From the NCBI GenBank assembly GCA_031279205.1, contig JAITIX010000100.1, positions 1-59,143 on the forward strand: DNA of 59,143 nt, written 5' to 3'. Shown piece by piece: positions 1 to 59,143 of this stretch (the first letter of the stretch is position 1; each line of letters begins with the position of its first letter). This stretch comes from Treponema sp. GTDB taxonomy: Bacteria > Spirochaetota > Spirochaetia > Treponematales > Breznakiellaceae. The notes beneath the pieces were generated by a model that was not told where the DNA came from, ran no database searches, and worked only from the letters and a program-made list of their open reading frames with translations. The translations under genes were made by a program, and so were the position numbers.

Positions 1-260
1 TCCACTTCGCCATGGGGACGGGGAATGACATGCACACTCGTCAGTTCACCAACCCTGCCCGCCGCAGCCGCTCCCGCATCGGTTGCCGCTTTCACCGCGC
101 CGACATCGCCGCGGACAAACACCGACACAAGCCCACCACCCACATGGACCTTTCCAATCAGCGTTACATTCGCCGCCTTGACCATCGCGTCTGCCGCTTC
201 AATAGCGGCAACCAAGCCCTTGGTCTCGATCATACCAAGCGCCTGTTGTGTTTCAGCCAT
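1..260 (-). CDS. eutM: BMC-H microcompartment shell protein (EutM/PduA type); C-terminal end lies beyond the window edge
   Basis: Own reverse translation from the ATG at 260-258 gives [86 protein letters not shown]..., a textbook BMC-domain hexamer sequence. GGAGGG lies 7 nt upstream. It is absent from the ORF track because it runs off the window. Confidence 0.85.
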
Positions 261-274
261 TTACATACCCTCCA

Positions 275-1750
275 TCATAGAACTGAATCGGCTTTAAGCC
301 GTTCAACTATTTTACGTACCAATAGCTCCACCGTATCATCGCTTATCCCCGTATTACGAGGAGGAGCGGGAATCCCCTGCGGCCTTATATCTTCCAGTTC
401 CTTTATACCATAGGCGATCCGGCGGATATTAATGAGGTGCAGGGGGCTGATATTATCGGAACTCGCGTTTCCACCCACCGCCCCGCAGCCGAGGGTAAGG
501 GACGGAACCAGGGTGCTTGTCGCGCCGATACCCGCAAGGGCTGCAGGAGAATTGACAATTAACCGCGATACGGGTTTCTTGAGGCCGAATTCCCGGATAA
601 CCTTTTCATCCCTGGAATGGATGCTCATCGTATGCCCGGCGCCTTCGGCCTTTAGAATTTCGATACACCGTTCACAGGCCCTCTCCCAGTTGTCCTCAAC
701 GTAAAAACCCAAGACCGGCATCAGTTTTTCTTTCGAATAGGGGTATTTAGGACCTACCCTGGTTTCTTCGCCCAGCAATACCCGGGTTCCTTTGGGAATA
801 CCGATCCCCGCGGCTTTTGCGATAAATTCCGCGGACCGTCCCACAAGCCGGGCATTCATCGTACCGCCGGGCCCCATGAGTATTTTTTCCACCCTTTCGG
901 AATCCCCCGGAGGGAGAAAATATCCGCCCTGTTTTTGTATTTCTTTCATTACGTCATTACGGATACACTGCTCCGTAATGATTGATTGTTCGGATGCACA
1001 GATCGTACCATTATCAAATGTCTTTGAATCAAAGATCCGTTTTACCGCTAAGGGAATATCGGCGCTCCGCTCAATAAAGGACGGACCGTTGCCGGGACCG
1101 ACCCCTATCGCGGGATTGCCCGAACTATAAGCCGCCTGCACCATCGCGTTTCCGCCTGTGGCAAGGATAAGGGCGATGTTTTTATGTCGCATCAAGGCAT
1201 CAGTCGCCTCTTTCGTCGGAGTGGGAAGGACGCTGACCAGATCCGGGGAAGCGCCCGACCGCTCAAGCGCGGCACGGATACAATGTACGGTTGTGCTTAT
1301 CGCGTTTTTCGCGCCAGGATGGGGTGAAAACACAATAGCGCATCCCGCTTTAAGGGCGATAAGGGACTTAAAAATCGTGGTGGAGGTCGGATTTGTGGAT
1401 GGGATAAGACCCGCCACAACACCAACCGGTACGCCTACCTCAACGAGCCCCCCCGCCTTGTTTTCATTGATAATACCTACGGTTTTGATATTCTTGATAT
1501 ACTCATACACATTTTTGGATGCAAAAAGATTTTTTAATATCTTATCCTCCCATTTGCCAAATCCGGTTTCCTCATTGGCCAATTTTGCAAGAGGTTCCGC
1601 TTCCGCCGCCACCGCTTCGGCAACCGCCGCTACTACCCGGTCAACGGCGGCTTGATCGTATTCTTTGTATACATTTTGCGCCTTTACCGCAAGACTCACC
1701 AGATCCCGAGCCTCTTGCACGGAAATAAGATCAATATCATGCAATTCCAT
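275..1750 (-). CDS. eutE: CoA-acylating acetaldehyde dehydrogenase (EutE/PduP family)
   Basis: About 491 aa counted from ATG 1750, which has a GGGGAG RBS (the track ORF starts at the upstream TTG 1768). It has an aldehyde-dehydrogenase fold throughout and sits between shell-protein genes in a eut locus. Confidence 0.85.
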   Translation of the reverse strand: MELHDIDLISVQEARDLVSLAVKAQNVYKEYDQAAVDRVVAAVAEAVAAEAEPLAKLANEETGFGKWEDKILKNLFASKNVYEYIKNIKTVGIINENKAGGLVEVGVPVGVVAGLIPSTNPTSTTIFKSLIALKAGCAIVFSPHPGAKNAISTTVHCIRAALERSGASPDLVSVLPTPTKEATDALMRHKNIALILATGGNAMVQAAYSSGNPAIGVGPGNGPSFIERSADIPLAVKRIFDSKTFDNGTICASEQSIITEQCIRNDVMKEIQKQGGYFLPPGDSERVEKILMGPGGTMNARLVGRSAEFIAKAAGIGIPKGTRVLLGEETRVGPKYPYSKEKLMPVLGFYVEDNWERACERCIEILKAEGAGHTMSIHSRDEKVIREFGLKKPVSRLIVNSPAALAGIGATSTLVPSLTLGCGAVGGNASSDNISPLHLINIRRIAYGIKELEDIRPQGIPAPPRNTGISDDTVELLVRKIVERLKADSVL

Positions 1751-1786
1751 TACTATTCTCCCCAACAAGGCTAATCAACATAAAGT

Positions 1787-2446
1787 TCAACCCTTTGGTT
1801 TTGGGTTTCGCTTCCGCGGCTTATTCTCTGGCGAACTGCTGCCGCTTTTTTTCTTCGGCAGGGGAATCTCCTGTTCGGGCATGGGGGTTTCATCGGGAAA
1901 AAGCATTTTCCGTTCCCCCTGCCCTTCTTCTCCGCCGTTTTTATCAACGGTCCCGTTTTCCATTGAGGCCGAACCAACCGCCTCAGCCGCAGCAGGCTCC
2001 GGCATCGAAGTCTCGGTCTGAATGGGGGCTTTCGCCGGAACAGGGCGCTCCGTTTGAACGACGGGATCTGCCGGAGTTGACGGCTTAACCGCCGTATCTC
2101 CGGCAGATCCCGGCTTCATCGGAACGGAGGGCTTTCGCCGCGGCAAAAGCTCTCTGCCATTTGTTTGATCCATAATGAGGGGCCACACAGCTTCCGCCAG
2201 ACAAGGAATAAGCAGAGTCTGCCCAACCGCTCCCATACGGTCAATAGTTGCCTTTGCGGCATCAAGGGCAGCGCGCAACGCTCCCACATCACCCACCAGC
2301 GTTACCGTATTCAAACCTCCACCAACAAAGTAGGTCATTTTGAGCGTAACCGCCGCGGCTTTTATAGCGCTGTCAACTGCTTCAATAAGAGGAACGCGAC
2401 CCGCGGTTTCAATAATACCGAGCGCATGGTTTGCACCTGCTTTCAA
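1787..2446 (-). CDS. BMC-domain shell protein with a roughly 125-aa Pro/Glu/Lys-rich C-terminal tail (in the EutK-like position)
   Basis: The N-terminal ~90 aa (KAGANHALGIIETAGRVPLIEAVDSAIKAAAVTLKMTYFVGGGLNTVTLVGDVGALRAALDAAKATI) are a BMC domain. The rest is low-complexity and ends in the basic KKKSGSSSPENKPRKRNPKPKG. The start is TTG at 2446 with GGGGG 8 nt upstream. Confidence 0.7.
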   Translation of the reverse strand: MKAGANHALGIIETAGRVPLIEAVDSAIKAAAVTLKMTYFVGGGLNTVTLVGDVGALRAALDAAKATIDRMGAVGQTLLIPCLAEAVWPLIMDQTNGRELLPRRKPSVPMKPGSAGDTAVKPSTPADPVVQTERPVPAKAPIQTETSMPEPAAAEAVGSASMENGTVDKNGGEEGQGERKMLFPDETPMPEQEIPLPKKKSGSSSPENKPRKRNPKPKG

Positions 2447-2475
2447 CGCTTTACCCCCATCTCGTTACCAAAAAA

Positions 2476-3132
2476 CTAAAACGAGAGAGGATTTTCAGCG
2501 ACGAATTTTACCGCCTCCCCAAAGGCGTCACAGGCAGCTTTACATGCCGATTGGCTGCCTGTAAGCAATCCGCCGCCAAAGTTTGTTTCCGATGGAGGAC
2601 CATAAAACGCAGCGAGTTTCACGTCTGCGGCTTTTAACGCCGCATCCAGGGCATACATCGCCTCCAAGGGCGGGGCGATAAGATAGGACAAGGCAGCCCC
2701 TTCTTCCACTCCCGCTATCTTCGAGAGATAACTCCCGGTACGGGAAATACAATGAGCGTAATAAGGGATCGTGTTGTCATCGTTAGCCGATATAAACCAC
2801 GCTTCCTCAGTAACAAACTGGCAAATTACATTCAGGCCACTCCGCACTTCCGCAGGATTCGGCCCGGCGATAATACCAAGAATTTCACCGGCCAGTTTTG
2901 TATTGGCGTTTGCGGAACCGCCGTAAAAGGATCGCGCATAGACGACTTCTACATCGGCCTTTTTGGTCGCTTCATCAAGCGCCGTGTAGGTTACATCGTC
3001 GATGTCCGCCGTAACAAGCCCCAAACTTTTTTGTCCGGGCTTTAGTTTATAGCTTTCTATCAAGTCCGCACTTATATTCGGAATGATTTTTACCGCCAGT
3101 ATTGACGCTTTTAAGGGATCGTTTTTAGCCAT
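2476..3132 (-). CDS. eutL: EutL, tandem-BMC-domain (BMC-T) shell protein
   Basis: 218 aa, the typical EutL length and sequence pattern (MAKNDPLKASILAVKIIPNISADL...GLVTADIDDVTYTALDEATK...). It lies directly downstream of eutC as in canonical eut operons. Confidence 0.85.
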   Translation of the reverse strand: MAKNDPLKASILAVKIIPNISADLIESYKLKPGQKSLGLVTADIDDVTYTALDEATKKADVEVVYARSFYGGSANANTKLAGEILGIIAGPNPAEVRSGLNVICQFVTEEAWFISANDDNTIPYYAHCISRTGSYLSKIAGVEEGAALSYLIAPPLEAMYALDAALKAADVKLAAFYGPPSETNFGGGLLTGSQSACKAACDAFGEAVKFVAENPLSF

Positions 3133-3153
3133 AGTGTTTACCTCGCTTCTCCT

Positions 3154-4044
3154 TTAGAGTTTAAGATCAAGACCGCTTGCCTTATGATCAAGCATTTTCT
3201 TTATAATATCCGCAATATAACCGCCCGCTTCAACCGCCGGGGTCCCGCCTTTATGAATGTTGGAAACCACGGTCCGCCGCGCTTCGGGCATATTCATCGT
3301 CGCCTTGTACGCCATATACGCGGACATGCTTTCCGCCGTGATAAGTCCCGGACGCTCTCCGATAAGCGTAACGATTACTTCGGCGCCGGCGGCTTCCGAT
3401 ATCGCATCTTCAGCGCCAACACGCCCATACTGTACAAAAAACGGAGATGCTGGTTTTATATTGTAACGCTGCAAACCGTCACAGATAGCCTTAAAGGTAT
3501 CAATCGCGTTTGTCGTTACTGCAGTAGTTGAAAGCCCGTCGGCAATATAAATGACCACCCGGCTGTTCCCGCCAACATGATTTTTTATTTTTTGCAGTTC
3601 TTCGGCCTCAAACAACCGGCCCAAATCGGGACGAGTAAGATAGGTGTCTTTACTATCGCACCGGGTCTTAAAACGGGGCAAATTGTTTTGTTTGATCCAG
3701 TCATCCGATACATCGGTAAAAACAGCATCCATGGCTGCTGCGTGATCCGCCCGGAAACGCAGCAGGGTTTCCGTCAGGTACCGGGGGCCGGCTCGCCAGA
3801 CCCCGATACGGGCCGGCGTGGATTGCTTTAAGGTCTTCAAGGCATCAAGGTTATGCGGATTAGGCACATTGATAACACTTCTCAGATCAACGGCGGCCAG
3901 ATCAGGCAATACCCCGTCCAGATTCACCCCTACCGAACCGGCTGACCCGGAATGGTCGGAGTTGGCTAAGGCTTGAGCACCCCCCCCGCCCATTTCCATT
4001 AAAATCGACTCCACGGCTTTGCGCAATTCTTGTTCTGTAACCAT
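3154..4044 (-). CDS. eutC: Ethanolamine ammonia-lyase small subunit EutC
   Basis: 296 aa. The N-terminal amphipathic helix (MVTEQELRKAVESILMEMGG) resembles a BMC encapsulation peptide. The C-terminal core is EutC-like and the gene follows eutB. Confidence 0.85.
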   Translation of the reverse strand: MVTEQELRKAVESILMEMGGGGAQALANSDHSGSAGSVGVNLDGVLPDLAAVDLRSVINVPNPHNLDALKTLKQSTPARIGVWRAGPRYLTETLLRFRADHAAAMDAVFTDVSDDWIKQNNLPRFKTRCDSKDTYLTRPDLGRLFEAEELQKIKNHVGGNSRVVIYIADGLSTTAVTTNAIDTFKAICDGLQRYNIKPASPFFVQYGRVGAEDAISEAAGAEVIVTLIGERPGLITAESMSAYMAYKATMNMPEARRTVVSNIHKGGTPAVEAGGYIADIIKKMLDHKASGLDLKL

Positions 4045-4113
4045 AAAATTTATACCTCCTGAAAACCCATGTTCACTTCCTGTAAAGTGGTTATATTGTA
4101 AACAAAAAGTTTA

Positions 4114-5478
4114 TCAATAAAACATAGAAACATCTCCCGCTTTTTCCGTCAGACGGCCATTCTGATCCATCAGATCATGTTTGACCATCCATGCGAAAAA
4201 TTCCGGAGCCGGTTTTAACCCCAACAACTCACGCAGGGTAGCGTCGTCATGATAACTGGTATCCTGATAAGCCAGCATAACATCATCGCCTACCGGTACG
4301 CCCATAAAATAATTGGCCCCCGCCATCGTTAACAACATGGTGGCCATCTCCTGATCATCCTGATTGATCTTGGTATGGTTGGTGTAGCAAGGAGCCATCC
4401 CCATAGGTATCCCCAATAGTTTTCCCATGAAATGATCCTCCAGGCTGGCACGGATGATCTGCCGGCCATCGTAGAGGGTTTCCGGTCCGATAAAGCCCGA
4501 CACATTGTTGAGCATAAAAGGTCTAAATATCCGGGCATAACCGTAACACCGCGCTTCCAGCGTCATAAGGTCCACCCCGCGGTCCGCATTAATTGATTGC
4601 TCTGACCCCTGACCGGTCTCAAAGTACAAAAGATTGGGCCCCGGCGCCTGCCCTTTTTTGTGGATCATATCGTAGGCTTCATGGAGCAAGTTTGTGGATA
4701 CTCCAAAGGCCAGATTTGCCTCCTCGGTTCCGGCGATACTTTGAAAGAAGGCGCAACAGGGAGCGCCATTTTCTACGGCGGCCATTTGGGTGGTAATATG
4801 GGACAGGACGCAGTTCTGAGTCGGCAGTCCCCATTTTTGCATAAAATCCCAGGTAGCCTGCAATATCGTCTTGGTGTTATCCTCCGTATCTTCTACCGGA
4901 TTAACCCCCAAAACCGCATCGCCGCTGCCGTAGGAAACGCCTTCGGCCAAGGACGCCAGAATCCCCTCTATGTTGTCGCTGGGGTGATTCGGCTGATTAC
5001 GGAAAGACAGGGTATCCGGCAAACCGATGGTGGTGGCGCAAGTAGCGGTTATCTTGATTTTGGAAGCGGCATAGACCAAATCCATAGCCGTCATCAATTT
5101 GGCCGCAGCCGCAGCAACCTCAGCCTGAATACCCCGGCTCAATCTGAGGATGTCTTCGCTGGAAGTCTCATGCTTCAAAATCCATTCCCGCAGTTCACCG
5201 ATGGTCCAGTTTTTGATTCTCTCATAAATAGAAATGTTAAGGTCCTCCAGAAGAACACGAGAAACTTCATCGGTCTCAGGCGGCAGCAAGGGGTTTTCGT
5301 AGAAGTCCGCCAGGGTCAACCGGGACAAAACCAGCTTGGCCGCGGTACGTTCGCTGACCGTTTCGGCGGCCCGGCCCAGAAGGACATCACCGGACTTTTC
5401 GTCATTGGCCTTTGCCATAACATCGGTGAGACTTTTGAAAGAATAAACTTGACCGCCTAAAATAGTCTTTAATACCAT
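4114..5478 (-). CDS. eutB: Ethanolamine ammonia-lyase large subunit, divergent paralog (copy 2, adjacent to eutC)
   Basis: 454 aa, collinear with EutB over its full length, with the YFETGQGSE, GFIGPE, EDHFMGK and CYTNH motifs. By manual count about half of the first 100 residues match the neighbouring copy. Confidence 0.85.
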   Translation of the reverse strand: MVLKTILGGQVYSFKSLTDVMAKANDEKSGDVLLGRAAETVSERTAAKLVLSRLTLADFYENPLLPPETDEVSRVLLEDLNISIYERIKNWTIGELREWILKHETSSEDILRLSRGIQAEVAAAAAKLMTAMDLVYAASKIKITATCATTIGLPDTLSFRNQPNHPSDNIEGILASLAEGVSYGSGDAVLGVNPVEDTEDNTKTILQATWDFMQKWGLPTQNCVLSHITTQMAAVENGAPCCAFFQSIAGTEEANLAFGVSTNLLHEAYDMIHKKGQAPGPNLLYFETGQGSEQSINADRGVDLMTLEARCYGYARIFRPFMLNNVSGFIGPETLYDGRQIIRASLEDHFMGKLLGIPMGMAPCYTNHTKINQDDQEMATMLLTMAGANYFMGVPVGDDVMLAYQDTSYHDDATLRELLGLKPAPEFFAWMVKHDLMDQNGRLTEKAGDVSMFY

Positions 5479-5496
5479 ATTTCCTCCGCAACCAGG

Positions 5497-6858
5497 TCAA
5501 ACAAATACGGACATATCACCGGCGCGGGAGGTTAAGCGGCCGTTTTCCCACAAACCCATCTTTTCAAGCCATGCGGCAAATTCGGGAATTGGAGAAAGCC
5601 CCAGCAACTGCCGTAACGAAGGGGCGTCATGGTAACTGGTACACTGGTAGTTGAGCATAACATCGTCCCCGTGAGGGATGCCCATAAAATAATTGCATCC
5701 CGCGGCGCTCAACAGTATTGCCAGATTTTCGACATCGTTTTGATCGGCTTTTGCATGGTTTGTATAACAAGCATCGCAGCCCATCGAAATACCGGTCAGT
5801 TTACCCATAAAATGATCTTCAAGCCCGGCGCGGATTATCTGCTTGGAGTCATAAAGGTATTCGGGACCGATAAACCCGACAACCGTATTGACCAGGAAAG
5901 GGCTGTACCGCTTCGCAAAACCGTAACACCGCGCCTCCATTACCACCTGATCGGCGCCAAAGTGAGCGTCCGATGAAAGCTCGGAACCCTGACCGGTCTC
6001 AAAATACATAACATTCGGACCGGTAGCGGTACCCGCATGAAGCATCAGGTCCCGAGCCTCGTCCATAAGGGCCATCGTAATACCGAAGGCTTCATTTCCC
6101 TTCTGGCTCCCCGCGATGCTCTGGAAGCAAAGGTCTGCGGGAGCCCCCTTGCGTATCGCTTCCATTTGGGCGGTCACATGAGCAAGAACACAGATCTGGG
6201 TCGGTATGCCAAGGCGGTGTTTTATTTCATTAAAACGCTCAAGGACCGCTTTGGCGTTGTCGGCGGTACCTTCAACAGGGTTAAGCCCGATAACCGCGTC
6301 TCCGCATCCGTAGGAGAGTCCTTCGTACACGGAAGCGGTAATCCCATCAAGATTATCTGTCGGATCGTTTGGCTGTAAACGGATAGCGAGGGTCCCTTTT
6401 TTACCTATAGTTGTGTTGCAATGGGCGGTAACCCGTGCTTTGCTTGCCGCGTAAATCAGATCCATATTGGTCATGAGCTTCGCCGCCCCAGCAATGACTT
6501 CTGCAGTAAGCCCACGGCTTACCCGCCGGATCGACTCATTGGTTGCGGCATCTGAAAGAAGCCATTCTCGAAATTCCGCCATGCTCCAATTCCGAATCTC
6601 GGCATAAATTGATTCATTTATCGCATCCTGGATGATCCGGGTAACCTCGTCATCCTCATAGGGAACCACAGGATTTTCTCGCAGATCCGAAATTTTTAAA
6701 TTGGCCAAGACCTGTTTTGCAGCAACCCGTTCCGCCATGTTTGCCGCAGCCACACCTGCCAGATGATCCCCGGAGCGATCTTCATTCGCCTTTGCAAGGA
6801 CATCTTTGACGTCTTTAAACTGATACACCGTATCAAACAATTTGGTTTTCAGTATCAC
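5497..6858 (-). CDS. eutB: Ethanolamine ammonia-lyase large subunit (copy 1, closer to canonical EutB)
   Basis: 453 aa. MILKTKLFDTVYQFKDVKDVLAKANEDRSGDHLAGVAAA... closely follows the enterobacterial EutB sequence as I recall it. The start is GTG at 6858 with an AAGGGGG RBS. Confidence 0.9.
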   Translation of the reverse strand: MILKTKLFDTVYQFKDVKDVLAKANEDRSGDHLAGVAAANMAERVAAKQVLANLKISDLRENPVVPYEDDEVTRIIQDAINESIYAEIRNWSMAEFREWLLSDAATNESIRRVSRGLTAEVIAGAAKLMTNMDLIYAASKARVTAHCNTTIGKKGTLAIRLQPNDPTDNLDGITASVYEGLSYGCGDAVIGLNPVEGTADNAKAVLERFNEIKHRLGIPTQICVLAHVTAQMEAIRKGAPADLCFQSIAGSQKGNEAFGITMALMDEARDLMLHAGTATGPNVMYFETGQGSELSSDAHFGADQVVMEARCYGFAKRYSPFLVNTVVGFIGPEYLYDSKQIIRAGLEDHFMGKLTGISMGCDACYTNHAKADQNDVENLAILLSAAGCNYFMGIPHGDDVMLNYQCTSYHDAPSLRQLLGLSPIPEFAAWLEKMGLWENGRLTSRAGDMSVFV

Positions 6859-6986
6859 GGAATCTACCCCCTTCGCACTTAGAGTTGTAGTATATAAACT
6901 TACCCCGTGATCTCATAAACATCGATGACGGGTTCATAAGCCTATAACAATCACCTCTATCCGCGTAGAGTTTATCCATGATGTTA

Positions 6987-7074
6987 TTACAAAATAGTTT
7001 TCTGACTTAAAGGATTTCTCCCTTTACAGTGGCGGGACCGTTCAGGTTGTTCGCCTGATTGCCATATTTTGTAA
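6987..7074 (-). promoter_or_regulatory. Cobalamin (B12) riboswitch-like aptamer in the eutB leader
   Basis: Minus-strand RNA: UUACAAAAUAUGGCAAUCAGGCGAACAACCUGAACGGUCCCGCCACUGUAAAGGGAGAAAUCCUUUAAGUCAGAAAACUAUUUUGUAA. It has a CAGG-N7-CCUG hairpin, the conserved GGUCCCGCCACUGUAA core, a small hairpin and a B12-box-like AAGUCAG. A perfect 10-bp helix closes the element. Confidence 0.65.
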
Positions 7075-7100
7075 CCCTTATCTTAGTATATTCTCCTACT

Positions 7101-7150
7101 CAAGTCCACTATTAATAATCAACAACAAGTCCACTATTAATAATCAACAA
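7101..7150. repeat. Perfect tandem direct repeat, 2 x 25 bp (CAAGTCCACTATTAATAATCAACAA), in the divergent eut control region
   Basis: 7101-7125 and 7126-7150 are identical when read directly from the sequence. The repeat lies between the minus-strand eutB unit and the plus-strand eutS unit. Confidence 0.95.
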
Positions 7151-7361
7151 TAAATGATAACACGGGAAATACCAGTTGTCAAGGGAAATTTTTTGTTGAT
7201 TCCCCTCTGTGATTTTACGTGAGGCGGGGCATTGACTCCTCATTACTTTGGGATATACACTTACTTATCAGGGTTTTTTCACCGTTTTTTCAAAATTCGA
7301 TAAAAAAAGCTCTAACCACACAATACTATTGAGCGCCCCTTGATAAACAAAGGAGTTGGTA

Positions 7362-7706
7362 ATGACCGGGGATGAAAAGCCGCGGACTATTCAGGAATAT
7401 GTACCGGGTAAGCAGGTAACGATGGCGCATCTTATTGCCAATCCCCTCGAAGAATTATGTAAACAGATTGGCGTCGAAAATAAAGGCGCCATCGGTATTA
7501 TGACGATAACGCCCGGAGAGGGAACCATTATCGCCGCTGACGCGGCAAGTAAGATGGGGGATATCCAGCTTGAATTCGTTGATCGTTTTACCGGATGCCT
7601 GGTTTTTTCCGGTAATGTCGCCGCTGTTGAAAGCGCCCTTAAAGGGGCTGTGGGAGCCCTTGAGCGTATCCTCGGTTTTACGCCGGCTTCCATTACAAAA
7701 TCATAA
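7362..7706 (+). CDS. eutS: EutS/PduU-type (circularly permuted) BMC shell protein
   Basis: RTIQEYVPGKQVTMAHLIANP...GIMTITPGEGTIIAADAASKMGDIQLEFVDRFTGCLVFSGNVAAVESAL matches the EutS/PduU pattern. ATG 7362 is preceded by AGGAG (the track ORF starts at TTG 7356). Confidence 0.8.
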   Translation: MTGDEKPRTIQEYVPGKQVTMAHLIANPLEELCKQIGVENKGAIGIMTITPGEGTIIAADAASKMGDIQLEFVDRFTGCLVFSGNVAAVESALKGAVGALERILGFTPASITKS

Positions 7707-7729
7707 CCGTGTGTATAAAGAGTTAATAC

Positions 7730-8203
7730 ATGGAAATAGTAGGAAAAGAAAAACCGATAATGCTGGTGGGACCAACCGGCGCGGGGAAAAGTACCCTTAT
7801 AAAGGTCCTGAACCGTCTGGACGGCGAAATAAAGAAAACCGAAAGCATTACCTATTTACCCTACGCGATTGATACGCCGGGAGAGATGATTCATATCCCC
7901 TTTTTGTACAACGCCCTGATATTAAATTCCGCCCGAGCTTCAATGGTACTTTTTCTCATCAGCGCGAAACGATACCCGCGGCTTCCCGCAAAGCTCGCTC
8001 TTGCCCTGAAGGTTCCCGCCATCGGGATTGTCTCGCAGATTGACGGGGCGGAAGAGGCGGGGATCCGACGGGCGAAATCGGCCCTTACCGTTGCGGGATT
8101 AAAAATAATTTTTAATGTATCTTCGGTAACCGGCGAGGGGATTGACGCGTTGCGGGAATTTATTGTATCCGCCGGCATATCCCTGGGGTATAGCAAAAAC
8201 TAA
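7730..8203 (+). CDS. eutP: EutP/PduV-family small GTPase
   Basis: 157 aa with the P-loop MLVGPTGAGKSTL, then DTPGE. Size and context are typical of EutP. Confidence 0.8.
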   Translation: MEIVGKEKPIMLVGPTGAGKSTLIKVLNRLDGEIKKTESITYLPYAIDTPGEMIHIPFLYNALILNSARASMVLFLISAKRYPRLPAKLALALKVPAIGIVSQIDGAEEAGIRRAKSALTVAGLKIIFNVSSVTGEGIDALREFIVSAGISLGYSKN

Positions 8204-8216
8204 AAGGAGTGAAACC

Positions 8217-9242
8217 ATGCATTTCCAGGCGCCGGCGTTTCAAGAAACGCCGTTTCTTGAAACGTTGATAGAGCGGGCCAAGGCGGACAAACGGCATATC
8301 GTATTGCCCGAAGGCAATGACGAACGTATTCTGTGGGCCGCTGAAACGATACTGAAAAAGGATTTTGCCGAACTTACGATATTCGGGAATCCCGAGGAGA
8401 TGCGGGAACGGGCGGAACGGCTTGGCCTGCAGACTTTTCAAAAAGCCAATCTGCTTGACTATACACGAAGTCCCCTCTTTACCGCCTATGCCCATGTATT
8501 CTATGAACAGCGTAAGGCCAAGGGCGTCACCGAGGAAGGGGCCCTTGCCCAAATGAGGGACAGAAACTATTTCGGCGTGATGATGGTGCAAGATAAAAAG
8601 GCCCACGGGATGGTATCCGGAGCGGATGGCACAACCGCCGATACGATTCGTCCGGCTCTCTCGATCATCAAAACCCGTCCCGGATCCTCAATCGCAAGTT
8701 CGGTATTTCTAATGTGCCTGCCCGATGGCCGTGTGTGGGTTTTTGGGGATTGTGCGGTCAATCCAAACCCTACCCCCGCGCAGTTGGCGGAAATCGCTAT
8801 CCTTTCCGCCCAAACCGCAAGGGCCTTCGGTATTGAACCCCGGGTTGCTATGTTGAGCTATTCAAGCGGGACTTCCGGCGCCGGTCCGGATGTCGATATG
8901 GTCCGGGAAGCGACAAAGATTGCTCTTGAAGCCATAGAACGCCTGTCCCTCGGCCTTCCGCTGGACGGTCCGATACAGTTTGATGCCGCGGTGGATCCGA
9001 AAACCGCAGCTTCCAAAATGCCCAACTCGCCGGTTGAGGGCAAGGCGACGGTGATGATCTTCCCGAATCTGAACGCGGGCAATATCTGTTATAAAGCGGT
9101 ACAGCGAGCGGCTAATGCCCTTGCCATAGGCCCTGTCGTCCAGGGGCTCAACGCTCCGGTAAACGATCTTTCCCGAGGCGCCAGTGTGGAAGATATTGTC
9201 AATACCGTTGCGATAACGGCGATTCAGGCGCAGGCCGGTTGA
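8217..9242 (+). CDS. pta: Phosphate acetyltransferase (Pta/EutD, PTA_PTB family)
   Basis: 341 aa counted from ATG 8217, which has an AAGGAG RBS (the track ORF begins upstream and overlaps eutP). HIVLPEGNDERILWAAE and the C-terminal NICYK...GPVVQGL are typical of Pta. Confidence 0.85.
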   Translation: MHFQAPAFQETPFLETLIERAKADKRHIVLPEGNDERILWAAETILKKDFAELTIFGNPEEMRERAERLGLQTFQKANLLDYTRSPLFTAYAHVFYEQRKAKGVTEEGALAQMRDRNYFGVMMVQDKKAHGMVSGADGTTADTIRPALSIIKTRPGSSIASSVFLMCLPDGRVWVFGDCAVNPNPTPAQLAEIAILSAQTARAFGIEPRVAMLSYSSGTSGAGPDVDMVREATKIALEAIERLSLGLPLDGPIQFDAAVDPKTAASKMPNSPVEGKATVMIFPNLNAGNICYKAVQRAANALAIGPVVQGLNAPVNDLSRGASVEDIVNTVAITAIQAQAG

Positions 9243-9477
9243 AGGGTGGTGGGCGAAAGACGTTGTTCACCTGTCCCTTCTCACTATAATTCGTTTACTG
9301 ACCATACTTTATCACGCTCTTTACCCCGGAACGAGGCGGCGCTGAATATGGTCATCCGGGGGAGGCCGAGTCTTAGACCGAAAGCGCTTCCGTTCGTTGG
9401 CGTTACCGGATAGTCTGTCTTAATGTGGGTTACCTTTTCACCAAATGAGGCATGAGTCATTGACAAGCTAGGAGGGC

Positions 9478-9795
9478 TTGTTACCCAGTATAGCCAGAAG
9501 CCGTGCGGGAATACGCCGGTATTCAGAGCAGGATCTGGAATGGCTGGGCCTTATTTGCTGTCTTAAAAACACCGGTATGTCCATCAAGCAAATCAAGCAT
9601 TTTGTTGCCTTGAGCCAGGAAGGGGATAGCACTTTAAAACAGCGCGGCGCCCTGTTACAGGAACATAAAAAAGAGGTGGAAAACCAAATCGAAGCGATGC
9701 AACGGTATCTCCAGAAGGTTACCCATAAGATAGAATACTTTACCGAACAGTATAAAAAGGTAGCATTGACCGATGGGGCATCACCCATCTTATAG
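9478..9795 (+). pseudogene. MerR-family regulator remnant lacking the N-terminal helix-turn-helix
   Basis: GIRRYSEQDLEWLGLICCLKNTGMSIKQIKHFVAL...coiled-coil is the wing and dimerisation half of a MerR protein. An in-frame TAG at 9469-9471 sits immediately before EGLLPS. I found no HTH-coding sequence upstream in any frame. Confidence 0.55.
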
Positions 9796-9815
9796 AGCTC
9801 ATGCCACCTTCTTCC

Positions 9816-10304
9816 TTATTCTGCCTTCCCGGTTTGCCGCCATCGTTCAATGCGATCAAAGGCGGTATTTAAGCGGGCTGACTTTTCAGTGGCCTTTTTC
9901 ATATTCCCCGGATGCCCTGCATGGCGGTCAGGATGGTGCATTTTGAGGAGCTTTTTATAGGCAGCCTTACAATCTTCTGGAGATGCCCCCAGAGGCACTT
10001 CCAGTTCCGCAAAATCCTGCCTCAGGGATTCAGGGATTGCTTGAGCAGTTTGAGGCCGGGTAAACGCCGATGCCCTAAAATCCCCGGTACTGTTGTGGGT
10101 ACGGAAATTACCCGTATCAAAGGAGGAGCGCTCCTTTTTGCCGGGCTTCCGCTGCAGATAATCCTCCAGTTCTTCAAAGGCCACTTGCATATCCGGATCC
10201 TCACCGATGGGCCGTCGGTTTTGGAAGGATCCTCCCCAAGGCTCTTCAGGTTCATCATTAAGATAGCTTCTTATCACATTTCCAAGACGGTCAATAATTC
10301 CCAT
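9816..10304 (-). CDS. J-domain (DnaJ-like) protein with a C-terminal J domain
   Basis: The C-terminus reads PEDCKAAYKKLLKMHHPDRHAGHPGNMKKATEKSARLNTAFDRIE, which contains the HPD motif. I prefer the start at the internal ATG 10304 (MGIIDRLGNVIRSYL) over 10370, but the start is uncertain. Confidence 0.65.
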   Translation of the reverse strand: MGIIDRLGNVIRSYLNDEPEEPWGGSFQNRRPIGEDPDMQVAFEELEDYLQRKPGKKERSSFDTGNFRTHNSTGDFRASAFTRPQTAQAIPESLRQDFAELEVPLGASPEDCKAAYKKLLKMHHPDRHAGHPGNMKKATEKSARLNTAFDRIERWRQTGKAE

Positions 10305-10478
10305 ACCCTTAAGTCTACTCGGTTCAACAAGAAAAAAAAAGCAGGATACAGGAGCGTAGTAAGCAGGCACCCTTCCGGTTATTTATACCGCTGCCAATAG
10401 GGGTGAGGTGGGAACGCAGTGACCTGACCGCCCGAGCCCCGTAGGGGCGAAAGGGCCTGTTAAAGGATATTGACAAAA

Positions 10479-10513
10479 TTGTATAAGCCTATAAGAATTA
10501 TAGGCTTATACAA
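10479..10513. promoter_or_regulatory. Perfect inverted repeat (16-bp arms, 3-nt spacer) between a TTGACA box and the pdxK RBS; candidate operator or 5'UTR hairpin
   Basis: TTGTATAAGCCTATAA-gaa-TTATAGGCTTATACAA, with arms exactly complementary. TTGACA at 10470-10475 lies just upstream and AAGGAG 3 nt downstream. Confidence 0.6.
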
Positions 10514-10529
10514 TCAAGGAGAAATAACT

Positions 10530-11345
10530 ATGATTAAGATTGCAACGATTGCTGGTTCAGACGCATCAGGAGGGGCTGGTCTTGAGGCGGATTTAAAAAC
10601 ATTTGAAGAATATGGCCTTTATGGTATGGCGGCGGTAACGCTTATCGCGACAATGGATCCGGAAAAAAATTGGGCCCATACTGTATTTCCCTTGGATGAA
10701 AAAGCCCTGAAAGCGCAGTTGGAGACTATCTTCAAGGGGGTGGGAGTTGCTGCGGCAAAATCCGGTATGTTAGGAACAGCTTATGCGGTAGCATTGACCT
10801 GTGACTATATAAGTTCTCACAAAATAAAAAACTATGTGCTTGATCCGGTGATGGTGTGTAAAGGAAACGATGAAGCACTCAATCCCGAACTAACTACCGC
10901 CATTGCGGAACAATTGCTTCCCCTTGCCCTTGTAACGACGCCCAATTTGTTTGAGGCGGGACAGCTTTCGGGAATAAAAAATATTGCAACCATTGAACAC
11001 ATGCAAGAAGCCGCCCGTATCATTTTGGATAAAGGGGCCGCAACGGTATTTATAAAAGGCGGTTCAAAATTACCTAACGCAACCAAGGCGGTTGACCTTT
11101 TATATGACGGGAAAACCTTTGAATTGCTGGAAGCCCCGTTAATAAAAACCAATTGGACCCACGGGGCAGGTTGTACTACCTCTGCGGCAATAGCGTCCGG
11201 CTTGGCCCGGGGACTTTCAGTTTATGACGCAGTTGCCTTGGCAAAACGATTCATCACCCAAAGTCTTTATGGAAATTTTGCTCTTAATCAATGGATTGGT
11301 CCGGGAAATCCAAGTACCTGGAGAAAAGAAACCTTATTCACCTAA
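10530..11345 (+). CDS. pdxK: Pyridoxal/pyridoxine/pyridoxamine kinase (ThiD-family PdxK type)
   Basis: IAGSDASGGAGLEADLKTF, MDPEKNWAHTVFP, DPVMVCKG, THGAGCT and the C-terminal LNQWIGPG closely parallel Bacillus-type PdxK as I recall it. ATG 10530 has an AAGGAG RBS. Confidence 0.75.
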   Translation: MIKIATIAGSDASGGAGLEADLKTFEEYGLYGMAAVTLIATMDPEKNWAHTVFPLDEKALKAQLETIFKGVGVAAAKSGMLGTAYAVALTCDYISSHKIKNYVLDPVMVCKGNDEALNPELTTAIAEQLLPLALVTTPNLFEAGQLSGIKNIATIEHMQEAARIILDKGAATVFIKGGSKLPNATKAVDLLYDGKTFELLEAPLIKTNWTHGAGCTTSAAIASGLARGLSVYDAVALAKRFITQSLYGNFALNQWIGPGNPSTWRKETLFT

Positions 11346-11898
11346 CGATATGGCCCGGGAAATGGATCATGCTATACACCGCGCATCCAAGTTAATTCAT
11401 GCTTATTATGATACAAATGGACCACCATACTACCGGGGATGGCCGCAAAACGCCGGGAGTTTCAATATCCGGCTTCCCTTGCATCTTGATGGTGCAAATG
11501 AAGTTACTCCATTCTTATCCAGCGGACCCTGGGCATAGCTAAGACCCGCGCTGCCAAGGGAGCTCGCTCTACGACACGCACCGTTGCCCCGAGCCGAGCC
11601 ACTGCCCAGATCTAGCCTCCTGGGCTGGCTCCCGCGTCCAGGCCATTTTCTGAACCAGACCAGGGCTTCCCAGAGCTTAAGATAAGGCGAAACAGGGCAA
11701 GCTAGCTATTCTGCTTCCCGAAACAGGCATCAATTCCCGCAGGGTACTCCAGGTAAAACGCAGGCCCCCCAGGATGCACAAAGATTCCCTAGTTCCGCGT
11801 GCAGATGCGCTTCAACGGTCGTAAGCCGCTCATACACCTGACCAGGAAGCAGGGTAAGGATCATGAATAATGCATAGAAAAAACCTATATCCCCCCAG

Positions 11899-12252
11899 TT
11901 ATTCCGAAGTAACTAGTTCTGATTCAGAACGCCAGGCAAGATAATCTACATAGGATTCAAATTGCTTACCTTTAGGCGACTCTACAACCATAAAGGCCGC
12001 TTCACAGCTATCCTCCCGGGAGTGAATCCAGCGGGATTCAACGAGCAATTCAAATGAACCGGTTTTTACCACCGATTCAGGGATAATCTGAATGGCATAC
12101 CGAGTGTTGAGCTGTAGATCCAAATGCTTGGCGCATTGTATACGACATCCGGTAATACTGAGATCTTTTAAAAGCATATCACCTTCAAAAACCGCGGGAA
12201 TACGAGCTCGTCCAATGGTATGATATCTGATATTTTTTCGTCGTTCTTGCAT
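11899..12252 (-). CDS. Single-domain PilZ (c-di-GMP-binding) protein
   Basis: It carries the RRKNIR (RxxxR) and DLSITG (DxSxxG) signatures at the expected spacing. The start is taken at ATG 12252 with a GAGGG RBS (the track ORF starts at 12306). Confidence 0.7.
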   Translation of the reverse strand: MQERRKNIRYHTIGRARIPAVFEGDMLLKDLSITGCRIQCAKHLDLQLNTRYAIQIIPESVVKTGSFELLVESRWIHSREDSCEAAFMVVESPKGKQFESYVDYLAWRSESELVTSE

Positions 12253-12404
12253 ATACCCTCTAGTATGGTTACTGAAGGTACTTTCGTCAATGCCACCTGT
12301 GAGCATGGGGAACGACGTATTCTACTGCTAACCTTCCCTGTCCTTAAGGTCTCCCAAGGTATGCCCTCTGGAATCTTCAGTTACCGCTGCTTCCGGTAAG
12401 GCGT

Positions 12405-13160
12405 TTATATACCGGGACCTCGGGCTGCACGAAACAGCGTTACAAAACGTTGCGGCTCTAGGTTACATGCCCCCAGGGTATCTTTATAGTCCAAAGGCAT
12501 CCCCAGATCCAAGAAGGCAAAACCCTGCTCCTTTAAGTATTGAGCGGTGAGGACCATTTGCACGGTTCCTGCAGAATTTTCATCATAATACCCCGAATAG
12601 CTGGTATACACCCGGCCTGCTAACACCCCGAATTCTCCTGCTTTAAGCTCCCCATTCCGGTACACCCCAAAGGAGATGGGCCTGACCTGTGGATCTTGAT
12701 AGTTCCGTATCCGGGTGAGACTCTCTTGCAGCTGTAGGGTAAGCCAGGCATCACCGTGGATATGCACACAGCGTTCCATGATACCCTGGAAATCCGTATC
12801 TACTCTGAGTTCATAGCGAGGCAAAAGGGGTTTAATTGATTTCTTGATGTGGAGATCCGAAAAAAAGAGTATAGACCGTATCAGGTGGAGTTTGGGAAGC
12901 AGCAGAAAATTCGGTTCAGCCACCGAGTGGCCCGAGATATCTACCGGTAGTTCCGTAGACATGACGAGGAAACCTGCTGCCATAAGACCGGCAATAAACC
13001 GAGGATCAAAGTCCAAAGCCACACAAAATTCTTGGGCATAATCGGTTTCCAAAAGGGCATCTACCACCGTATCCGGGTTATCCTCAGGAGAAATAAACAC
13101 ATACCCAGACGAAGTATAACGAAGACTGGAATCCATAGTACAAGAGTATACCATACCCAC
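12405..13160 (-). CDS. Leucyl/phenylalanyl-tRNA--protein transferase-like (Aat/GNAT-fold) protein
   Basis: By eye it is collinear with the Aat architecture: LPKLHLIRSILFFSDLHIKKSIK..., F..IMERC, then YRNGELKAGEFGV...SYSGYYDE...LGACNLEPQRFV. The assignment comes from remembered family features only. Confidence 0.5.
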   Translation of the reverse strand: MGMVYSCTMDSSLRYTSSGYVFISPEDNPDTVVDALLETDYAQEFCVALDFDPRFIAGLMAAGFLVMSTELPVDISGHSVAEPNFLLLPKLHLIRSILFFSDLHIKKSIKPLLPRYELRVDTDFQGIMERCVHIHGDAWLTLQLQESLTRIRNYQDPQVRPISFGVYRNGELKAGEFGVLAGRVYTSYSGYYDENSAGTVQMVLTAQYLKEQGFAFLDLGMPLDYKDTLGACNLEPQRFVTLFRAARGPGI

Positions 13161-13208
13161 TGGGCTTTGCCTATCATTTTTTCTATGGCCCCGGTATCCT
13201 TGAGAAAA

Positions 13209-13685
13209 ATGGAAAAACAGGTACTGTATAAAGTATTGTTTTTTGTTACAATAAGGAATATGGCGCTATGGTCAATGTTCTCCTGGTTAAAAATACGTTC
13301 CACCATACAGACCCTCAGGGTAAGCCTTGAGCAGGTATTGCAAACCAGACGGAACCTGGTGCTTCTTTGCTTAGGGGTCCTGGTGTTCCTGTTGATCGGC
13401 TTCATGGGAGCCCTCTTCCTCATGAATCATATCCCTAAGATCCCGTCGAATTTTTCCCGAACATTAAGTAATGATTTTAAGCCCTTATCAATTGCGCCGG
13501 AAGAGCTTTTTCTCCCTGATGAACCAGATTTTCTCCCCGAGGTGCTCTTAGAACGAGAACCCCGGAACCCCTGGACGATTGAAGATGTCCGTCCATTCTG
13601 GACGGATCCCTTGCATGATGATCCAGAACAGTGGCGAAAGCGAATAAAAGTGGCTATTGATGAATTCTTGGAAGGTGTTCCATGA
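13209..13685 (+). CDS. Small single-pass membrane protein, function unknown
   Basis: It has one clear TM helix (LVLLCLGVLVFLLIGFMGALFLM). The stop overlaps the next gene's start (ATGA at 13682). The start is uncertain (13185, 13209 or 13260) because the track ORF start overlaps the convergent upstream gene. Confidence 0.45.
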   Translation: MEKQVLYKVLFFVTIRNMALWSMFSWLKIRSTIQTLRVSLEQVLQTRRNLVLLCLGVLVFLLIGFMGALFLMNHIPKIPSNFSRTLSNDFKPLSIAPEELFLPDEPDFLPEVLLEREPRNPWTIEDVRPFWTDPLHDDPEQWRKRIKVAIDEFLEGVP

Positions 13686-15229
13686 AAATACACAGGATGC
13701 ACGGTGTTTTTCACTTTTTTTTATTTTTTTCCTTTACGTCGGGGGCTATGGGGACTGAAGCACCAGGGTATACCAGTCAAGGTTACTGGTTCCAAAAGGT
13801 GCTGGTTGCTGAAACCGTAGATATTGCTTCTGATTCTGCAGCCTCCCTATTCCCTGAAACCTATCTCCCGGAAGCGGCTCCCCTTGAACAAGGCTTCCCT
13901 GTTTCCTTACCAGGAACTGAGACCCCGCCCTTATCAGAAACACCAGATACCGAGGTCCAGTTCTCTGTTCCCCCTCAGGTACCCAGGAATGTGGAGCCAG
14001 CCTTACCCCCTGCTCCTGAGCCCTCAATTGCCGGTATTGTTCCCCCGTTTACGGTGTTGCCTCCTCCTGTACCGCCTGCTGGGTCTTCGGAGCCGGCGTT
14101 ACCCCCGGTTCTTGAACCCCCGATCGCTGATCTCATTCCTACGGTCGGGATTGTTCCTTCGGTTTCCGCGCCCCCCACGCTGCCTGGGGCGGGGCCCGCT
14201 GAACCGACTCTAGCTACCTTGCCGGAACCTGTACCGCCCCCGGTGGTGTCTCCTCCTGGTTCCATCATAACCGTGCGGCCCTTTACGCCTCCGGGTGGGA
14301 TCCAGGCTCCGGTTCAAGTCCCGCCCCCTGCTGCAGCAGTACCGGCTCCAGTCTCAATTCCAGAACCCCCTCGATTGATAAGACCGGCAGAACCGGAACC
14401 AGCCCCCCAGATAGCCCGTCAAGCGCTTCCCCTGCAGGGGAATCCTCGTCAAGAAGCTCCTACTCAAGGGTCTGCGTCTGCGCAAGGGGAAAGGTTCGTA
14501 AAGACCGCCTATTCACGGACCGTTCAAGCCATAGTAGGACAGGTCGTAGAAATCCCCTTCCGGGGAACCGGTTGGATCTATCTGGGGGAACAGGAATCCA
14601 GGCCAGGGATTGCCTATACTTCCCGGTACTTGGAAAAAGAAGGACAGAATTTTCTGTTCCATACAGAGCGGTCAGGAACCTATATCCTGAACTTCTATAA
14701 ACAGGACTTTATTGAAGATTCCATCATCAACGATGCGGTCCAGGTGATAGTCAATCCAGTTCCTAACGCTCCTGAAAGAAGCAGGCCCTCCATAGCTGTG
14801 GAGCCAAGCCGGGTAATTGCAGAACCCCGCTGGCCTACCCTTCCCGGAGCAGCTGCTCAGGACAGCACTGCCCCTTCTGTCCAACTGCCGCTTATGGAGC
14901 TTCCTCGTGCTGCGCAGGCGCTACCGGAAGTTTCCCCGGCTTCCTCGAGGAGTGACTACTTGCAACAAGCCCGGGAAGCCTATAGCGCAGGACAGTTTTC
15001 CCAGGCTATCGCTTCCTTAGATCAGTTCCAGGAACAGTACCCTGCGGGGACTGATGAAGCCTGGTGGCTCTATGCGCAATCCTTGGAAGCCCCCAGTCCA
15101 AGCCGGGATATTCGTTCTGCTTTGGCGTATTACCATCGGCTGATCCGGGAATATCCTCAAAGTCTCCGGGGAAACGATGCCCGGCGACGGATTGCCTACC
15201 TTGAGCGATATTATGTTACGATTCAGTAA
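13682..15229 (+). CDS. Secreted proline-rich protein with a C-terminal TPR/YbgF-like helical repeat
   Basis: It has a signal-like N-terminus (FHFFLFFSFTSGAMG). A roughly 250-aa Pro-rich region carries internal ~35-aa repeats (EPALPPAPEPSIAGIVPP.../EPALPPVLEPPIADLIP...). The C-terminus reads SDYLQQAREAYSAGQFSQAIASLDQFQEQYP...ALAYYHRLIREYPQS. Confidence 0.6.
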   Translation: MKIHRMHGVFHFFLFFSFTSGAMGTEAPGYTSQGYWFQKVLVAETVDIASDSAASLFPETYLPEAAPLEQGFPVSLPGTETPPLSETPDTEVQFSVPPQVPRNVEPALPPAPEPSIAGIVPPFTVLPPPVPPAGSSEPALPPVLEPPIADLIPTVGIVPSVSAPPTLPGAGPAEPTLATLPEPVPPPVVSPPGSIITVRPFTPPGGIQAPVQVPPPAAAVPAPVSIPEPPRLIRPAEPEPAPQIARQALPLQGNPRQEAPTQGSASAQGERFVKTAYSRTVQAIVGQVVEIPFRGTGWIYLGEQESRPGIAYTSRYLEKEGQNFLFHTERSGTYILNFYKQDFIEDSIINDAVQVIVNPVPNAPERSRPSIAVEPSRVIAEPRWPTLPGAAAQDSTAPSVQLPLMELPRAAQALPEVSPASSRSDYLQQAREAYSAGQFSQAIASLDQFQEQYPAGTDEAWWLYAQSLEAPSPSRDIRSALAYYHRLIREYPQSLRGNDARRRIAYLERYYVTIQ

Positions 15230-15235
15230 GGGATT

Positions 15236-16309
15236 ATGATAAGTCCTGCAGAAATCGAAGATAGCGCACAAAAGATAGTCCCCGGAATCCTAGATGCCTA
15301 TAAAACCGAATTAGCCAAACGGATTGTAGGTCAACAAGAAATGCTAGAGGGGCTGCTCATGGCCCTGATTGCCGGGGGACATATACTCCTTGAAGGGGTC
15401 CCCGGGCTGGCGAAAACCTTGGCGGTTAAGAGTCTTGCGGATATTACCGGTCTTTCGTTTAAGCGGATCCAGTTCACCCCGGATCTGCTTCCCGCAGACC
15501 TCACCGGTACCCTGGTATGGGAACAGGCTTCTGGAACCTTTTCAGTACGGCGAGGACCGGTTTTTGCCCATGTGATCCTGGCAGACGAGATCAACCGGGC
15601 TCCGGCAAAGGTCCAATCCGCCTTGCTTGAGGCTATGGAAGAACGGCAGGTTACCATTGGGGAAACCACCTATCCGCTGGCAGACCCCTTTTTTGTATTG
15701 GCCACCCAAAACCCCATTGAGCATGAAGGTACCTATATCCTCCCAGAGGCAGAACTGGACCGGTTTCTCCTCAAACTTTTGATCCGGTATCCTAGCATGG
15801 AAGAGGAAACCCAGATCCTGCAGATGACCGCTTCCCAGAAGACCTTGAGCCTTAAGACCGGTGAGCAATGGCCCCCTTTACAACCGGTTTTAGATGCTGC
15901 TACGTTGACGACCCTGAGAACTGCTGCGGATTGTGTCTTTATAGATAAGCAGATTGTCGCATACATAGTCTCAGTGGTGGCAGCCTCCAGGCCCGTAGCT
16001 TCAAAGGCTTCGGCACCTCGGCCCAAAGGGGGACGGCTCCCTGGGGAAGTGGTGGAAAAAGCCCTTAAGGAGGAACTGTACCGGTATATCGCCTTTGGCG
16101 CATCCCCCCGGGCGTCTATTGCCCTCTACCGCTGTTCCCGGATCCGGGCGTTGTTCGGGGGCCGTTCTTTTGTGAGCCCTGAAGACGTGAAGGCAGTGGC
16201 ATTGCCGGTTTTACGGCATCGTATTGTCCTGTCCTATGAAGCTGAGGCAGCGGGCCTGGATCCAGATGCGGTCATTTCCCGACTGCTCACCGTGGTGCCC
16301 GTCCCTTAA
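15236..16309 (+). CDS. MoxR-family AAA+ ATPase
   Basis: IVGQQEMLEGLLMALIAGGHILLEGVPGLAKTL (Walker A), ILADEINRAPAKVQSALLEAMEE (Walker B and sensor) and the C-terminal GASPRASIAL are all typical of MoxR. Confidence 0.85.
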   Translation: MISPAEIEDSAQKIVPGILDAYKTELAKRIVGQQEMLEGLLMALIAGGHILLEGVPGLAKTLAVKSLADITGLSFKRIQFTPDLLPADLTGTLVWEQASGTFSVRRGPVFAHVILADEINRAPAKVQSALLEAMEERQVTIGETTYPLADPFFVLATQNPIEHEGTYILPEAELDRFLLKLLIRYPSMEEETQILQMTASQKTLSLKTGEQWPPLQPVLDAATLTTLRTAADCVFIDKQIVAYIVSVVAASRPVASKASAPRPKGGRLPGEVVEKALKEELYRYIAFGASPRASIALYRCSRIRALFGGRSFVSPEDVKAVALPVLRHRIVLSYEAEAAGLDPDAVISRLLTVVPVP

Positions 16310-16313
16310 AGCT

Positions 16314-17114
16314 ATGCAAACCCGCTGCATTGATACCCATGCCCATCTCTCCTTGCTTCCCCAAGGAGCCATCTCTGGGGAAGCAAGGCTGTTTCAGCTT
16401 TTCCAGGAAGGATTCGGCGGGATTATTGATATTGGAACCGAGGCAGCGGATCTCCAGTTCAGGCTCAAGGCTTTTGCCCAATTTGACCGGATCCGTTTTA
16501 GTGCTGGTATATGGCCTTCCAAGGAATCCATTGCAGCGCGAAAGCGCTTAATTCCCTGCTTAGAGCAGCATATCAGCACCACACCGCAAGGCCGCCTGAT
16601 TGCTATTGGCGAATGTGGGCTAGACCGTCATCATAACCAGGTAGCAACCGGTGCGGATCTGGCAGGGGAGCGGGAACTGCTGGAACAGCACCTGGACATA
16701 GCACAACGGCATAAACTTCCCGTTATCATCCATTCCCGGCAATCTGCCAAGGAAACCGGGGAAATCCTCTCGCTGTACCCGCACGTTCACGGGGTGATTC
16801 ACTGTTTTTCCTATGGCATTCCCGAAGCGAAAAGCTTCTTAGAGTTGGGTTATTACCTTTCTTTTGCAGGAACTCTCACCTATAAAAATGCCCAGGGACT
16901 GCGGGAGGCCCTTCAGTTTGTTCCACTGGATAGGCTGCTCCTGGAAACCGATGCCCCCTATCTGGCACCTCAGCCTTTCCGGGGAAAACCTTCAGAACCG
17001 GGGATGGTGGCGGAAACCTATCGCCTGGCCGCGGCATTACGCCAGATACCCCTGGAAGCCTTACAAGCTGCCATTGCCCAGAATGTGAGCGCCTTATTTG
17101 GCATCCGATTTTGA
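16314..17114 (+). CDS. tatD: TatD-family metal-dependent hydrolase/DNase
   Basis: It starts at MQTRCIDTHAHL (ATG 16314, 4 nt after the MoxR stop). It carries the GECGLD, IHSR, HCFS and ETDAPYL motifs. Confidence 0.85.
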   Translation: MQTRCIDTHAHLSLLPQGAISGEARLFQLFQEGFGGIIDIGTEAADLQFRLKAFAQFDRIRFSAGIWPSKESIAARKRLIPCLEQHISTTPQGRLIAIGECGLDRHHNQVATGADLAGERELLEQHLDIAQRHKLPVIIHSRQSAKETGEILSLYPHVHGVIHCFSYGIPEAKSFLELGYYLSFAGTLTYKNAQGLREALQFVPLDRLLLETDAPYLAPQPFRGKPSEPGMVAETYRLAAALRQIPLEALQAAIAQNVSALFGIRF

Positions 17115-18410
17115 TTTTGCTCTCGGGGAAATCACCTCAAACCCGCAATAGGGCACCAGGGCCTTGGGGAGGCGAACCGAACCGTCGGCTTGCTGAAAGT
17201 TCTCCAACACCGCGATGATACCCCGGGACACCGCCAAAGCAGTCCCGTTGAGCATGTGGACAAAGCGGTTTTTTCCAGTCTCGTCTTTGTATCGGACGTT
17301 AAGCCTGCGGGCCTGATAATCGGTGCAGTTGGAGGTGGAGGTTACCTCTCCCCATTCGCCGCCATTCGGGGAAGGAGGGTTGGCCCTTCCGGGCAGCCAG
17401 GCTTCCAGGTCCCACTTGCGGTAAGCCGGGGCTCCCAGGTCTCCGGTACAGGTATCCACCACCCGGAAGGGGATTTCAAGACCAGCAAAGATTTCCTCTT
17501 CCACCAAGCGGAGTTCCTCGTGTAAGTGGTCCGACTCTTCCGGCAGGCAGCAGACGAACATCTCTACTTTGGTAAACTGATGCACTCGATACAAGCCTTT
17601 GGAAAACTGCCCTGCAGCCCCGGCTTCCCGGCGAAAACAGTGGGAAAGCCCGGCCATCCGCAAGGGGAGACGATCCTTGGGCAGGATCGTGTTGGCATAG
17701 TAGCCCCCCAGGGTAATCTCCGCAGTCCCTACCAGGCAGGTTCCCTCCTCCTCCAAGGTATACACATTAGACTCTGCCCCTCGGGGGTTAAAACCAATAC
17801 CTTCAAGAATTTCCTCTTTGGCAATATCCGGGGTGATATAGGGGGTAAAGCCCTTTCGCGTCAGTATATCCAAAGCATACCGGATAAGTCCCAGTTCCAA
17901 AAACACCCCTTCGTTTTTAAGATAGTAGAATTTGGTCCCTGAAACTTTGGTCCCGGTGTCGAAGTCGATGATGTCCAAGTCCTGCCCGAGTTTCACATGG
18001 TCTAGCGGCACAAAATCAAAGGTTTTCGGCACGCCCACCCGTTTTACTTCCAAGTTATCCTTATCCTCTTTACCGATAGGCGCCTCAGGATGGGCCATGT
18101 TGGGGATACGCCGGCCTTCGACCGCGAGGTCCCGCTCCACCTGGGCCAGGGTTCCTTCTAGTACGGCAATACCATCTTTCAGCTTTTTTCCTTCCTCCAT
18201 GAGGCTGTTCCGTTCCACCGCGTCCTGGGTACGTTTCATGGCAGCGGCATTGGCGTTCCGCTGTTGTTGCAGGGATTGCAAGGTCTGGGTCAACTGGTTC
18301 CTTTGATTAAAAAGCGCTACGACTATATCCGCATCCGCCTGCATATACCGATGGGCGATATTTTGCTTCACCTCGGAAAGATGGTCTAGGATGAAACGAT
18401 AATCTAACAT
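17094..18410 (-). CDS. serS: Seryl-tRNA synthetase
   Basis: 438 aa with an N-terminal coiled-coil arm and a class II core (FRREAG..., GTALAVSR). Its 3' end overlaps the convergent tatD by 21 nt. Confidence 0.9.
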   Translation of the reverse strand: MLDYRFILDHLSEVKQNIAHRYMQADADIVVALFNQRNQLTQTLQSLQQQRNANAAAMKRTQDAVERNSLMEEGKKLKDGIAVLEGTLAQVERDLAVEGRRIPNMAHPEAPIGKEDKDNLEVKRVGVPKTFDFVPLDHVKLGQDLDIIDFDTGTKVSGTKFYYLKNEGVFLELGLIRYALDILTRKGFTPYITPDIAKEEILEGIGFNPRGAESNVYTLEEEGTCLVGTAEITLGGYYANTILPKDRLPLRMAGLSHCFRREAGAAGQFSKGLYRVHQFTKVEMFVCCLPEESDHLHEELRLVEEEIFAGLEIPFRVVDTCTGDLGAPAYRKWDLEAWLPGRANPPSPNGGEWGEVTSTSNCTDYQARRLNVRYKDETGKNRFVHMLNGTALAVSRGIIAVLENFQQADGSVRLPKALVPYCGFEVISPRAKSKSDAK

Positions 18411-18667
18411 AATGAGGTATTATACCACTTGAGGCTTCCCCATACAAGAGCGCGCGTTGCCTCATCCGGCAGTGGTTCCCCGCTATCCCTCCCGTATGTC
18501 CCCTTCGCAACCGAACGGGCTGCCTGATTAAGGTCTTCCGGCCTCTGAAGCTCCTTTGGTAGTACCTGTACAATCTTTATTCCGGTATAATCATCCGTAC
18601 ATCCCAAAAAAGAAAATAAAAGAAAAAACAATAGCCCTGAAATACTAAAGTCCCTTTTATTTTTCAT
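18404..18667 (-). CDS. Small putative lipoprotein
   Basis: MKNKRDFSISGLLFFLLFSFLGC is a signal peptide ending in a lipobox-like LGC. The stop overlaps the serS start by 7 nt. Confidence 0.5.
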   Translation of the reverse strand: MKNKRDFSISGLLFFLLFSFLGCTDDYTGIKIVQVLPKELQRPEDLNQAARSVAKGTYGRDSGEPLPDEATRALVWGSLKWYNTSLC

Positions 18668-18928
18668 ATTTTCTTCTGATTAAGAGTCATGATTTCAAAT
18701 GATGACATTGGTAGCTATAAAGGCTACCATTCATTTTTATCAATCCTTTCCGTTAATTCAAGTATGGCGGTAATTTCCCGGTAGTCTTCATCGGAAAGGG
18801 ACCCGGCAAATTGCAGATAATCCCTGCTTCCGTTTGTTTCGGCGTCGTCGTCAAGAACGGTTACTATGGCGCTCTGGTTTTTGGCGGGCCTTATCTGCCG
18901 CCTGTAAAACGGTACCTATTACCCAACC

Positions 18929-19792
18929 TCACGAAGCAGGATTCGGAGTACCACCGGGACTCATCTGTTCAAGCTGGTCCAGCGTATACCCTTGTTTCAA
19001 TAGCCCTATAGCTTCTTCCCAGCCGTTTTTTTTACCCCTGGCCTCGCCCCTAGCCTCGCCGCGTTTCTCCCACTTGGCGGTTAGACCGAATTCTTCCATC
19101 AGTTCTGTCATCATTTCATCTAAAGGCAATGTTCCCTCTGCCATTTTGAATACCTCCCATATAGTCTTCTTGTTCGCCCTTAATATCGCGTGTATATACG
19201 CCCCAAGCTCCGCCACCCGCTCCCGCTTGCGGCTCTCTTCCAGTATAGCACCCGCCACCGCCGCACTCAAGTCGTTACTCAGCCCCTTCAGCCACAGGTT
19301 CTCCTCAAACAGCAGTTTCTTGCTCTCTATCACCTGAATAGCCACTGGATACCCACTAACCACATAAATCCCCGCAGAAGTCATACTTACACAACAGTTC
19401 TGCTCCTTCCCTAAATACGTAAACAACTCACGGGGATAGCGGGTTTCTATAATGCTGACGGTCATATCCCGCGTATCGGTCTTGTTAAGTGCGGCGTACA
19501 GGTAGGCGTAACTGAGTACCTTGTAGAAATCGTACACCGAAAAATAATCTTCAGGGCTTTTGTACTCAAGAATATTGACCTGTTTGAATATGCGGGCAAT
19601 GTTCTTTTCAATGAGCAGTTCCGGGGTTTTCTTGACAATGACTAGGTCGATTTCCAGAGGCTCGGCGTTAAGCTGATATTCGCTGGTGAACTCAAGGGCG
19701 TCTTGGTACTGTTCCAGTTCCAGTTTGAGAGCTTGGACGAAGGCGGGGTGCCATGGGATAGGGGAAGATGAAGGGGCTGTCTGCTGTTCCAA
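18929..19792 (-). CDS. PD-(D/E)XK nuclease-superfamily protein (Rpn/'putative transposase'-like)
   Basis: I trimmed it to TTG 19792, which lies 7 nt after AAAGGAGG. It has D...ExK-type motifs (PLEIDLVIV ... NILEYKS). Its C-terminal EKRGEARGEARGKK repeat plus short helical tail resembles the tail of the Rpn gene at 47331-48305. The upstream 160 codons of the track ORF are antisense to smc. Confidence 0.6.
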   Translation of the reverse strand: MEQQTAPSSSPIPWHPAFVQALKLELEQYQDALEFTSEYQLNAEPLEIDLVIVKKTPELLIEKNIARIFKQVNILEYKSPEDYFSVYDFYKVLSYAYLYAALNKTDTRDMTVSIIETRYPRELFTYLGKEQNCCVSMTSAGIYVVSGYPVAIQVIESKKLLFEENLWLKGLSNDLSAAVAGAILEESRKRERVAELGAYIHAILRANKKTIWEVFKMAEGTLPLDEMMTELMEEFGLTAKWEKRGEARGEARGKKNGWEEAIGLLKQGYTLDQLEQMSPGGTPNPAS

Positions 19793-20009
19793 AGGGGAAC
19801 CTCCTTTATGCAGGGTAGGGTAGAGGAAAAGGGGGATTATAGCAAGGCGGATGGCCGTTCTCACCGCGTAGTGAGCGCCAGACACACCGCACAATGAAGA
19901 ATTCTTAACTTGTTGACATAGCGTATATTGCTGCGGGTGATACAGTACGCGCAACGTGATTGCGACGCTCTCACGCTTTAGGGTATGATCGCCCAAAGGG
20001 AGGGTTGTC

Positions 20010-22964
20010 TTGTTCTTAAAGTCGCTGGAGATGTCGGGGTTCAAATCATTTGCTGACCGGACTACGGTGGAGTTTACCGATGGGATCACCGCGCTGTTGG
20101 GGCCTAATGGTTGCGGCAAGTCTAACGTGGTGGACGCCATTAAGTGGGTATTGGGGGAACAAGCGTCAAGGTCTTTGCGGGCTGAGAAGATGGAGGATGT
20201 CATCTTTAATGGCACGGAGAACCGCAAGCCGCTCAACATGGCTGAGGTCAGCCTCACGCTGGCCAATGACACGAGAATTTTGCCGCTGGATATGTCGGAG
20301 GTGCAGATAAAACGTCGTCTCTACCGTTCCGGGGAGAGCGAATACTTCATCAACATGGTGCAGGTGCGGCTCAAGGATGTACGTCAGCTCTTCTGGGATA
20401 CAGGCGTGGGCAAGGCGGCGTATTCGGTGATGGAGCAGGGTAAGATCGACCAGGTTTTGTCATCAAAGCCTGATGAGCGGCGCTATCTGTTTGAGGAAGC
20501 GGCGGGTATCACCCGGTTCAAGGTAAAGGGTGTGGAGACTGAGCGGAAACTTGTTAAGACTGCGGAAAATATGCGGCAGGTCGAGGGGATTCTGGGCGAG
20601 GTGAAGCATACCTACGATAGTCTGAAAGCTCAGGCCGACAAGACCTTGAAATATCGCACCCTGCGCGACGATATCTTTAACTTCGAGCTTGATATACAGC
20701 TCCTGCGCTTAAATCAGTTTCGTTTCGAGGCTGCCATTAGGAGCGAAGACATGGCTAAGCGCACGACTGAACGGGACGCTTTACGGGCTGAACTGGACGA
20801 GGCAAACAGGTCTCTTGAGGAGAACATGGATGCGGTGAAGGCGCTGGAAGACAAACTGGTTGACTATCAGCAGAAGATTTATGGACTGGCGATTGAGCGT
20901 AACGCGAAAGAGAAGGAAGCGAAGTTTCTGGCGGAACAGCGAAACGAGAGTAAGGCCAAAATCGCACAGAATGAGGGTCGGGAACGGACCGTATCCAGCA
21001 AGATCGAGGAGCTTACTGAGGATGCTGGGGAGCGGGATGGTGTGGTACGCGATCTGCGTAAGAAGGGTGAAGATATCCAGACAAACATCGCGTCGTTTGA
21101 GCAGAATATCCACCTTGCCGCGGCGCGGATTGGGGATAATGATAAGGCGACCCGCACCGCGGAGCTTGAGATTAGGGAACTTGAGACAAAGCGAAGGGGT
21201 TATGAGAAAGACCTTGAAACTATCACGGACGATATTGTGGCTGCCCTTGACGCAGGCCTTAAAGAAGCGGGCTATTCGGCGACCGAGCGGCGCAACCTTG
21301 AGGAGCGGCTCGTCGAAGTTCTGAGCCGCCTGAAAACCTCGCTTGCTGGACGGGAGGTGTTGCTCAAGGATCTGGCGCAGACCGCTGATAGTGCCATGAC
21401 CACAGGTATGGAAAACTTCAAGCGCATTGCCACGGGGCTTGTCGCAGCTTTGTCCGAGGCGGCGAACAACGTGGATACGGCGCTCGCTCTGTTTGGGTCT
21501 TACCAAAAGATCACGCCTTCTTTTATCGATGAATTTCTTGCTCCAGAAGGGATTATCACCAAGAAGCGAGCGTTTGACGCCCGGATTCGCGCGAACAAGG
21601 ACAGCGTTGAGTCTTTGCGAGAAAGAATTGTGGCGCTTCGCAAAGACAATGATGATCTGGGCGTGAAGATTAACGAGTACCGCGCCACGCTTGAAGAACT
21701 ACGTGTAAGCCGTGTGCGTCTGGCGACTCAGGCTCAGTCTGCTGAGGAACAGGCGCGTCTTATTCGCCGCGAGCTTGCGGGACAGGAGTCCCTGCTCAGG
21801 ACTGTGCGCGATGAGCTTTTTCTTGATCAGAAACGTTTTGAGGAAATCGGCGAGCGTATCTCTGACACTGAGGAAGAGATTGCCAGCATTGAGCGCAATG
21901 GCCACGAGATGAGCGCCGCGCTTGAGTATCTGGAAACGGACATTGCGAGGCAGAATGACGCGATGGCTGGTAAACGGGAAGTCATCAAGGAAAAAACCGC
22001 TGCCCTGAGTAAGGTGCAGGAACGCCTCGAAAAGTTGCATCTTGAACTGGTGCAGTCTGAAATCGAGATTAAAAACATTCAGGATAACTTCAGGGAGACT
22101 CATTCCCGCGATCTGCTTGAGTTTGAAGACCGCATTGAGAAGATTGCCGCATCTGCCCCGGCGCTGCGTGAAGAGCTGGCCGCAGCGAGGAACGCTCTGA
22201 AAAACATGGGGCAGGTGAACCTGATGGCTCCGGAAGAGTTCACTGAAACCAAGGAACGCTACGACTTTCTTTCTAGCCAGCTTGCGGACATTGCCAAAGC
22301 GCGGGACGACCTTGAAAACATTGCCGCTGAAATCCGCGCTGAGTCTTCGGCGCTCTTTTTATCGACCTATAACAAAATTAAGAAGAACTTTCACAATATG
22401 TTCCGGAGGCTCTTTGGCGGTGGGCGGGCTGAACTGCGTCTTCAGGACCCCAACCATGTGCTGGAATCAGGTATCGAAATTTTTGCCCAGCCTCCGGGTA
22501 AGAAGCTGGAAAACATTTTCCTGCTTTCCGGTGGTGAAAAGTCTATGACGGCTGTGGCTCTGCTCTTTGCCACCTACATGGTTAAGCCGTCGCCCTTCTG
22601 TCTGCTTGACGAGATTGACGCGGCGCTCGACGAGGCCAACGTGAGCCGTTTTGTGCTGACCCTGCGGGAGTTTGGTAATGCGAGCCAGTTCATCGTCATC
22701 ACGCATAACAGGAAAACCATGATTGGCGCGAGTACCCTTCTTGGTGTAAGTATGGAAGAATCTGGCGTTACGAAAGTGGTTTCTGTGCGTCTTGAAAACG
22801 AGGAAGCCATTCGCGACGAACCTATACTTAATGAGGCCTACGAAGAAGAAGAGATCGAGCCGGAGACTGGCCGTGAACTCCCTGTGGGCATTGACGATCC
22901 GGCTTTGGTCAGCGAGGAAAAGCTGCGTCCCATTAGGTCGCGGCGTATAAGCCACTATGCTTGA
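20010..22964 (+). CDS. smc: Chromosome segregation protein SMC
   Basis: 984 aa with Walker A GPNGCGKSN, long coiled coils, the signature LSGGEKSM and Walker B LLDEIDAALD. The start is TTG with an AAGGGAGGG RBS. Confidence 0.9.
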   Translation: MFLKSLEMSGFKSFADRTTVEFTDGITALLGPNGCGKSNVVDAIKWVLGEQASRSLRAEKMEDVIFNGTENRKPLNMAEVSLTLANDTRILPLDMSEVQIKRRLYRSGESEYFINMVQVRLKDVRQLFWDTGVGKAAYSVMEQGKIDQVLSSKPDERRYLFEEAAGITRFKVKGVETERKLVKTAENMRQVEGILGEVKHTYDSLKAQADKTLKYRTLRDDIFNFELDIQLLRLNQFRFEAAIRSEDMAKRTTERDALRAELDEANRSLEENMDAVKALEDKLVDYQQKIYGLAIERNAKEKEAKFLAEQRNESKAKIAQNEGRERTVSSKIEELTEDAGERDGVVRDLRKKGEDIQTNIASFEQNIHLAAARIGDNDKATRTAELEIRELETKRRGYEKDLETITDDIVAALDAGLKEAGYSATERRNLEERLVEVLSRLKTSLAGREVLLKDLAQTADSAMTTGMENFKRIATGLVAALSEAANNVDTALALFGSYQKITPSFIDEFLAPEGIITKKRAFDARIRANKDSVESLRERIVALRKDNDDLGVKINEYRATLEELRVSRVRLATQAQSAEEQARLIRRELAGQESLLRTVRDELFLDQKRFEEIGERISDTEEEIASIERNGHEMSAALEYLETDIARQNDAMAGKREVIKEKTAALSKVQERLEKLHLELVQSEIEIKNIQDNFRETHSRDLLEFEDRIEKIAASAPALREELAAARNALKNMGQVNLMAPEEFTETKERYDFLSSQLADIAKARDDLENIAAEIRAESSALFLSTYNKIKKNFHNMFRRLFGGGRAELRLQDPNHVLESGIEIFAQPPGKKLENIFLLSGGEKSMTAVALLFATYMVKPSPFCLLDEIDAALDEANVSRFVLTLREFGNASQFIVITHNRKTMIGASTLLGVSMEESGVTKVVSVRLENEEAIRDEPILNEAYEEEEIEPETGRELPVGIDDPALVSEEKLRPIRSRRISHYA

Positions 22965-23044
22965 GCAAAACAGGAAAATGCCATGGACGCTATCGACAGC
23001 GTCTCACTACTCAAGGACGCCGCAACCATTGCCCTGAAAGACAA

Positions 23045-23066
23045 AGTCCGCCATTGCGGGCGGACT
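23045..23066. terminator. Hairpin between convergent smc and the hypothetical gene (weak bidirectional terminator candidate)
   Basis: AGTCCGCC-attgcg-GGCGGACT gives an 8-bp stem, followed by GTTTGATTAT. The U-tract is poor. Confidence 0.35.
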
Positions 23067-23072
23067 GTTTGA

Positions 23073-23771
23073 TTATACGGGGGACGAGACGTATTCTTCC
23101 GCCGGCTCATCAGGAGGGACTGGCGCATCTTTGGGACGACGGCCGCGTTTCTTAGGCGCCGCGATGTCAGGGGTGCTGCTGGACGGCTCATGGAGGGCAG
23201 GTGCTGACAAGGGGCTCCCTTGTGAAAATGTTTGCTTGGTTTGCTCATAGGACTCAAGCAATTGCCGTTCCTGCTGTTCCAGGCAGGAAAGCATCTCAAG
23301 AACCTGGCGGTAGGTGTTATCGCTGTCCTTCGCCGCTTCCCGCTGGGCTTCAATATCAGCCAGCGCAGAGGCAGTGCATTCCAGAGTTGCGAACAGTTCC
23401 TTTGTAATCTGGCCGTTGCGGGCAAGATGCTGGACAAAGCGTTTTTTGTTACCTTCATAAGCCTTGTTCAGATACACATATTTCAGCAGTTCCAGCAGAG
23501 TATCCGGCTCAAAGCCTTTGAGTTCAGCGCCGACTACCTCAATAATGACATCACAGCAATCCTCATCATCATAGCCCCGTGCAGCAGGCCGCACCTTTTC
23601 ATCAAAGAACCGCCTACATTCATCAATGAATGCCTCTTCCACCGGCGACGCACAAAGCTCCCGCAGGCACTCCTCGTTACACTCCTCATCCAGCGAAGAG
23701 AAGAGATACAGAGCCTTCAGCAGTCTGTTCCTGACTCCCTGAGTTCCCTCCGTCTTTTTTGTTCTACCCAT
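23073..23771 (-). CDS. Hypothetical acidic, Cys-rich protein with a C-terminal AT-hook-like basic motif
   Basis: 232 aa with no family recognised. The N-terminal half is rich in Cys, Glu and Asp. The middle is predicted helical, and the tail contains KKRGRRPKD. Confidence 0.5.
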   Translation of the reverse strand: MGRTKKTEGTQGVRNRLLKALYLFSSLDEECNEECLRELCASPVEEAFIDECRRFFDEKVRPAARGYDDEDCCDVIIEVVGAELKGFEPDTLLELLKYVYLNKAYEGNKKRFVQHLARNGQITKELFATLECTASALADIEAQREAAKDSDNTYRQVLEMLSCLEQQERQLLESYEQTKQTFSQGSPLSAPALHEPSSSTPDIAAPKKRGRRPKDAPVPPDEPAEEYVSSPV

Positions 23772-23798
23772 TCCGTACTCCTTGTTACCGTAATACTA

Positions 23799-24401
23799 TT
23801 ATTGTAGCACAAATTCCTGGCCGCGTTCATCAAGCACCTTAAGCGACGAGAGATTGAGACAATAGTAGGGATACCCGTCTTCCTCATAAGAACCGAACAC
23901 CCCTACTGCCTCTACCCACTCATTGTCCCGCGGATAAACCGGCTCCTGCTTTTCCCAGATTACCTCAAAGCCTGCGTTCCCATCATTACCACAACAGCCC
24001 GGGCCATAGCGGATCACAAAGTAGTAGGGAGGAATCTGCGTGCCGTTGTCCTGTGTCATAAACAGACCTTCCAGCTTGATGGTCTTGCCAACATAGTCAT
24101 CGGGGTTAAGATAGACATCATTCACTTGGGCTATGAACATCTTTTCCTTTATTTCGACGATGTTGCTGCCGTCTTTGGCCTTACCCGCGCTGAACACGCG
24201 GCTATCATTGTTATAACCGAGGGTAAACATGGATGGTGCAGGGGCGGTTTCCGGCCCACTAGAAGACAGCGACACAGGGGATATCTTGACTTCGCTGTTC
24301 ACACTCGACAGTGCGGACGACACTTTGGCGCCGCCACAGCCGCTCAACAAAAGCGTCGCTGCGGTCAGACACACGGCTGTTAATCGAATCTTTTTGTTCA
24401 T
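23799..24401 (-). CDS. Lipoprotein with a GPGCCGNDG motif (possible metal-handling accessory protein)
   Basis: It has a signal peptide and lipobox (LLLSGC). The C-terminal domain reads YYFVIRYGPGCCGNDGNAGFEVIW. Its start overlaps the stop of the ABC-3 permease by 4 nt. Confidence 0.6.
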   Translation of the reverse strand: MNKKIRLTAVCLTAATLLLSGCGGAKVSSALSSVNSEVKISPVSLSSSGPETAPAPSMFTLGYNNDSRVFSAGKAKDGSNIVEIKEKMFIAQVNDVYLNPDDYVGKTIKLEGLFMTQDNGTQIPPYYFVIRYGPGCCGNDGNAGFEVIWEKQEPVYPRDNEWVEAVGVFGSYEEDGYPYYCLNLSSLKVLDERGQEFVLQ

Positions 24402-25255
24402 GAAAAAACCTCCCTTGTAGTTCTAAACTGTTTGAGAAACCCAAGCAGCGAAAATACACAGAACATCGCTATGTTAACTATAACCACACTCGCGCCAGTC
24501 GGGGTTTCTTCAACAAATGAAAACACCACGCCAATGAAGAATGACCCTACCGATACCAGCGCAGCACAGATGGTAACCACACTGAACCGCTTGCACAAGC
24601 GCATACTCGTGAGCGCCGGGAAGATGATGAGCGCGGATATGAGGAGTGCGCCCATCATCCGCATACCCAGCACAATCGTGATGGCCGTGAGCAGGGCGAT
24701 AAGCATGTTGTATACGCCGGTTCGGGTTCCTGTGGCTCGCGCAAAGGTCTCATCAAAAGTTACGGCAAAAATCTTATGGTAGAATAGTACAAAAAGAATG
24801 AGTACCACAATCGACAGGCTGACACTGAGGTACACATCGCCCTTGTTCATGGCAAGGAGACTACCAAAAAGATAGTTACAAACATCCGTATTCATGCCCG
24901 TGGTCATGGAGATTACGATTACACCGACAGCCAGAGAACCTGTTGAAATGATAGCAATGGCCGAGTCTCCCTTGATGACGCTGTTTTCGCTGAGGCGCAA
25001 GAGCAGAAAGGCCGCCAACACCACGACTGGAATGGAGACCGCAAGCGGTGCCATGTTCAGCGCCGTGGCAATGGCCAGCGTGCCAAAACCCACGTGAGAA
25101 AGCCCGTCTCCAATCATTGAATAGCGCTTGAGTACCAGACTGACGCCCAGAAGACTGGCGCATAACGATACAAGAAACCCAACAATCACAGCCCTAACCA
25201 GAAAGGTGTATGAGAGCATCTCTGCTATTGTTGTAAATAGGTTAAAATTATCCAT
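24398..25255 (-). CDS. ABC-3 family metal (Zn/Mn/Fe) ABC transporter permease (ZnuB/TroC-like)
   Basis: 285 aa and polytopic. LGVSLVLKRYSMIGDGLSHVGFGTLAIA and the later FDETFARATG are typical of the ZnuB family. Confidence 0.8.
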   Translation of the reverse strand: MDNFNLFTTIAEMLSYTFLVRAVIVGFLVSLCASLLGVSLVLKRYSMIGDGLSHVGFGTLAIATALNMAPLAVSIPVVVLAAFLLLRLSENSVIKGDSAIAIISTGSLAVGVIVISMTTGMNTDVCNYLFGSLLAMNKGDVYLSVSLSIVVLILFVLFYHKIFAVTFDETFARATGTRTGVYNMLIALLTAITIVLGMRMMGALLISALIIFPALTSMRLCKRFSVVTICAALVSVGSFFIGVVFSFVEETPTGASVVIVNIAMFCVFSLLGFLKQFRTTREVFS

Positions 25256-25289
25256 AGCTTTTGTTGTATTACCTCAAGGTTGCTCGTGT

Positions 25290-26093
25290 CTAGTCGAAAT
25301 TGGGCAACACGCCGGCAAGGGCGTCGTCTATCGTGAACACGCCACTGCGGTTTGTTACCAACCACTCGGCGGCAAATAACGCACCAGTGGCAAAGCCTTC
25401 ACGATTGCGGGCGCTGTGGCGCAGTTCAATGGTGTCAGAAGCAGAGTCAAAGATGACGCTGTGTATACCCGGCACAGAACCCACGCGGAGGCTGGCAAAG
25501 TGCAGTTCATCCGGCGTGGGTGGACGGTCAAGCTTATCCCAGACAGCGGTCTGCTTTTTCCCATGGGTTGCAACGCCGACCCAATCCACGAGGGTTTTCG
25601 CAGTACCAGAGGGGCTGTCGGCCTTCTTGTTGTGGTGAATCTCCAAGCCACCCACATCGTAGCCGTCAAAGAGTCTCACCAGTGAGGCGGTATATGCGGC
25701 GACACGATAAAAAAGGTTGACACCAATGGAAAAATTCGAGGCATAGAGCAGGGCGGAACCAGCAGCCTCTACCACCCGTTCCACTTCGGGAAGCTGCTCA
25801 TACCAGCCGGTCGTGCCGACAACAGTCGGAACCTTGATCTCTGCAAGCGTCGTGATGTTCGCCACCGCCGTATCAGGCCGCGTGAACTCAATGGCGACAG
25901 TGGAACCATCCTCGTTACTCAGAGTAGCGGGGCTTATATCCGCAATACTCTTGTAAACCTCTGCTCCAGAGAGAGATAGCTCATCAGTCGCAAACGGGTC
26001 AACAAGCGCACTCACCTTGTGTCCACCCTCAAGCGCCTTTTGCTCAATGAGCTTACCCATCTTACCGTATCCAACTATGATAAGGTTCAGCAT
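25290..26093 (-). CDS. dapB: 4-hydroxy-tetrahydrodipicolinate reductase
   Basis: It has the N-terminal Rossmann motif IIVGYGKMGK, then GLEIHHNKKADSPSGTA. It overlaps the lysC stop by 7 nt. Confidence 0.8.
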   Translation of the reverse strand: MLNLIIVGYGKMGKLIEQKALEGGHKVSALVDPFATDELSLSGAEVYKSIADISPATLSNEDGSTVAIEFTRPDTAVANITTLAEIKVPTVVGTTGWYEQLPEVERVVEAAGSALLYASNFSIGVNLFYRVAAYTASLVRLFDGYDVGGLEIHHNKKADSPSGTAKTLVDWVGVATHGKKQTAVWDKLDRPPTPDELHFASLRVGSVPGIHSVIFDSASDTIELRHSARNREGFATGALFAAEWLVTNRSGVFTIDDALAGVLPNFD

Positions 26094-27427
26094 ACATTAC
26101 CTCCAAAAAAGTTATGGTGAACTGCCTTCACCACATCAGACGATTCACTATCGTTCACGATAAAGCTGATATTTACCTTACTCGCGCCCTGAGACAGCAT
26201 CTGCGCCTGTACGCCAATGGCTGCACAGACCCCAAAGACGCGGCTAAGGATTTCCGAAGAACGTTTCACGTCTCCAACAATCGTAACAATGGCCTTGCCG
26301 GTCTTGATTTCTACCGTGGAAAGGGCGGATAGCGCGACTTCCACCTCGGTCAAGTCATACTCGGCGTCTACGGTGAGCGACACGGAAACCTCGCTCGTAG
26401 CAACCATGTCAACCGAAATGCCATATTCAGCAAAGGCCGAAAACACTTTTTTCAAGAACCCGGGTTGACCGACCATGCGGGTGGAAACAATATCCACCAG
26501 TGTAACATTCTTCCGTGAGGTAACCGCCACAACTGGTCGGGTCTTTTCAACTGAGGCAACGATTAGCGTGCCTTGTGCTTCAGGGTTGTATGAATTCTTT
26601 ACGCGAACCGGAATGCCCATTTTAGCGCATGGCTGCATAGCCCGTGGATGAAGCACCTGCGCTCCAAAGTAGGCCAGCTCCGCCGCTTCCTCATAGCTCA
26701 CCTCATCAACCAGCTTGGCATCTGGCGCCAGACGCGGGTCAGCAGTCAAAATGCCGTCAACGTCTTTCCAGACCTGAGCTTCCTCAGCCCGACACGCCGC
26801 CGCAATCACCGTGGCGCTCAAGTCGGAGCCGCCGCGTCCCAAAGTGGTGATGCTGCCCTTCTCATCTTTGGCGATAAAGCCGGTAAGCACGGGCAGTATC
26901 CCCTCATTGATGAGTGGCAGGAGGCGTTCAGGGATAAGGCTCCAGCTTTTTTTCAGGAGCCATGCAGACGAAAAGTTTGAGTCAGAGCAAAAGCCCGCAT
27001 CCCAAGCGTCCAGTGCCTTTGCTTTACATCCAATTGAGCATAGGTAGGTTGCCATGATTCGCGCCGACAGCCGCTCCCCAAAAGACAGGAGGTAGTCCCT
27101 GGTCTTGTTCGTCAGTTCCCGTATCATCGAGATACCGATAAGAAGGCTCCGCAGTTCCTCAAACATGGAGCGAATCTCTTCATGGACCACCGCGTTGAGC
27201 TTGAGTTCCTGTATGGTCTTGTTATGCAGTTCCTCGATTTTGGTAATCGAAACCGAGCGTGTTTTCAGCGCGGCTTCAGCAGATTCGATCAGATGATCGG
27301 TCGTGTTCCCCATTGCCGAGACAACCAGCACTGGTTTCCGTGCAAGCTGCCCCAGCACAATCTCGGCCACGTGGCGTACCCGATCCGCGTTAGCCACGGA
27401 GCTTCCGCCGAATTTCATTACAATCAT
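26087..27427 (-). CDS. lysC: Aspartate kinase
   Basis: 446 aa with KFGGSSVANADRV, GRGGSDLSA and C-terminal ACT repeats. Confidence 0.9.
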   Translation of the reverse strand: MIVMKFGGSSVANADRVRHVAEIVLGQLARKPVLVVSAMGNTTDHLIESAEAALKTRSVSITKIEELHNKTIQELKLNAVVHEEIRSMFEELRSLLIGISMIRELTNKTRDYLLSFGERLSARIMATYLCSIGCKAKALDAWDAGFCSDSNFSSAWLLKKSWSLIPERLLPLINEGILPVLTGFIAKDEKGSITTLGRGGSDLSATVIAAACRAEEAQVWKDVDGILTADPRLAPDAKLVDEVSYEEAAELAYFGAQVLHPRAMQPCAKMGIPVRVKNSYNPEAQGTLIVASVEKTRPVVAVTSRKNVTLVDIVSTRMVGQPGFLKKVFSAFAEYGISVDMVATSEVSVSLTVDAEYDLTEVEVALSALSTVEIKTGKAIVTIVGDVKRSSEILSRVFGVCAAIGVQAQMLSQGASKVNISFIVNDSESSDVVKAVHHNFFGGNVC

Positions 27428-27455
27428 TAGCTTTCCTTGTTAGTGGCTAGTGGTT

Positions 27456-27608
27456 GAGCCTGTTCCAAAACTCAAGCCGGAGTTCCGAACTTCGATTTTC
27501 TCACTCAGAACTCTCTCTGGTTATCTCGCTTCGAACTCCGAATGGCTTGTTCTGAACAGAATTTATCCACACTAACTCACTATAATATTGAGGTTTTGGA
27601 ACAGCCTC
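27456..27608. repeat. 153-bp element bounded by ~20-bp inverted repeats and flanked by GGTT on both sides (MITE-like insertion or structured lysC leader)
   Basis: GAGCCTGTTCCAAAACTCAA (27456-27475) pairs with TTGAGGTTTTGGAACAGCCTC (27588-27608), with one mismatch and one bulge. A nested CGGAGTTC/GAACTCCG helix lies inside. GGTT lies directly outside each arm. Confidence 0.6.
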
Positions 27609-27611
27609 GGT

Positions 27612-28394
27612 TTATTTTTCTATATCCTTAAAATATCGGACCGTGCCAACCATAAGTTCGTCAGTGGCGTCTTCGTCGCAGACAATAATGGCTTTAGGAT
27701 GCTGCTGGAGGCAGGAAGCCGTCCACATCTGGTTAACACTCCCCTCGACTGCAGCTTTGAGCGCCCGCGCCTTGTTCCGGCCACTCACAATAAGCAGGAC
27801 TTCCCGCGCATCCATGATGGTTCCCACGCCCACGGTGAGCGCAGTTGTGGGGACTTTGCTCCTGTCGCCGTCAAAGAACCGGGCGTTAGCGCTGATGGTG
27901 TCCTCAGTGAGGGTCTTCACTCTGGTACGCGAAGCGAGGGAAGAGCCGGGTTCGTTGAAGGCGATGTGGCCGTCAATGCCCATGCCGCCGAGGAACAACT
28001 CAATGCCGCCGCAGGAAGCGATCCGCTCCTCATAGGCTGCACACTCTGCCGTTAAATCAGCGACCATACCATCAAGGATATTCACGTTTTTCTGGTTTAT
28101 ATCGATATGCTTAAAGAAATTGTCATACATGAAACGATGATAGCTCTGGGGATGGTCGGCCGAAAGTCCCACATACTCATCCATGTTAAAGGTAACGATG
28201 TTGCGGAACGAGATTTTCCCCTGTTTGTTGCCCGCGATAAGCTCGCGATAAATCCCCAGCGGGCCTGATCCGGTGGGTAATCCCAGCACAAAGGGCTTTG
28301 AGGCGCTTGGTTCAAACGCGCTGATCCGGTTTATGATGTATGTTGCGGCCCACTTGCTCGCTGCATCATAGCCTTTACGAATAATAAGGCGCAT
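27612..28394 (-). CDS. nagB: Glucosamine-6-phosphate deaminase
   Basis: 260 aa with [11 protein letters not shown] and FNMDEYVGL. Size is typical of NagB. Confidence 0.9.
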
Positions 28395-29583
28395 AATCAG
28401 TTCTCCTTGAGATCACAAAACTGTTTTTTTTAATAATACCATCTACAATGACGGTTTGCACGGTAAAGTCTTTGTCAAACACGCTTATGTCCGCGTCATA
28501 CCCTGGAATGATAGCGCCTTTCATGGCGTAACGCATGATCTGCGCCGGGTTACGGGTGGCGGTCTTCACCGCATCCTCAAGACTGAAGCCAAAAGCTACC
28601 AGGTTCTGTACACCACGTATCATCGTCAGCGCAGAACCAGCGATTACGTCGTCGGTTACGCGGTGAAACACGCCGTCATGGAACACCACCTCTTCGCCGT
28701 TGGCAAAGAACGGGCCGGTTTCTTGCTCAGTCGGCTTGAGCGAGTCAGTTACCAGCACAAGTCGCTCAATTGCCTTGTCCCGCTGTAAGAGCTTGAACAG
28801 ATGCGGGTGAACGTGAAAACCGTCGGCAATGATTTCACACGACAGTTCTGGATGAATGAGTACCGCGCCCACCGCGTTAGGGTTACGGTGTTCCATGTGA
28901 CGCATGGCGTTGAAGAGGTGGGTGGTATGGAGTATGCCCGTTTGCATAGCCTCTACCATGTTCTCATAATTGGCATCGGTATGGCCGACTTGCAGGATTA
29001 TACCTTTCTTGATACAGAAGAGCGCGAGTTCCCGCATACCTTTGAGTTCCGGTGCGACAGTCATATTGACAATATGACCATCCGAGGCTTCCCAGAGCTG
29101 TTCCATAAAGGGGATGTCAACAGCGCGTACGGTTTCAGGTCGCTGTACACCGAGCCGCGTAGGCGAGATAAACGGCCCCTCAAGGTGCAGTCCCATGATC
29201 TGCGCGCCCTCTTCCCTTCCCATAGCTGCCGCCACATTACGGACAGCTTCAATCATCCGTTCCCCTTCTGAAGGGTAGAGCGCTGGGTTAAAGGCCGTTA
29301 CCCCATATTGAGCAAGGAGGCGGGACATAGCCAGTACCGAATCGGTGGAAGCGTCATCGGTACCAAAGCCGCCAAAGCCATGTATATGCGTATCAATAAA
29401 ACCGGGTGTGATGTACGCGCCCTTTACGTCGATAATTTGTACTTCTGTATTAAAACGCCTTTGCTCAAAACGCCGTCGAGAGAAAACATCAGCCACTTTG
29501 TTGTCTTCAAGAAGCACCGCGCAGCCTTCCATGGCGGTAAAACCGTTCATCACGGTTCCATTATGTAAACAAATAACACTCAT
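28375..29583 (-). CDS. nagA: N-acetylglucosamine-6-phosphate deacetylase
   Basis: 402 aa with [12 protein letters not shown] and other amidohydrolase-fold motifs. It overlaps nagB by 20 nt. Confidence 0.9.
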
Positions 29584-29595
29584 AGCACGTGAATC

Positions 29596-30036
29596 TTAGT
29601 GGTTTAGAACGGTAACCACCCGTTCAAGCACCTTTCTACGGTCAAGCGGCTTAACGATAAAGCTTTTTGCGCCCAGCATGAGGCATTTTTTGACCACATC
29701 CTGCTTACCCAAAGCGCTAACCATGATTATCTTTGCGTTCTTGTCAAATTCAAGTATTTTCTCCAAAGCAGTAACGCCATCCATCACTGGCATTGTGATG
29801 TCCATGGTCACCAAATCAACCTTAGGGTGCAGTTCCTTGTATTTTTCAAGCGCCTGAGCGCCATCGCCCGCGCTTGCCAGTACCTCGAATCTCTCGGATG
29901 TGAATATCTGACCAAGTTGTTTCGCGATAAACATGGAATCATCAACCACAAGAACCCGATACGGACTACCATCGGATGGGCGCAAACCATCGGGGACTTT
30001 TTCATTAACTCCAATACCGGTATCAATTTTTGCCAT
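29596..30036 (-). CDS. Stand-alone CheY-like receiver protein
   Basis: VLVVDDS, DLVTMDITMPVMDG, MVSALG and the VKP Lys supply all the receiver-domain hallmarks. There is no output domain. It lies 12 nt upstream of nagA. Confidence 0.8.
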   Translation of the reverse strand: MAKIDTGIGVNEKVPDGLRPSDGSPYRVLVVDDSMFIAKQLGQIFTSERFEVLASAGDGAQALEKYKELHPKVDLVTMDITMPVMDGVTALEKILEFDKNAKIIMVSALGKQDVVKKCLMLGAKSFIVKPLDRRKVLERVVTVLNH

Positions 30037-30135
30037 CTAGCATCTCCTTTTCTTTTAATTTTACCATAGATGTTATCTATTCGGCTATTTCAAGTCAAGT
30101 TACCAGTAGTGTACTATGCCATCACGCAGATAACT

Positions 30136-31656
30136 TCACATAAGCGGGGCGAAGGGGCGCAGTATGTCCTGAACAATCCGCTGGAAGGCATTACGGGCGC
30201 AGTCTTTCAGTGTGATCTGGCGGCAGGATGGCAGGGTCGCCAGAAAGTCCTCTTTAATAAAAGAGATTGTTCTATTCTTGTATAGCCATACGCCACATTC
30301 AAAGTGCAGGTAGAGACTGCGGAAGTCGAGGTTGGTGGTGCCGACTGTAGCCACCTTGTCGTCCGAGACAAAGGTCTTGGAATGGTTAAAGCCGTCTGTG
30401 TACTCGTAGATTTTAACACCAGCGGATACCAGTTCACGGTAGTAGGAACGGGACGTAATCGCCACGATCTTCTTGTCCCAGCGGTGCGGGGTGATGATAC
30501 GCACGTCAACACCGCTCTTGGCAGCCAGTTTCAGCGCGGACAGCAGGTTTTCATCTACCACCAGATAAGGGGTGTTGATGTACAGATACTCCCGCGCGTT
30601 GTTGATGATCTGGATGTAGACGTGTTCCCCCACATTTTCATCATCAATGGGGCTGTCTGCGTAAGGCTGGACATAGCCATCAGAGGGGATGAGGCAGGCG
30701 CTTTCCCGCCATGGATAAAACGCTTCATACACGATCTTCTGAGGTTGTTGCAGGTTCCACATTTGCAAAAAGATAAGAGTGAAGCTCCAAGCCGCCTCCC
30801 CTTCCAGCATGATGGCCGCGTCTTTCCAGTGGCCAAAGCGCTCAAGGGCGTTTATGTACTCGTCGCCAATGTTTATGCCACCGGTAAAAGCCACTTTCCC
30901 ATCAACAACAACGATTTTACGGTGGTCGCGGTTGTTCTGATGCGATGAGAGAATGGGCTGAAAGGGGTTAAACACCTCACACTTGATCCCCTTCTCTGCC
31001 AGACGCCGTTTATAGTTTGACGGCAACATGAAACACCCTAAGTCATCATATATGAGTCGCACGTCCAGACCAGAGGCAGCCTTGGATTCAAGAACATCCA
31101 TGATGGTATCCAGCATATATCCCTCTTTAATAATGAAGAATTCGATAAAAATGTATCGCTCAGCCTTAGTCAGTTCTTCAACGATTTTTGCAAAAAAGCG
31201 CTCGCCTGACGCGAAATACTCGGCCTGGGTGTGGGTGTACACTGGAAAGCCTGCGTGGTTCTGTAAGTAGCGAACCTGATTGAGGCAATCCTTACCCTCA
31301 AGGAGTGGTAATACGTCGCCGGGTAGAAAATAGAGGGGGTACGTAGGTCGCTTGCTTTCTTGAACCAGACGGCGTAGCTTTCGGGAGTCAATTTGGGAGT
31401 GGAGAAGTATGTAAAGAAAGCCTCCGAACACGGGAAACACCAGAAAGAGGAAGAGCCATGTGAGTTTATAACCGGACTTACCCTGTTTGTTGACGATGTA
31501 GAAGCTGACTATAATGCTTAGAGCCTTCATAGCCATGTTCACATGCCAGAAAACCATACTTGATCCGGCAAGGAATGACAGGATACAGGCGATCTGGATA
31601 AGCAGGATGGCGATGACATAGACACGCCGTCTGAATATCACGCGAATCAAGCTCAT
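30136..31656 (-). CDS. cls: Cardiolipin synthase (PLD superfamily)
   Basis: It has two HKD motifs (HRKIVVVDGKVAFTGGINIGDEY and HSKTFVSDDKVATVGTTNLDFRS) after N-terminal TM helices. The start is either ATG 31656 or TTG 31689. Confidence 0.85.
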   Translation of the reverse strand: MSLIRVIFRRRVYVIAILLIQIACILSFLAGSSMVFWHVNMAMKALSIIVSFYIVNKQGKSGYKLTWLFLFLVFPVFGGFLYILLHSQIDSRKLRRLVQESKRPTYPLYFLPGDVLPLLEGKDCLNQVRYLQNHAGFPVYTHTQAEYFASGERFFAKIVEELTKAERYIFIEFFIIKEGYMLDTIMDVLESKAASGLDVRLIYDDLGCFMLPSNYKRRLAEKGIKCEVFNPFQPILSSHQNNRDHRKIVVVDGKVAFTGGINIGDEYINALERFGHWKDAAIMLEGEAAWSFTLIFLQMWNLQQPQKIVYEAFYPWRESACLIPSDGYVQPYADSPIDDENVGEHVYIQIINNAREYLYINTPYLVVDENLLSALKLAAKSGVDVRIITPHRWDKKIVAITSRSYYRELVSAGVKIYEYTDGFNHSKTFVSDDKVATVGTTNLDFRSLYLHFECGVWLYKNRTISFIKEDFLATLPSCRQITLKDCARNAFQRIVQDILRPFAPLM

Positions 31657-31676
31657 TCCAATCTCTTTTATTCTCT

Positions 31677-32342
31677 TTAAGCAGGCCAAGGTCCTAATCC
31701 AGCGCGTAATACTTGAGGTTCATCACCGCTTATATCAACGACCGTTGAGAAAAGCCGCTCCTGCTCAATCCCACTATCAAGAATAAGGGCTATCCATTCA
31801 AGCGCCTCAAGCTCCCAACCACCTTCAAACAACTCATCTTCTGGAATCACCGGGAACTCGTCCACGCTCTGCTCCTCAGCCCCATCGCCATCAAAGTCAG
31901 GTAGCATACCTCGCTTGGCGGTAATCGAATACAGGGGAACGCTTAGGCTTCTTATAAGCGCGAGCGGAATCTGATGAGCAGGAATACGGATACCGATCTC
32001 TTTGCGGCGCAGGCCAAGAGACTTTTCAGTGCCAAGAAGGGTTTTCAGCACAAAGACATACGGCCCTGGCACGAATCGTTTGATAAGCCTGAACTGGCTG
32101 TTATCCATGCGGCACAATTCCCCAAATTGGGAAATATCCGAACAAAGCAGGGTAAAGTGCCGCTCGTCCCGCTCACCTGAATGAGCCTTTAGCTTTTTAA
32201 TGCCACTGGCTGACTTAAGCGAACACACAATACTCCAGCTCGTGTCTGTCGGCAGGGCAAGCAGCCCGCCTTCGGAAAGAAGCCGGCAGGCACGGTCAAG
32301 AACGCGATCATCAATATTGCCAGGAACCACATACTTAATCAT
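31677..32342 (-). CDS. tsaC: YrdC/Sua5-domain protein (L-threonylcarbamoyladenylate synthase family)
   Basis: LALPTDTSWSIVCS...RLIKRFVPGPYVFVL...IGIRIPAH follows the YrdC domain pattern. Confidence 0.7.
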   Translation of the reverse strand: MIKYVVPGNIDDRVLDRACRLLSEGGLLALPTDTSWSIVCSLKSASGIKKLKAHSGERDERHFTLLCSDISQFGELCRMDNSQFRLIKRFVPGPYVFVLKTLLGTEKSLGLRRKEIGIRIPAHQIPLALIRSLSVPLYSITAKRGMLPDFDGDGAEEQSVDEFPVIPEDELFEGGWELEALEWIALILDSGIEQERLFSTVVDISGDEPQVLRAGLGPWPA

Positions 32343-32471
32343 ATTTTCAGCATATCACAAAAAGTGCCACACTTCAATTCTATACTGTTTCCAAATTGAA
32401 ATTTGGGAACGCTTCCACCAACTATTGTCTTTCCTTACCACCGTATGGATATTTGAGCGTATGGAGGATTT

Positions 32472-33380
32472 ATGAAAAAAAGGATTGCACTTCTTTTGAT
32501 TCTCGGCGCCCTTCCACTCTGGGCTACGGGCTATCAACAGGTGGAACCGCGCCCCGACGACGGAAGAGGCCTGGCTTTACTGGCTGACCTGATCGGGGTG
32601 GAGACAACGCTGATTCCTGTGGAGAAATCCGGCTGGGTAGACCTGTACGGAGACGATCAGTATGAGGAATTCTTCGTAGTGTGCAGGGATAGTCTTGCTA
32701 TCGCCAGCAAACGGAATAGACAAAACGTCCTGCTTTATGAGCAAGGCTGGAAGTATCCAGACCTTGATTACTTTGATATCGTATTTTTTGAGCGGAATAC
32801 TCAGCCACAGATACTGCTCATCTGTAGCGGCGGCTCGGCGCACATCTTTGAGTTCTCGATCCTTGAGTACAAGTCCGGCGCGATCAAGACCTTATACACC
32901 TCGGAAATGGCGGGAGAAGATGGATGGTACTACTTCATCGACCAGCGCTTGCTTTTCTCGGATGGTGGCGGTAAATATGCACTTACCTACAATAATGGTA
33001 TGTACCACCTTGTCCCATACAACAGCATGAATGGGTTTTCCGCGCCAAACACCATATACTTTAGCCTGCAACGCGACGGATTGGGCATATCCTTTAACGA
33101 CGCCCCCCTTATGTTTACAGCCAATCAGATGGCGTTTTATGCTGAACAGCCCGTTAACGCCCCGCTGAATGAGTGGATACTGCTTAATGATAACCTAAAC
33201 AGGACGAATTCCAGCCTAAATCCACCCGGAGCCATCAAACCTTTCATGTTTAACGATTACCACAACATTAAATGGGAAAATGGTTTATACAGCCGCTTTC
33301 GCTTTACCGCCTCCGGAACCTATAACATGGCTTTTCGCTTTGACTACACCTTTTACTACGTTACATTTGTAGTGAACTAG
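32472..33380 (+). CDS. Secreted hypothetical protein
   Basis: It has a clear signal peptide (MKKRIALLLILGALPLWATG). The 302 aa are Tyr/Phe/Asn-rich with no recognised domain. Confidence 0.55.
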   Translation: MKKRIALLLILGALPLWATGYQQVEPRPDDGRGLALLADLIGVETTLIPVEKSGWVDLYGDDQYEEFFVVCRDSLAIASKRNRQNVLLYEQGWKYPDLDYFDIVFFERNTQPQILLICSGGSAHIFEFSILEYKSGAIKTLYTSEMAGEDGWYYFIDQRLLFSDGGGKYALTYNNGMYHLVPYNSMNGFSAPNTIYFSLQRDGLGISFNDAPLMFTANQMAFYAEQPVNAPLNEWILLNDNLNRTNSSLNPPGAIKPFMFNDYHNIKWENGLYSRFRFTASGTYNMAFRFDYTFYYVTFVVN

Positions 33381-33440
33381 CCCTTAACTGAACAATGTGG
33401 TAACATAAGGTGGTTTCAGAACTCTAAATGGGAGTCTTTT

Positions 33441-34046
33441 ATGAAAGGATCGGTTCTAGTGGTATTGGTAGCAGGCATAGGAAGCCGCTATGGTGGCTTA
33501 AAACAGGTTGACCGCATCGGCAAAAGCGGCGAAACCATGCTGGACTATTCAGTGTATGACGCGTTCCGCTCCAACTTTCAGAAAGTCGTCTCATACCGGC
33601 TCGATAAAACCCTCAGTCCGCAGGGAAGCGTGGCGCGCGGGGTCTGCGGTATCGAGAACGGCTATCTCGTTTCAGTGGAAGAGCTGACGGCGATTAGCCA
33701 GCGGGACGGACGCATCTTCAACACCGCACCAGACGGCACGGAACGCGACCTCGCACCGGACACACCGGTATCAATGAACTTCTGGGGCTTTCCGCTGGAG
33801 GCTATTTCCCACATACGCCGCTACTTCGAGAAGTTTCTCAAGACCTCAGTCGGCGACCCCAAGAGAGAATGTTACATTCCGCGCACCGTGGATTGGCTCA
33901 TCAAAAATAAAACGCTTTCGTTCAAGGCGTTAAACGCTGGCGCGGACTGGTTTGGCGTTATTTATAAGGAAGACAAGGCAAGCACGACCGCTCGTGTGGC
34001 CGAGCTTGTGGCGCGGAGTGTTTATCCTGCGTCTTTATGGGCATAG
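33441..34046 (+). CDS. Sugar-phosphate nucleotidyltransferase-family protein, apparently internally deleted
   Basis: The N-terminal VLVAGIGSRYGGLKQ is a nucleotidyltransferase G-loop. At only 201 aa it appears to jump from the first beta-alpha unit (..FQKVV) straight into C-terminal-region sequence (SYRLDKTLSPQGSVARGVCG...). Confidence 0.55.
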   Translation: MKGSVLVVLVAGIGSRYGGLKQVDRIGKSGETMLDYSVYDAFRSNFQKVVSYRLDKTLSPQGSVARGVCGIENGYLVSVEELTAISQRDGRIFNTAPDGTERDLAPDTPVSMNFWGFPLEAISHIRRYFEKFLKTSVGDPKRECYIPRTVDWLIKNKTLSFKALNAGADWFGVIYKEDKASTTARVAELVARSVYPASLWA

Positions 34047-34135
34047 TCTACCTGATAGCTCACAAACGGCGCTGTACTTTATCATCTATGACAGCTTTGA
34101 AGGCGCCGCGCCGTTTGACTGAGGCTTGGGATCAC

Positions 34136-34320
34136 CCTGATCGCTTTAGCTTTTGTCCTGATCGCTTTAGCTTTTGTCCTGATCGCTTTAGCTTTTGTCC
34201 TGATCGCTTTAGCTTTTGTCCTGATCGCTTTAGCTTTTGTCCTGATCGCTTTAGCTTTTGTCTTGATCGCTTTAGCTTTTGTCTTGATCGCTTTAGCTTT
34301 TGTCTTGATCGCTTTAGCTT
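34136..34320. repeat. Tandem array 1: 21-bp unit, about 8.8 copies
   Basis: It has 6 copies of CCTGATCGCTTTAGCTTTTGT followed by 3 copies of CTTGATCGCTTTAGCTTTTGT (the last truncated). Every unit contains GATC. Confidence 0.95.
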
Positions 34321-34433
34321 TCAGTCCGGCCTGCGGTATGTTGCGCATGGCTGCTGTCGCAAGTGGAGCGCGCTGAAGTCCCTTGACAAGGCGTTAAGCG
34401 GATCGCGCAGACGGTACTTATGCGGACGTTAAC

Positions 34434-35850
34434 ATGGAGAGAAGTATGTTAAAGGGTTTGCTTTTTTTCGCAAAGATATGCTGGAAGTCGAGCAAAAAAT
34501 ATATCGTGTATCTCTTTCTTAATGAAATAATCAACGCTGTTCAGCCTTTGTATAACATCATTCTGTCAAAGTATATTATTGATGAATTGACCGGCCGGCA
34601 AGATACGCAGAAAATCATCATGTATATAGCCGCTACTGTTTTAGGCAACTGGGCGTTAAGCCTGCTGCAAGGGTATTTCTCATTATTTATGGTGATATGC
34701 ACGGGTTCGGCTATGTTCTTGACAGCGCTGTATCTATCATTAGTAAGGTTGTTTTGTTTGCTGGTATCATTTACTATAATCGCAACCCTGAATCCTTTCG
34801 TATTGGTCTTTTTTATACTTCTGGTTCTGTTAAGCGCTTATGTTGAAAACTGGGCTGAAAAGAAATGCGTAGAACTTTATATGAACCTTTCAGAGATTGA
34901 ACGACGGGGAATGTACCTTTCCGATATATTTGATTCTTTGAGATTCGCGAAAGGAATCCGGCTTAGTCAATTAAACGACTGGTTAATAAAAAAGCTTCGG
35001 GAACATCATAAAAAAGCAAACGCTTTGTACAAAAGGGTGAGCAGGTACAGAAACAATTCAAGTATTACAAAGGCGACTGTTTTTATGGCGCAAAACGGGA
35101 CAGCGTATGTTTATCTTGTTTTTCAGGTGCTTAATGGCTTTATCTCCATAGGCAACTTTTATATGTATATCTCGGCGGTATCTTCGTTTACCAACGCCAT
35201 GCGGGAAGTGCTGTCGCGGCTGGTTGCCATACGGCAGTTCCAGCCATACTATACGATCCGGTTGAGGGAGGCATCTTTCTTGACGGCGTTGATATTCGGG
35301 AATTTGACTATGAGCAGTATATGTCGCTTTACGCTGTCGTGTTTCAGGATTTTGCCTGTTTGCCTTTTCCCTCAAAGAAAACGTGGCTCTGGCACAGGCC
35401 GAAGAAACAGATGACGCCGTTGTCTATGAAAAGTTGGCGCAGAGCGGATTAAAACAGCGGCTTGAGGCCTTGAACCAGGGAATACATACCTCAGTTTACA
35501 AACAGTTTGACGAAAGCGGTTTTGAGCCATCGGGCGGCGAGGCGCAGAAAATAGCGCTTGCGCGCGCCTTGTGCAAGAACGCGCAAGGCGTAATCTTGGA
35601 CGAGCCAACCTCAGCCCTTGATCCAAAAGCGGAGTATGAAATGTACCTCAAGTTTGATGAGCTGGTAGAGGGGAAGAGCGCGCTATTTATTTCCCATCGT
35701 TTGTCAAGCTGCCGTTTTTGCGACAGCATTGTCGTCTTACAAAGCGGGCGTGTTATCGAGACCGGAGCCCATACTGAATTGCTAAACGCTAACGGCGTAT
35801 ACGCGAACCTCTATAACATGCAGGCACGGTACTATATCGATAAAGAATAA
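34434..35850 (+). pseudogene. Fused TMD-NBD ABC exporter, disrupted (frameshifts plus loss of the Walker A region)
   Basis: The TMD reads in frame 0 to about 35265. GIFLDGVDIREFDYEQYMSLYAVVFQD reads in a second frame (from 35270). FSLKENVALAQ...SGGEAQKIALARAL...ILDEPTSALD...SHRL reads in a third frame (from about 35350, at a T4 run). I found no GxxGxGK(S/T) in any frame. Confidence 0.7.
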
Positions 35851-35936
35851 GTGATCTTGCGCAGACCACATCTCTCAGGTTTTAACGCTTGGTAAGCGGC
35901 CGTTCCCGCCACGAGCAACAGGAGCGGCGGGTTTAC

Positions 35937-36341
35937 TCAAACGGCTGGCTCAAGGAGTTCCTCAAGCTGTTTACGTTTATCGGGCGGGATGGGAACGGTT
36001 TCTTTTTTCATGAAGTCGTAGTACACGATGACCGCGTGTCCTTTTACGCAAAGACGGCCTTCCTGCCAGGCTTCGTGGTAGAGGGTGAAGGACTTTGTAC
36101 CGATGTGGCTGATGGTGGTGCGGATTTCCACGTCAGCCCGGAAAAAAAGCTCGCCCACAAAGTCAAAGTCCGTGTGAGCCATGATGAGGGGCCAGGTTTC
36201 GTGGCGGATTTCAAGGTCTGGCGAGAATATCCTGAACAGGGGATTACGCGCCTGCTCAAACCAGATGGCGATGACAGTGTTGTTAATATGCCCCAGACCA
36301 TCCACGTCGCCAAAACGGGGGCTTACAGTTGTGGTAAACAT
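35937..36341 (-). CDS. 4HBT/YbgC-type acyl-CoA thioesterase (hotdog fold)
   Basis: 134 aa. VSPRFGDVDGLGHINNTVIAIWFEQAR... is a typical hotdog thioesterase N-terminus. Confidence 0.7.
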   Translation of the reverse strand: MFTTTVSPRFGDVDGLGHINNTVIAIWFEQARNPLFRIFSPDLEIRHETWPLIMAHTDFDFVGELFFRADVEIRTTISHIGTKSFTLYHEAWQEGRLCVKGHAVIVYYDFMKKETVPIPPDKRKQLEELLEPAV

Positions 36342-36344
36342 GTT

Positions 36345-36869
36345 TCAATAACGCTCCGCCGCATATTCGACCCAGCCGCCAGCCATAACCAGAGCGCGGT
36401 CAAAGTCTTTTAGCACAAAAGAAACTTTCTTCTCCGTATGAGCAGTCCTAAAGGTGAGCGCGGCTTCAGTAACGTTCACCTCAAGCGTGGTATCTTTGCC
36501 CGCAAACTCCGTGAACAGCGCGTCAAGTTCCGCAGCCGGAAGCTCGGCGGCGATCAGGCCGCAGTTGTACATGTTCTGCCGGAAGATGCGGGCAAAACTT
36601 TCGGCAAGCACCACCGTGATGCCATTCATCTCAAGCGCCCAGGGTGCGTGTTCGCGGGAACTGCCACAACCAAAATTGGCACGGGTAACTACAGCGCGTT
36701 TACCCGCAAGGTCTTTCTTGGGATTAAAGCCAGGCAGCTTCAGGTCTTCAAGAAGATAGGGGGTTAAGGCCTCGCGGGTGTTCTCCGTGAGGTACTTTGC
36801 TGGTATGATTTCGTCAGTGTTAATATCGTTTCGGTCTAAAAACAGAACCGCGCCGCCAAATGTTTTCAT
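36345..36869 (-). CDS. leuD: 3-isopropylmalate dehydratase-type small subunit (aconitase swivel domain)
   Basis: 174 aa with NTDEIIPAKYL and ANFGCGSSREHAPWAL. Confidence 0.75.
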   Translation of the reverse strand: MKTFGGAVLFLDRNDINTDEIIPAKYLTENTREALTPYLLEDLKLPGFNPKKDLAGKRAVVTRANFGCGSSREHAPWALEMNGITVVLAESFARIFRQNMYNCGLIAAELPAAELDALFTEFAGKDTTLEVNVTEAALTFRTAHTEKKVSFVLKDFDRALVMAGGWVEYAAERY

Positions 36870-36885
36870 GTTTCTTCCTTAATTA

Positions 36886-38178
36886 TTACAAGTTTTCTGG
36901 ACTCACGATGCTCCCCGCGATGGCTGTGGCTGCCGCTGAAACAGGACTCATCAGGTGAACCATACCGCCCTTGCCCATGCGCCCGTAAAAGTTACGGTTC
37001 GTGGTGGAGGCACAGACTTCGCCCTCGGCAAGCACGCCGTTGGACATACCCAGACACGCGCCGCAGGTGGGGTTTGTTACGCAGAAACCAGCGTCAAGGA
37101 ACACGGCAATGAGACCCTCTTTCAGCGCCTGAACGTATACCTCCGTTGTGGCCGGAGACACAATGCCGCGAACCGAGCCGGCGATTCTTCTTCCCTCTAA
37201 CACCGCCGCCACCTCACGCAGGTCTTCAATGCGCCCGTTAGTGCAGGAGCCGATGTAGACTTGGTCTACCCTTACGCCCCGCAGTTCGCGGATTGGCCTC
37301 ACCTGATCTGGCTTGTAACCCACGGTCGCACACGGCTCAAGACTGTCGCAATCAATATCAACCGTGGCGGCGTAGACCGCGTCGTCGTCGCTGCGCCACG
37401 TGGCAAAATCAGCAAGCGCCGCTTCTTTCGTGGCGTAAGAGCCATCACCATCAGGGCCAATGAAGCGCCACAGATAGTCCAGCGTGGTTTTGTCAGGCAT
37501 ACATAAGCCAGACGTCGCACCCGCCTCAACCGCCATGTTACAGAGGGTCATACGGCCTTCCATACTCATGCGCTCAACAACCGTGCCGCGAAACTCGATC
37601 ACCTTGCCAGTGGCGCCCGCAACACCAATCGTGGCAATCACTTTGAGGATCACGTCTTTGGCAAAAACACCACGCCGCAACGCGCCATTCAGATTGATCC
37701 TCAGCGTCTCCGGCTGTTTGAAAACGCAGACGCCCTTGAGAATGCCCACTTCAAGATCAGTCGTCCCAATGCCTGCCGCAAACGCCCCAAACGCGCCGTA
37801 CGTACAGGTGTGGCTATCCCCCATAACCGCGGTATACCCAGGACGCACAAAACCCTTTTCAGAGAAGAGCGCGTGGCAAACCCCATTCCGGCCTATGTCA
37901 AAAAAGTCCTTGATACAATGCCGTGCAGCCCAGTCGCGCAAAATCTTACCCTGTTCCGCGGTTTTAGAATCCTTTGCCGGACTCACATGATCAATAACCA
38001 CCTTTATCTTGTCCGCGTCAAAAACCTGATCCAGATTCTTGCTGATAAGATCGTTAATAGCAATCGGCGTTGTAATCTCGTGGCAAAACACCTGATCCAG
38101 ACGGAGTACCCAGGTCTCGCCAAAAGGCCGGTCTACCACATGCGCGTCAAAAATCTTAGCCGCCGCTGTTTTTCCCAT
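36886..38178 (-). CDS. leuC: 3-isopropylmalate dehydratase-type large subunit (aconitase family)
   Basis: It starts at MGKTAAAKIFDAH (ATG 38178). It has VMGDSHTCTYGAFGAFA and CTNGR, plus the Cys ligands (GSCTNG, PTCGACLG). Confidence 0.75.
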   Translation of the reverse strand: MGKTAAAKIFDAHVVDRPFGETWVLRLDQVFCHEITTPIAINDLISKNLDQVFDADKIKVVIDHVSPAKDSKTAEQGKILRDWAARHCIKDFFDIGRNGVCHALFSEKGFVRPGYTAVMGDSHTCTYGAFGAFAAGIGTTDLEVGILKGVCVFKQPETLRINLNGALRRGVFAKDVILKVIATIGVAGATGKVIEFRGTVVERMSMEGRMTLCNMAVEAGATSGLCMPDKTTLDYLWRFIGPDGDGSYATKEAALADFATWRSDDDAVYAATVDIDCDSLEPCATVGYKPDQVRPIRELRGVRVDQVYIGSCTNGRIEDLREVAAVLEGRRIAGSVRGIVSPATTEVYVQALKEGLIAVFLDAGFCVTNPTCGACLGMSNGVLAEGEVCASTTNRNFYGRMGKGGMVHLMSPVSAAATAIAGSIVSPENL

Positions 38179-38189
38179 ACTACCTCCGC

Positions 38190-38504
38190 TTAAAGCGCGC
38201 TGAAGTTTGCGTTTATAGCGCACGTATCCTTCCTTAGCTGCGCTGAAGTTGTTTTAGCATAGTTAAAGAAACGCCTAGGCGTCAAGACTCTGGACATACT
38301 ATGGCTTCCGAATTCAGGGAAGATAAGCTCTCTAGGGTTATTTTGTATGCATTCTATGAGCGTCAAATAATTCCCGCTGCCAGGTAAACATACCGCCCCT
38401 TTTAAAGGAAGCTGCTTCAACCAGAGCGGCTGCGCGTTCAAGGAAAGCAGGGAAATAATGAAAATCAAGATAAAAACAACCGTCAACCTTTTATGCGGCC
38501 TCAT
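38190..38504 (-). CDS. Small hypothetical protein with a signal-like N-terminus
   Basis: MRPHKRLTVVFILIFIISLLSLNAQP then about 75 aa with no homology recognised. The coding status is uncertain. Confidence 0.3.
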   Translation of the reverse strand: MRPHKRLTVVFILIFIISLLSLNAQPLWLKQLPLKGAVCLPGSGNYLTLIECIQNNPRELIFPEFGSHSMSRVLTPRRFFNYAKTTSAQLRKDTCAINANFSAL

Positions 38505-38643
38505 TGGTAGATACTCCTTCCCCTTAATCATTGCCATTATATAAATCCTTCTCTGTTTATTCCCCCAACGCCAGCGTTGCCAACGCACCCTTGGTTATGG
38601 ACAACGCTCCCTCCGTTCTGTCCACCGTATGACTCATTCCATC

Positions 38644-38877
38644 GCTCAGGTAGGTCCCTCTGTGGCGGAGGTAGGTCCCTCCACGGCTCAGGTAGGTCCC
38701 TCTGTGGCGGAGGTAGGTCCCTCCGCGGCTCAGGTAGGTCCCTCTGTGGCGGAGGTAGGTCCCTCCATCGCTCAGGTAGGTCCCTCCACGGCTCAGGTAG
38801 GTCCCTCCACGGCTCAGGTAGGTCCCTCCATCGCTCAGGTAGGTCCCTCCACGGCGGAGGTAGGTCCCTCTGCGGCT
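38644..38877. repeat. Tandem array 2: 21-bp unit, about 11 copies, two interleaved unit types
   Basis: Units read GCTCAGGTAGGTCCCTC(T/C)(G/A)(T/C)(G/C) and GCGGAGGTAGGTCCCTC.... They alternate at first, then run as the GCTCAGG type. There are no spacers. Confidence 0.95.
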
Positions 38878-39171
38878 ATTGAATCAAGCGCAGGGAGTCA
38901 GATGCAGAGCGCCATGAGCGGGCTGCTGAACTGGCGAAACTCCTTAACAAGCGCCGCCTGCCTTCCGATTCCCAAAGCTATCACATTAGGTTTCTTCAAA
39001 AGCGTTGTTTACCGAAGCGGCGCGTCAAACAGCCGCTGAACATGGCATACATTGCGTGGCTCTGGACAAATCGCTTCAATAAGCAAACTCAACCGCGTCT
39101 GCCATTGACAACCGCCTATAAAGTACTCATTGTTCCGATAGTCATACATGAAAGGGGGTTGAGAGAACAAA

Positions 39172-40296
39172 TTGAATGGGAGCGATGTGGTCATCGAAGA
39201 AGTGTCAAAAACCTTCGGCGACTTTCAGGCTTTGAATAGTGTTGGCCTTGAGATACATGGAGGGGAGTTTTTTTCTCTGCTTGGGCCTTCAGGATGCGGT
39301 AAGACGACCTTGTTACGCATCATTGCCGGGTTTGAGACACCGGATAGAGGAAGTGTCTGCATTGAGGGAAGCGATGTTTTGCGTTTGCCGCCTAACCGTA
39401 GGCAGGTGAACACGGTCTTTCAGAACTACGCGTTGTTTCCCCACCTTTCGGTGTTTGAAAACGTTGCGTTTTCCCTGCGACTCAAGCGCCGGAGCGCGAC
39501 TTTGATAAACAGCAAGGTGAGTGAATACTTACAGCTTGTGCAGCTTGAGGGACATCGGGACAAAAAGCCTGCCCAGCTCTCCGGCGGGCAGAAACAACGG
39601 GTGGCTATCGCCCGCGCACTCATCAACGAGCCGCGGGTCCTGCTGCTTGACGAGCCGCTTTCAGCACTGGATGCCAAGCTCCGTCAGCACATGCTCATCG
39701 AGCTTGACCAGATTCACGACAAAATCGGCATCACCTTCATCTACGTTACCCATGATCAGCAGGAGGCGCTTTCAGTGTCTGACCGCATCGCCGTGATGAA
39801 TCAGGGTAATGTGCTTCAGGTAGGCACACCGCACGAGATTTACGAGAGTCCGGGAACAGACTTTGTGGCGCGTTTCATTGGCGATACCAACCTCTTTGAC
39901 GGCAAAGTGGTTTCAGTCCGGCGCATGGATAAGGAGTCGCTTGAGTATATGCTGGAGCTTGAAATCCCTAACATGGGACGTATCAAAGTAACCACTGTTG
40001 ATGAAGTGCGGGTGGGGCAGACGGTGAGCTTCACCGTGAGACCGGAGAAGATCATCATTGCCAAGGAGAAGTCGGCCACCAAACGGGAAGACATAAACCA
40101 CTTCCAGGGCATTGTTGACGAGCCGATCTATTCTGGCTTTCAGACTAAGTTCTACGTCAAAATCGGCGACAGCCTGATACGGGTTATGAAACAACACGCC
40201 AACTACTCGGACGAAGGCCCGGAGATAGTGTGGAAGGACAAGGTCTACCTTTCGTGGAGCGCCAACGATGGCTATGTCGTGGAGGTGAAGTCATGA
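39172..40296 (+). CDS. potA: Spermidine/putrescine-type ABC transporter ATPase (PotA family)
   Basis: It has Walker A GPSGCGKTT, the signature LSGGQKQR, Walker B LLLDEPLSALD and a C-terminal TOBE-like domain. The start is uncertain (TTG 39172 or GTG 39187). Confidence 0.85.
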   Translation: MNGSDVVIEEVSKTFGDFQALNSVGLEIHGGEFFSLLGPSGCGKTTLLRIIAGFETPDRGSVCIEGSDVLRLPPNRRQVNTVFQNYALFPHLSVFENVAFSLRLKRRSATLINSKVSEYLQLVQLEGHRDKKPAQLSGGQKQRVAIARALINEPRVLLLDEPLSALDAKLRQHMLIELDQIHDKIGITFIYVTHDQQEALSVSDRIAVMNQGNVLQVGTPHEIYESPGTDFVARFIGDTNLFDGKVVSVRRMDKESLEYMLELEIPNMGRIKVTTVDEVRVGQTVSFTVRPEKIIIAKEKSATKREDINHFQGIVDEPIYSGFQTKFYVKIGDSLIRVMKQHANYSDEGPEIVWKDKVYLSWSANDGYVVEVKS

Positions 40297-41162
40297 GCGT
40301 GGTGAAGCGCAACTATGGGCCGCTGTACTCAGCACCGATGGCGGTCTGGTTCACCGCGTTCTTTCTGGCGCCTATCATCATCATCGTCATCTACAGTTTC
40401 CTGAAAAAAGGACTGCATGGCGGCGTGGTCTGGCAGTTCTCGCTCGACGCCTACCGAAGCCTGAGCAACCGGAGCTTCATGATCATCACAGTCCGCACCA
40501 TTGTTACCTCGCTTATAGCCACGCTCATCACCCTGCTTATCGCCCTACCCTGCGGCTACTTCATGGCAAAAAGCAAAAACCAAACCTTTCTCCTTTTACT
40601 CATCATCATCCCCTTCTGGACGAACTTTCTCATCCGCGTGTTCGCGTGGATGAACATTCTGGGTAACAACGGCTTCTTAAACGAGTTCCTCATGCGCACA
40701 GGCTTTATTAAAGACTACATCCATTTCCTGTATAACCAGAACTCGGTTATTCTGGTGCTGGTCTACATGTACCTGCCCTACGCGATACTGCCGCTGTTTT
40801 CTACCATAGATAAGTTCGATTTCTCCTTGCTTGAGGCCGCGCGTGATCTGGGCGCGACCAAGCTGCTGTCCATCGTGATGGTGCTGCTTCCCAACATTAA
40901 AAGCGGTATCTACACAGCGATGCTATTCACCTTCATCCCCATTTTCGGGGCTTACGCGGTGCCGCTCCTTGTGGGCGGCATGGATGCCTATATGCTGGGG
41001 AACGTTATCGCCGACCAGCTCACCAAAAGCCGTAACTGGCCGCTTGCCGCAGCCATCTCCATGGTGCTTACAGTGGTAACCACCATTGGCGTAATAGTGA
41101 TGATGAACCTGCAGCGCAGGGACACAAAGCGCCTGACCGAATCGGCAAGGAGGGTGGCATGA
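40293..41162 (+). CDS. potB: Polyamine-type ABC transporter permease (PotB-like)
   Basis: ATG 40293 overlaps the potA stop (ATGA). It has 6 TM segments and the EAA-like motif LLEAARDLGATK. Confidence 0.8.
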   Translation: MSVVKRNYGPLYSAPMAVWFTAFFLAPIIIIVIYSFLKKGLHGGVVWQFSLDAYRSLSNRSFMIITVRTIVTSLIATLITLLIALPCGYFMAKSKNQTFLLLLIIIPFWTNFLIRVFAWMNILGNNGFLNEFLMRTGFIKDYIHFLYNQNSVILVLVYMYLPYAILPLFSTIDKFDFSLLEAARDLGATKLLSIVMVLLPNIKSGIYTAMLFTFIPIFGAYAVPLLVGGMDAYMLGNVIADQLTKSRNWPLAAAISMVLTVVTTIGVIVMMNLQRRDTKRLTESARRVA

Positions 41163-42028
41163 ACATCAGAACCATTGTTCACGGCATCATCACCTCGCTT
41201 CGCCCTAACGTTTTGCAGAGCGAGGCTGGCAGACATGCGCGGCGCTCCATGCGCAAACAGTTTTCCTTTTCCGAGATGATCTTCATCGCCGTCATCGTAT
41301 TCCTGTTTCTGCCGCTCCTTGTCCTGATTATCTATTCGTTTAACGAAAGCAAGGGCATGAACTGGACCAGGTTTTCGCTGATCTGGTATGAACAGCTTTT
41401 CTTTCACTCGCGAGACCTGTGGCGCTCGTTTTGGAACAGCGCTTTTATCGCGCTCAGTTCCGCCGGAACCGCCACGGTGATTGGCGCCTTTGGCGCTATT
41501 GGGGTGAACTGGTATCGCTTCCGCCTGCGTAACTATGTGCAGACGATTTCGTTTCTGCCCATGATACTGCCGGAAATCATCATTGGCGTATCGCTCTCCA
41601 TTTTTTTTGCGGGGATCAAGCTGCAACTCGGGTTGCTCACGATCTTCATCGCGCACACCACGTTTAACCTGCCCTTTGTCTTCCTCATGGTTATGGCGCG
41701 CCTTGACGAGTTCGACTTCTCAATCATCGAAGCAGCCCATGACCTGGGGGCAAATGAGTGGCAGACCCTTTTGCGGGTAACAGTTCCCATTTGTATGCCT
41801 GGCATTGTGTCTGGCTTTCTCACGGCGGTTACGATCAGCCTTGAGGACTTTGTTATTACCTATTTTGTCGCCGGCCCCGGCTCCTCAACTCTGCCTATCT
41901 ACATCTATTCTGCCATACGCTTCGGCGTTTCGCCGGTAATAAACGCTCTTTCGGTAGTGATGGTTCTTGGCACGGTGTTTCTGACGTATCTGCTGCGCAA
42001 CTTCCTGAAATACATCGCCGCGAAGTGA
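41159..42028 (+). CDS. potC: Polyamine-type ABC transporter permease (PotC-like)
   Basis: It overlaps the potB stop by 4 nt and carries the EAA-like motif IIEAAHDLGANE. Confidence 0.8.
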   Translation: MNIRTIVHGIITSLRPNVLQSEAGRHARRSMRKQFSFSEMIFIAVIVFLFLPLLVLIIYSFNESKGMNWTRFSLIWYEQLFFHSRDLWRSFWNSAFIALSSAGTATVIGAFGAIGVNWYRFRLRNYVQTISFLPMILPEIIIGVSLSIFFAGIKLQLGLLTIFIAHTTFNLPFVFLMVMARLDEFDFSIIEAAHDLGANEWQTLLRVTVPICMPGIVSGFLTAVTISLEDFVITYFVAGPGSSTLPIYIYSAIRFGVSPVINALSVVMVLGTVFLTYLLRNFLKYIAAK

Positions 42029-42183
42029 GTGTTAGGGCGCCAGAGCCGCAGGTGTCAGCCACTGGCGCCAGACATGGGTGTCAGAGACGTTGGTATCAGA
42101 GACGCTGGCGCCAGACGTGGGCGTCCGTCGCACAGAGAAGTGATAGCGCGATGAACCAGCCTCTGCATCAAAGCGGCTAAAGC

Positions 42184-42426
42184 TAATGAGGCGCTCATTA
42201 CCATTAATAAGGCGCTCCCTACCATTAATGAGGCGCTCATTACCATTAATGAGGCGCTCATTACCATTAATGAGGCGCTCATTACCATTAATGAGGCGCT
42301 CATTACCATTAATAAGGCGCTCATTACCATTAATAAGGCGCTCATTACCATTAATGAGGCGCTCATTACCATTAATGAGGCGCTCATTACCATTAATGAG
42401 GCGCTCCCTACCATTAATGAGGCGCT
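42184..42426. repeat. Tandem array 3: 21-bp unit, about 11.6 copies; each unit contains a 7-bp-arm palindrome
   Basis: The unit is TAATGAGGCGCTCATTACCAT, i.e. TAATGAG-gcg-CTCATTA plus CCAT. Variants are TAATAAG... (3 copies) and ...CTCCCTA (2 copies). Confidence 0.95.
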
Positions 42427-42547
42427 TTGCTGACTTAGAATCTGATTAAATTGAGAAACGGCCGGCGTCTTAACACCCCCTGGCGGCGTCGGCAACAAGA
42501 AGGGCGAGATAAAGGATACATCTTGCTTATCCCTTATCTCCTTACCC

Positions 42548-42832
42548 TTAGTCCGTAAGCACAACAGAGCAGCGCGCCGAGAGAACTTCACCAGCGGTGG
42601 TAACAATACCAACAGTTCGTAGATGCGGTGCGTCTTTGTGTTTGCCGCCAAAGTATAGGTGGCTGAAGTTGCGCCGGGTATTTCCGTGTTGTCCCATCTG
42701 AAGGTATATTCCCCGATGATAACGAATCACGCCGGCTATGATGCCAAGTTCATCATGCTGAAGAGCCATTGGGGTGGCTGGGTCAGGCTCGTTGACCGAA
42801 ACGTTTGGGTAGATTGACACGTATTCGACCAT
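42548..42832 (-). CDS. Orphan 94-aa ORF, function unknown (possibly a gene fragment)
   Basis: It is the only ORF between array 3 and the sugar ABC operon. I found no recognisable motif or clear RBS. Confidence 0.25.
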   Translation of the reverse strand: MVEYVSIYPNVSVNEPDPATPMALQHDELGIIAGVIRYHRGIYLQMGQHGNTRRNFSHLYFGGKHKDAPHLRTVGIVTTAGEVLSARCSVVLTD

Positions 42833-42841
42833 TCGCGGATT

Positions 42842-44023
42842 TTATTTGCCGCTTCTTGCTTTGGAGGCCAAGTCTATGGCCACAGCTGCCAAGAGAACAA
42901 AGCCCTTGATAGCCTGTTGCCAGTCTGTGCTGACACCGATGATGGACATGCCGTTGTTGAGAACCCCCACAAAAAGCCCGCCGACAACCGCGCCGATAAT
43001 CGTCCCAACGCCGCCTGAGACCGCCGAACCACCCACATAGCAGGCGGCGATGGCGTCCATCTCGAAGTTCTGTCCCGCCTTTGGAGTGGCCGAGTTGAGC
43101 CGGGCGGTGAACACGATGGCCGCCACTGCCGCTAGGATTGCCATGTTGGTGTATATCCAGAACATGACCCACTCGGTCTTGATGCCCGACAGCTTCGCCG
43201 CCTTTTTGTTGCCGCCCAGCGCGTAGATGTGGCGCCCCTGTACTGTCTGTGAGGCTACGAACTGATACCCCACAATGAGAATCCCCAGGACTATCAGGAT
43301 ATTCGGGAAACCCCGGTACAAGGCAAACACAAACGTAAAGGCCATGAGTACCACAGAGATAAACAGCACTTTGGCGAGCCAGACGCCAAAGGGGGTAACG
43401 TCGAACTTGTACTCCAGTTGCTTCTTGCGTTTATGGACTTCACTTACGATGATGATCGCGGTAATTGCCAAGCCTATGATGATGGTGAGGATGTGGAGAT
43501 TCGATTCGCCTATGGCAAGGCCGCCCAGTGGATCAGGAATATAACCAGAGGCGATGAGCTGGAACTCCCGGGGGAAGGGCGCCTTTGTCTGTCCCTTCAT
43601 GATGACCTGCCCCAGGCCGCGAAACATCAGCATCCCCGCTAAGGTGGCGATGAACGGAGGAACATGTACAAAAGCGATCCAGAAGCCCTGCCATGCGCCG
43701 ATGGCCGCGCCAATCAGGAGGGCGATGAACATGGCTAAAAAGGAATTCATCCCCATATCAACTACCATCACGCCGCACAGAGCGCCTACAAAACAGACGA
43801 TGGAGCCTACCGAAAGATCAACATTACCGGTAAGGGTACAGAGCAACATCCCCACCGCGAGGATAAGCACATAGCTGTTTTGGAGTACCAGATTCGTCAG
43901 GTTCACAGGCCTGAAGAAAATACCGCCGGTCAAAATGCCGAACACTATCATGGCCAGTGCCAGCGCGATGACCATGCCGTATTGCCGCGAATTCTTCTTC
44001 ACTAGATCGACTAAGGTATTCAT
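42842..44023 (-). CDS. Sugar ABC transporter permease (GguB/XylH-like, BPD_transp_2 family)
   Basis: 393 aa and polytopic. NLVLQNSYVLILAVGMLLCTLTGNVDLSVGS is typical of monosaccharide ABC permeases. Confidence 0.8.
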   Translation of the reverse strand: MNTLVDLVKKNSRQYGMVIALALAMIVFGILTGGIFFRPVNLTNLVLQNSYVLILAVGMLLCTLTGNVDLSVGSIVCFVGALCGVMVVDMGMNSFLAMFIALLIGAAIGAWQGFWIAFVHVPPFIATLAGMLMFRGLGQVIMKGQTKAPFPREFQLIASGYIPDPLGGLAIGESNLHILTIIIGLAITAIIIVSEVHKRKKQLEYKFDVTPFGVWLAKVLFISVVLMAFTFVFALYRGFPNILIVLGILIVGYQFVASQTVQGRHIYALGGNKKAAKLSGIKTEWVMFWIYTNMAILAAVAAIVFTARLNSATPKAGQNFEMDAIAACYVGGSAVSGGVGTIIGAVVGGLFVGVLNNGMSIIGVSTDWQQAIKGFVLLAAVAIDLASKARSGK

Positions 44024-44059
44024 TGTTATCTCCTGCTACTCGTAGTTAGAGGCTTGTTA

Positions 44060-45607
44060 CTAATTACTCAAAATATGACGCATGATCTCTTCCTGCGTCG
44101 CGGTTTTGCCCGGAAGCTCGGCGGTGATGCGCCCCTCGCTCATCACGTAGATTCGGTCGCTCATGCCGATAATCTCCGACATCTCGCTAGAAATGAGTAT
44201 GCACGCCATGCCCTGAGCCGCTAGGTCGTTGATGATCGTGTATATCTCGTGTTTCGCGCCAACATCTATGCCCCGCGTAGGCTCGTCCAGTATGAGGATA
44301 CGGGGGTCGGAGAAAAGCCACTTTGCCAGCGCCACCTTCTGCTGGTTGCCGCCTGAAAGATTGCCAGCCAACTGCAAGATTGACGGGGTTTTGGTATTCA
44401 GCTTCCTGCGGTACTCCTCCGCCGCCATGATCTCCTCATGCTCGTTTACCACGCTGTTCTTCGCAATCTTCTTCAGCTTCGACATGGTGGTGTTTTCTTT
44501 GATGGTCTCAATCAGCACCAGACCAAGTTCCTTGCGGTCTTCGGTTACATAGGCGATGCCATAGTCAATGGCCATGGGGATTGTGTTGAGGTCAACTTCC
44601 TCGCCGTCAATAAATGTTTTGCCGCTGATGTTCACGCCGTAATACTTGCCGAAGATGCTGGTGGCCAATTCCGTGCGTCCCGCACCCACCAGGCCTGCCA
44701 GCCCTATCACTTCCCCGGCGCGAACACTGATATTCACCTTGTCGAGCTTCTTTCGCTCAGGAGCGTCCGGGTTATAGACCGTCCAGTCCTTCACCTCGAA
44801 AACCACATTGCCTATAGGGTTGCTGCGTTTGGGGAAACGGTCGGTAATCTCCCTGCCCACCATGCCCTTGATGATACGGTCTTCTTTGATGGACGCCGCG
44901 CCGTCTGAACTGCGCTCTACCCTCAGGGTTTCTATAGTCTTGCCATCCCGAAGTATGGTGATAGTATCCGCCACAGATGCCACTTCGTTCAGCTTGTGGG
45001 AGATCAGCACAGAGGAAATGTTACTCTTGTCCCGAAGTTCCCGAAGGATTTGCAAGAGATGCTCGCTGTCGTTCTCGTTCAACGATGAGGTAGGCTCGTC
45101 CAGAATGAGCACCTTAGCGTCTTTAGCAAGGGCTTTGGCGATTTCCACCATCTGTTGCTTACCCACACCCAGCTTGTTCACTGGCGTATTGGGATTTTCG
45201 TTCAGCCCCAGTTTTTTCATATATACAAGCGCGTCATCACGTGTCTTATCCCAGTTGATGATGTTGTACTTTGCCCGCTCATCACCGATGAACATATTTT
45301 CAGCGATAGAGAGGTAAGGGCTTAAGGTTAGTTCCTGATGAATGATGACAATGCCGGCTTTTTCACTCTGCTTGATGTCGATAAAGGCGCACGGAGTCCC
45401 CTTAAATACAATCTCCCCCTGATAAGCGCCGTAAGGATAGACTCCTGACAGGATGTTCATCAGAGTCGATTTCCCCGCGCCGTTCTCACCCACCAGAGCG
45501 TGTATCTCGCGCTCCTTTACCTGAAGATTAACGTTGTCAAGGGCTTTGACCCCAGGAAAAGTCTTTGTGATGTTCTTCATTTCCAGCAATACAGCCGACT
45601 CTGACAT
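44060..45607 (-). CDS. Sugar ABC transporter ATPase with duplicated ABC domains (GguA/MglA-like)
   Basis: 515 aa with GENGAGKST, LILDEPTSSL, a second signature LSGGNQQKV and LILDEPTRGID. Confidence 0.85.
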   Translation of the reverse strand: MSESAVLLEMKNITKTFPGVKALDNVNLQVKEREIHALVGENGAGKSTLMNILSGVYPYGAYQGEIVFKGTPCAFIDIKQSEKAGIVIIHQELTLSPYLSIAENMFIGDERAKYNIINWDKTRDDALVYMKKLGLNENPNTPVNKLGVGKQQMVEIAKALAKDAKVLILDEPTSSLNENDSEHLLQILRELRDKSNISSVLISHKLNEVASVADTITILRDGKTIETLRVERSSDGAASIKEDRIIKGMVGREITDRFPKRSNPIGNVVFEVKDWTVYNPDAPERKKLDKVNISVRAGEVIGLAGLVGAGRTELATSIFGKYYGVNISGKTFIDGEEVDLNTIPMAIDYGIAYVTEDRKELGLVLIETIKENTTMSKLKKIAKNSVVNEHEEIMAAEEYRRKLNTKTPSILQLAGNLSGGNQQKVALAKWLFSDPRILILDEPTRGIDVGAKHEIYTIINDLAAQGMACILISSEMSEIIGMSDRIYVMSEGRITAELPGKTATQEEIMRHILSN

Positions 45608-45695
45608 AGGATAAATCCTTTTAAACAGCGTGATTAGTGGATAGCTGAAGCCTACTCAAAGATAACTAACAAAAAACTAACCACTAATCACTCAA

Positions 45696-46805
45696 TTACA
45701 GCCCAAGTTCCGCTGCGGTGTGATAACCAGTATCGACTACGGCTGATATAAGATTCTCCTTCGTAACAATAACCGAATCAAGCAACAGAGATGGAACAAT
45801 CTTTGAGCCGTTGTGATAGCTTGATGTATCAAGACCAGTAGGCGTCTCGCCGTTGAGGATGGTGTCCACCAGAATAACAGTGGCCGCGCCGAGTGAACGA
45901 GTGTCTTTCAGTACTGTGGCGTACTGCTCGCCAGCGAGAATGGACTTGCAGGAGGCGATGATGCAGTCCTGACCGCCCACCACAGGCAGGGGTTTATCGG
46001 CAGTGCCATAACCCACGGCTTTGCACGCTTCAAGACAGGACAGGCTGATGGGGTCATAGGGGCTGAGGATGCCGTCAAGCGTCTGGCTGGTATAATAGGC
46101 TGAAAGCAGGTTTTCCATGCGCTTCATGGCTTCTGCGGCGTCCCAGCGGAGAGTACCAACCACATCACGACCCTGCTGACCAGAACCGATCAGGAGTGTG
46201 CCATTGTCAAAGTAGGGTTTTAGCTTATCCATAGCGCCGTCATAGAACCCCACCGAGTTGTTGTCGTCCGGCGAACCAGCGAACAGCTCAATAATGAGGG
46301 GCTTTTTGGCGGGTGAATCAAGATTCATACCTTTGATAAGGATGTCGCCCATCTGCTGACCCACTTTATAGTTGTCAAAGGACACGTAGTAGTCCACATT
46401 AGGAGACCGCATCAGCAAACGGTCGTAGGAGATGACAGGAATCTTTGCGGCTGCGGCCTCAGCAAGCCCGTTAGACAGGGACGAACCGTCGATAGACGCG
46501 ATCACCAGCGCCTTAGCGCCCTTGGTGATCAGGTCTTCAAGCTGCCTCACCTGCGTGGGTATATCGTCATCTGCATACTGGAGTTCCACGGTATACCCCA
46601 GTTGCTCCAGGCCAGCCTTGACGGCATCGCCGTCCTTGATCCAGCGCTCCTCTGAGCGCGTCGGCATCAAGACGCCAACGAGTCCCTTGCCTGCCGAAGC
46701 AGTCGTTCCACCTGATGTTCCGCCAGACTGCCGACCGCCGCCCGCGAAAACGCTTCCAACTGCCAGAACAAGCCCCAAACCAATGGCTGCGATTTTCTTA
46801 TACAT
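45696..46805 (-). CDS. Periplasmic sugar-binding lipoprotein/SBP (ChvE-like, Peripla_BP family)
   Basis: It starts at ATG 46805, 5 nt after GGAGG. It has a signal peptide and a Gly-rich linker, then VGVLMPTRSEERWIKDG...ALVIASIDG. Confidence 0.8.
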   Translation of the reverse strand: MYKKIAAIGLGLVLAVGSVFAGGGRQSGGTSGGTTASAGKGLVGVLMPTRSEERWIKDGDAVKAGLEQLGYTVELQYADDDIPTQVRQLEDLITKGAKALVIASIDGSSLSNGLAEAAAAKIPVISYDRLLMRSPNVDYYVSFDNYKVGQQMGDILIKGMNLDSPAKKPLIIELFAGSPDDNNSVGFYDGAMDKLKPYFDNGTLLIGSGQQGRDVVGTLRWDAAEAMKRMENLLSAYYTSQTLDGILSPYDPISLSCLEACKAVGYGTADKPLPVVGGQDCIIASCKSILAGEQYATVLKDTRSLGAATVILVDTILNGETPTGLDTSSYHNGSKIVPSLLLDSVIVTKENLISAVVDTGYHTAAELGL

Positions 46806-46828
46806 ACATTCCTCCAAAATAAAAAATT

Positions 46829-46864
46829 GAGTATACGTTCACGTTCCTAGGTGAACGTATACTC
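46829..46864. promoter_or_regulatory. Perfect inverted repeat (14-bp arms, 8-nt spacer) just upstream of the sugar ABC operon; operator candidate
   Basis: GAGTATACGTTCAC-gttcctag-GTGAACGTATACTC lies 24 nt upstream of the SBP start codon. Confidence 0.55.
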
Positions 46865-47265
46865 AGCTTATCATGGAAATTTCACCTGTCAAGCATTTTC
46901 TTTTGCTTAGTTTTTCTCATTTATTGCTTCTATTTGACACACGTACCCAACCGGGACTGTTCCCGCGGGACGTTTTCCTGATATACAACGTCTAGGGGAT
47001 AGATGGGGCTTATAGCCTGTTCCAGCACTATCTAGCGGTACTTCTACGAGCAGTAGAAGTATCCTGAAAAAAAGATAAACCAGAATATCCCGTAGGAATC
47101 CCAATCGTAGCAATGAACACCAATGTGTTTTGGGAGGAATGGAGAAGTGCCGCGAAGCAGGGATGAACGATCACATAGGGAACTCTGGATTTTGACAATG
47201 TGTTGTCAAAACTGCATAAATACTTGGGAACTGATCGATAAAGTCTGCTTAGGTGAACTACCCCA

Positions 47266-47332
47266 CAACAACTCAGGGTTCCGGGCTATCACTTCCAGTT
47301 TCGTCTGCGCCAGCAGGATCGCCTTGTCCATC
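47266..47332 (-). pseudogene. 67-bp duplicate of an internal segment of the adjacent Rpn gene (a remnant or recombination scar)
   Basis: 47266-47332 matches 47634-47700 with a single mismatch. The segment encodes MDKAILLAQTKLEVIARNPELL. The copy abuts, and overlaps by 2 nt, the stop codon of the intact gene. Confidence 0.8.
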
Positions 47333-48305
47333 ACAGTTGCGCTATATCCTTAACAGAAAGCCCGGTCGCCTGGGCTATTTGCTCAACTGCTACACCTAGT
47401 TTCTTGAGATTCCGGGCGATCTCCCGCTGTTCCTCCTTCCTGCCTTCCTGCATACCTGCCTTCCTGCCTTCCTGCATACCTGCCTTCCTGCCTTCCTGTA
47501 TGCCTTTCTGCATACCTTCCTGTATGCCTTCCTTCCTGCCTTCCTGTATGCCTTTCTGCATACCTTCCCGCCGGGCTCCATTGATACTGCTGGTCCAGTC
47601 AGAGGCAGCCTTCTCATACCGCTCGTAGGCACGCAACAACTCAGGATTCCGGGCTATCACTTCCAGTTTCGTCTGCGCCAGCAGGATCGCCTTGTCCATC
47701 TTTACTACCTCCTCTACCAGTTCCGGCGAACTGTTGTCGTCAAAGTACGCAAGCCAGCGATGCAACGGATTCTTCAGGCTAAAGTCCTTTCCCTCTCTCC
47801 GGTATCGCCGAAACTTTACCATGTCCAGAAAGTGCAGCTCGCACACGTCCGTCAGCAAAAAGTCCTTCTGATGATCTTCCCACAGGTGAAAAGTCGCATG
47901 GAAGTCTTGCACTTTCAAAAGACACTCAAAACCAGTGATGTTGATCGTTATTACCGGAAGCAGGTCCCGGTAATCGTCCCCAGACCGAAAATTACGAACA
48001 TACCGTGAAGCCCAGTAAAACAGAGTGCGCTTCTCCATGTTGTATTCATTCTTCAGTTGCACTTCCACGTTGACCCAACGGCGGTCTGCCAACTGCGCCA
48101 GTACGTCCAGCCTCCCCAGCTTGCCCCCCACGACATCCGGGGACAGGTCCTTGTCCTGAAGTATCCTCACGCCAGTCAGCTTGCCCGTTCCGGTTGGGCT
48201 GAGGACGGCGTTCAAAAAAGCTAGAAGCTGTTTCTCATCCCCCTTCTCGCCCATGACCTTTTGAAAGGCGAAGTCGTTCAGGGGTTTTAAGCGTTTGACG
48301 GGCAT
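47331..48305 (-). CDS. Rpn-family recombination-promoting nuclease / 'putative transposase' (PD-(D/E)XK)
   Basis: It starts at MPVKRLKPLNDFAFQKVMGEKGDE (ATG 48305). GRLDVLAQL...VNVEVQLKN is the nuclease core. The C-terminus carries imperfect 8-aa repeats (GMQEGRKA/GIQEGRKE) and then a helix-turn-helix-like tail. Confidence 0.8.
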   Translation of the reverse strand: MPVKRLKPLNDFAFQKVMGEKGDEKQLLAFLNAVLSPTGTGKLTGVRILQDKDLSPDVVGGKLGRLDVLAQLADRRWVNVEVQLKNEYNMEKRTLFYWASRYVRNFRSGDDYRDLLPVITINITGFECLLKVQDFHATFHLWEDHQKDFLLTDVCELHFLDMVKFRRYRREGKDFSLKNPLHRWLAYFDDNSSPELVEEVVKMDKAILLAQTKLEVIARNPELLRAYERYEKAASDWTSSINGARREGMQKGIQEGRKEGIQEGMQKGIQEGRKAGMQEGRKAGMQEGRKEEQREIARNLKKLGVAVEQIAQATGLSVKDIAQL

Positions 48306-48535
48306 AATGTCTTTCCTTCTGTAGAGATGCTCGAAAGTGTAGTGCCTTTTGGGGCAACAGGCAACCCGTGCATCGGGGATAAGTATCAGCCTCGCACACC
48401 TGCGCCAGACTCCCAGCGCCAGTCGCCGTCCCCACACGCCTCAGTGCCAGACAGCCCATCGGCAGAATGCTTTGATCAACCGGCAGAACACTTTTTAATC
48501 GAACTCATGTTAAAATATCTTCAGAGTAGATAAAA

Positions 48536-48577
48536 CGCTGATCCGCGCGGCGGGATTTGCCCCACGGCGGATCAGCG
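48536..48577 (-). terminator. Rho-independent terminator of the hydrogenase operon
   Basis: CGCTGATCCGC...GCGGATCAGCG forms an 11-bp stem beginning 8 nt after the hydA stop. On the minus strand it is followed by UUUUAUC. Confidence 0.6.
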
Positions 48578-48584
48578 GGGTTCG

Positions 48585-50336
48585 TTATTTCAGGTAGAGC
48601 GGGCGCTCCACATACTTCGTGTGCAGTAGCTCGTGCGCTTTGTGTCCATTCGGCTCGCCAAGGAATTCCTTGTATACCTGCTGGATAAAGGGGTTCTGGT
48701 GCGAACAGCGGTACTGGGACTGGGCATCGTCGGTGTAGAGACCAGCGGCGCGTTTGGCGCGGATTTCGTCAACGCAGCCGTAGGGTTGACCGCCGCCAGC
48801 GACACAACCGCCGCGGCAGGCCATCACCTCGACAAAGTGGTAGGGCGGCTCTTTGCCTGCCTTACGCGCGTCGATGATTTCATCCAGCACTGTAGCGATA
48901 TTGCCCATCTGATGGGCAACGGCTATGCGGAGTTTCTTGCCGTTGATGTCGATCTCAGTGGACTTGACGCCCTCAAGACCGCGCACTGGGTTCAGGTTCA
49001 CGTCGCCGAGTTCCTGTTTGGTGATGAGGTAGTAGGCGCTGCGAACAGCCGCTTCCATCACGCCGCCAGTTGCACCGAAGATTGTGCCTGCGCCGGTATA
49101 GGGACCGAGTGGGTTGTCGGCTTCTTCGTCTGGCAGGTCGAGTATCTGAATGCCGGCCTGCTTGATCATGCGGGCAAGTTCACGGGTTGTGATAGAAATG
49201 TCCACATCGTAGCCATAGCCTGCGCTCTTCATGTCGTCGTTGCGCCGGGTTTCCCACTTTTTGGCGGTGCAGGGCATCACTGACACTGAGTAGACCTTCG
49301 CCGGGTCTACGCCTGCTTTCTGCGCCCAATACGCCTTGATCATCGCGCCCATTATCTGCTGGGGCGACTTTGCAGTGGAGAAGTAGGGGATCATGTCTGT
49401 GTAATACTTCTCCATATAGTCAACCCACGCGGGGCAGCAACTGGTGATGAGCGGCAGATTGCCGCCTTCGCTGAGTCGTTTTACCAGTTCCGTGCCTTCT
49501 TCTATTATAGTGAGGTCTGCGGAGAAGTTGGTGTCAAACACGGTTTTGAAACCGAGGCGACGGAGCGCGGCGTAGATTTTCTTGGTAACAAGCGTCCCAG
49601 GTTCCAGACCGAATTCTTCGGCAAGTGCGACGCGCACTGCGGGCGCGATTTGCACCACTGTATGCGTGTCAGGTTTTTGGAGTGCGTTCCAGACGTTGAC
49701 GGTGTCGTCGCGCTCGTAGATGGCACCGACTGGACAATGAGCGGCGCATTGACCGCACTTGATGCAGGGGCTGTCGCCGAATGCGATGTCTGCGGCGCTG
49801 GCTATGCGTCCGCTGAAGCCGCGTCCGAGGAATTCGAGCGCCCACACGTTTTGTACGGATTGACAGACCTTTACGCAGCGACCGCAACGCACGCACTTTT
49901 CAGGGTTAAGCACGATGGCGGGGTTAGTGTCATCAACGGGAAGCTGGTTAAGCAGTTTAGTGAAGGGGCTTTCGCGGATGCCAAACTCTTCAGCCAGGGT
50001 TTGCAGTTCGCAACTGCCATTGCGGGGACACTGGAGGCAGTCGTTTGGGTGGTTTGACAGGATGAGTTCAACCACGGTGCGACGAACTGCGATGAGTTCA
50101 GGGTCGTGGGTAACGATATCCATGTTTTCCGCGACAGCGGTGGTGCAGGCTCGTGCCATGCGCGGGCTGCCTGGGCCAGCGGTTCTGACGATGCAGAGTC
50201 CACAGGAACCCCATGGTGGAAGGTCAGGGTTGTAGCAGAGGGTCGGAATCTTGATGTTGACCTTCTCCGCTGCCTCAAGGATCGAGGTTCCTTCCTCGAC
50301 TTGAAGCGCTATGCCGTTTATCTTGCAATTTACCAT
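48585..50336 (-). CDS. hydA: [FeFe] hydrogenase catalytic subunit (HydA/HndD type)
   Basis: It has an N-terminal 2Fe-2S ferredoxin-like domain and Fe-S cluster Cys motifs. The H-cluster signatures TSCCPAW, MPCTAKK and EVMACRGGCVAGGGQP are present. Confidence 0.9.
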   Translation of the reverse strand: MVNCKINGIALQVEEGTSILEAAEKVNIKIPTLCYNPDLPPWGSCGLCIVRTAGPGSPRMARACTTAVAENMDIVTHDPELIAVRRTVVELILSNHPNDCLQCPRNGSCELQTLAEEFGIRESPFTKLLNQLPVDDTNPAIVLNPEKCVRCGRCVKVCQSVQNVWALEFLGRGFSGRIASAADIAFGDSPCIKCGQCAAHCPVGAIYERDDTVNVWNALQKPDTHTVVQIAPAVRVALAEEFGLEPGTLVTKKIYAALRRLGFKTVFDTNFSADLTIIEEGTELVKRLSEGGNLPLITSCCPAWVDYMEKYYTDMIPYFSTAKSPQQIMGAMIKAYWAQKAGVDPAKVYSVSVMPCTAKKWETRRNDDMKSAGYGYDVDISITTRELARMIKQAGIQILDLPDEEADNPLGPYTGAGTIFGATGGVMEAAVRSAYYLITKQELGDVNLNPVRGLEGVKSTEIDINGKKLRIAVAHQMGNIATVLDEIIDARKAGKEPPYHFVEVMACRGGCVAGGGQPYGCVDEIRAKRAAGLYTDDAQSQYRCSHQNPFIQQVYKEFLGEPNGHKAHELLHTKYVERPLYLK

Positions 50337-50348
50337 AGTCTTTTCTCC

Positions 50349-52223
50349 TTACGCCTTGGCAATGGCGCCGAATTTACAATTTCTGAAACATTCGCCGCAC
50401 TTGATACACTTGCTCTGTTCAATGACGTGGAATTTCCTCACCTCGCCAGAGATACAGTTGACAGGGCAGCGTTTGGCGCAGAGCGTACAGCCCTTACACT
50501 TGTCCGCGACGATCTTGTAACGCAGGAGCTTCTTACACTTGCCTGCGCGACATTTTTTGTCGTGGATATGCTCAAGGTACTCGTCTCTGAAGTTCTTCAC
50601 GGTGGACAAGGTGGGATTTGCCGCTGTGGAACCGAGCGCGCAGAGCGACGCTTTGGTCATGGCTTTGCCGATGGCTTCCAGTTTTTCGAGGTCAGCCTCT
50701 TCGCCTTTCCCTGTGGTGATCTTGTCGAGGATCGTCAGTATCTGGCTGGTACCAATGCGGCAGGGAGAACACTTGCCGCAGGACTCGTCGACGCAGAAGT
50801 CCATGTAGAAGCGTGCCACGTCTACCACGCAGTCGTCTTCGTCCATAACGATCATGCCGCCTGATCCCATCATGGAACCCATGAGGGCGAGTTGCTTGAA
50901 GTCAATGGGTGTATCCAGCGCCTCGTCGGTCAGGATACCGCCAGAGGGTCCGCCGGTCTGGACACCTTTGAACTTTTTGCCATTTTTGATGCCGCCGCCA
51001 ATGTCAAAGACGATTTCGCGCAGGGTTGTACCCATTGGTACCTCGACGAGGCCTGAGTTTTGCACCTTGCCGGTGAGCGCGAAAACCTTTGTGCCTTTGG
51101 AATCCTCCGTTCCCATTGAGGAGAACCACGCGCCGCCTTTGGTGAGTATCGCGGGGATGTTCGCGTAGGTTTCGACGTTGTTGATGACGGTGGGCTTGCT
51201 CCAGAGGCCTGAAAAGGCCGGGAATGGTGGCTTGGGTGTGGGCATACCGCGCTGGCCTTCGACTGAGCGCATGAGCGCTGTTTCCTCGCCGCAGACAAAC
51301 GCGCCCGCGCCAAGGCGAATCTCAATGTCAAAGTCAAAGCCTGAACCCAGGATGTCCTTACCGAGCAGGCCGTATTCTTTTGCCTGCTTCAGAGCGATTT
51401 CAAGGCGATGTACTGCCAGCGGGTATTCCGCACGGATATACACAAAGCCTTGGTTAGCGCCGATGGTTTTGCCGCAGATGGTCATGGCCTCGATGACGGA
51501 GTGAGGATCGCCCTCAATGGTGGAGCGGTCCATGTACGCGCCCGGATCGCCTTCGTCGGCGTTACAGACCACGTACTTCACGTCGTTTTTGACTTTGCGG
51601 GTTGTATCCCACTTCATCCATGTGGGGAAACCTGCACCGCCGCGTCCGCGAAGGCCTGATGCTTTCAGCTCATTGACGATGTACTCTGGCTGCCATTCAA
51701 AGAGCGCCTTTTCAAGGCTCTCGTAGCCACCGTCGTGAGCAATGTACTCATGGATGTCCTCTGGATTAAGCACACCGCAGTTCCGCAGAACCACGCGCAC
51801 TTGTTTTTGGTAAAAGCCGATAGGCGGCAGGTCTGCGAGCGCAGAGCCGCTGGTCGTGGCGGTGTTTCCCTGGGCGTCTTTATACATAAGGCGGGTGAGT
51901 TCTTTTCCGCCAATAATCTGTTCGGCGATGATGTCCTTAGCGTCTTCAGGTTTTACATCGACGTAAAACGAGTTTTCTGGCAGGACTTTGACGATGGGTC
52001 CCTTCTCGCAGAACCCGAAGCAGCCGGTTTTGATGACCTGTACCTTGTCGGCCACACCTTGTTTTTTTGCTTCTTCGATAAGCTCCTCGTAAATCTCGAC
52101 GCCTTTGTTTGACTGACAGGCGGTTCCGCCGCATGTCATAATGTAATGGCGACCGGGTTTTCTGAAAACAGCGCTTTGAGCTTCACGCAGTTGATGCAGT
52201 CCCTCTCTGGTCAGTTTTGCCAT
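50349..52223 (-). CDS. hydB: NuoF-like NAD(P)H/FMN flavoprotein subunit of a multimeric [FeFe] hydrogenase (HydB/HndC)
   Basis: 624 aa with an N-terminal thioredoxin-like 2Fe-2S module, a GRGGAGFPT NuoF core, and C-terminal CKGCTLCAKRCP and CIKCGECFRNC ferredoxin motifs. Confidence 0.9.
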   Translation of the reverse strand: MAKLTREGLHQLREAQSAVFRKPGRHYIMTCGGTACQSNKGVEIYEELIEEAKKQGVADKVQVIKTGCFGFCEKGPIVKVLPENSFYVDVKPEDAKDIIAEQIIGGKELTRLMYKDAQGNTATTSGSALADLPPIGFYQKQVRVVLRNCGVLNPEDIHEYIAHDGGYESLEKALFEWQPEYIVNELKASGLRGRGGAGFPTWMKWDTTRKVKNDVKYVVCNADEGDPGAYMDRSTIEGDPHSVIEAMTICGKTIGANQGFVYIRAEYPLAVHRLEIALKQAKEYGLLGKDILGSGFDFDIEIRLGAGAFVCGEETALMRSVEGQRGMPTPKPPFPAFSGLWSKPTVINNVETYANIPAILTKGGAWFSSMGTEDSKGTKVFALTGKVQNSGLVEVPMGTTLREIVFDIGGGIKNGKKFKGVQTGGPSGGILTDEALDTPIDFKQLALMGSMMGSGGMIVMDEDDCVVDVARFYMDFCVDESCGKCSPCRIGTSQILTILDKITTGKGEEADLEKLEAIGKAMTKASLCALGSTAANPTLSTVKNFRDEYLEHIHDKKCRAGKCKKLLRYKIVADKCKGCTLCAKRCPVNCISGEVRKFHVIEQSKCIKCGECFRNCKFGAIAKA

Positions 52224-52235
52224 TATGTACCTCCT

Positions 52236-52718
52236 TTATGTGTATTTTTTGAAGATTTCGGGAAGGTGAGATTTGGTTAGTTTCCCGTAAGTCTCGTTCC
52301 CGATGGTTATAACCGGTGCCAGGCCGCAACAGCCCACGCACCGTACCGGGTCTACGGAGAAAAGCCCGTCAGCGGTAACCTCGTTTTCCTTGATCTTGAG
52401 CAGTTCGCGTGCTTCTTCAATGAGATCGCCGCCACCTTTGAGGTAGCAGGCGGTTCCGAGGCACACGGAAACTTTGTGTTTACCTGGCTTTGTTGTTTTG
52501 AAAAAGTGGTAAAACGTAACCACGCCGTAGATGCGAGCCAGCGGGATTCCGGTGAGTACGGCGAGTTTCTCCGCCGCCTGCCGCGAGATGAAGCCATAGG
52601 TCTCCTGGGTTTTGTGCAGCATCATGATGAGGCTGCCAGGTTTGACCTTCCATTCGTCGATGAACGCCAGCAGTTCCGGCGGGAATTCAAAGGCTTCCCC
52701 GCCTTGCGTCTGTGTCAT
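52236..52718 (-). CDS. hydC: NuoE-like [2Fe-2S] subunit of the hydrogenase (HydC/HndA)
   Basis: It starts at MTQTQGGEAFEF (ATG 52718, GGAGG RBS). Its Cys ligands are CLGTACYLKG and CVGCCGLAP. Confidence 0.85.
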   Translation of the reverse strand: MTQTQGGEAFEFPPELLAFIDEWKVKPGSLIMMLHKTQETYGFISRQAAEKLAVLTGIPLARIYGVVTFYHFFKTTKPGKHKVSVCLGTACYLKGGGDLIEEARELLKIKENEVTADGLFSVDPVRCVGCCGLAPVITIGNETYGKLTKSHLPEIFKKYT

Positions 52719-52894
52719 AGTAGTACCTCCATTTGTATTGGATAAGATTTGTCTTATAAAAGATTCCCATAATTTATCTTTATTAAGCAATTTACACAAG
52801 CTCTTTCTATAATTAGCCTTGAAATGGCTTGACAATGTTGGGAGGTTTCGGATAACGTGCAAACGATAGTCGGAGATTCATTGAGGCAACAAAG

Positions 52895-52917
52895 GGTCGT
52901 TCGGCGACCTTTTTTTA
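52895..52917 (+). terminator. Weak-stem, long-U-tract hairpin in the rimP-nusA leader (attenuator candidate)
   Basis: GGTCG-ttcgg-CGACC is followed by T7. It ends about 20 nt before the rimP ATG, and no upstream plus-strand gene exists for it to terminate. Confidence 0.45.
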
Positions 52918-52937
52918 TTATCACTGAAAGGAAGTGT

Positions 52938-53390
52938 ATGCGATTTACCCCAAGAGAAGTGGACCCCTTGTTTGACTCGGTTGAGGCAGTAACGCACGGG
53001 CTGGGCTTATCCCTTATTGAGCTGTCCGTGTCTCGGCACAAGGGGAGTGTGCAGGTTAGAGCTACGGTTTATAAAGCGGGAAGAGTGGGGCTTGAAGACT
53101 GTTCGCGGGCGCATCGTGCGATGTTACCCCGTCTGGAACTGGCCTTTCCTGATGCGGAACTCTTTGTAGAGGTTTCGTCGCCTGGCATTGATCGCACTAT
53201 CAAGGATGCTTCTGAGTTTGCGTATTACAAGGGGCGCTGGGTGAAGTGTTATAGGACTGATATTTCCGAATGGTCGCGAGGCGTTCTTGTTGATGCTGAC
53301 GAAAAGCGTTTGGTGTTGAGCGCCGATGGAAAAGCCAGCGATATACCATATAGTGTTATCGCTAAGGCGAAGTTGGATTGGGAGGTGTAA
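52938..53390 (+). CDS. rimP: Ribosome maturation factor RimP
   Basis: 150 aa from ATG 52938, with LIELSVSRHKGSVQVRATV and EVSSPGIDR. It occupies the conserved position before nusA. Confidence 0.8.
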   Translation: MRFTPREVDPLFDSVEAVTHGLGLSLIELSVSRHKGSVQVRATVYKAGRVGLEDCSRAHRAMLPRLELAFPDAELFVEVSSPGIDRTIKDASEFAYYKGRWVKCYRTDISEWSRGVLVDADEKRLVLSADGKASDIPYSVIAKAKLDWEV

Positions 53391-53406
53391 GTTTGTGGCA
53401 ATCAAT

Positions 53407-54936
53407 ATGTCTGAAGTAATCCTCCAGCTCATGCATGACCGGAGTATGCCGGAGGATCTCATCCTGCGGACTATCGAAGAAACCCTTCTTGCGGCTTATA
53501 AACGCCGCTTTGGAAGTGTGGAGAATGCGATTGTCCGGTTCAATGATGAGCGGGAAGTTTCGATTCACGCAAAGAAGAAAATTGTTAATGGGGAAGAGGA
53601 TGGCGTTGATCCTTTATGGGAAATAGACATTATGGATGCGCGGGAACTGAATCCTGACGCAGAAGTGGGAGATGAGATTCTGATCGAGATTGATCCCATG
53701 AAAGAGTTTGACCGGCTTTCGGTGCAGATTGGCAAGCAAACCGCCCGCCAGTCTCTGCGGGAGATACAGAAGGACAGCCTCTATTCCGAATACCGTGATA
53801 AGGTCGGTGAGCTTATCATCGGCTATTACCAGAGGGAACGAGAACGAAACGGAACTATCTATGTAGACCTGGGTAAGATGGAAGGGATACTGCCCCGAAA
53901 GTACCAGTCGCCGCGCGAAAGTTATCATGTGAATGATCGGATCAAGGCGCTTATCACTGAGGTGAATAAGACGCCGTCCGGCTGCCAGGTGGTGCTTTCA
54001 CGAACCCATACTGATTTTGTGCGAGGCTTGTTCGAGCAGGAGGTGCCAGAAATTTATGATAAGACTGTGGAGATTCATAAGATCGTACGTGAACCTGGGT
54101 ATCGAACCAAGCTGGCGGTATATTCTAACCGCGAGGAAGTAGACCCGGTGGGCGCTTGTGTTGGGCCAAAAGGTGGACGGATTCAGACAGTTATCAAGGA
54201 GCTTGAGGGTGAAAAGATCGATGTTCTCAAGTATGATCCAGATCCGAGGCGTTTTATCAAAAACGCGCTTTCACCTGCTGAGGTACGGGATGTAATCATC
54301 CTTGATGAGAGTAAACATCAGGCTTTGGCAGTAGTGAGCGATTCCCAGCTTTCCCTTGCCATTGGTAAGCAGGGGCTGAACGTGCGGCTTGCCAACCGGC
54401 TTGTGGACTGGAACATTGACGTGAAGACTGACGCTCAGTTCGCGGAGATGGACGTTGCTACTGAATCGCGGCGTGCGGTCTCCGCCTTGTTTGGCGAAAC
54501 TGACAACTATGGGGAGATTTCCCGTATCTCCGAATTGCCCGGTGTGGATCAGGCTGTTGTTAAAGCCCTGCTGGCAAACGGCACGGACTTTATTCAGGAC
54601 TTCCTTGAGCTTTCGGAAGAAGATATGAGGAACTTGCCGAATATCAATGTGGAACAGCTTGATACCCTGCGTAAGCTCATTGATGAGTACGTTGTACTTG
54701 TGGAAGAAGAGGAAGAAGAAGGCGCGCGGGAATATGGCGCTGGGAACGCCAGTGAGACCGCTGAAACCGGTGTGGGCGAGAACGTGGCCGAACTGGAAAC
54801 GGCTATTTTCGGGAGCGCTGAAATCGAAGAGGTTGAGGAATATGAGTGCCCTGAATGTGGCGCGAAGATAACGCTGGATATGACAAATTGTCCGAATTGT
54901 GGTATCGGATTGAGTTTTGAATTCGAAGACGAATGA
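53407..54936 (+). CDS. nusA: Transcription termination/antitermination factor NusA with an acidic linker and a C-terminal zinc ribbon
   Basis: It has the NTD, S1, KH1 and KH2 domains (GACVGPKGGRIQ, AIGKQGLNVRLA) and an HhH-like region. EEEEEE and CPECGAKITLDMTNCPNCG follow. Confidence 0.9.
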   Translation: MSEVILQLMHDRSMPEDLILRTIEETLLAAYKRRFGSVENAIVRFNDEREVSIHAKKKIVNGEEDGVDPLWEIDIMDARELNPDAEVGDEILIEIDPMKEFDRLSVQIGKQTARQSLREIQKDSLYSEYRDKVGELIIGYYQRERERNGTIYVDLGKMEGILPRKYQSPRESYHVNDRIKALITEVNKTPSGCQVVLSRTHTDFVRGLFEQEVPEIYDKTVEIHKIVREPGYRTKLAVYSNREEVDPVGACVGPKGGRIQTVIKELEGEKIDVLKYDPDPRRFIKNALSPAEVRDVIILDESKHQALAVVSDSQLSLAIGKQGLNVRLANRLVDWNIDVKTDAQFAEMDVATESRRAVSALFGETDNYGEISRISELPGVDQAVVKALLANGTDFIQDFLELSEEDMRNLPNINVEQLDTLRKLIDEYVVLVEEEEEEGAREYGAGNASETAETGVGENVAELETAIFGSAEIEEVEEYECPECGAKITLDMTNCPNCGIGLSFEFEDE

Positions 54937-54987
54937 GCCAGTAGCGGCACGCGTCTTGAAAGTTATAAGATAAGATAAAGGTGGAAC

Positions 54988-57723
54988 ATGGCTGAGGAAA
55001 AAGAAAGCACCCAGAAACCGAAGGATTTTCGTCCCAAGGCGGAACTCATTAAGCGCGTCCAGAATGAGCATGAGATCAACCCTTCTGAAAGTGACGCTTC
55101 GTCAGGAAGGGGCGTTCAGGATCACAGTGAGCGCCGTAAGGTAATCGTGGTGAAAAAGAAGCCTGCCAGAAAAACTCAGCCCAAGGTAGTGATTAACCGT
55201 GGCGCTCCGACCTCTGGCGGGGAGTCTGCAGTGGTCAAGCTGGCTGAAGGGCGTGGTGGAACGCTGACACCGACCGAGCGACGTGATACCGAAGTCCTGC
55301 AGAAAGAACAGGCGTCCGCCGGGGAACAGCCCGCTAAGAAAGCGGCTGAGGCAAAGCCCGCGACTCAACAAACCGAGACAAAGCCGCCTGAAGCGGGACA
55401 GCCGGCAGGGACTAAGCCCGGCGTTACCTCATTTCCCTTGACACGGCGCCCTCAAGTGGCAGTGGGCAGGGTTGGCGGTAAGTTCGTAGGCCCGCGGCCA
55501 CCGGTGGACAACAGCGCATCGCGCAACAGTAGCGGCGCTCATTCACCGTCTTCGCCATTCCCACAGCGTCCGTCTTCAGCGGTGGGCAGAGTTGGAGGCC
55601 GTCCAGTTAGCCGCCGTGAGGAGCGCGGCGGTGATAATCGCCAGGGTCAGCAGGGCGGGGGCAACCGCTGGTCAGGGCCGGATCGTGGCGGCGCGCCACG
55701 GCCTGCTGGTCCCAGACCTGCCGGCGCTCCCGGGGGCAGACCGGGCAACTTTAACGGTCCGCGCCCCATGGGTAACAGACCTCCGATAGGACCACGAAGC
55801 AGTGGGCAAGCCACTCAGACGCCACCCTCCCTGACAGATGGAAAGACCCCGGCGAAAAAAACGTTTAAGGCAAAGAAGCCCGTTTATACCCGCAGGGAAA
55901 AAGAAAAAGAAATGGAGGAAAAACTCCTCCAGACTAAAAAGAAGATCTCGCATATCACAAATCCAGTGCCAAAATCCATTGACATTATGGAAGTGGTTTC
56001 GGTCTCTGATCTGGCCCGCAAGATGAACCTCAAAGCCTCGGACCTCATCCAGAAGCTCATGCGTCTAGGCATGATGGTTACGATTAACCAGCAGATTGAC
56101 GCCGATACCGCAACCCTGCTGGCGGCGGAGTTCGGGGCTGACGTGCGAATCATCAGCCTCTATGACGAAACGCTTATCGAAACCGCCGCTGACAACGTAG
56201 AGTCTATGTTTCCGCGCCCCCCAGTGGTTACAGTTATGGGACACGTTGACCACGGTAAGACAAAACTCCTCGACGCAATCCGAAGCGCTAACGTGGTTGC
56301 CGGTGAATTTGGCGGCATCACCCAGCATATCGGCGCGTACATGGTGGATACGCCCAACGGCAGGATATCCTTCCTTGATACGCCCGGCCATGAGGCGTTC
56401 ACCCGTATGCGGGCGCGTGGAGCTCAGGTAACGGACATCGTGGTACTCGTGGTTGCGGCTGACGACGGAGTTATGCCCCAGACCATCGAGGCCATCAACC
56501 ACGCCAGAGAAGCCGATGTACCCATCATTGTTGCGGTAAACAAGATCGACAAAGCAGAGGCCAATCCTGACAAGGTTAAAAGCCAGCTTTCAGACATGGG
56601 CTTACAGCCAGAAGAATGGGGTGGCCAGACCATGTTCGTGGAAATCTCTGCCTTAAAGAAGCAGGGCATGGACAAACTTATCGAATCAATACTTCTGCAG
56701 GCTGAAATCCTCGACATCAAGGCTGATTATAAGCGAAGCGCGGAGGGCAAGGTACTTGAATCGCGCATCGATCACGGTCGTGGTACGGTTGCTACAGTCA
56801 TGATCGAGAAAGGCACCTTACACGTGGGCGATTCTTTTGTAGCCGGCATCTGGCCTGGCAGGGTACGGGCGCTCTTTAACGACAAGGGCGAGCGAGTTGA
56901 TGAAGCCACGCCGGCAATGCCCATTGAGGTAATCGGTTTTGAGGAAGGTATTCCCAACGCCGGCGATCCCATGCAGGTCGTAGAGGACGAGAAGATAGCG
57001 CGGAGTATTTCCGCCAAACGACAGGAACTCAAGCGCTTTGAGGACGCGAAGAACATCAAGAAGATCACGCTCGATACGGTCTATCAGACCATTCGGGAAA
57101 GCGAGATGAAGGAACTCAAGGTTATCATCAAGGCCGACGTGCAGGGTTCCGCCGAAGCGCTCCGCTCAAGCCTGGAAAAGCTGTCCAACAAGGAAGTGCG
57201 GCTCAACGTGATTCAGGCGCTCCCCGGCGCAATCAACGAAGGCGATGTGGAACTGGCCATCGCGTCCAACGCCATCATCGTGGGCTTCAACGTGCGCCCA
57301 ATCCCCAAAGCCAAAATCCTCGCAGAACAGGAAAAGGTGGACATCCGTAAATACAACATCATCTACAAGGCAGTTGAGGAAATCCAGCTCGCCATGGAAG
57401 GTATGCTCACCCCAGACATCAAGGAAGAGCTTATCGCCACAGTGGAGGTGCGGAACACGTTCAGCGTACCCAAGGTGGGTACCATTGCCGGCTGCTATGT
57501 ACTGACCGGAACCGTGAAACGAAGCGCCAACGTCAACCTTATCCGCGACCATGTGGTGATTCATAGTGGCAAGATTTCCTCCCTGCGCCGTTTCAAGGAC
57601 GACGTGCGTGAAGTTGCCGCCGGCTACGAGTGCGGCTTGGGTATCGAAGACTTCTCCGACATCAAGATAGACGATCAGATCGAGGTCTTTGAGATAGTCG
57701 AAGTGGCGCGAAAACTGAGTTAG
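54988..57723 (+). CDS. infB: Translation initiation factor IF-2
   Basis: 911 aa with a Gly/Pro/Arg-rich N-terminal region and a GTPase core ([17 protein letters not shown]). Confidence 0.95.
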
Positions 57724-57734
57724 GATCGGAAAAC

Positions 57735-58130
57735 ATGGCTGAATACCGGACAGAACGAATAGGGCGCCTTATCCAAGAAAAGATAGGCGCCCTTATTGTG
57801 GAAGGCAGAATCAAAGACCCGCGGGTTAATCCGTTTCTTTCCATTACACGAGTGAGCGTGTCGCGAGACCTAGTTTGGGCTGAGGTGTATGTTTCGAGCT
57901 TCCACGCCGAAGCCAACATTGTGCATGGAGTCGCTGGCCTGCAAAGCGCAGCCGGCTTCATTCAGGCACAACTCGCCGCAGTCATGCGTATACGGCAGAC
58001 GCCGCGCCTCCGCTTCCACGCTGATAGCAGTTTGAAAGAAGGCTTTGACATAATCCATAAACTCGACGAGCTTAAAGCCAATGAACTGAAACACGATGAG
58101 CCACCCTCGCCAGAACCAGACGGAGCCTAA
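57735..58130 (+). CDS. rbfA: Ribosome-binding factor A
   Basis: 131 aa. RIGRLIQEKIGALIVEGRIKDPRV...ITRVSVSRDLVWAEVYVS is the RbfA pattern. Confidence 0.85.
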   Translation: MAEYRTERIGRLIQEKIGALIVEGRIKDPRVNPFLSITRVSVSRDLVWAEVYVSSFHAEANIVHGVAGLQSAAGFIQAQLAAVMRIRQTPRLRFHADSSLKEGFDIIHKLDELKANELKHDEPPSPEPDGA

Positions 58131-58137
58131 ACCCACG

Positions 58138-59031
58138 ATGGCGAAACCCATTGAACGCGCCGGCCTACTCCTCCTAAACAAACCCCCAGGCCTTACCTCA
58201 TTCACATCGCTAAACAGGGTGAAACACGCCTTTTCTACCAGCAAAGTGGGACACACCGGCACTCTGGATAAATTCGCCCAGGGACTGCTCGTGGCGCTCT
58301 TGGGGCGGGCCGTGAAGCTGACCCCCTGGTTTTCCAGTTGCGACAAATGGTATGAGGGAATCATTCGGCTTGGCCTTGAAACAGACACCTTAGACCCAGA
58401 AGGCACTCCCATCGCTGAAGCGGAGCTTCCCTCGCGAGAACAGCTTGAGGCCGCATTACCCGCGTTTCGCGGCAACATACTTCAGGAACCGCCCGTGTAT
58501 TCAGCCCTGCATATTGATGGGAAACGCGCTTCAGCACTGGCACGCGACGGTAAGACCGTGTCCATGCAAAAGCGTCCGGTATCAATTTACGCACTGGAAC
58601 TGCTTGAGTATGAGCCACCTTTGGCTCATATCCGTGTTCATTGCTCAAGCGGAACGTATATCCGCTCTCTGGCACGGGACATCGCGCTTGCCGCTGCCTC
58701 ACGCGGCCACCTTGTTTCGCTCACCCGCACCGCAATTGCAGACTTTTGCCTATCAGACGCGCTTGCCGATGATCTGCCAACGTCGCTTCAAGCCGCGCTC
58801 AGACCCATTGATACGCAGGTCTTCGCCGCGCTTAAGATACCAGTTCTGACAGTGAGTAACGAAATTGCCCACAACATGTCTCAGGGCAAAAGTCTTGAAA
58901 GGATTAACACAAACATAAACGGAGATACCCTCGCCGTGTTCCGGCAGGACAACAGCTTTGTGGGTATCATCGAAAAAACCAACAATACATGGCGTTATGG
59001 CTATGTGTGGAGTGACAAAAGCCCTCTTTAA
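58138..59031 (+). CDS. truB: tRNA pseudouridine-55 synthase
   Basis: It starts at MAKPIERAGLLLLNKPPGLTSF (ATG 58138). It carries the catalytic KVGHTGTLD motif. Confidence 0.85.
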   Translation: MAKPIERAGLLLLNKPPGLTSFTSLNRVKHAFSTSKVGHTGTLDKFAQGLLVALLGRAVKLTPWFSSCDKWYEGIIRLGLETDTLDPEGTPIAEAELPSREQLEAALPAFRGNILQEPPVYSALHIDGKRASALARDGKTVSMQKRPVSIYALELLEYEPPLAHIRVHCSSGTYIRSLARDIALAAASRGHLVSLTRTAIADFCLSDALADDLPTSLQAALRPIDTQVFAALKIPVLTVSNEIAHNMSQGKSLERINTNINGDTLAVFRQDNSFVGIIEKTNNTWRYGYVWSDKSPL

Positions 59032-59049
59032 GGCTAAACACCCACCCCA

Positions 59050-59143
59050 TCAGCTTATCTTAAACTTTTCTACCTCACCCACCAGCGCGTTAATTCGTTG
59101 CCGATTATCCGCGCTGATACTCGCCACTTGTTCCATCGCCATA
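59050..59143 (-). CDS. 3' end of an unidentified minus-strand gene (partial at the window edge)
   Basis: Own reverse translation gives ...MAMEQVASISADNRQRINALVGEVEKFKIS*, with the stop at 59052-59050. It is too short to assign. Confidence 0.3.
   Translation of the reverse strand, partial: MAMEQVASISADNRQRINALVGEVEKFKIS

Follow-up and report, generated by a model that had tools for sequence, protein, structure and literature searches.

The eut locus of a Treponema sp. contig (59,143 nucleotides, analysed over its full length and referred to here as the window) encodes two tandem large subunits of ethanolamine ammonia-lyase (EAL), EutB (copy 1) and EutB' (copy 2), followed by a single small subunit, EutC. 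EutB' is probably a working large subunit of an AdoCbl-dependent amino-alcohol lyase that represents a second, ancient class of EutB and serves as an isoenzyme beside EutB with a common EutC. The evidence comes from the conservation of the catalytic residues, the genomic settings of EutB' relatives, and the selection acting on both copies, as detailed below.

Gene organization and leader region

The minus strand of the locus carries, in this order, eutB, eutB', eutC, eutL, a BMC-H gene, and eutE (Table 1). The ATG of copy 2, located 5 nt after a GGAGGA Shine-Dalgarno sequence, follows the stop codon of copy 1 at a spacing of 18 nt, and eutC starts 69 nt downstream of copy 2. An earlier reading of the DNA made from the sequence alone (the sequence-only reading) had reported two full-length EutB copies and one small subunit; the former agree with the open reading frames and with the PF06751 and NF011649 matches, and a tblastn search of the 59-kb window returned this EutC only. 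The N-terminal amphipathic helix and Gly linker of EutC (MVTEQELRKAVESILMEMGGGG) look like an encapsulation peptide.

Table 1. Coordinates of the genes and leader elements of the eut locus in the window
Feature	Position	Strand	Description
eutE-type acylating acetaldehyde dehydrogenase	275..1768	-	TIGR02518, 701 bits (cut-off 620)
BMC-H shell protein (EutM/EutK-like)	1787..2446	-	Long Pro/Glu/Lys-rich C-terminal tail
eutL	2476..3132	-	BMC-T shell protein; NF011934, 370 bits; TIGR04502, 362 bits
eutC	3154..4044	-	296 aa; NF003971, 295 bits
eutB' (copy 2)	4114..5478	-	454 aa; ATG start; EAL-type large subunit of the Ala362/Asn325 clade
eutB (copy 1)	5497..6858	-	453 aa; GTG start; canonical (Asp362) EAL large subunit, by profiles and tree
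Predicted hairpin	6893..6946	-	Aptamer to Shine-Dalgarno interval; MFE fold, z = -1.6, alone not significant
AdoCbl riboswitch aptamer	6945..7089	-	RF01482, 57.5 bits (gathering score 50)
Tandem direct repeat	7101..7150	-	In leader; perfect 25-nt x 2; TRF, 100% match
Promoter-like site	7154..7182	-	TTGACA, 17-nt spacer, TG-extended TATCAT; 11/12 matches; consensus match only
eutS	7356..7706	+	BMC shell protein; divergent transcription; NF012012, 132 bits (cut-off 123)
eutP/pduV-family GTPase	7730..8203	+	Profile matches
pta	8142..9242	+	Phosphotransacetylase; profile matches

Around the signature enzyme, the window thus holds the Eut microcompartment set of EutS, EutL, BMC-H, EutE (TIGR02518), and Pta. 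The Pfam match of Pta starts only at residue 38, and the real start of pta is therefore probably downstream of 8203. The EutA reactivase, the EutN vertex protein, EutT, and EutH/EutQ were not found in the window, where the locus is cut off at the left edge; all of them were found in the related loci L002, L204, and L206. The suggestion that copy 1 occupies the usual place of eutA did not hold, since the eutA of relatives is either upstream of both eutB genes, as in Petrocella and Caloramator, or at the far end of the locus, as in L002 and L206.

The leader was compared with that of the closest relative locus, L205. The -35 box of the promoter-like site is also conserved in L205, and the 25-nt tandem repeat is absent from the orthologous L205 leader. 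The AdoCbl aptamer, located 87 nt upstream of the eutB start codon, has an ortholog in L205 (RF01482, 50.2 bits). The hairpin that follows it is tentatively regarded as a candidate expression platform; the corresponding L205 region differs in sequence but could still pair.

Divergence of the two EutB copies

Both proteins exceed the cut-offs of the EutB family profiles, PF06751 (721 bits for copy 1 and 636 bits for copy 2; cut-off 25) and NF011649 (686 and 607 bits; cut-off 554). Their sequences share 57% identity across 453 residues, with a single gap. The previous manual estimate that about half of the first 100 residues are common is close to the counted value (51 of 100), and the accompanying view that the duplication is not recent is corroborated by a tree of 182 EutB sequences, in which the deepest split separates the two copies. 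The AF2 model of copy 2 (pLDDT 90.3) superimposes on E. coli chain 3ABO_A with a TM-score of 0.97 and an rmsd of 1.6 Å, and a phmmer comparison with the solved structure 2QEZ gave E = 8e-172. With L205 as the reference, dN/dS was 0.039 for copy 1 and 0.065 for copy 2, and both copies are under strong purifying selection. The identity, the tree positions, and the dN/dS of copy 2 rule out a recent duplicate or a decaying pseudogene.

Residue 362 and the active-site pocket

The segment that reads GISMGCDACYTNH in copy 1 reads GIPMGMAPCYTNH in copy 2. In the alignment to 3ABO_A, the Asp of this motif is residue 362 and is Ala in copy 2, confirming the Cys-Asp to Met-Ala change, with replacement of Asp362, that had been pointed out from the sequence. 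Asp362 reportedly contacts the substrate amine through its carboxylate, and it is said to be important in E. coli EAL. Position 362 is the sole first-shell substrate ligand that differs in copy 2. Asp362 is present in all 75 canonical sequences and in copy 1, whereas all 107 sequences of the other clade have Ala362, and in every one of the latter Thr325 is replaced by Asn.

Catalytic and substrate-hydroxyl ligand roles have reportedly been assigned to Arg160, Asn193, and Glu287, as well as Gln162. All four residues are conserved without exception in the two copies and the 182 sequences, and H227, F245, F329, L402, and Y404 are also invariant across both clades. E287 and R160 are described as catalytic or substrate ligands (PMC4155860). 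The clades are distinguished by L322M, T325N, V327S/T, Y334T, G345N/S, C/V361M, D362A, A363P, I376Q, L379A, C388A, and N403A/S; relative to E. coli EutB, copy 2 shows the co-varying changes T325N, V327S, C361M, A363P, Y334T, G345S, I376Q, L379A, C388A, and N403A. The loss of an important Asp362 would demand a compensating residue, a point that weighs against a working EutB'. Based on covariation and secondary-structure position, we propose that Asn325 may compensate for the lost Asp362.

Distribution of the Ala362/Asn325 clade

A neighbor-joining tree of 182 EutB domains showed a clean bipartition into 75 Asp362 and 107 Ala362 sequences. The motif G[IL]PMGMAPCYTNH is present in nearly all of the best 120 database relatives of copy 2, and a DNA pattern for PMGMAPCYT matched the genomes of at least 120 species. 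The invariance of MAP is circular for the pattern-retrieved part of the Ala-clade sample, which was chosen by this motif, and is independently supported by the motif-blind part. The Ala362/Asn325 clade is widespread, occurring in at least 120 species from many phyla.

Members of this clade occur in four settings: alone with their own EutC, fused to EutC, as the sole lyase of complete Eut loci, and in tandem with a canonical eutB. The complete BMC loci that contain the Ala clade alone include L204 (eutS-P-B'-C-L-E-M-M..N-Q-T-A) as well as L010 and L018, which have EutV/EutW-like regulators. Loci with B' only encode EutH and EutV/EutW-type regulators that are typical of ethanolamine systems. All 55 sampled EutB'-EutC fusions, which often adjoin EutA, show the Ala362 signature and cluster with copy 2, a link between fusion and the Ala class that is biased by the motif-based retrieval of this sample. 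The fused branch is more divergent (mean distance of 0.86 to unfused Ala-clade members) and includes members from several methylotroph genera, such as Hyphomicrobium, Methylocystis, and Methylotenera. Our literature search found nothing on the Ala362 clade or the eutB-eutB'-eutC arrangement, and no measured activity for any clade member. The EutB' of a cockroach single-cell genome, SAG M10, is 80% identical to copy 2, and its locus is highly transcribed in situ (PMC10266427).

Recurrence of the tandem arrangement

The sequence-only reading had proposed a phylogeny of EutB paralogs and a search for further double-eutB loci. Besides the 182-sequence tree, this revealed the B-B'-C order in 13 loci from three phyla, including the window; the carriers are the window, Petrocella, Caloramator, Geosporobacter, Synergistaceae, Lachnospiraceae, Clostridiaceae, and Adiutrix-like deltaproteobacteria. 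In each of the 13 tandem loci, and likewise in those with B' only, EutC comes directly after B'. Pairwise distances of B and B' co-vary across 11 tandem loci (r = 0.86, Mantel p about 2e-4). The two classes have been kept in one locus repeatedly, across phyla and in four gene orders, suggesting that their functions are non-redundant.

In the deltaproteobacterial lineage the canonical copy is sometimes absent, whereas B' is not. Close relatives in this lineage that have B'-C only carry a EutC closely related to that of the window, which argues that B' works with a window-type EutC. In the EutC tree, the tandem EutCs form their own group, and their nearest outside relatives are the EutCs of canonical-only Clostridial loci. 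However, the tandem EutCs are on average almost as far from canonical-associated EutCs (0.64) as from the B'-only-associated clade (0.67), which makes the EutC tree a weak pointer to the "native" partner.

Proposed function of EutB' and alternative explanations

The genomic settings of the clade, the invariant catalytic residues, and the purifying selection indicate that copy 2 is most likely a lyase subunit that is catalytically competent, depends on EutC, and has a remodelled amine pocket. EutB and EutB' would be co-transcribed from one riboswitch-controlled promoter, and each would assemble, in separate and not mixed hexamers, with the single common EutC. The N-terminal peptide of EutC may target both enzymes to one Eut microcompartment, in which EutE and Pta would receive the aldehyde product. 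The radical machinery would be the same in both enzymes, and the change would be limited to the pocket corner around the leaving amine, in which the carboxylate of Asp362 is gone, the invariant Asn325 is predicted at the end of a neighboring strand, and the beta7/beta8/alpha8 packing appears remodelled. Since only the amine corner would be changed, EutB and EutB' most likely differ in amine binding or activation, through either substrate range or kinetics, with both being catalytic. Copy 2 may act on ethanolamine itself or on an analogue substituted at N or C, and the suggestion of the sequence-only reading that it binds a different amino-alcohol is plausible. It would be unusual for one operon to encode two isoenzymes of the same reaction, which counts against a pair of simple isoenzymes and argues that their substrates differ.

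A dedicated role of EutB'-EutC in the cleavage of N-methylated ethanolamines (choline, N,N-dimethylethanolamine, and N-methylethanolamine) to tri-, di-, or monomethylamine and acetaldehyde within the same microcompartment is unlikely, although several observations fit it. The loss of Asp362 and the more hydrophobic surroundings of Met361 and Pro363 would make room for N-methyl groups, and the acetaldehyde product would still suit the common EutE and Pta. In five Adiutrix-like deltaproteobacterial genomes, a pyrrolysine-type mttB (with an in-frame stop and an Rfam PYLIS_3 match of 62-71 bits) adjoins the EutB'-bearing eut locus, in the same neighborhood as genes for a HAD phosphatase, an APH-family kinase, an EamA transporter and, in L204, a second, non-Pyl MttB paralogue, all of which are transcribed divergently from the eut locus. 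Likewise, a non-Pyl MttB-family gene of Butyricicoccus is located just upstream, on the same strand, of a stand-alone eutB'-eutC, and the fused members found in methylotroph genera point in the same direction.

In contrast, the mttB synteny comprises one lineage and one further genome, and the window has no MttB, APH, or HAD genes. The neighbors of the Ala clade were surveyed by clustering over 201 loci and by Pfam analysis of the Hyphomicrobium, Methylocystis, Desulfospira, and Acetobacter neighborhoods, and beyond EutA, permeases, and aldehyde dehydrogenases these yielded no methylamine genes; the fused-type neighborhoods in particular have EutA, amino-acid permeases, and aldehyde dehydrogenases. 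The EutH and regulators of the B'-only loci speak for ethanolamine instead, and no support for the methylated substrates was found in the literature. The idea that the Ala clade is generally linked to methylamine metabolism was rejected, as MttB is confined to one deltaproteobacterial lineage and Butyricicoccus, and the connection between EutB' and the trimethylamine methyltransferase genes of related genomes is no more than suggestive.

It is rather doubtful that EutB' acts on a C-substituted or other amino alcohol or a diol (1-amino-2-propanol, 2-amino-1-propanol, or a vicinal diol), thereby broadening the intake of the microcompartment. Such a role agrees with a partly remodelled amine/side pocket around a preserved catalytic core and with the repeated retention of both classes in one locus. 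However, V326, F329, M392, and L402, presumably the hydrophobic contacts for the methyl group of aminopropanol, are unchanged in copy 2, and no neighboring gene points to such a substrate.

The remaining proposal, already raised in the sequence-only reading, of a non-catalytic or regulatory partner in mixed hexamers with EutB would account for the single EutC and for the co-evolution of B and B' but is very improbable and was abandoned as a leading idea in view of the complete loci that have no canonical EutB, the EutB'-EutC fusions, the deltaproteobacteria that sometimes lack the canonical copy but not B', the invariance of all other catalytic residues, and the strong purifying selection (dN/dS as above).

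Significance and comparison with known systems

Ethanolamine ammonia-lyase, a textbook case of a radical B12 enzyme, is also the signature enzyme of a microcompartment that has been studied widely. To our knowledge, all structural and mechanistic work on EAL was done on the Asp362 class, and all solved EutB structures belong to the Asp clade; the second class shares its name with canonical EutB in annotation pipelines. If the Ala class deaminates ethanolamine, current views of how Asp362 acts in amine migration might need revision; otherwise, a substrate new to the Eut-type organelles of gut and sediment anaerobes might come to light. The cultured tandem carriers Petrocella atlantisensis, Caloramator mitchellensis, and Geosporobacter subterraneus make the question directly testable.

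Copy 2 resembles the EutB proteins of E. coli, Salmonella, and Listeria (3ABO, 2QEZ) in length, TIM-barrel fold (TM-score 0.97), sequence (50-56% identity), Arg160, Gln162, Asn193, Glu287, and the hydrophobic pocket residues, as well as in the adjacent EutC and the BMC locus context. It differs from them in having Ala in place of Asp362, together with the co-varying changes given above, and in lying across the deepest split of the family tree. The Firmicutes EUT2 loci (Enterococcus, Listeria, Clostridium) have in common with the window eutS, eutP, eutB, eutC, eutL, eutM/K, a type-I EutE (TIGR02518), a phosphotransacetylase, and an AdoCbl riboswitch. In contrast to these loci, the window has two large-subunit genes for one small-subunit gene, divergently transcribed eutS-eutP-pta, and no EutV/EutW seen in the window, and its riboswitch lies in cis directly upstream of eutB, whereas that of the EUT2 loci is in a trans-acting sRNA.

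Fused EutBC proteins are known, for example EutBC1 and EutBC2 of Pelobacter carbinolicus (PMC3543383); compared with the 55 sampled fusions, copy 2 is unfused and belongs to a BMC locus. CutC, the glycyl radical choline trimethylamine-lyase of the GRM microcompartment, is unrelated to EutB' in fold and cofactor, and the two would be alike only if EutB' cleaved methylated substrates, both then converting a 2-hydroxyethyl-amine to acetaldehyde and an amine inside a microcompartment. In that improbable case, the trimethylamine formed in insect-gut deltaproteobacteria would go to the neighboring pyrrolysine-type MttB, and the acetaldehyde would be supplied to the Eut microcompartment. The tandem eutB-eutB'-eutC would enable a single organelle to use ethanolamine as well as choline-type head groups, and EutB'-EutC, as a B12-dependent lyase for N-methylated ethanolamines including choline, would be the cobalamin counterpart of CutC.

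Organization of the eut locus

The eut locus of the Treponema sp. contig is cut off by the left edge of the window. Its minus strand carries, in order, a promoter-like site, a direct repeat, an AdoCbl riboswitch, eutB (copy 1), eutB' (copy 2), eutC, eutL, a BMC-H gene and an EutE-type gene; the genes eutS, eutP and pta diverge from the eutB-eutB'-eutC operon. The sequence-only reading of two full-length EutB genes with a single EutC was confirmed by the open reading frames, by identity counts and by tblastn, which detected one EutC in the window. A GGAGGA ribosome-binding site of its own precedes copy 2, 18 nt past the copy 1 stop. EutA, EutH, EutT, EutQ, EutN and EutJ were not found by tblastn in the window, past whose left edge the locus runs. 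The suggestion that copy 1 stands in the place of eutA did not hold, since in relatives eutA precedes the pair or is found at the locus's distal end. The tail of the BMC-H protein has a strongly basic terminus, KKKSGSSSPENKPRKRNPKPKG. Elsewhere, the window encodes HydA- and HydB-like subunits of a multimeric (electron-bifurcating type) [FeFe] hydrogenase and housekeeping functions (SerRS, SMC, DapB, aspartokinase, NagA/NagB, cardiolipin synthase, and IF-2).

Features of the eut locus and of related loci (L-numbers)
Feature	Sequence	Position	Strand	Remarks
Promoter-like site	window	7182..7154	minus	consensus match
Tandem direct repeat	window	7150..7101	minus-strand leader	perfect, 25 nt x 2, unit CAAGTCCACTATTAATAATCAACAA on + strand
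AdoCbl riboswitch	window	7089..6945	minus	Rfam, 57.5 bits
Candidate expression-platform hairpin	window	6893-6946	minus	predicted fold
eutB copy 1	window	6858..5497	minus	453 aa
eutB copy 2	window	5478..4114	minus	454 aa
eutC	window	4044..3154	minus	
eutL, long-tailed BMC-H gene, EutE-type acetaldehyde dehydrogenase	window	downstream of eutC	minus	
Shell protein of the long-tailed BMC-H gene	window	1787-2446	minus	Pro/Glu/Lys-rich C-terminal tail, ~135 aa
HydA-/HydB-like genes	window	48585-52223	minus	
Pyrrolysine-type trimethylamine methyltransferase	L002	4101-5615		in-frame stop + PYLIS_3
Pyrrolysine-type trimethylamine methyltransferase	L204	~6240-8900		in-frame stop + PYLIS_3
Pyrrolysine-type trimethylamine methyltransferase	L206	4206-5723		in-frame stop + PYLIS_3
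Pyrrolysine-type trimethylamine methyltransferase	L153	4958-6475		in-frame stop + PYLIS_3
Pyrrolysine-type trimethylamine methyltransferase	L155	2574-4088		in-frame stop + PYLIS_3
Fused eutB'C ahead of eutB (and eutC), Pseudomonas sp. LD120	L104	4580-7999		
Fused eutB'C ahead of eutB (and eutC), Stutzerimonas kirkiae	L160	3008-7556		
Non-Pyl MttB-family gene and eutB'-eutC, Butyricicoccus sp.	L015	3186-8236	one strand	

The riboswitch precedes eutB in cis by 87 nt. It is kept in L205, the closest relative of the window (positions 6146-6293), and eight other related eut loci gave no match at gathering score; no EutV/EutW was seen within the window. A B12-OFF switch would be paradoxical ahead of a B12-dependent enzyme, so an ON switch, or a role in an sRNA-type circuit, may apply instead. 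The region separating the aptamer from the Shine-Dalgarno sequence holds a hairpin and, after it, a U-rich stretch. This candidate expression platform has a fold z-score of -1.6, which is not significant; L205 has a different sequence at this position, with pairing still possible. The direct repeat, which separates the promoter-like site from the riboswitch, has no counterpart in the orthologous L205 leader.

Two classes of EutB

The two copies are 57% identical, and the earlier estimate that they share about half of their first 100 residues proved accurate (51/100). In an alignment with the 3ABO chain from E. coli, the MGCD Asp falls at residue 362, which bears out the earlier numbering, and copy 2 has Ala in its place. 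Asp362 reportedly hydrogen-bonds the substrate amine (Shibata et al. 2010; Mori et al. 2014), a contact that we treat as a lead. By sequence and fold copy 2 is an EutB throughout, and Pfam and NCBIfam would name it so; Asp362 is the one defining feature of characterized enzymes that it lacks.

Nearly all of the best 120 relatives of copy 2 in the database, which come from many phyla and reach down to 64% identity, carry the motif G[IL]PMGMAPCYTNH. At least 120 species genomes matched a degenerate DNA pattern encoding PMGMAPCYT, with Pseudomonas, Hyphomicrobium, Methylocystis, Xanthobacter, Sorangium, Planctomycetes, Synergistetes, and Firmicutes among the matches listed. A neighbor-joining tree built on corrected p-distances, with no bootstrap values, divided 182 EutB domains perfectly into 75 Asp362 domains, including E. 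coli and copy 1, and 107 Ala362 domains, including copy 2; the Ala-clade sample was partly fetched by the motif itself, which makes its invariance circular there, and the motif-blind samples carry the argument. Judged from these sequences, copy 2 is a member of a large, old clade and not a local oddity, and the duplication is not recent, as the sequence-only reading had held.

Twelve class positions are nearly non-overlapping (L322M, T325N, V327S/T, Y334T, G345N/S, C/V361M, D362A, A363P, I376Q, L379A, C388A, and N403A/S). R160, Q162, N193, H227, F245, Q246, S247, Y285, E287, F329, M401, L402, and Y404 do not vary in either class, showing conservation of the radical core and of the residues that bind the hydroxyl group. 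Among the residues that we take to be first-shell substrate ligands, Asp362 alone differs. In the AlphaFold2 model of copy 2 (pLDDT 90.3, TM-score 0.97 to 3ABO_A), Asn325 is at the end of strand 322-326 and Ala362 directly follows strand 359-361, which places both at the C-terminal ends of successive barrel strands; Asn325 may take over from Asp362 as the amine ligand. pLDDT falls below 50 only in two active-site loops, at residues 365-367 (YTN) and 398-404 (GDDVMLA), which would point toward the cofactor and EutC.

Genomic deployment of the Ala362 class

Called genes were preferred where present in the context comparisons; ORF-based calls in high-GC genomes gave antisense artefacts. The clade occurs in four settings. 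Stand-alone B'-C pairs are found in complete microcompartment loci without canonical EutB, such as L204 (eutS-P-B'-C-L-E-M-M-...-N-Q-T-A) and L010 (EutV/EutW-like regulators, EutL, EutJ, EutH, and Fe-ADH), or as non-BMC pairs (L018; Butyricicoccus L015). EutB'-EutC fusions of ~740 aa (55 sequences) often adjoin EutA, an amino-acid permease or an aldehyde dehydrogenase. Two full pairs per locus occur in Thermovenabulum (B-C ... B'-C'-BMC-EutH), Anaerolineales (EutH-B'-C-EutA-B-C), and Virgibacillus. To this third setting belong also Pseudomonas and Stutzerimonas, in which fused B'C stands directly ahead of B and C, a further way to pair both classes.

Double-eutB loci do recur: the fourth setting, the B-B'-C order with a single EutC, was found in 13 loci including the window. 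Among them is L205 (89% identity), which has the same divergent eutS-eutP-pta. The other members are Petrocella atlantisensis, Caloramator mitchellensis, Geosporobacter subterraneus, one Lachnospiraceae, one Clostridiaceae, one HGW-Firmicutes MAG, three Synergistetes MAGs, and two Adiutrix-like deltaproteobacteria. Pairwise distances of B and B' correlate across 11 tandem loci (r = 0.86, Mantel p ~2e-4), indicating that the pair is inherited or transferred as a unit.

The EutCs of tandem loci form their own group, whose nearest outsiders are EutCs of canonical-only Clostridial loci. Closely related EutCs occur in delta genomes with B'-C only, which indicates that B' works with this EutC type. 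The EutC N-terminus starts with an amphipathic helix, MVTEQELRKAVESILMEM, and continues with a Gly-rich linker (GGGG); N-terminal extensions are absent from both EutB copies.

Function and substrate of EutB'

The evidence best supports a reading of EutB' as a large subunit that is catalytically competent, depends on EutC and represents a second class of ethanolamine ammonia-lyase-type enzyme. In the window operon, EutB' and canonical EutB would share one EutC, and the encapsulation-peptide-like EutC N-terminus would bring EutB' into the same microcompartment. Compared with L205, dN/dS was 0.039 (copy 1), 0.065 (copy 2), 0.105 (eutC), and 0.055 (eutL). A Desulfobacterota M10 single-cell genome encodes an EutB' 80% identical to copy 2, and the M10 Eut microcompartment locus was reported as highly transcribed in the cockroach hindgut (PMC10266427).

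EutB' may act on ethanolamine itself or have a different or broader substrate. The resemblance of B'-only loci to ordinary ethanolamine systems (EutH, EutA, EutV/EutW-like regulators, and EutE) argues for the former, and the removal of charge at the amine site and the repeated co-retention of both classes in four different gene orders argue for the latter. A lead points towards methylated amines, in that EutB' might cleave choline or products of its demethylation, a reading that we rate as improbable. Such cleavage would fit five Adiutrix-like deltaproteobacterial genomes in which mttB, genuinely of the pyrrolysine type (in-frame stop; Rfam PYLIS_3 at 62-71 bits), divergently flanks the EutB' locus beside a HAD phosphatase, APH-family kinases and an EamA transporter (L204 adds a second, non-Pyl MttB paralogue), as well as Butyricicoccus sp., where a non-Pyl MttB-family gene lies upstream of stand-alone eutB'-eutC. 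However, these are one lineage and one genome, tblastn found no MttB-type neighborhood genes in the window, and no such genes turned up around fused members. The Butyricicoccus stretch also encodes, on the same strand, a 261-aa protein without family match and lies outside any microcompartment locus. The data exclude copy 2 as a recent duplicate or a pseudogene and, with good confidence, as the merely regulatory partner proposed earlier.

Comparison with known systems

The solved EutB structures, from E. coli and Listeria, are all of the Asp class, whereas copy 2 is of the Ala class. The one related remark that we found concerns duplicated fused EutBC genes of Pelobacter carbinolicus, for which separate ethanolamine and choline lyases were put forward as speculation (PMC3543383). 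Our literature search returned nothing on two eutB genes per locus, the Ala362 class or a characterized EutB paralogue; the Ala362 class and its tandem architecture with a shared EutC thus constitute, as far as can be told, an undescribed form of the known EutB family.

Follow-up and report, generated by a model that had tools for sequence, protein, structure and literature searches.

How might an operon whose first product, EutB, needs AdoCbl be controlled by a cobalamin riboswitch placed in its own mRNA leader? The question is raised by a 59,143-nt stretch of DNA from Treponema sp. (GCA_031279205.1 JAITIX010000100.1:1-59143; hereafter, the window), in which such an element lies immediately ahead of eutB. 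Characterised cis-acting cobalamin riboswitches repress, and the single known link between B12 and eut expression is a small RNA that works in trans as a sponge for a two-component regulator. Judging by its seryl-tRNA synthetase, which shares 90% identity with termite-gut Treponema genome bins and 'Hollandina' and 81% with Leadbettera azotonutricia, the window is from a termite-gut Treponema, and the host is thus a spirochaete and not a Firmicute. The eut genes form a minus-strand unit ordered eutB-eutB-eutC-eutL-BMC-eutE, of which approximately 7 kb is visible; the left end of the window cuts this unit, and the left end of the operon lies outside. An exact look-up of the EutL of the window, aimed at prolonging the contig to the left, returned no record. 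Its first gene, eutB copy 1 (5497-6858, minus strand; 453 aa; PF06751, E 5e-217), begins with GUG, and its homologues have the identical start called and the identical length of 453 aa; the second eutB is 57% identical to the first. A BMC shell gene, eutP, and pta are divergent to the eutB unit. The gene content of the window offers no account of ethanolamine sensing.

The element belongs to a recognized family. On the minus strand, positions 7089 to 6945 match RF01482 (AdoCbl, cobalamin class IIb) over the full length of the model (positions 1-149 of 149) with 57.5 bits (E 5.7e-8), against a gathering score of 50 bits; this is the sole Rfam match in the window above a gathering score, and RF01482 is the best clan member for the element. 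A preliminary description of this DNA had claimed a compact cobalamin-riboswitch aptamer at this locus, and this significant covariance-model match bears the claim out, as does the presence of every motif that it named, all on the minus strand. P1, a 10-bp helix in which UUACAAAAUA (7074-7065) pairs with UAUUUUGUAA (6996-6987), closes the aptamer core (6987-7074), as seen from the sequence and from compensatory changes. Within it lie the P3/4 hairpin CAGG-CGAACAA-CCUG (7057-7043), P5/L5 with the GCCACUG core (GGUCCCGCCACUGUAA, 7039-7024), the short P6 hairpin AAAGG/CCUUU (7025-7009), and AAGUCAGAAAAC (7008-6997). The conserved cobalamin core, GGUCCCGCCACUGU ... AAGUCAG, is present, and the spacing of 17 nt from ACUGU to AAGUCAG equals that of the RF01482 consensus. 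The large P6 extension that marks class I (RF00174) between GCCACUG and the B12 box is replaced by a 17-nt hairpin alone. This missing peripheral extension had been called unusual; it is instead a defining trait of the known class II/IIb (PMC11477304). Class IIb is described as eut-associated and highly AdoCbl-selective, a statement that concerns its Firmicute members (PMC11477304); AdoCbl is the predicted ligand of the element in the window. The eut association holds here as well: the element is directly 5′ of eutB-eutB-eutC-eutL-BMC-eutE, with the GUG of eutB (6858) falling 128 nt after position 6987. The extent initially assigned to the element (6987-7074) is too short, because the terminal hairpin of RF01482, P13 (6982-6950), lies outside of it; the functional unit extends 3′ to approximately 6945-6950.

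The helices of the element are maintained across relatives. In an alignment of seven leaders, pairing is intact in 96.8% of structure cells, and compensatory changes are seen in 17 of the 31 pairs, a count that is biased upwards by the fitting of the alignment to the covariance model. None of 500 shuffles matched this pairing, and slid controls were 34 to 45% paired. P1 shows compensatory changes at 8 of its 11 pairs, and P3/4, P5, and P6 each contain compensatory pairs; the P1, P3/4, P5, and P6 helices and the terminal P13 of RF01482 are all kept by pairing. On this sequence evidence, the element is a genuine class IIb-type cobalamin riboswitch aptamer of the known family RF01482.

EutB homologues with 80 to 94% identity occur in genome bins of Treponema, Elusimicrobiota, Desulfovibrio, and Adiutrix, and we compared 17 loci around them. 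The element is located directly 5′ of eutB, in the same orientation, in the window, in L121, in L122/L123 (a Treponema bin), and in L124 and L125/L126 (Elusimicrobiota bins; L125 and L126 are near-identical copies and were counted as one distinct leader). Its upstream neighbours vary (divergent BMC-eutP-pta, Cas9, or OprB), such that the cis position in the eutB leader, noted in the preliminary description, recurs in five lineages despite differing upstream genes. The element is not universal in the EutB clade, since it is absent from relatives L127 to L130, L178 to L181, L183, and L184; in L182, the aptamer is absent and P13 and the anti-RBS sequence (see below) are retained. The same aptamer and P13 also occur in another termite Treponema (L062), where they lie 5′ of pduA-pduB-pduCDE-pduG, an operon encoding a B12-dependent diol dehydratase. 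Matches to RF01482 are of 56 to 57 bits in L125/L126, and fall below the gathering score of 50 in L122 (49.1 bits) and L124 (39.4 bits); L062 and L121 are better matched by RF00174 (34.5 and 27.9 bits, respectively).

We also built a subclass covariance model, R1, from seven sequences. It scores 137.5 bits at 6946-7078, the sole copy in the window, and 107 to 137 bits on its seven members, versus at most 70 bits on all other compact cobalamin riboswitches among 184 loci, although high scores are expected of the very sequences from which the model was built. A scan of genome contigs for the compact core returned at least 120 loci, mostly unrelated compact cobalamin riboswitches (of Streptomyces, Paenibacillus, and others); among the matches listed, 11 loci are eut-linked, all of the EutX type (Streptococcus sanguinis, Enterococcus, and similar), and L062 was also found. 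A scan of metagenome contigs with the subclass pattern returned 47 loci, none of which had eut genes; most of them belong to another family of compact riboswitches, which precedes lipoprotein or TonB genes.

Transcription of the leader most likely begins well ahead of the aptamer. A likely promoter on the minus strand (7154-7182) consists of TTGACA (7182-7177), a 17-nt spacer, and a TG-extended -10 (TGTTATCAT, 7162-7154) with the hexamer TATCAT; it has 11 of 12 consensus matches and would place the transcription start near 7147. The leaders of relatives have the same layout, with a TTGACA-17-TAnnnT promoter 55 to 110 nt upstream of P1. The preliminary description had instead read TATACT (7090-7085) as a -10. 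This hexamer is present but, because the upstream promoter scores so highly and its layout is shared by relatives, is probably not a -10; it has no usable -35 at the right spacing, and the near-consensus promoter lies 65 nt upstream of it.

What the aptamer might control is suggested by the sequence of P13 (6950-6982, minus strand), which completes the RF01482 match and can be written AUCAU-GGAUAAA-CUCUA-[CGCGGA]-UAGAG-GUGAU. Its 5′ arm (6982-6966), which contains AUCAUGGA (6982-6975), is complementary to the ribosome-binding site (RBS) of eutB, and we refer to it as the anti-RBS sequence. Its loop, L13 (CGCGGA, 6965-6960), is presumed to form a kissing-loop contact with L5 and is similar in sequence to the (A/U)CGNG..GAU loops found in other compact cobalamin riboswitches; its 3′ arm (6959-6950) imitates a Shine-Dalgarno sequence followed by GUGAU (6954-6950). 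Directly 3′ of P13 is UGUUAUAGGC. The eutB RBS (6854-6873, minus strand) comprises the Shine-Dalgarno sequence AAGGGGGU (6873-6866) and UCCGUGAU (6861-6854), the latter including the GUG at 6858-6856. Two further features occupy the interval between P13 and the RBS. One is a variable spacer hairpin (6903-6932, minus strand), whose sequence differs in every relative, which is followed by no U-tract terminator, and whose 3′ arm, GAUCACGGGG (6912-6903), forms a second anti-start copy (AUCACGG). The other is a second CUCUA (6880-6884, minus strand), 7 to 9 nt upstream of the Shine-Dalgarno sequence, which acts as an anti-P13 in minimum-free-energy folds: it is predicted to pair with the UAGAG of the P13 3′ arm in the ligand-free fold. 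The window, L121, and L124 contain AACUCUAA, which L122 and L125 lack.

When the five distinct leaders that carry the riboswitch are folded without constraints, the minimum-free-energy structure of each includes the aptamer and pairs the P13 5′ arm with the Shine-Dalgarno sequence and GUG of eutB: AUCAYGGA pairs with UCCGUGAU, which spans -5 to +5 about the GUG, whereas CUCU pairs with the GGAG or GGGG of the Shine-Dalgarno sequence. Complementarity of the arm (AUCAYGGA...CUCU) to these two targets exists in every leader. The arm:RBS duplex of the window has an energy of -15.2 kcal/mol, versus -7.0 ± 2.1 kcal/mol for shuffled arms; across seven leaders, including the divergent L121, the duplexes range from -12.7 to -16.4 kcal/mol, versus -5.4 to -7.0 kcal/mol when shuffled, and the fraction of shuffled arms that does as well is at most 0.0065 in each. 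The two strands also covary, with GG/CC becoming AA/UU in L124 (AUCACAAAAG with CUUUUGUGAU) and GA/UC in L182 (AUCACGAAA with UUUCGUGAU), giving a GC-to-AU change at two pairs of the arm:RBS helix.

Pairing within P13 itself is complete (100%): the inner stem changes from CUCUA/UAGAG to CUUCA/UGAAG in L125/L126, and the outer stem is remade with different letters in L121. The covariation amounts to two positions in each switch helix (P13 and arm:RBS), and the lineages with the riboswitch number five that are independent. Because both helices need the same AUCAC, they are mutually exclusive. The non-coding GUGAU that follows UAGAG is a copy of the GUGAU at the start codon and is conserved (kept in 5 of 6 lineages), features by which it can be read as a decoy.

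Holding P13 closed in the computed ensembles makes the RBS easier to open. The cost of opening falls from 14.9 to 8.6 kcal/mol in the window; across the five distinct leaders with the riboswitch, it is 12.5-14.9 kcal/mol with P13 free and 5.3-8.6 kcal/mol with P13 held. This is a drop of 6 to 8 kcal/mol, compared with just 2.2 kcal/mol in L182, which has no aptamer. By nearest-neighbour energies, the RBS-sequestered fold is 8 to 13 kcal/mol more stable than full P13, a gap that ligand and tertiary contacts, or co-transcriptional kinetics, must close. The effect also depends on how much of P13 is held, as the AUCAYGGA:UCCGUGAU helix persists when the inner stem alone is fixed. With P13 held, per-nucleotide accessibility of the Shine-Dalgarno sequence shows no uniform increase (it goes from 0.34 to 0.24 in the window and from 0.14 to 0.02 in L125) because local hairpins form, and the second AUCACGG of the window (6912-6903) is able to recapture the start codon in the P13-held fold. 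L5 is invariant across the leaders, so its pairing with L13 is not of the kind that covariation can confirm.

In class II cobalamin riboswitches, the L5-L13 contact is the ligand-dependent switch (PMC6158498), and in Enterococcus faecalis, AdoCbl favours the final hairpin of the aptamer (PMC5821096). By homology with these and other cobalamin riboswitches, ligand would be expected to stabilise P13. We accordingly lean, at somewhat better than even confidence, towards a translational ON switch that acts in cis: AdoCbl would lock P13 via L5-L13 and free the eutB RBS. As modelled, the leader has the two exclusive helices that such a switch entails, one that buries the start codon together with the Shine-Dalgarno sequence and one that ligand would stabilise. 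The mRNA would start at the TTGACA/TATCAT promoter near 7147 and would present the aptamer (7074-6987) and then P13 (6982-6950). Without AdoCbl, the P13 5′ arm (AUCAUGGA...CUCU) would pair with UCCGUGAU and the Shine-Dalgarno sequence; this more stable long-range helix would win, leaving the RBS buried and eutB untranslated, and in the window, L121, and L124, the second CUCUA would capture the UAGAG of the P13 3′ arm and reinforce the OFF fold. With AdoCbl, the loop-loop contact between L5 and L13 would be promoted and P13 closed; the anti-RBS arm would then be held by its decoy partner (UAGAGGUGAU), the RBS would open, and eutB would be translated, an effect on translation that is predicted from the folds. 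The ON logic fits the biology, in that EutB needs AdoCbl and the sister element in L062 precedes another operon for an AdoCbl-dependent enzyme.

Several other readings of the element can be weighed against this switch. The preliminary description had allowed for either an ON switch or a decoy. Its ON alternative gains from the conserved, if predicted, expression platform; the decoy does not, and we consider a mechanism like that of EutX/Rli55 the least probable of all the explanations. EutX and Rli55 are small RNAs in which AdoCbl leads to termination at the final hairpin, removing the ANTAR dual hairpin that sequesters EutV (PMC5821096). Transferred to the window, the riboswitch RNA would be a trans-acting sponge for EutV, which early termination in the presence of AdoCbl would remove. 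The window element shares the aptamer family of EutX/Rli55, for which this is the sole characterised mechanism (PMC5821096), and eutVW could be encoded elsewhere in the genome, the left end of the eut operon being outside the window. Against this, tblastn with Enterococcus mundtii EutV/EutW (from L054) detected no ANTAR domain or EutW in the window or the 17 related loci, the only match being to an unrelated CheY-like gene, in its receiver domain. Pfam scans of the window and relatives likewise revealed no EutV/EutW, in agreement with the earlier remark that eutVW is not visible in the window, and the complete-looking operons of L122 and L124 (eutB-C-L-(BMC)-E-M-J-N-H-Q-T-A) have no regulator gene. 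There are also no ANNGNN hexaloop hairpins (as defined for the dual-hairpin motif in PMC3369931) in 7150-6840, P13 is not followed by a U-tract, and the minus strand from 7089 to 6858 contains no terminator-like site; instead, the RNA continues into eutB, and the P13 arm is complementary to the eutB RBS. With no EutV/EutW in the window or the related loci, and no ANTAR-binding hairpins or terminator in the leader, the sponge is very unlikely to apply here. A terminator/antiterminator model was likewise rejected, there being no terminator between the aptamer and eutB.

If the element does act in cis, it could have the opposite polarity, with AdoCbl-held P13 freeing the second CUCUA (6884-6880) to mask the Shine-Dalgarno sequence, or with expression otherwise lowered, such that eut expression is limited when B12 is plentiful. 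Precedent is on the side of an OFF switch, as all 38 responsive cobalamin riboswitches in a functional survey with reporters repress (PMC9600662) and a review describes them as OFF (PMC11477304), and when P13 is forced to form in the window, L124, and L125, the Shine-Dalgarno sequence does fall within a small local hairpin. These local hairpins, however, have 4 to 5 pairs and are not conserved, the second CUCUA is absent in L122 and L125, the cost of opening the RBS falls rather than rises with P13 held, and it would make little sense for an AdoCbl-requiring enzyme to be repressed by its own cofactor. Moreover, the P13 arm is itself a strand of the strong, covarying helix that sequesters the RBS, and the P13-open state is hence the one that should be OFF; we regard repression by AdoCbl as improbable. 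Somewhat less so, though still unlikely, is a functional aptamer that works at another level of control (Rho-dependent termination, RNase access, or mRNA stability), with the arm:RBS helix being constitutive and not a switch. The survival of the AUCAYGGA:UCCGUGAU helix when only the inner P13 stem is held, and the retention of the arm:RBS helix without an aptamer in L182, are compatible with such a role, and translational riboswitches have been reported to involve Rho-dependent termination and RNA decay besides RBS occlusion (PMC6158498). But such mechanisms usually result from, rather than substitute for, translation control, a terminator is absent, and the conserved non-coding GUGAU is explained only by competition with the start-codon GUGAU for AUCAC. 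Finally, the aptamer might be a decaying relic that came with a horizontally mobile eut cluster and now regulates nothing, as could be supposed from the close EutB relatives without the element, its loss in L182, and the scores of several relatives below the Rfam gathering threshold. Yet the core nucleotides are invariant, compensatory changes keep the helices across Treponema and Elusimicrobiota, the window copy scores above the gathering threshold, and both helices of the platform are conserved, making decay very improbable.

The translational ON switch that we favour can be compared with several known systems. With EutX of Enterococcus faecalis and Rli55 of Listeria monocytogenes, it shares membership in RF01482, a compact aptamer with no P6 extension, and the eut association; by analogy, it would also share their overall logic (B12 being needed for eut expression) and an AdoCbl-favoured final hairpin. 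In EutX/Rli55, this final hairpin is a terminator, the long form of the RNA bears the ANTAR dual hairpin, action is in trans, and either orientation occurs, whereas the leader in the window has no terminator, ANTAR site, or EutVW that we could find, and the 5′ arm of its hairpin is the anti-RBS of the adjacent eutB. The hosts differ as well: Spirochaetota and Elusimicrobiota here, and Firmicutes for EutX/Rli55. Similarities to class IIa (e.g., env8) include the compact aptamer, the J1/13 linker, and a P13 loop contacting L5 to set ribosome access. In env8-type switches, P13/L13 contains the RBS, and the kissing loop hides it, resulting in an OFF switch; here, P13 holds an anti-RBS and a decoy, and the same contact is predicted to expose the RBS, resulting in an ON switch.

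In its working, the element would resemble the adenine riboswitch of Vibrio vulnificus add, a translational ON switch whose ligand holds a helix that otherwise donates a strand to sequestration of the RBS. The switching strand of add belongs to P1; here, that role would fall to the peripheral hairpin P13, via a tertiary loop-loop contact, and the aptamer and ligand of add are unrelated to those of the window element. An indirect ON logic is known from Listeria pdu, where an OFF B12 riboswitch terminates the inhibitory antisense RNA AspocR. There, too, a B12-dependent catabolic microcompartment operon is tied to B12, and the sister element of L062 precedes pdu; unlike in the AspocR system, the riboswitch of the window sits in the mRNA leader itself. 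Within the literature searched, coverage of which was incomplete, neither a cobalamin riboswitch that acts in cis as an ON switch nor any riboswitch placed directly ahead of eutB has been described. The aptamer is of a known kind; what would be new are the expression platform, the logic of regulation, and the phyla of the hosts.

Whether these leaders represent a protein-free, cis-acting cobalamin ON riboswitch for B12-dependent microcompartment operons (eut and, in the sister Treponema, pdu), one that termite-gut Spirochaetota and Elusimicrobiota would have in place of the circuits that Firmicutes use (EutVW/EutX and PocR/AspocR), we judge to be an evenly balanced matter. If so, both polarities are open to the L5-L13 switch, and the eut-type aptamer is confined neither to Firmicutes nor to EutVW systems. 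Such a leader would also provide a natural, compact B12-inducible ON module of approximately 220 nt that is usable as a tool, and corrinoid cross-feeding in the termite gut would become relevant, with costly microcompartment expression being gated by a shared cofactor.

One further feature of the leader lies between the promoter and the riboswitch, where a perfect tandem duplication (7101-7150, minus strand) consists of two 25-nt units (TTGTTGATTATTAATAGTGGACTTG) with 100% matches. The unit is found in just these two copies in the window, with 0.01 expected by chance, and is absent from the leaders of relatives. Each unit contains a palindromic core, TATTAATA, and the duplication is possibly an operator or of recent origin.

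The compact adenosylcobalamin riboswitch accompanies eutB even where its surroundings differ. At L124, from an Elusimicrobiota genome bin, a type II CRISPR-Cas locus (307-5059) encoding a Cas9-like protein of 1177 aa, Cas1, and Cas2 adjoins the eutB riboswitch on its upstream side, a neighborhood that shows that the riboswitch moves together with eutB rather than with the gene upstream.

An element of the same subclass, again comprising an aptamer plus the 3′ hairpin P13, lies in another Treponema genome (Treponema sp. Pc512_bin50; L062, 1819-1945) and scores 121 bits with R1, the subclass covariance model built from seven related leaders. Here, the element is situated 230 nt upstream of pduA-pduB-pduCDE-pduG, a B12-dependent diol dehydratase microcompartment operon. 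The expression platform of this pdu leader is not like that of the eutB leaders. Some 45 nt downstream of its P13 loop plus 3′ arm (CGCGCGAUA) lies a segment perfectly complementary to them (UAUCGCGCG). The stretch 5874-5946 of L182, a short eutBC-eutH-eutA locus that lacks shell genes, retains the P13 hairpin together with its ability to pair with the ribosome-binding site (AUCACGAAA against UUUCGUGAU), with no recognizable aptamer upstream of it; this locus represents either a natural deletion of the aptamer or a hairpin that has its own role.

In the window, the eutB leader also contains a perfect tandem duplication of two 25-nt units (TTGTTGATTATTAATAGTGGACTTG; 7101-7150, minus strand), immediately 3′ of the −10 hexamer. 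A palindrome (TATTAATA) forms the core of each unit. The duplication could be an operator pair for some regulator, perhaps an ethanolamine sensor. It occurs only once within the window and the related leaders lack it, and it could alternatively be a recent slip duplication.

Downstream, on the same strand, lie two tandem eutB paralogues (4114-5478 and 5497-6858), which share only 57% identity and are accompanied by a single eutC. The tandem pair is likewise present in L121, which has the riboswitch, and in the riboswitch-less loci L127, L130, and L178. Each copy resembles the corresponding eutB of other organisms more closely than it does the adjoining copy, which indicates that the duplication is an old one. 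A few kilobases from the eut loci of L127 and L130, both on Desulfovibrio-like contigs, pyrrolysine insertion elements (PYLIS, RF02510) lie inside split mttB genes (L127, 1214-1316; L130, 2118-2220).

A distinct family of cobalamin riboswitches, also compact and with the pattern GTCCCGCTACYGT...AAGYCRGAAAAC...ATCATAAGAT, occurs on metagenome contigs (L131, L134-L137, L146, L148, L150, L151, L157, L159, L160, L162, L165, L167, L173, L175, and L177), several of which carry more than one copy. Its members sit 5′ of small ORFs with lipoprotein-like N termini. Elsewhere in the window, a PD-(D/E)XK family transposase gene (PF12784; 47331-48437, minus strand) is flanked by a sugar ABC transporter and a FeFe-hydrogenase/NuoF-like cluster.
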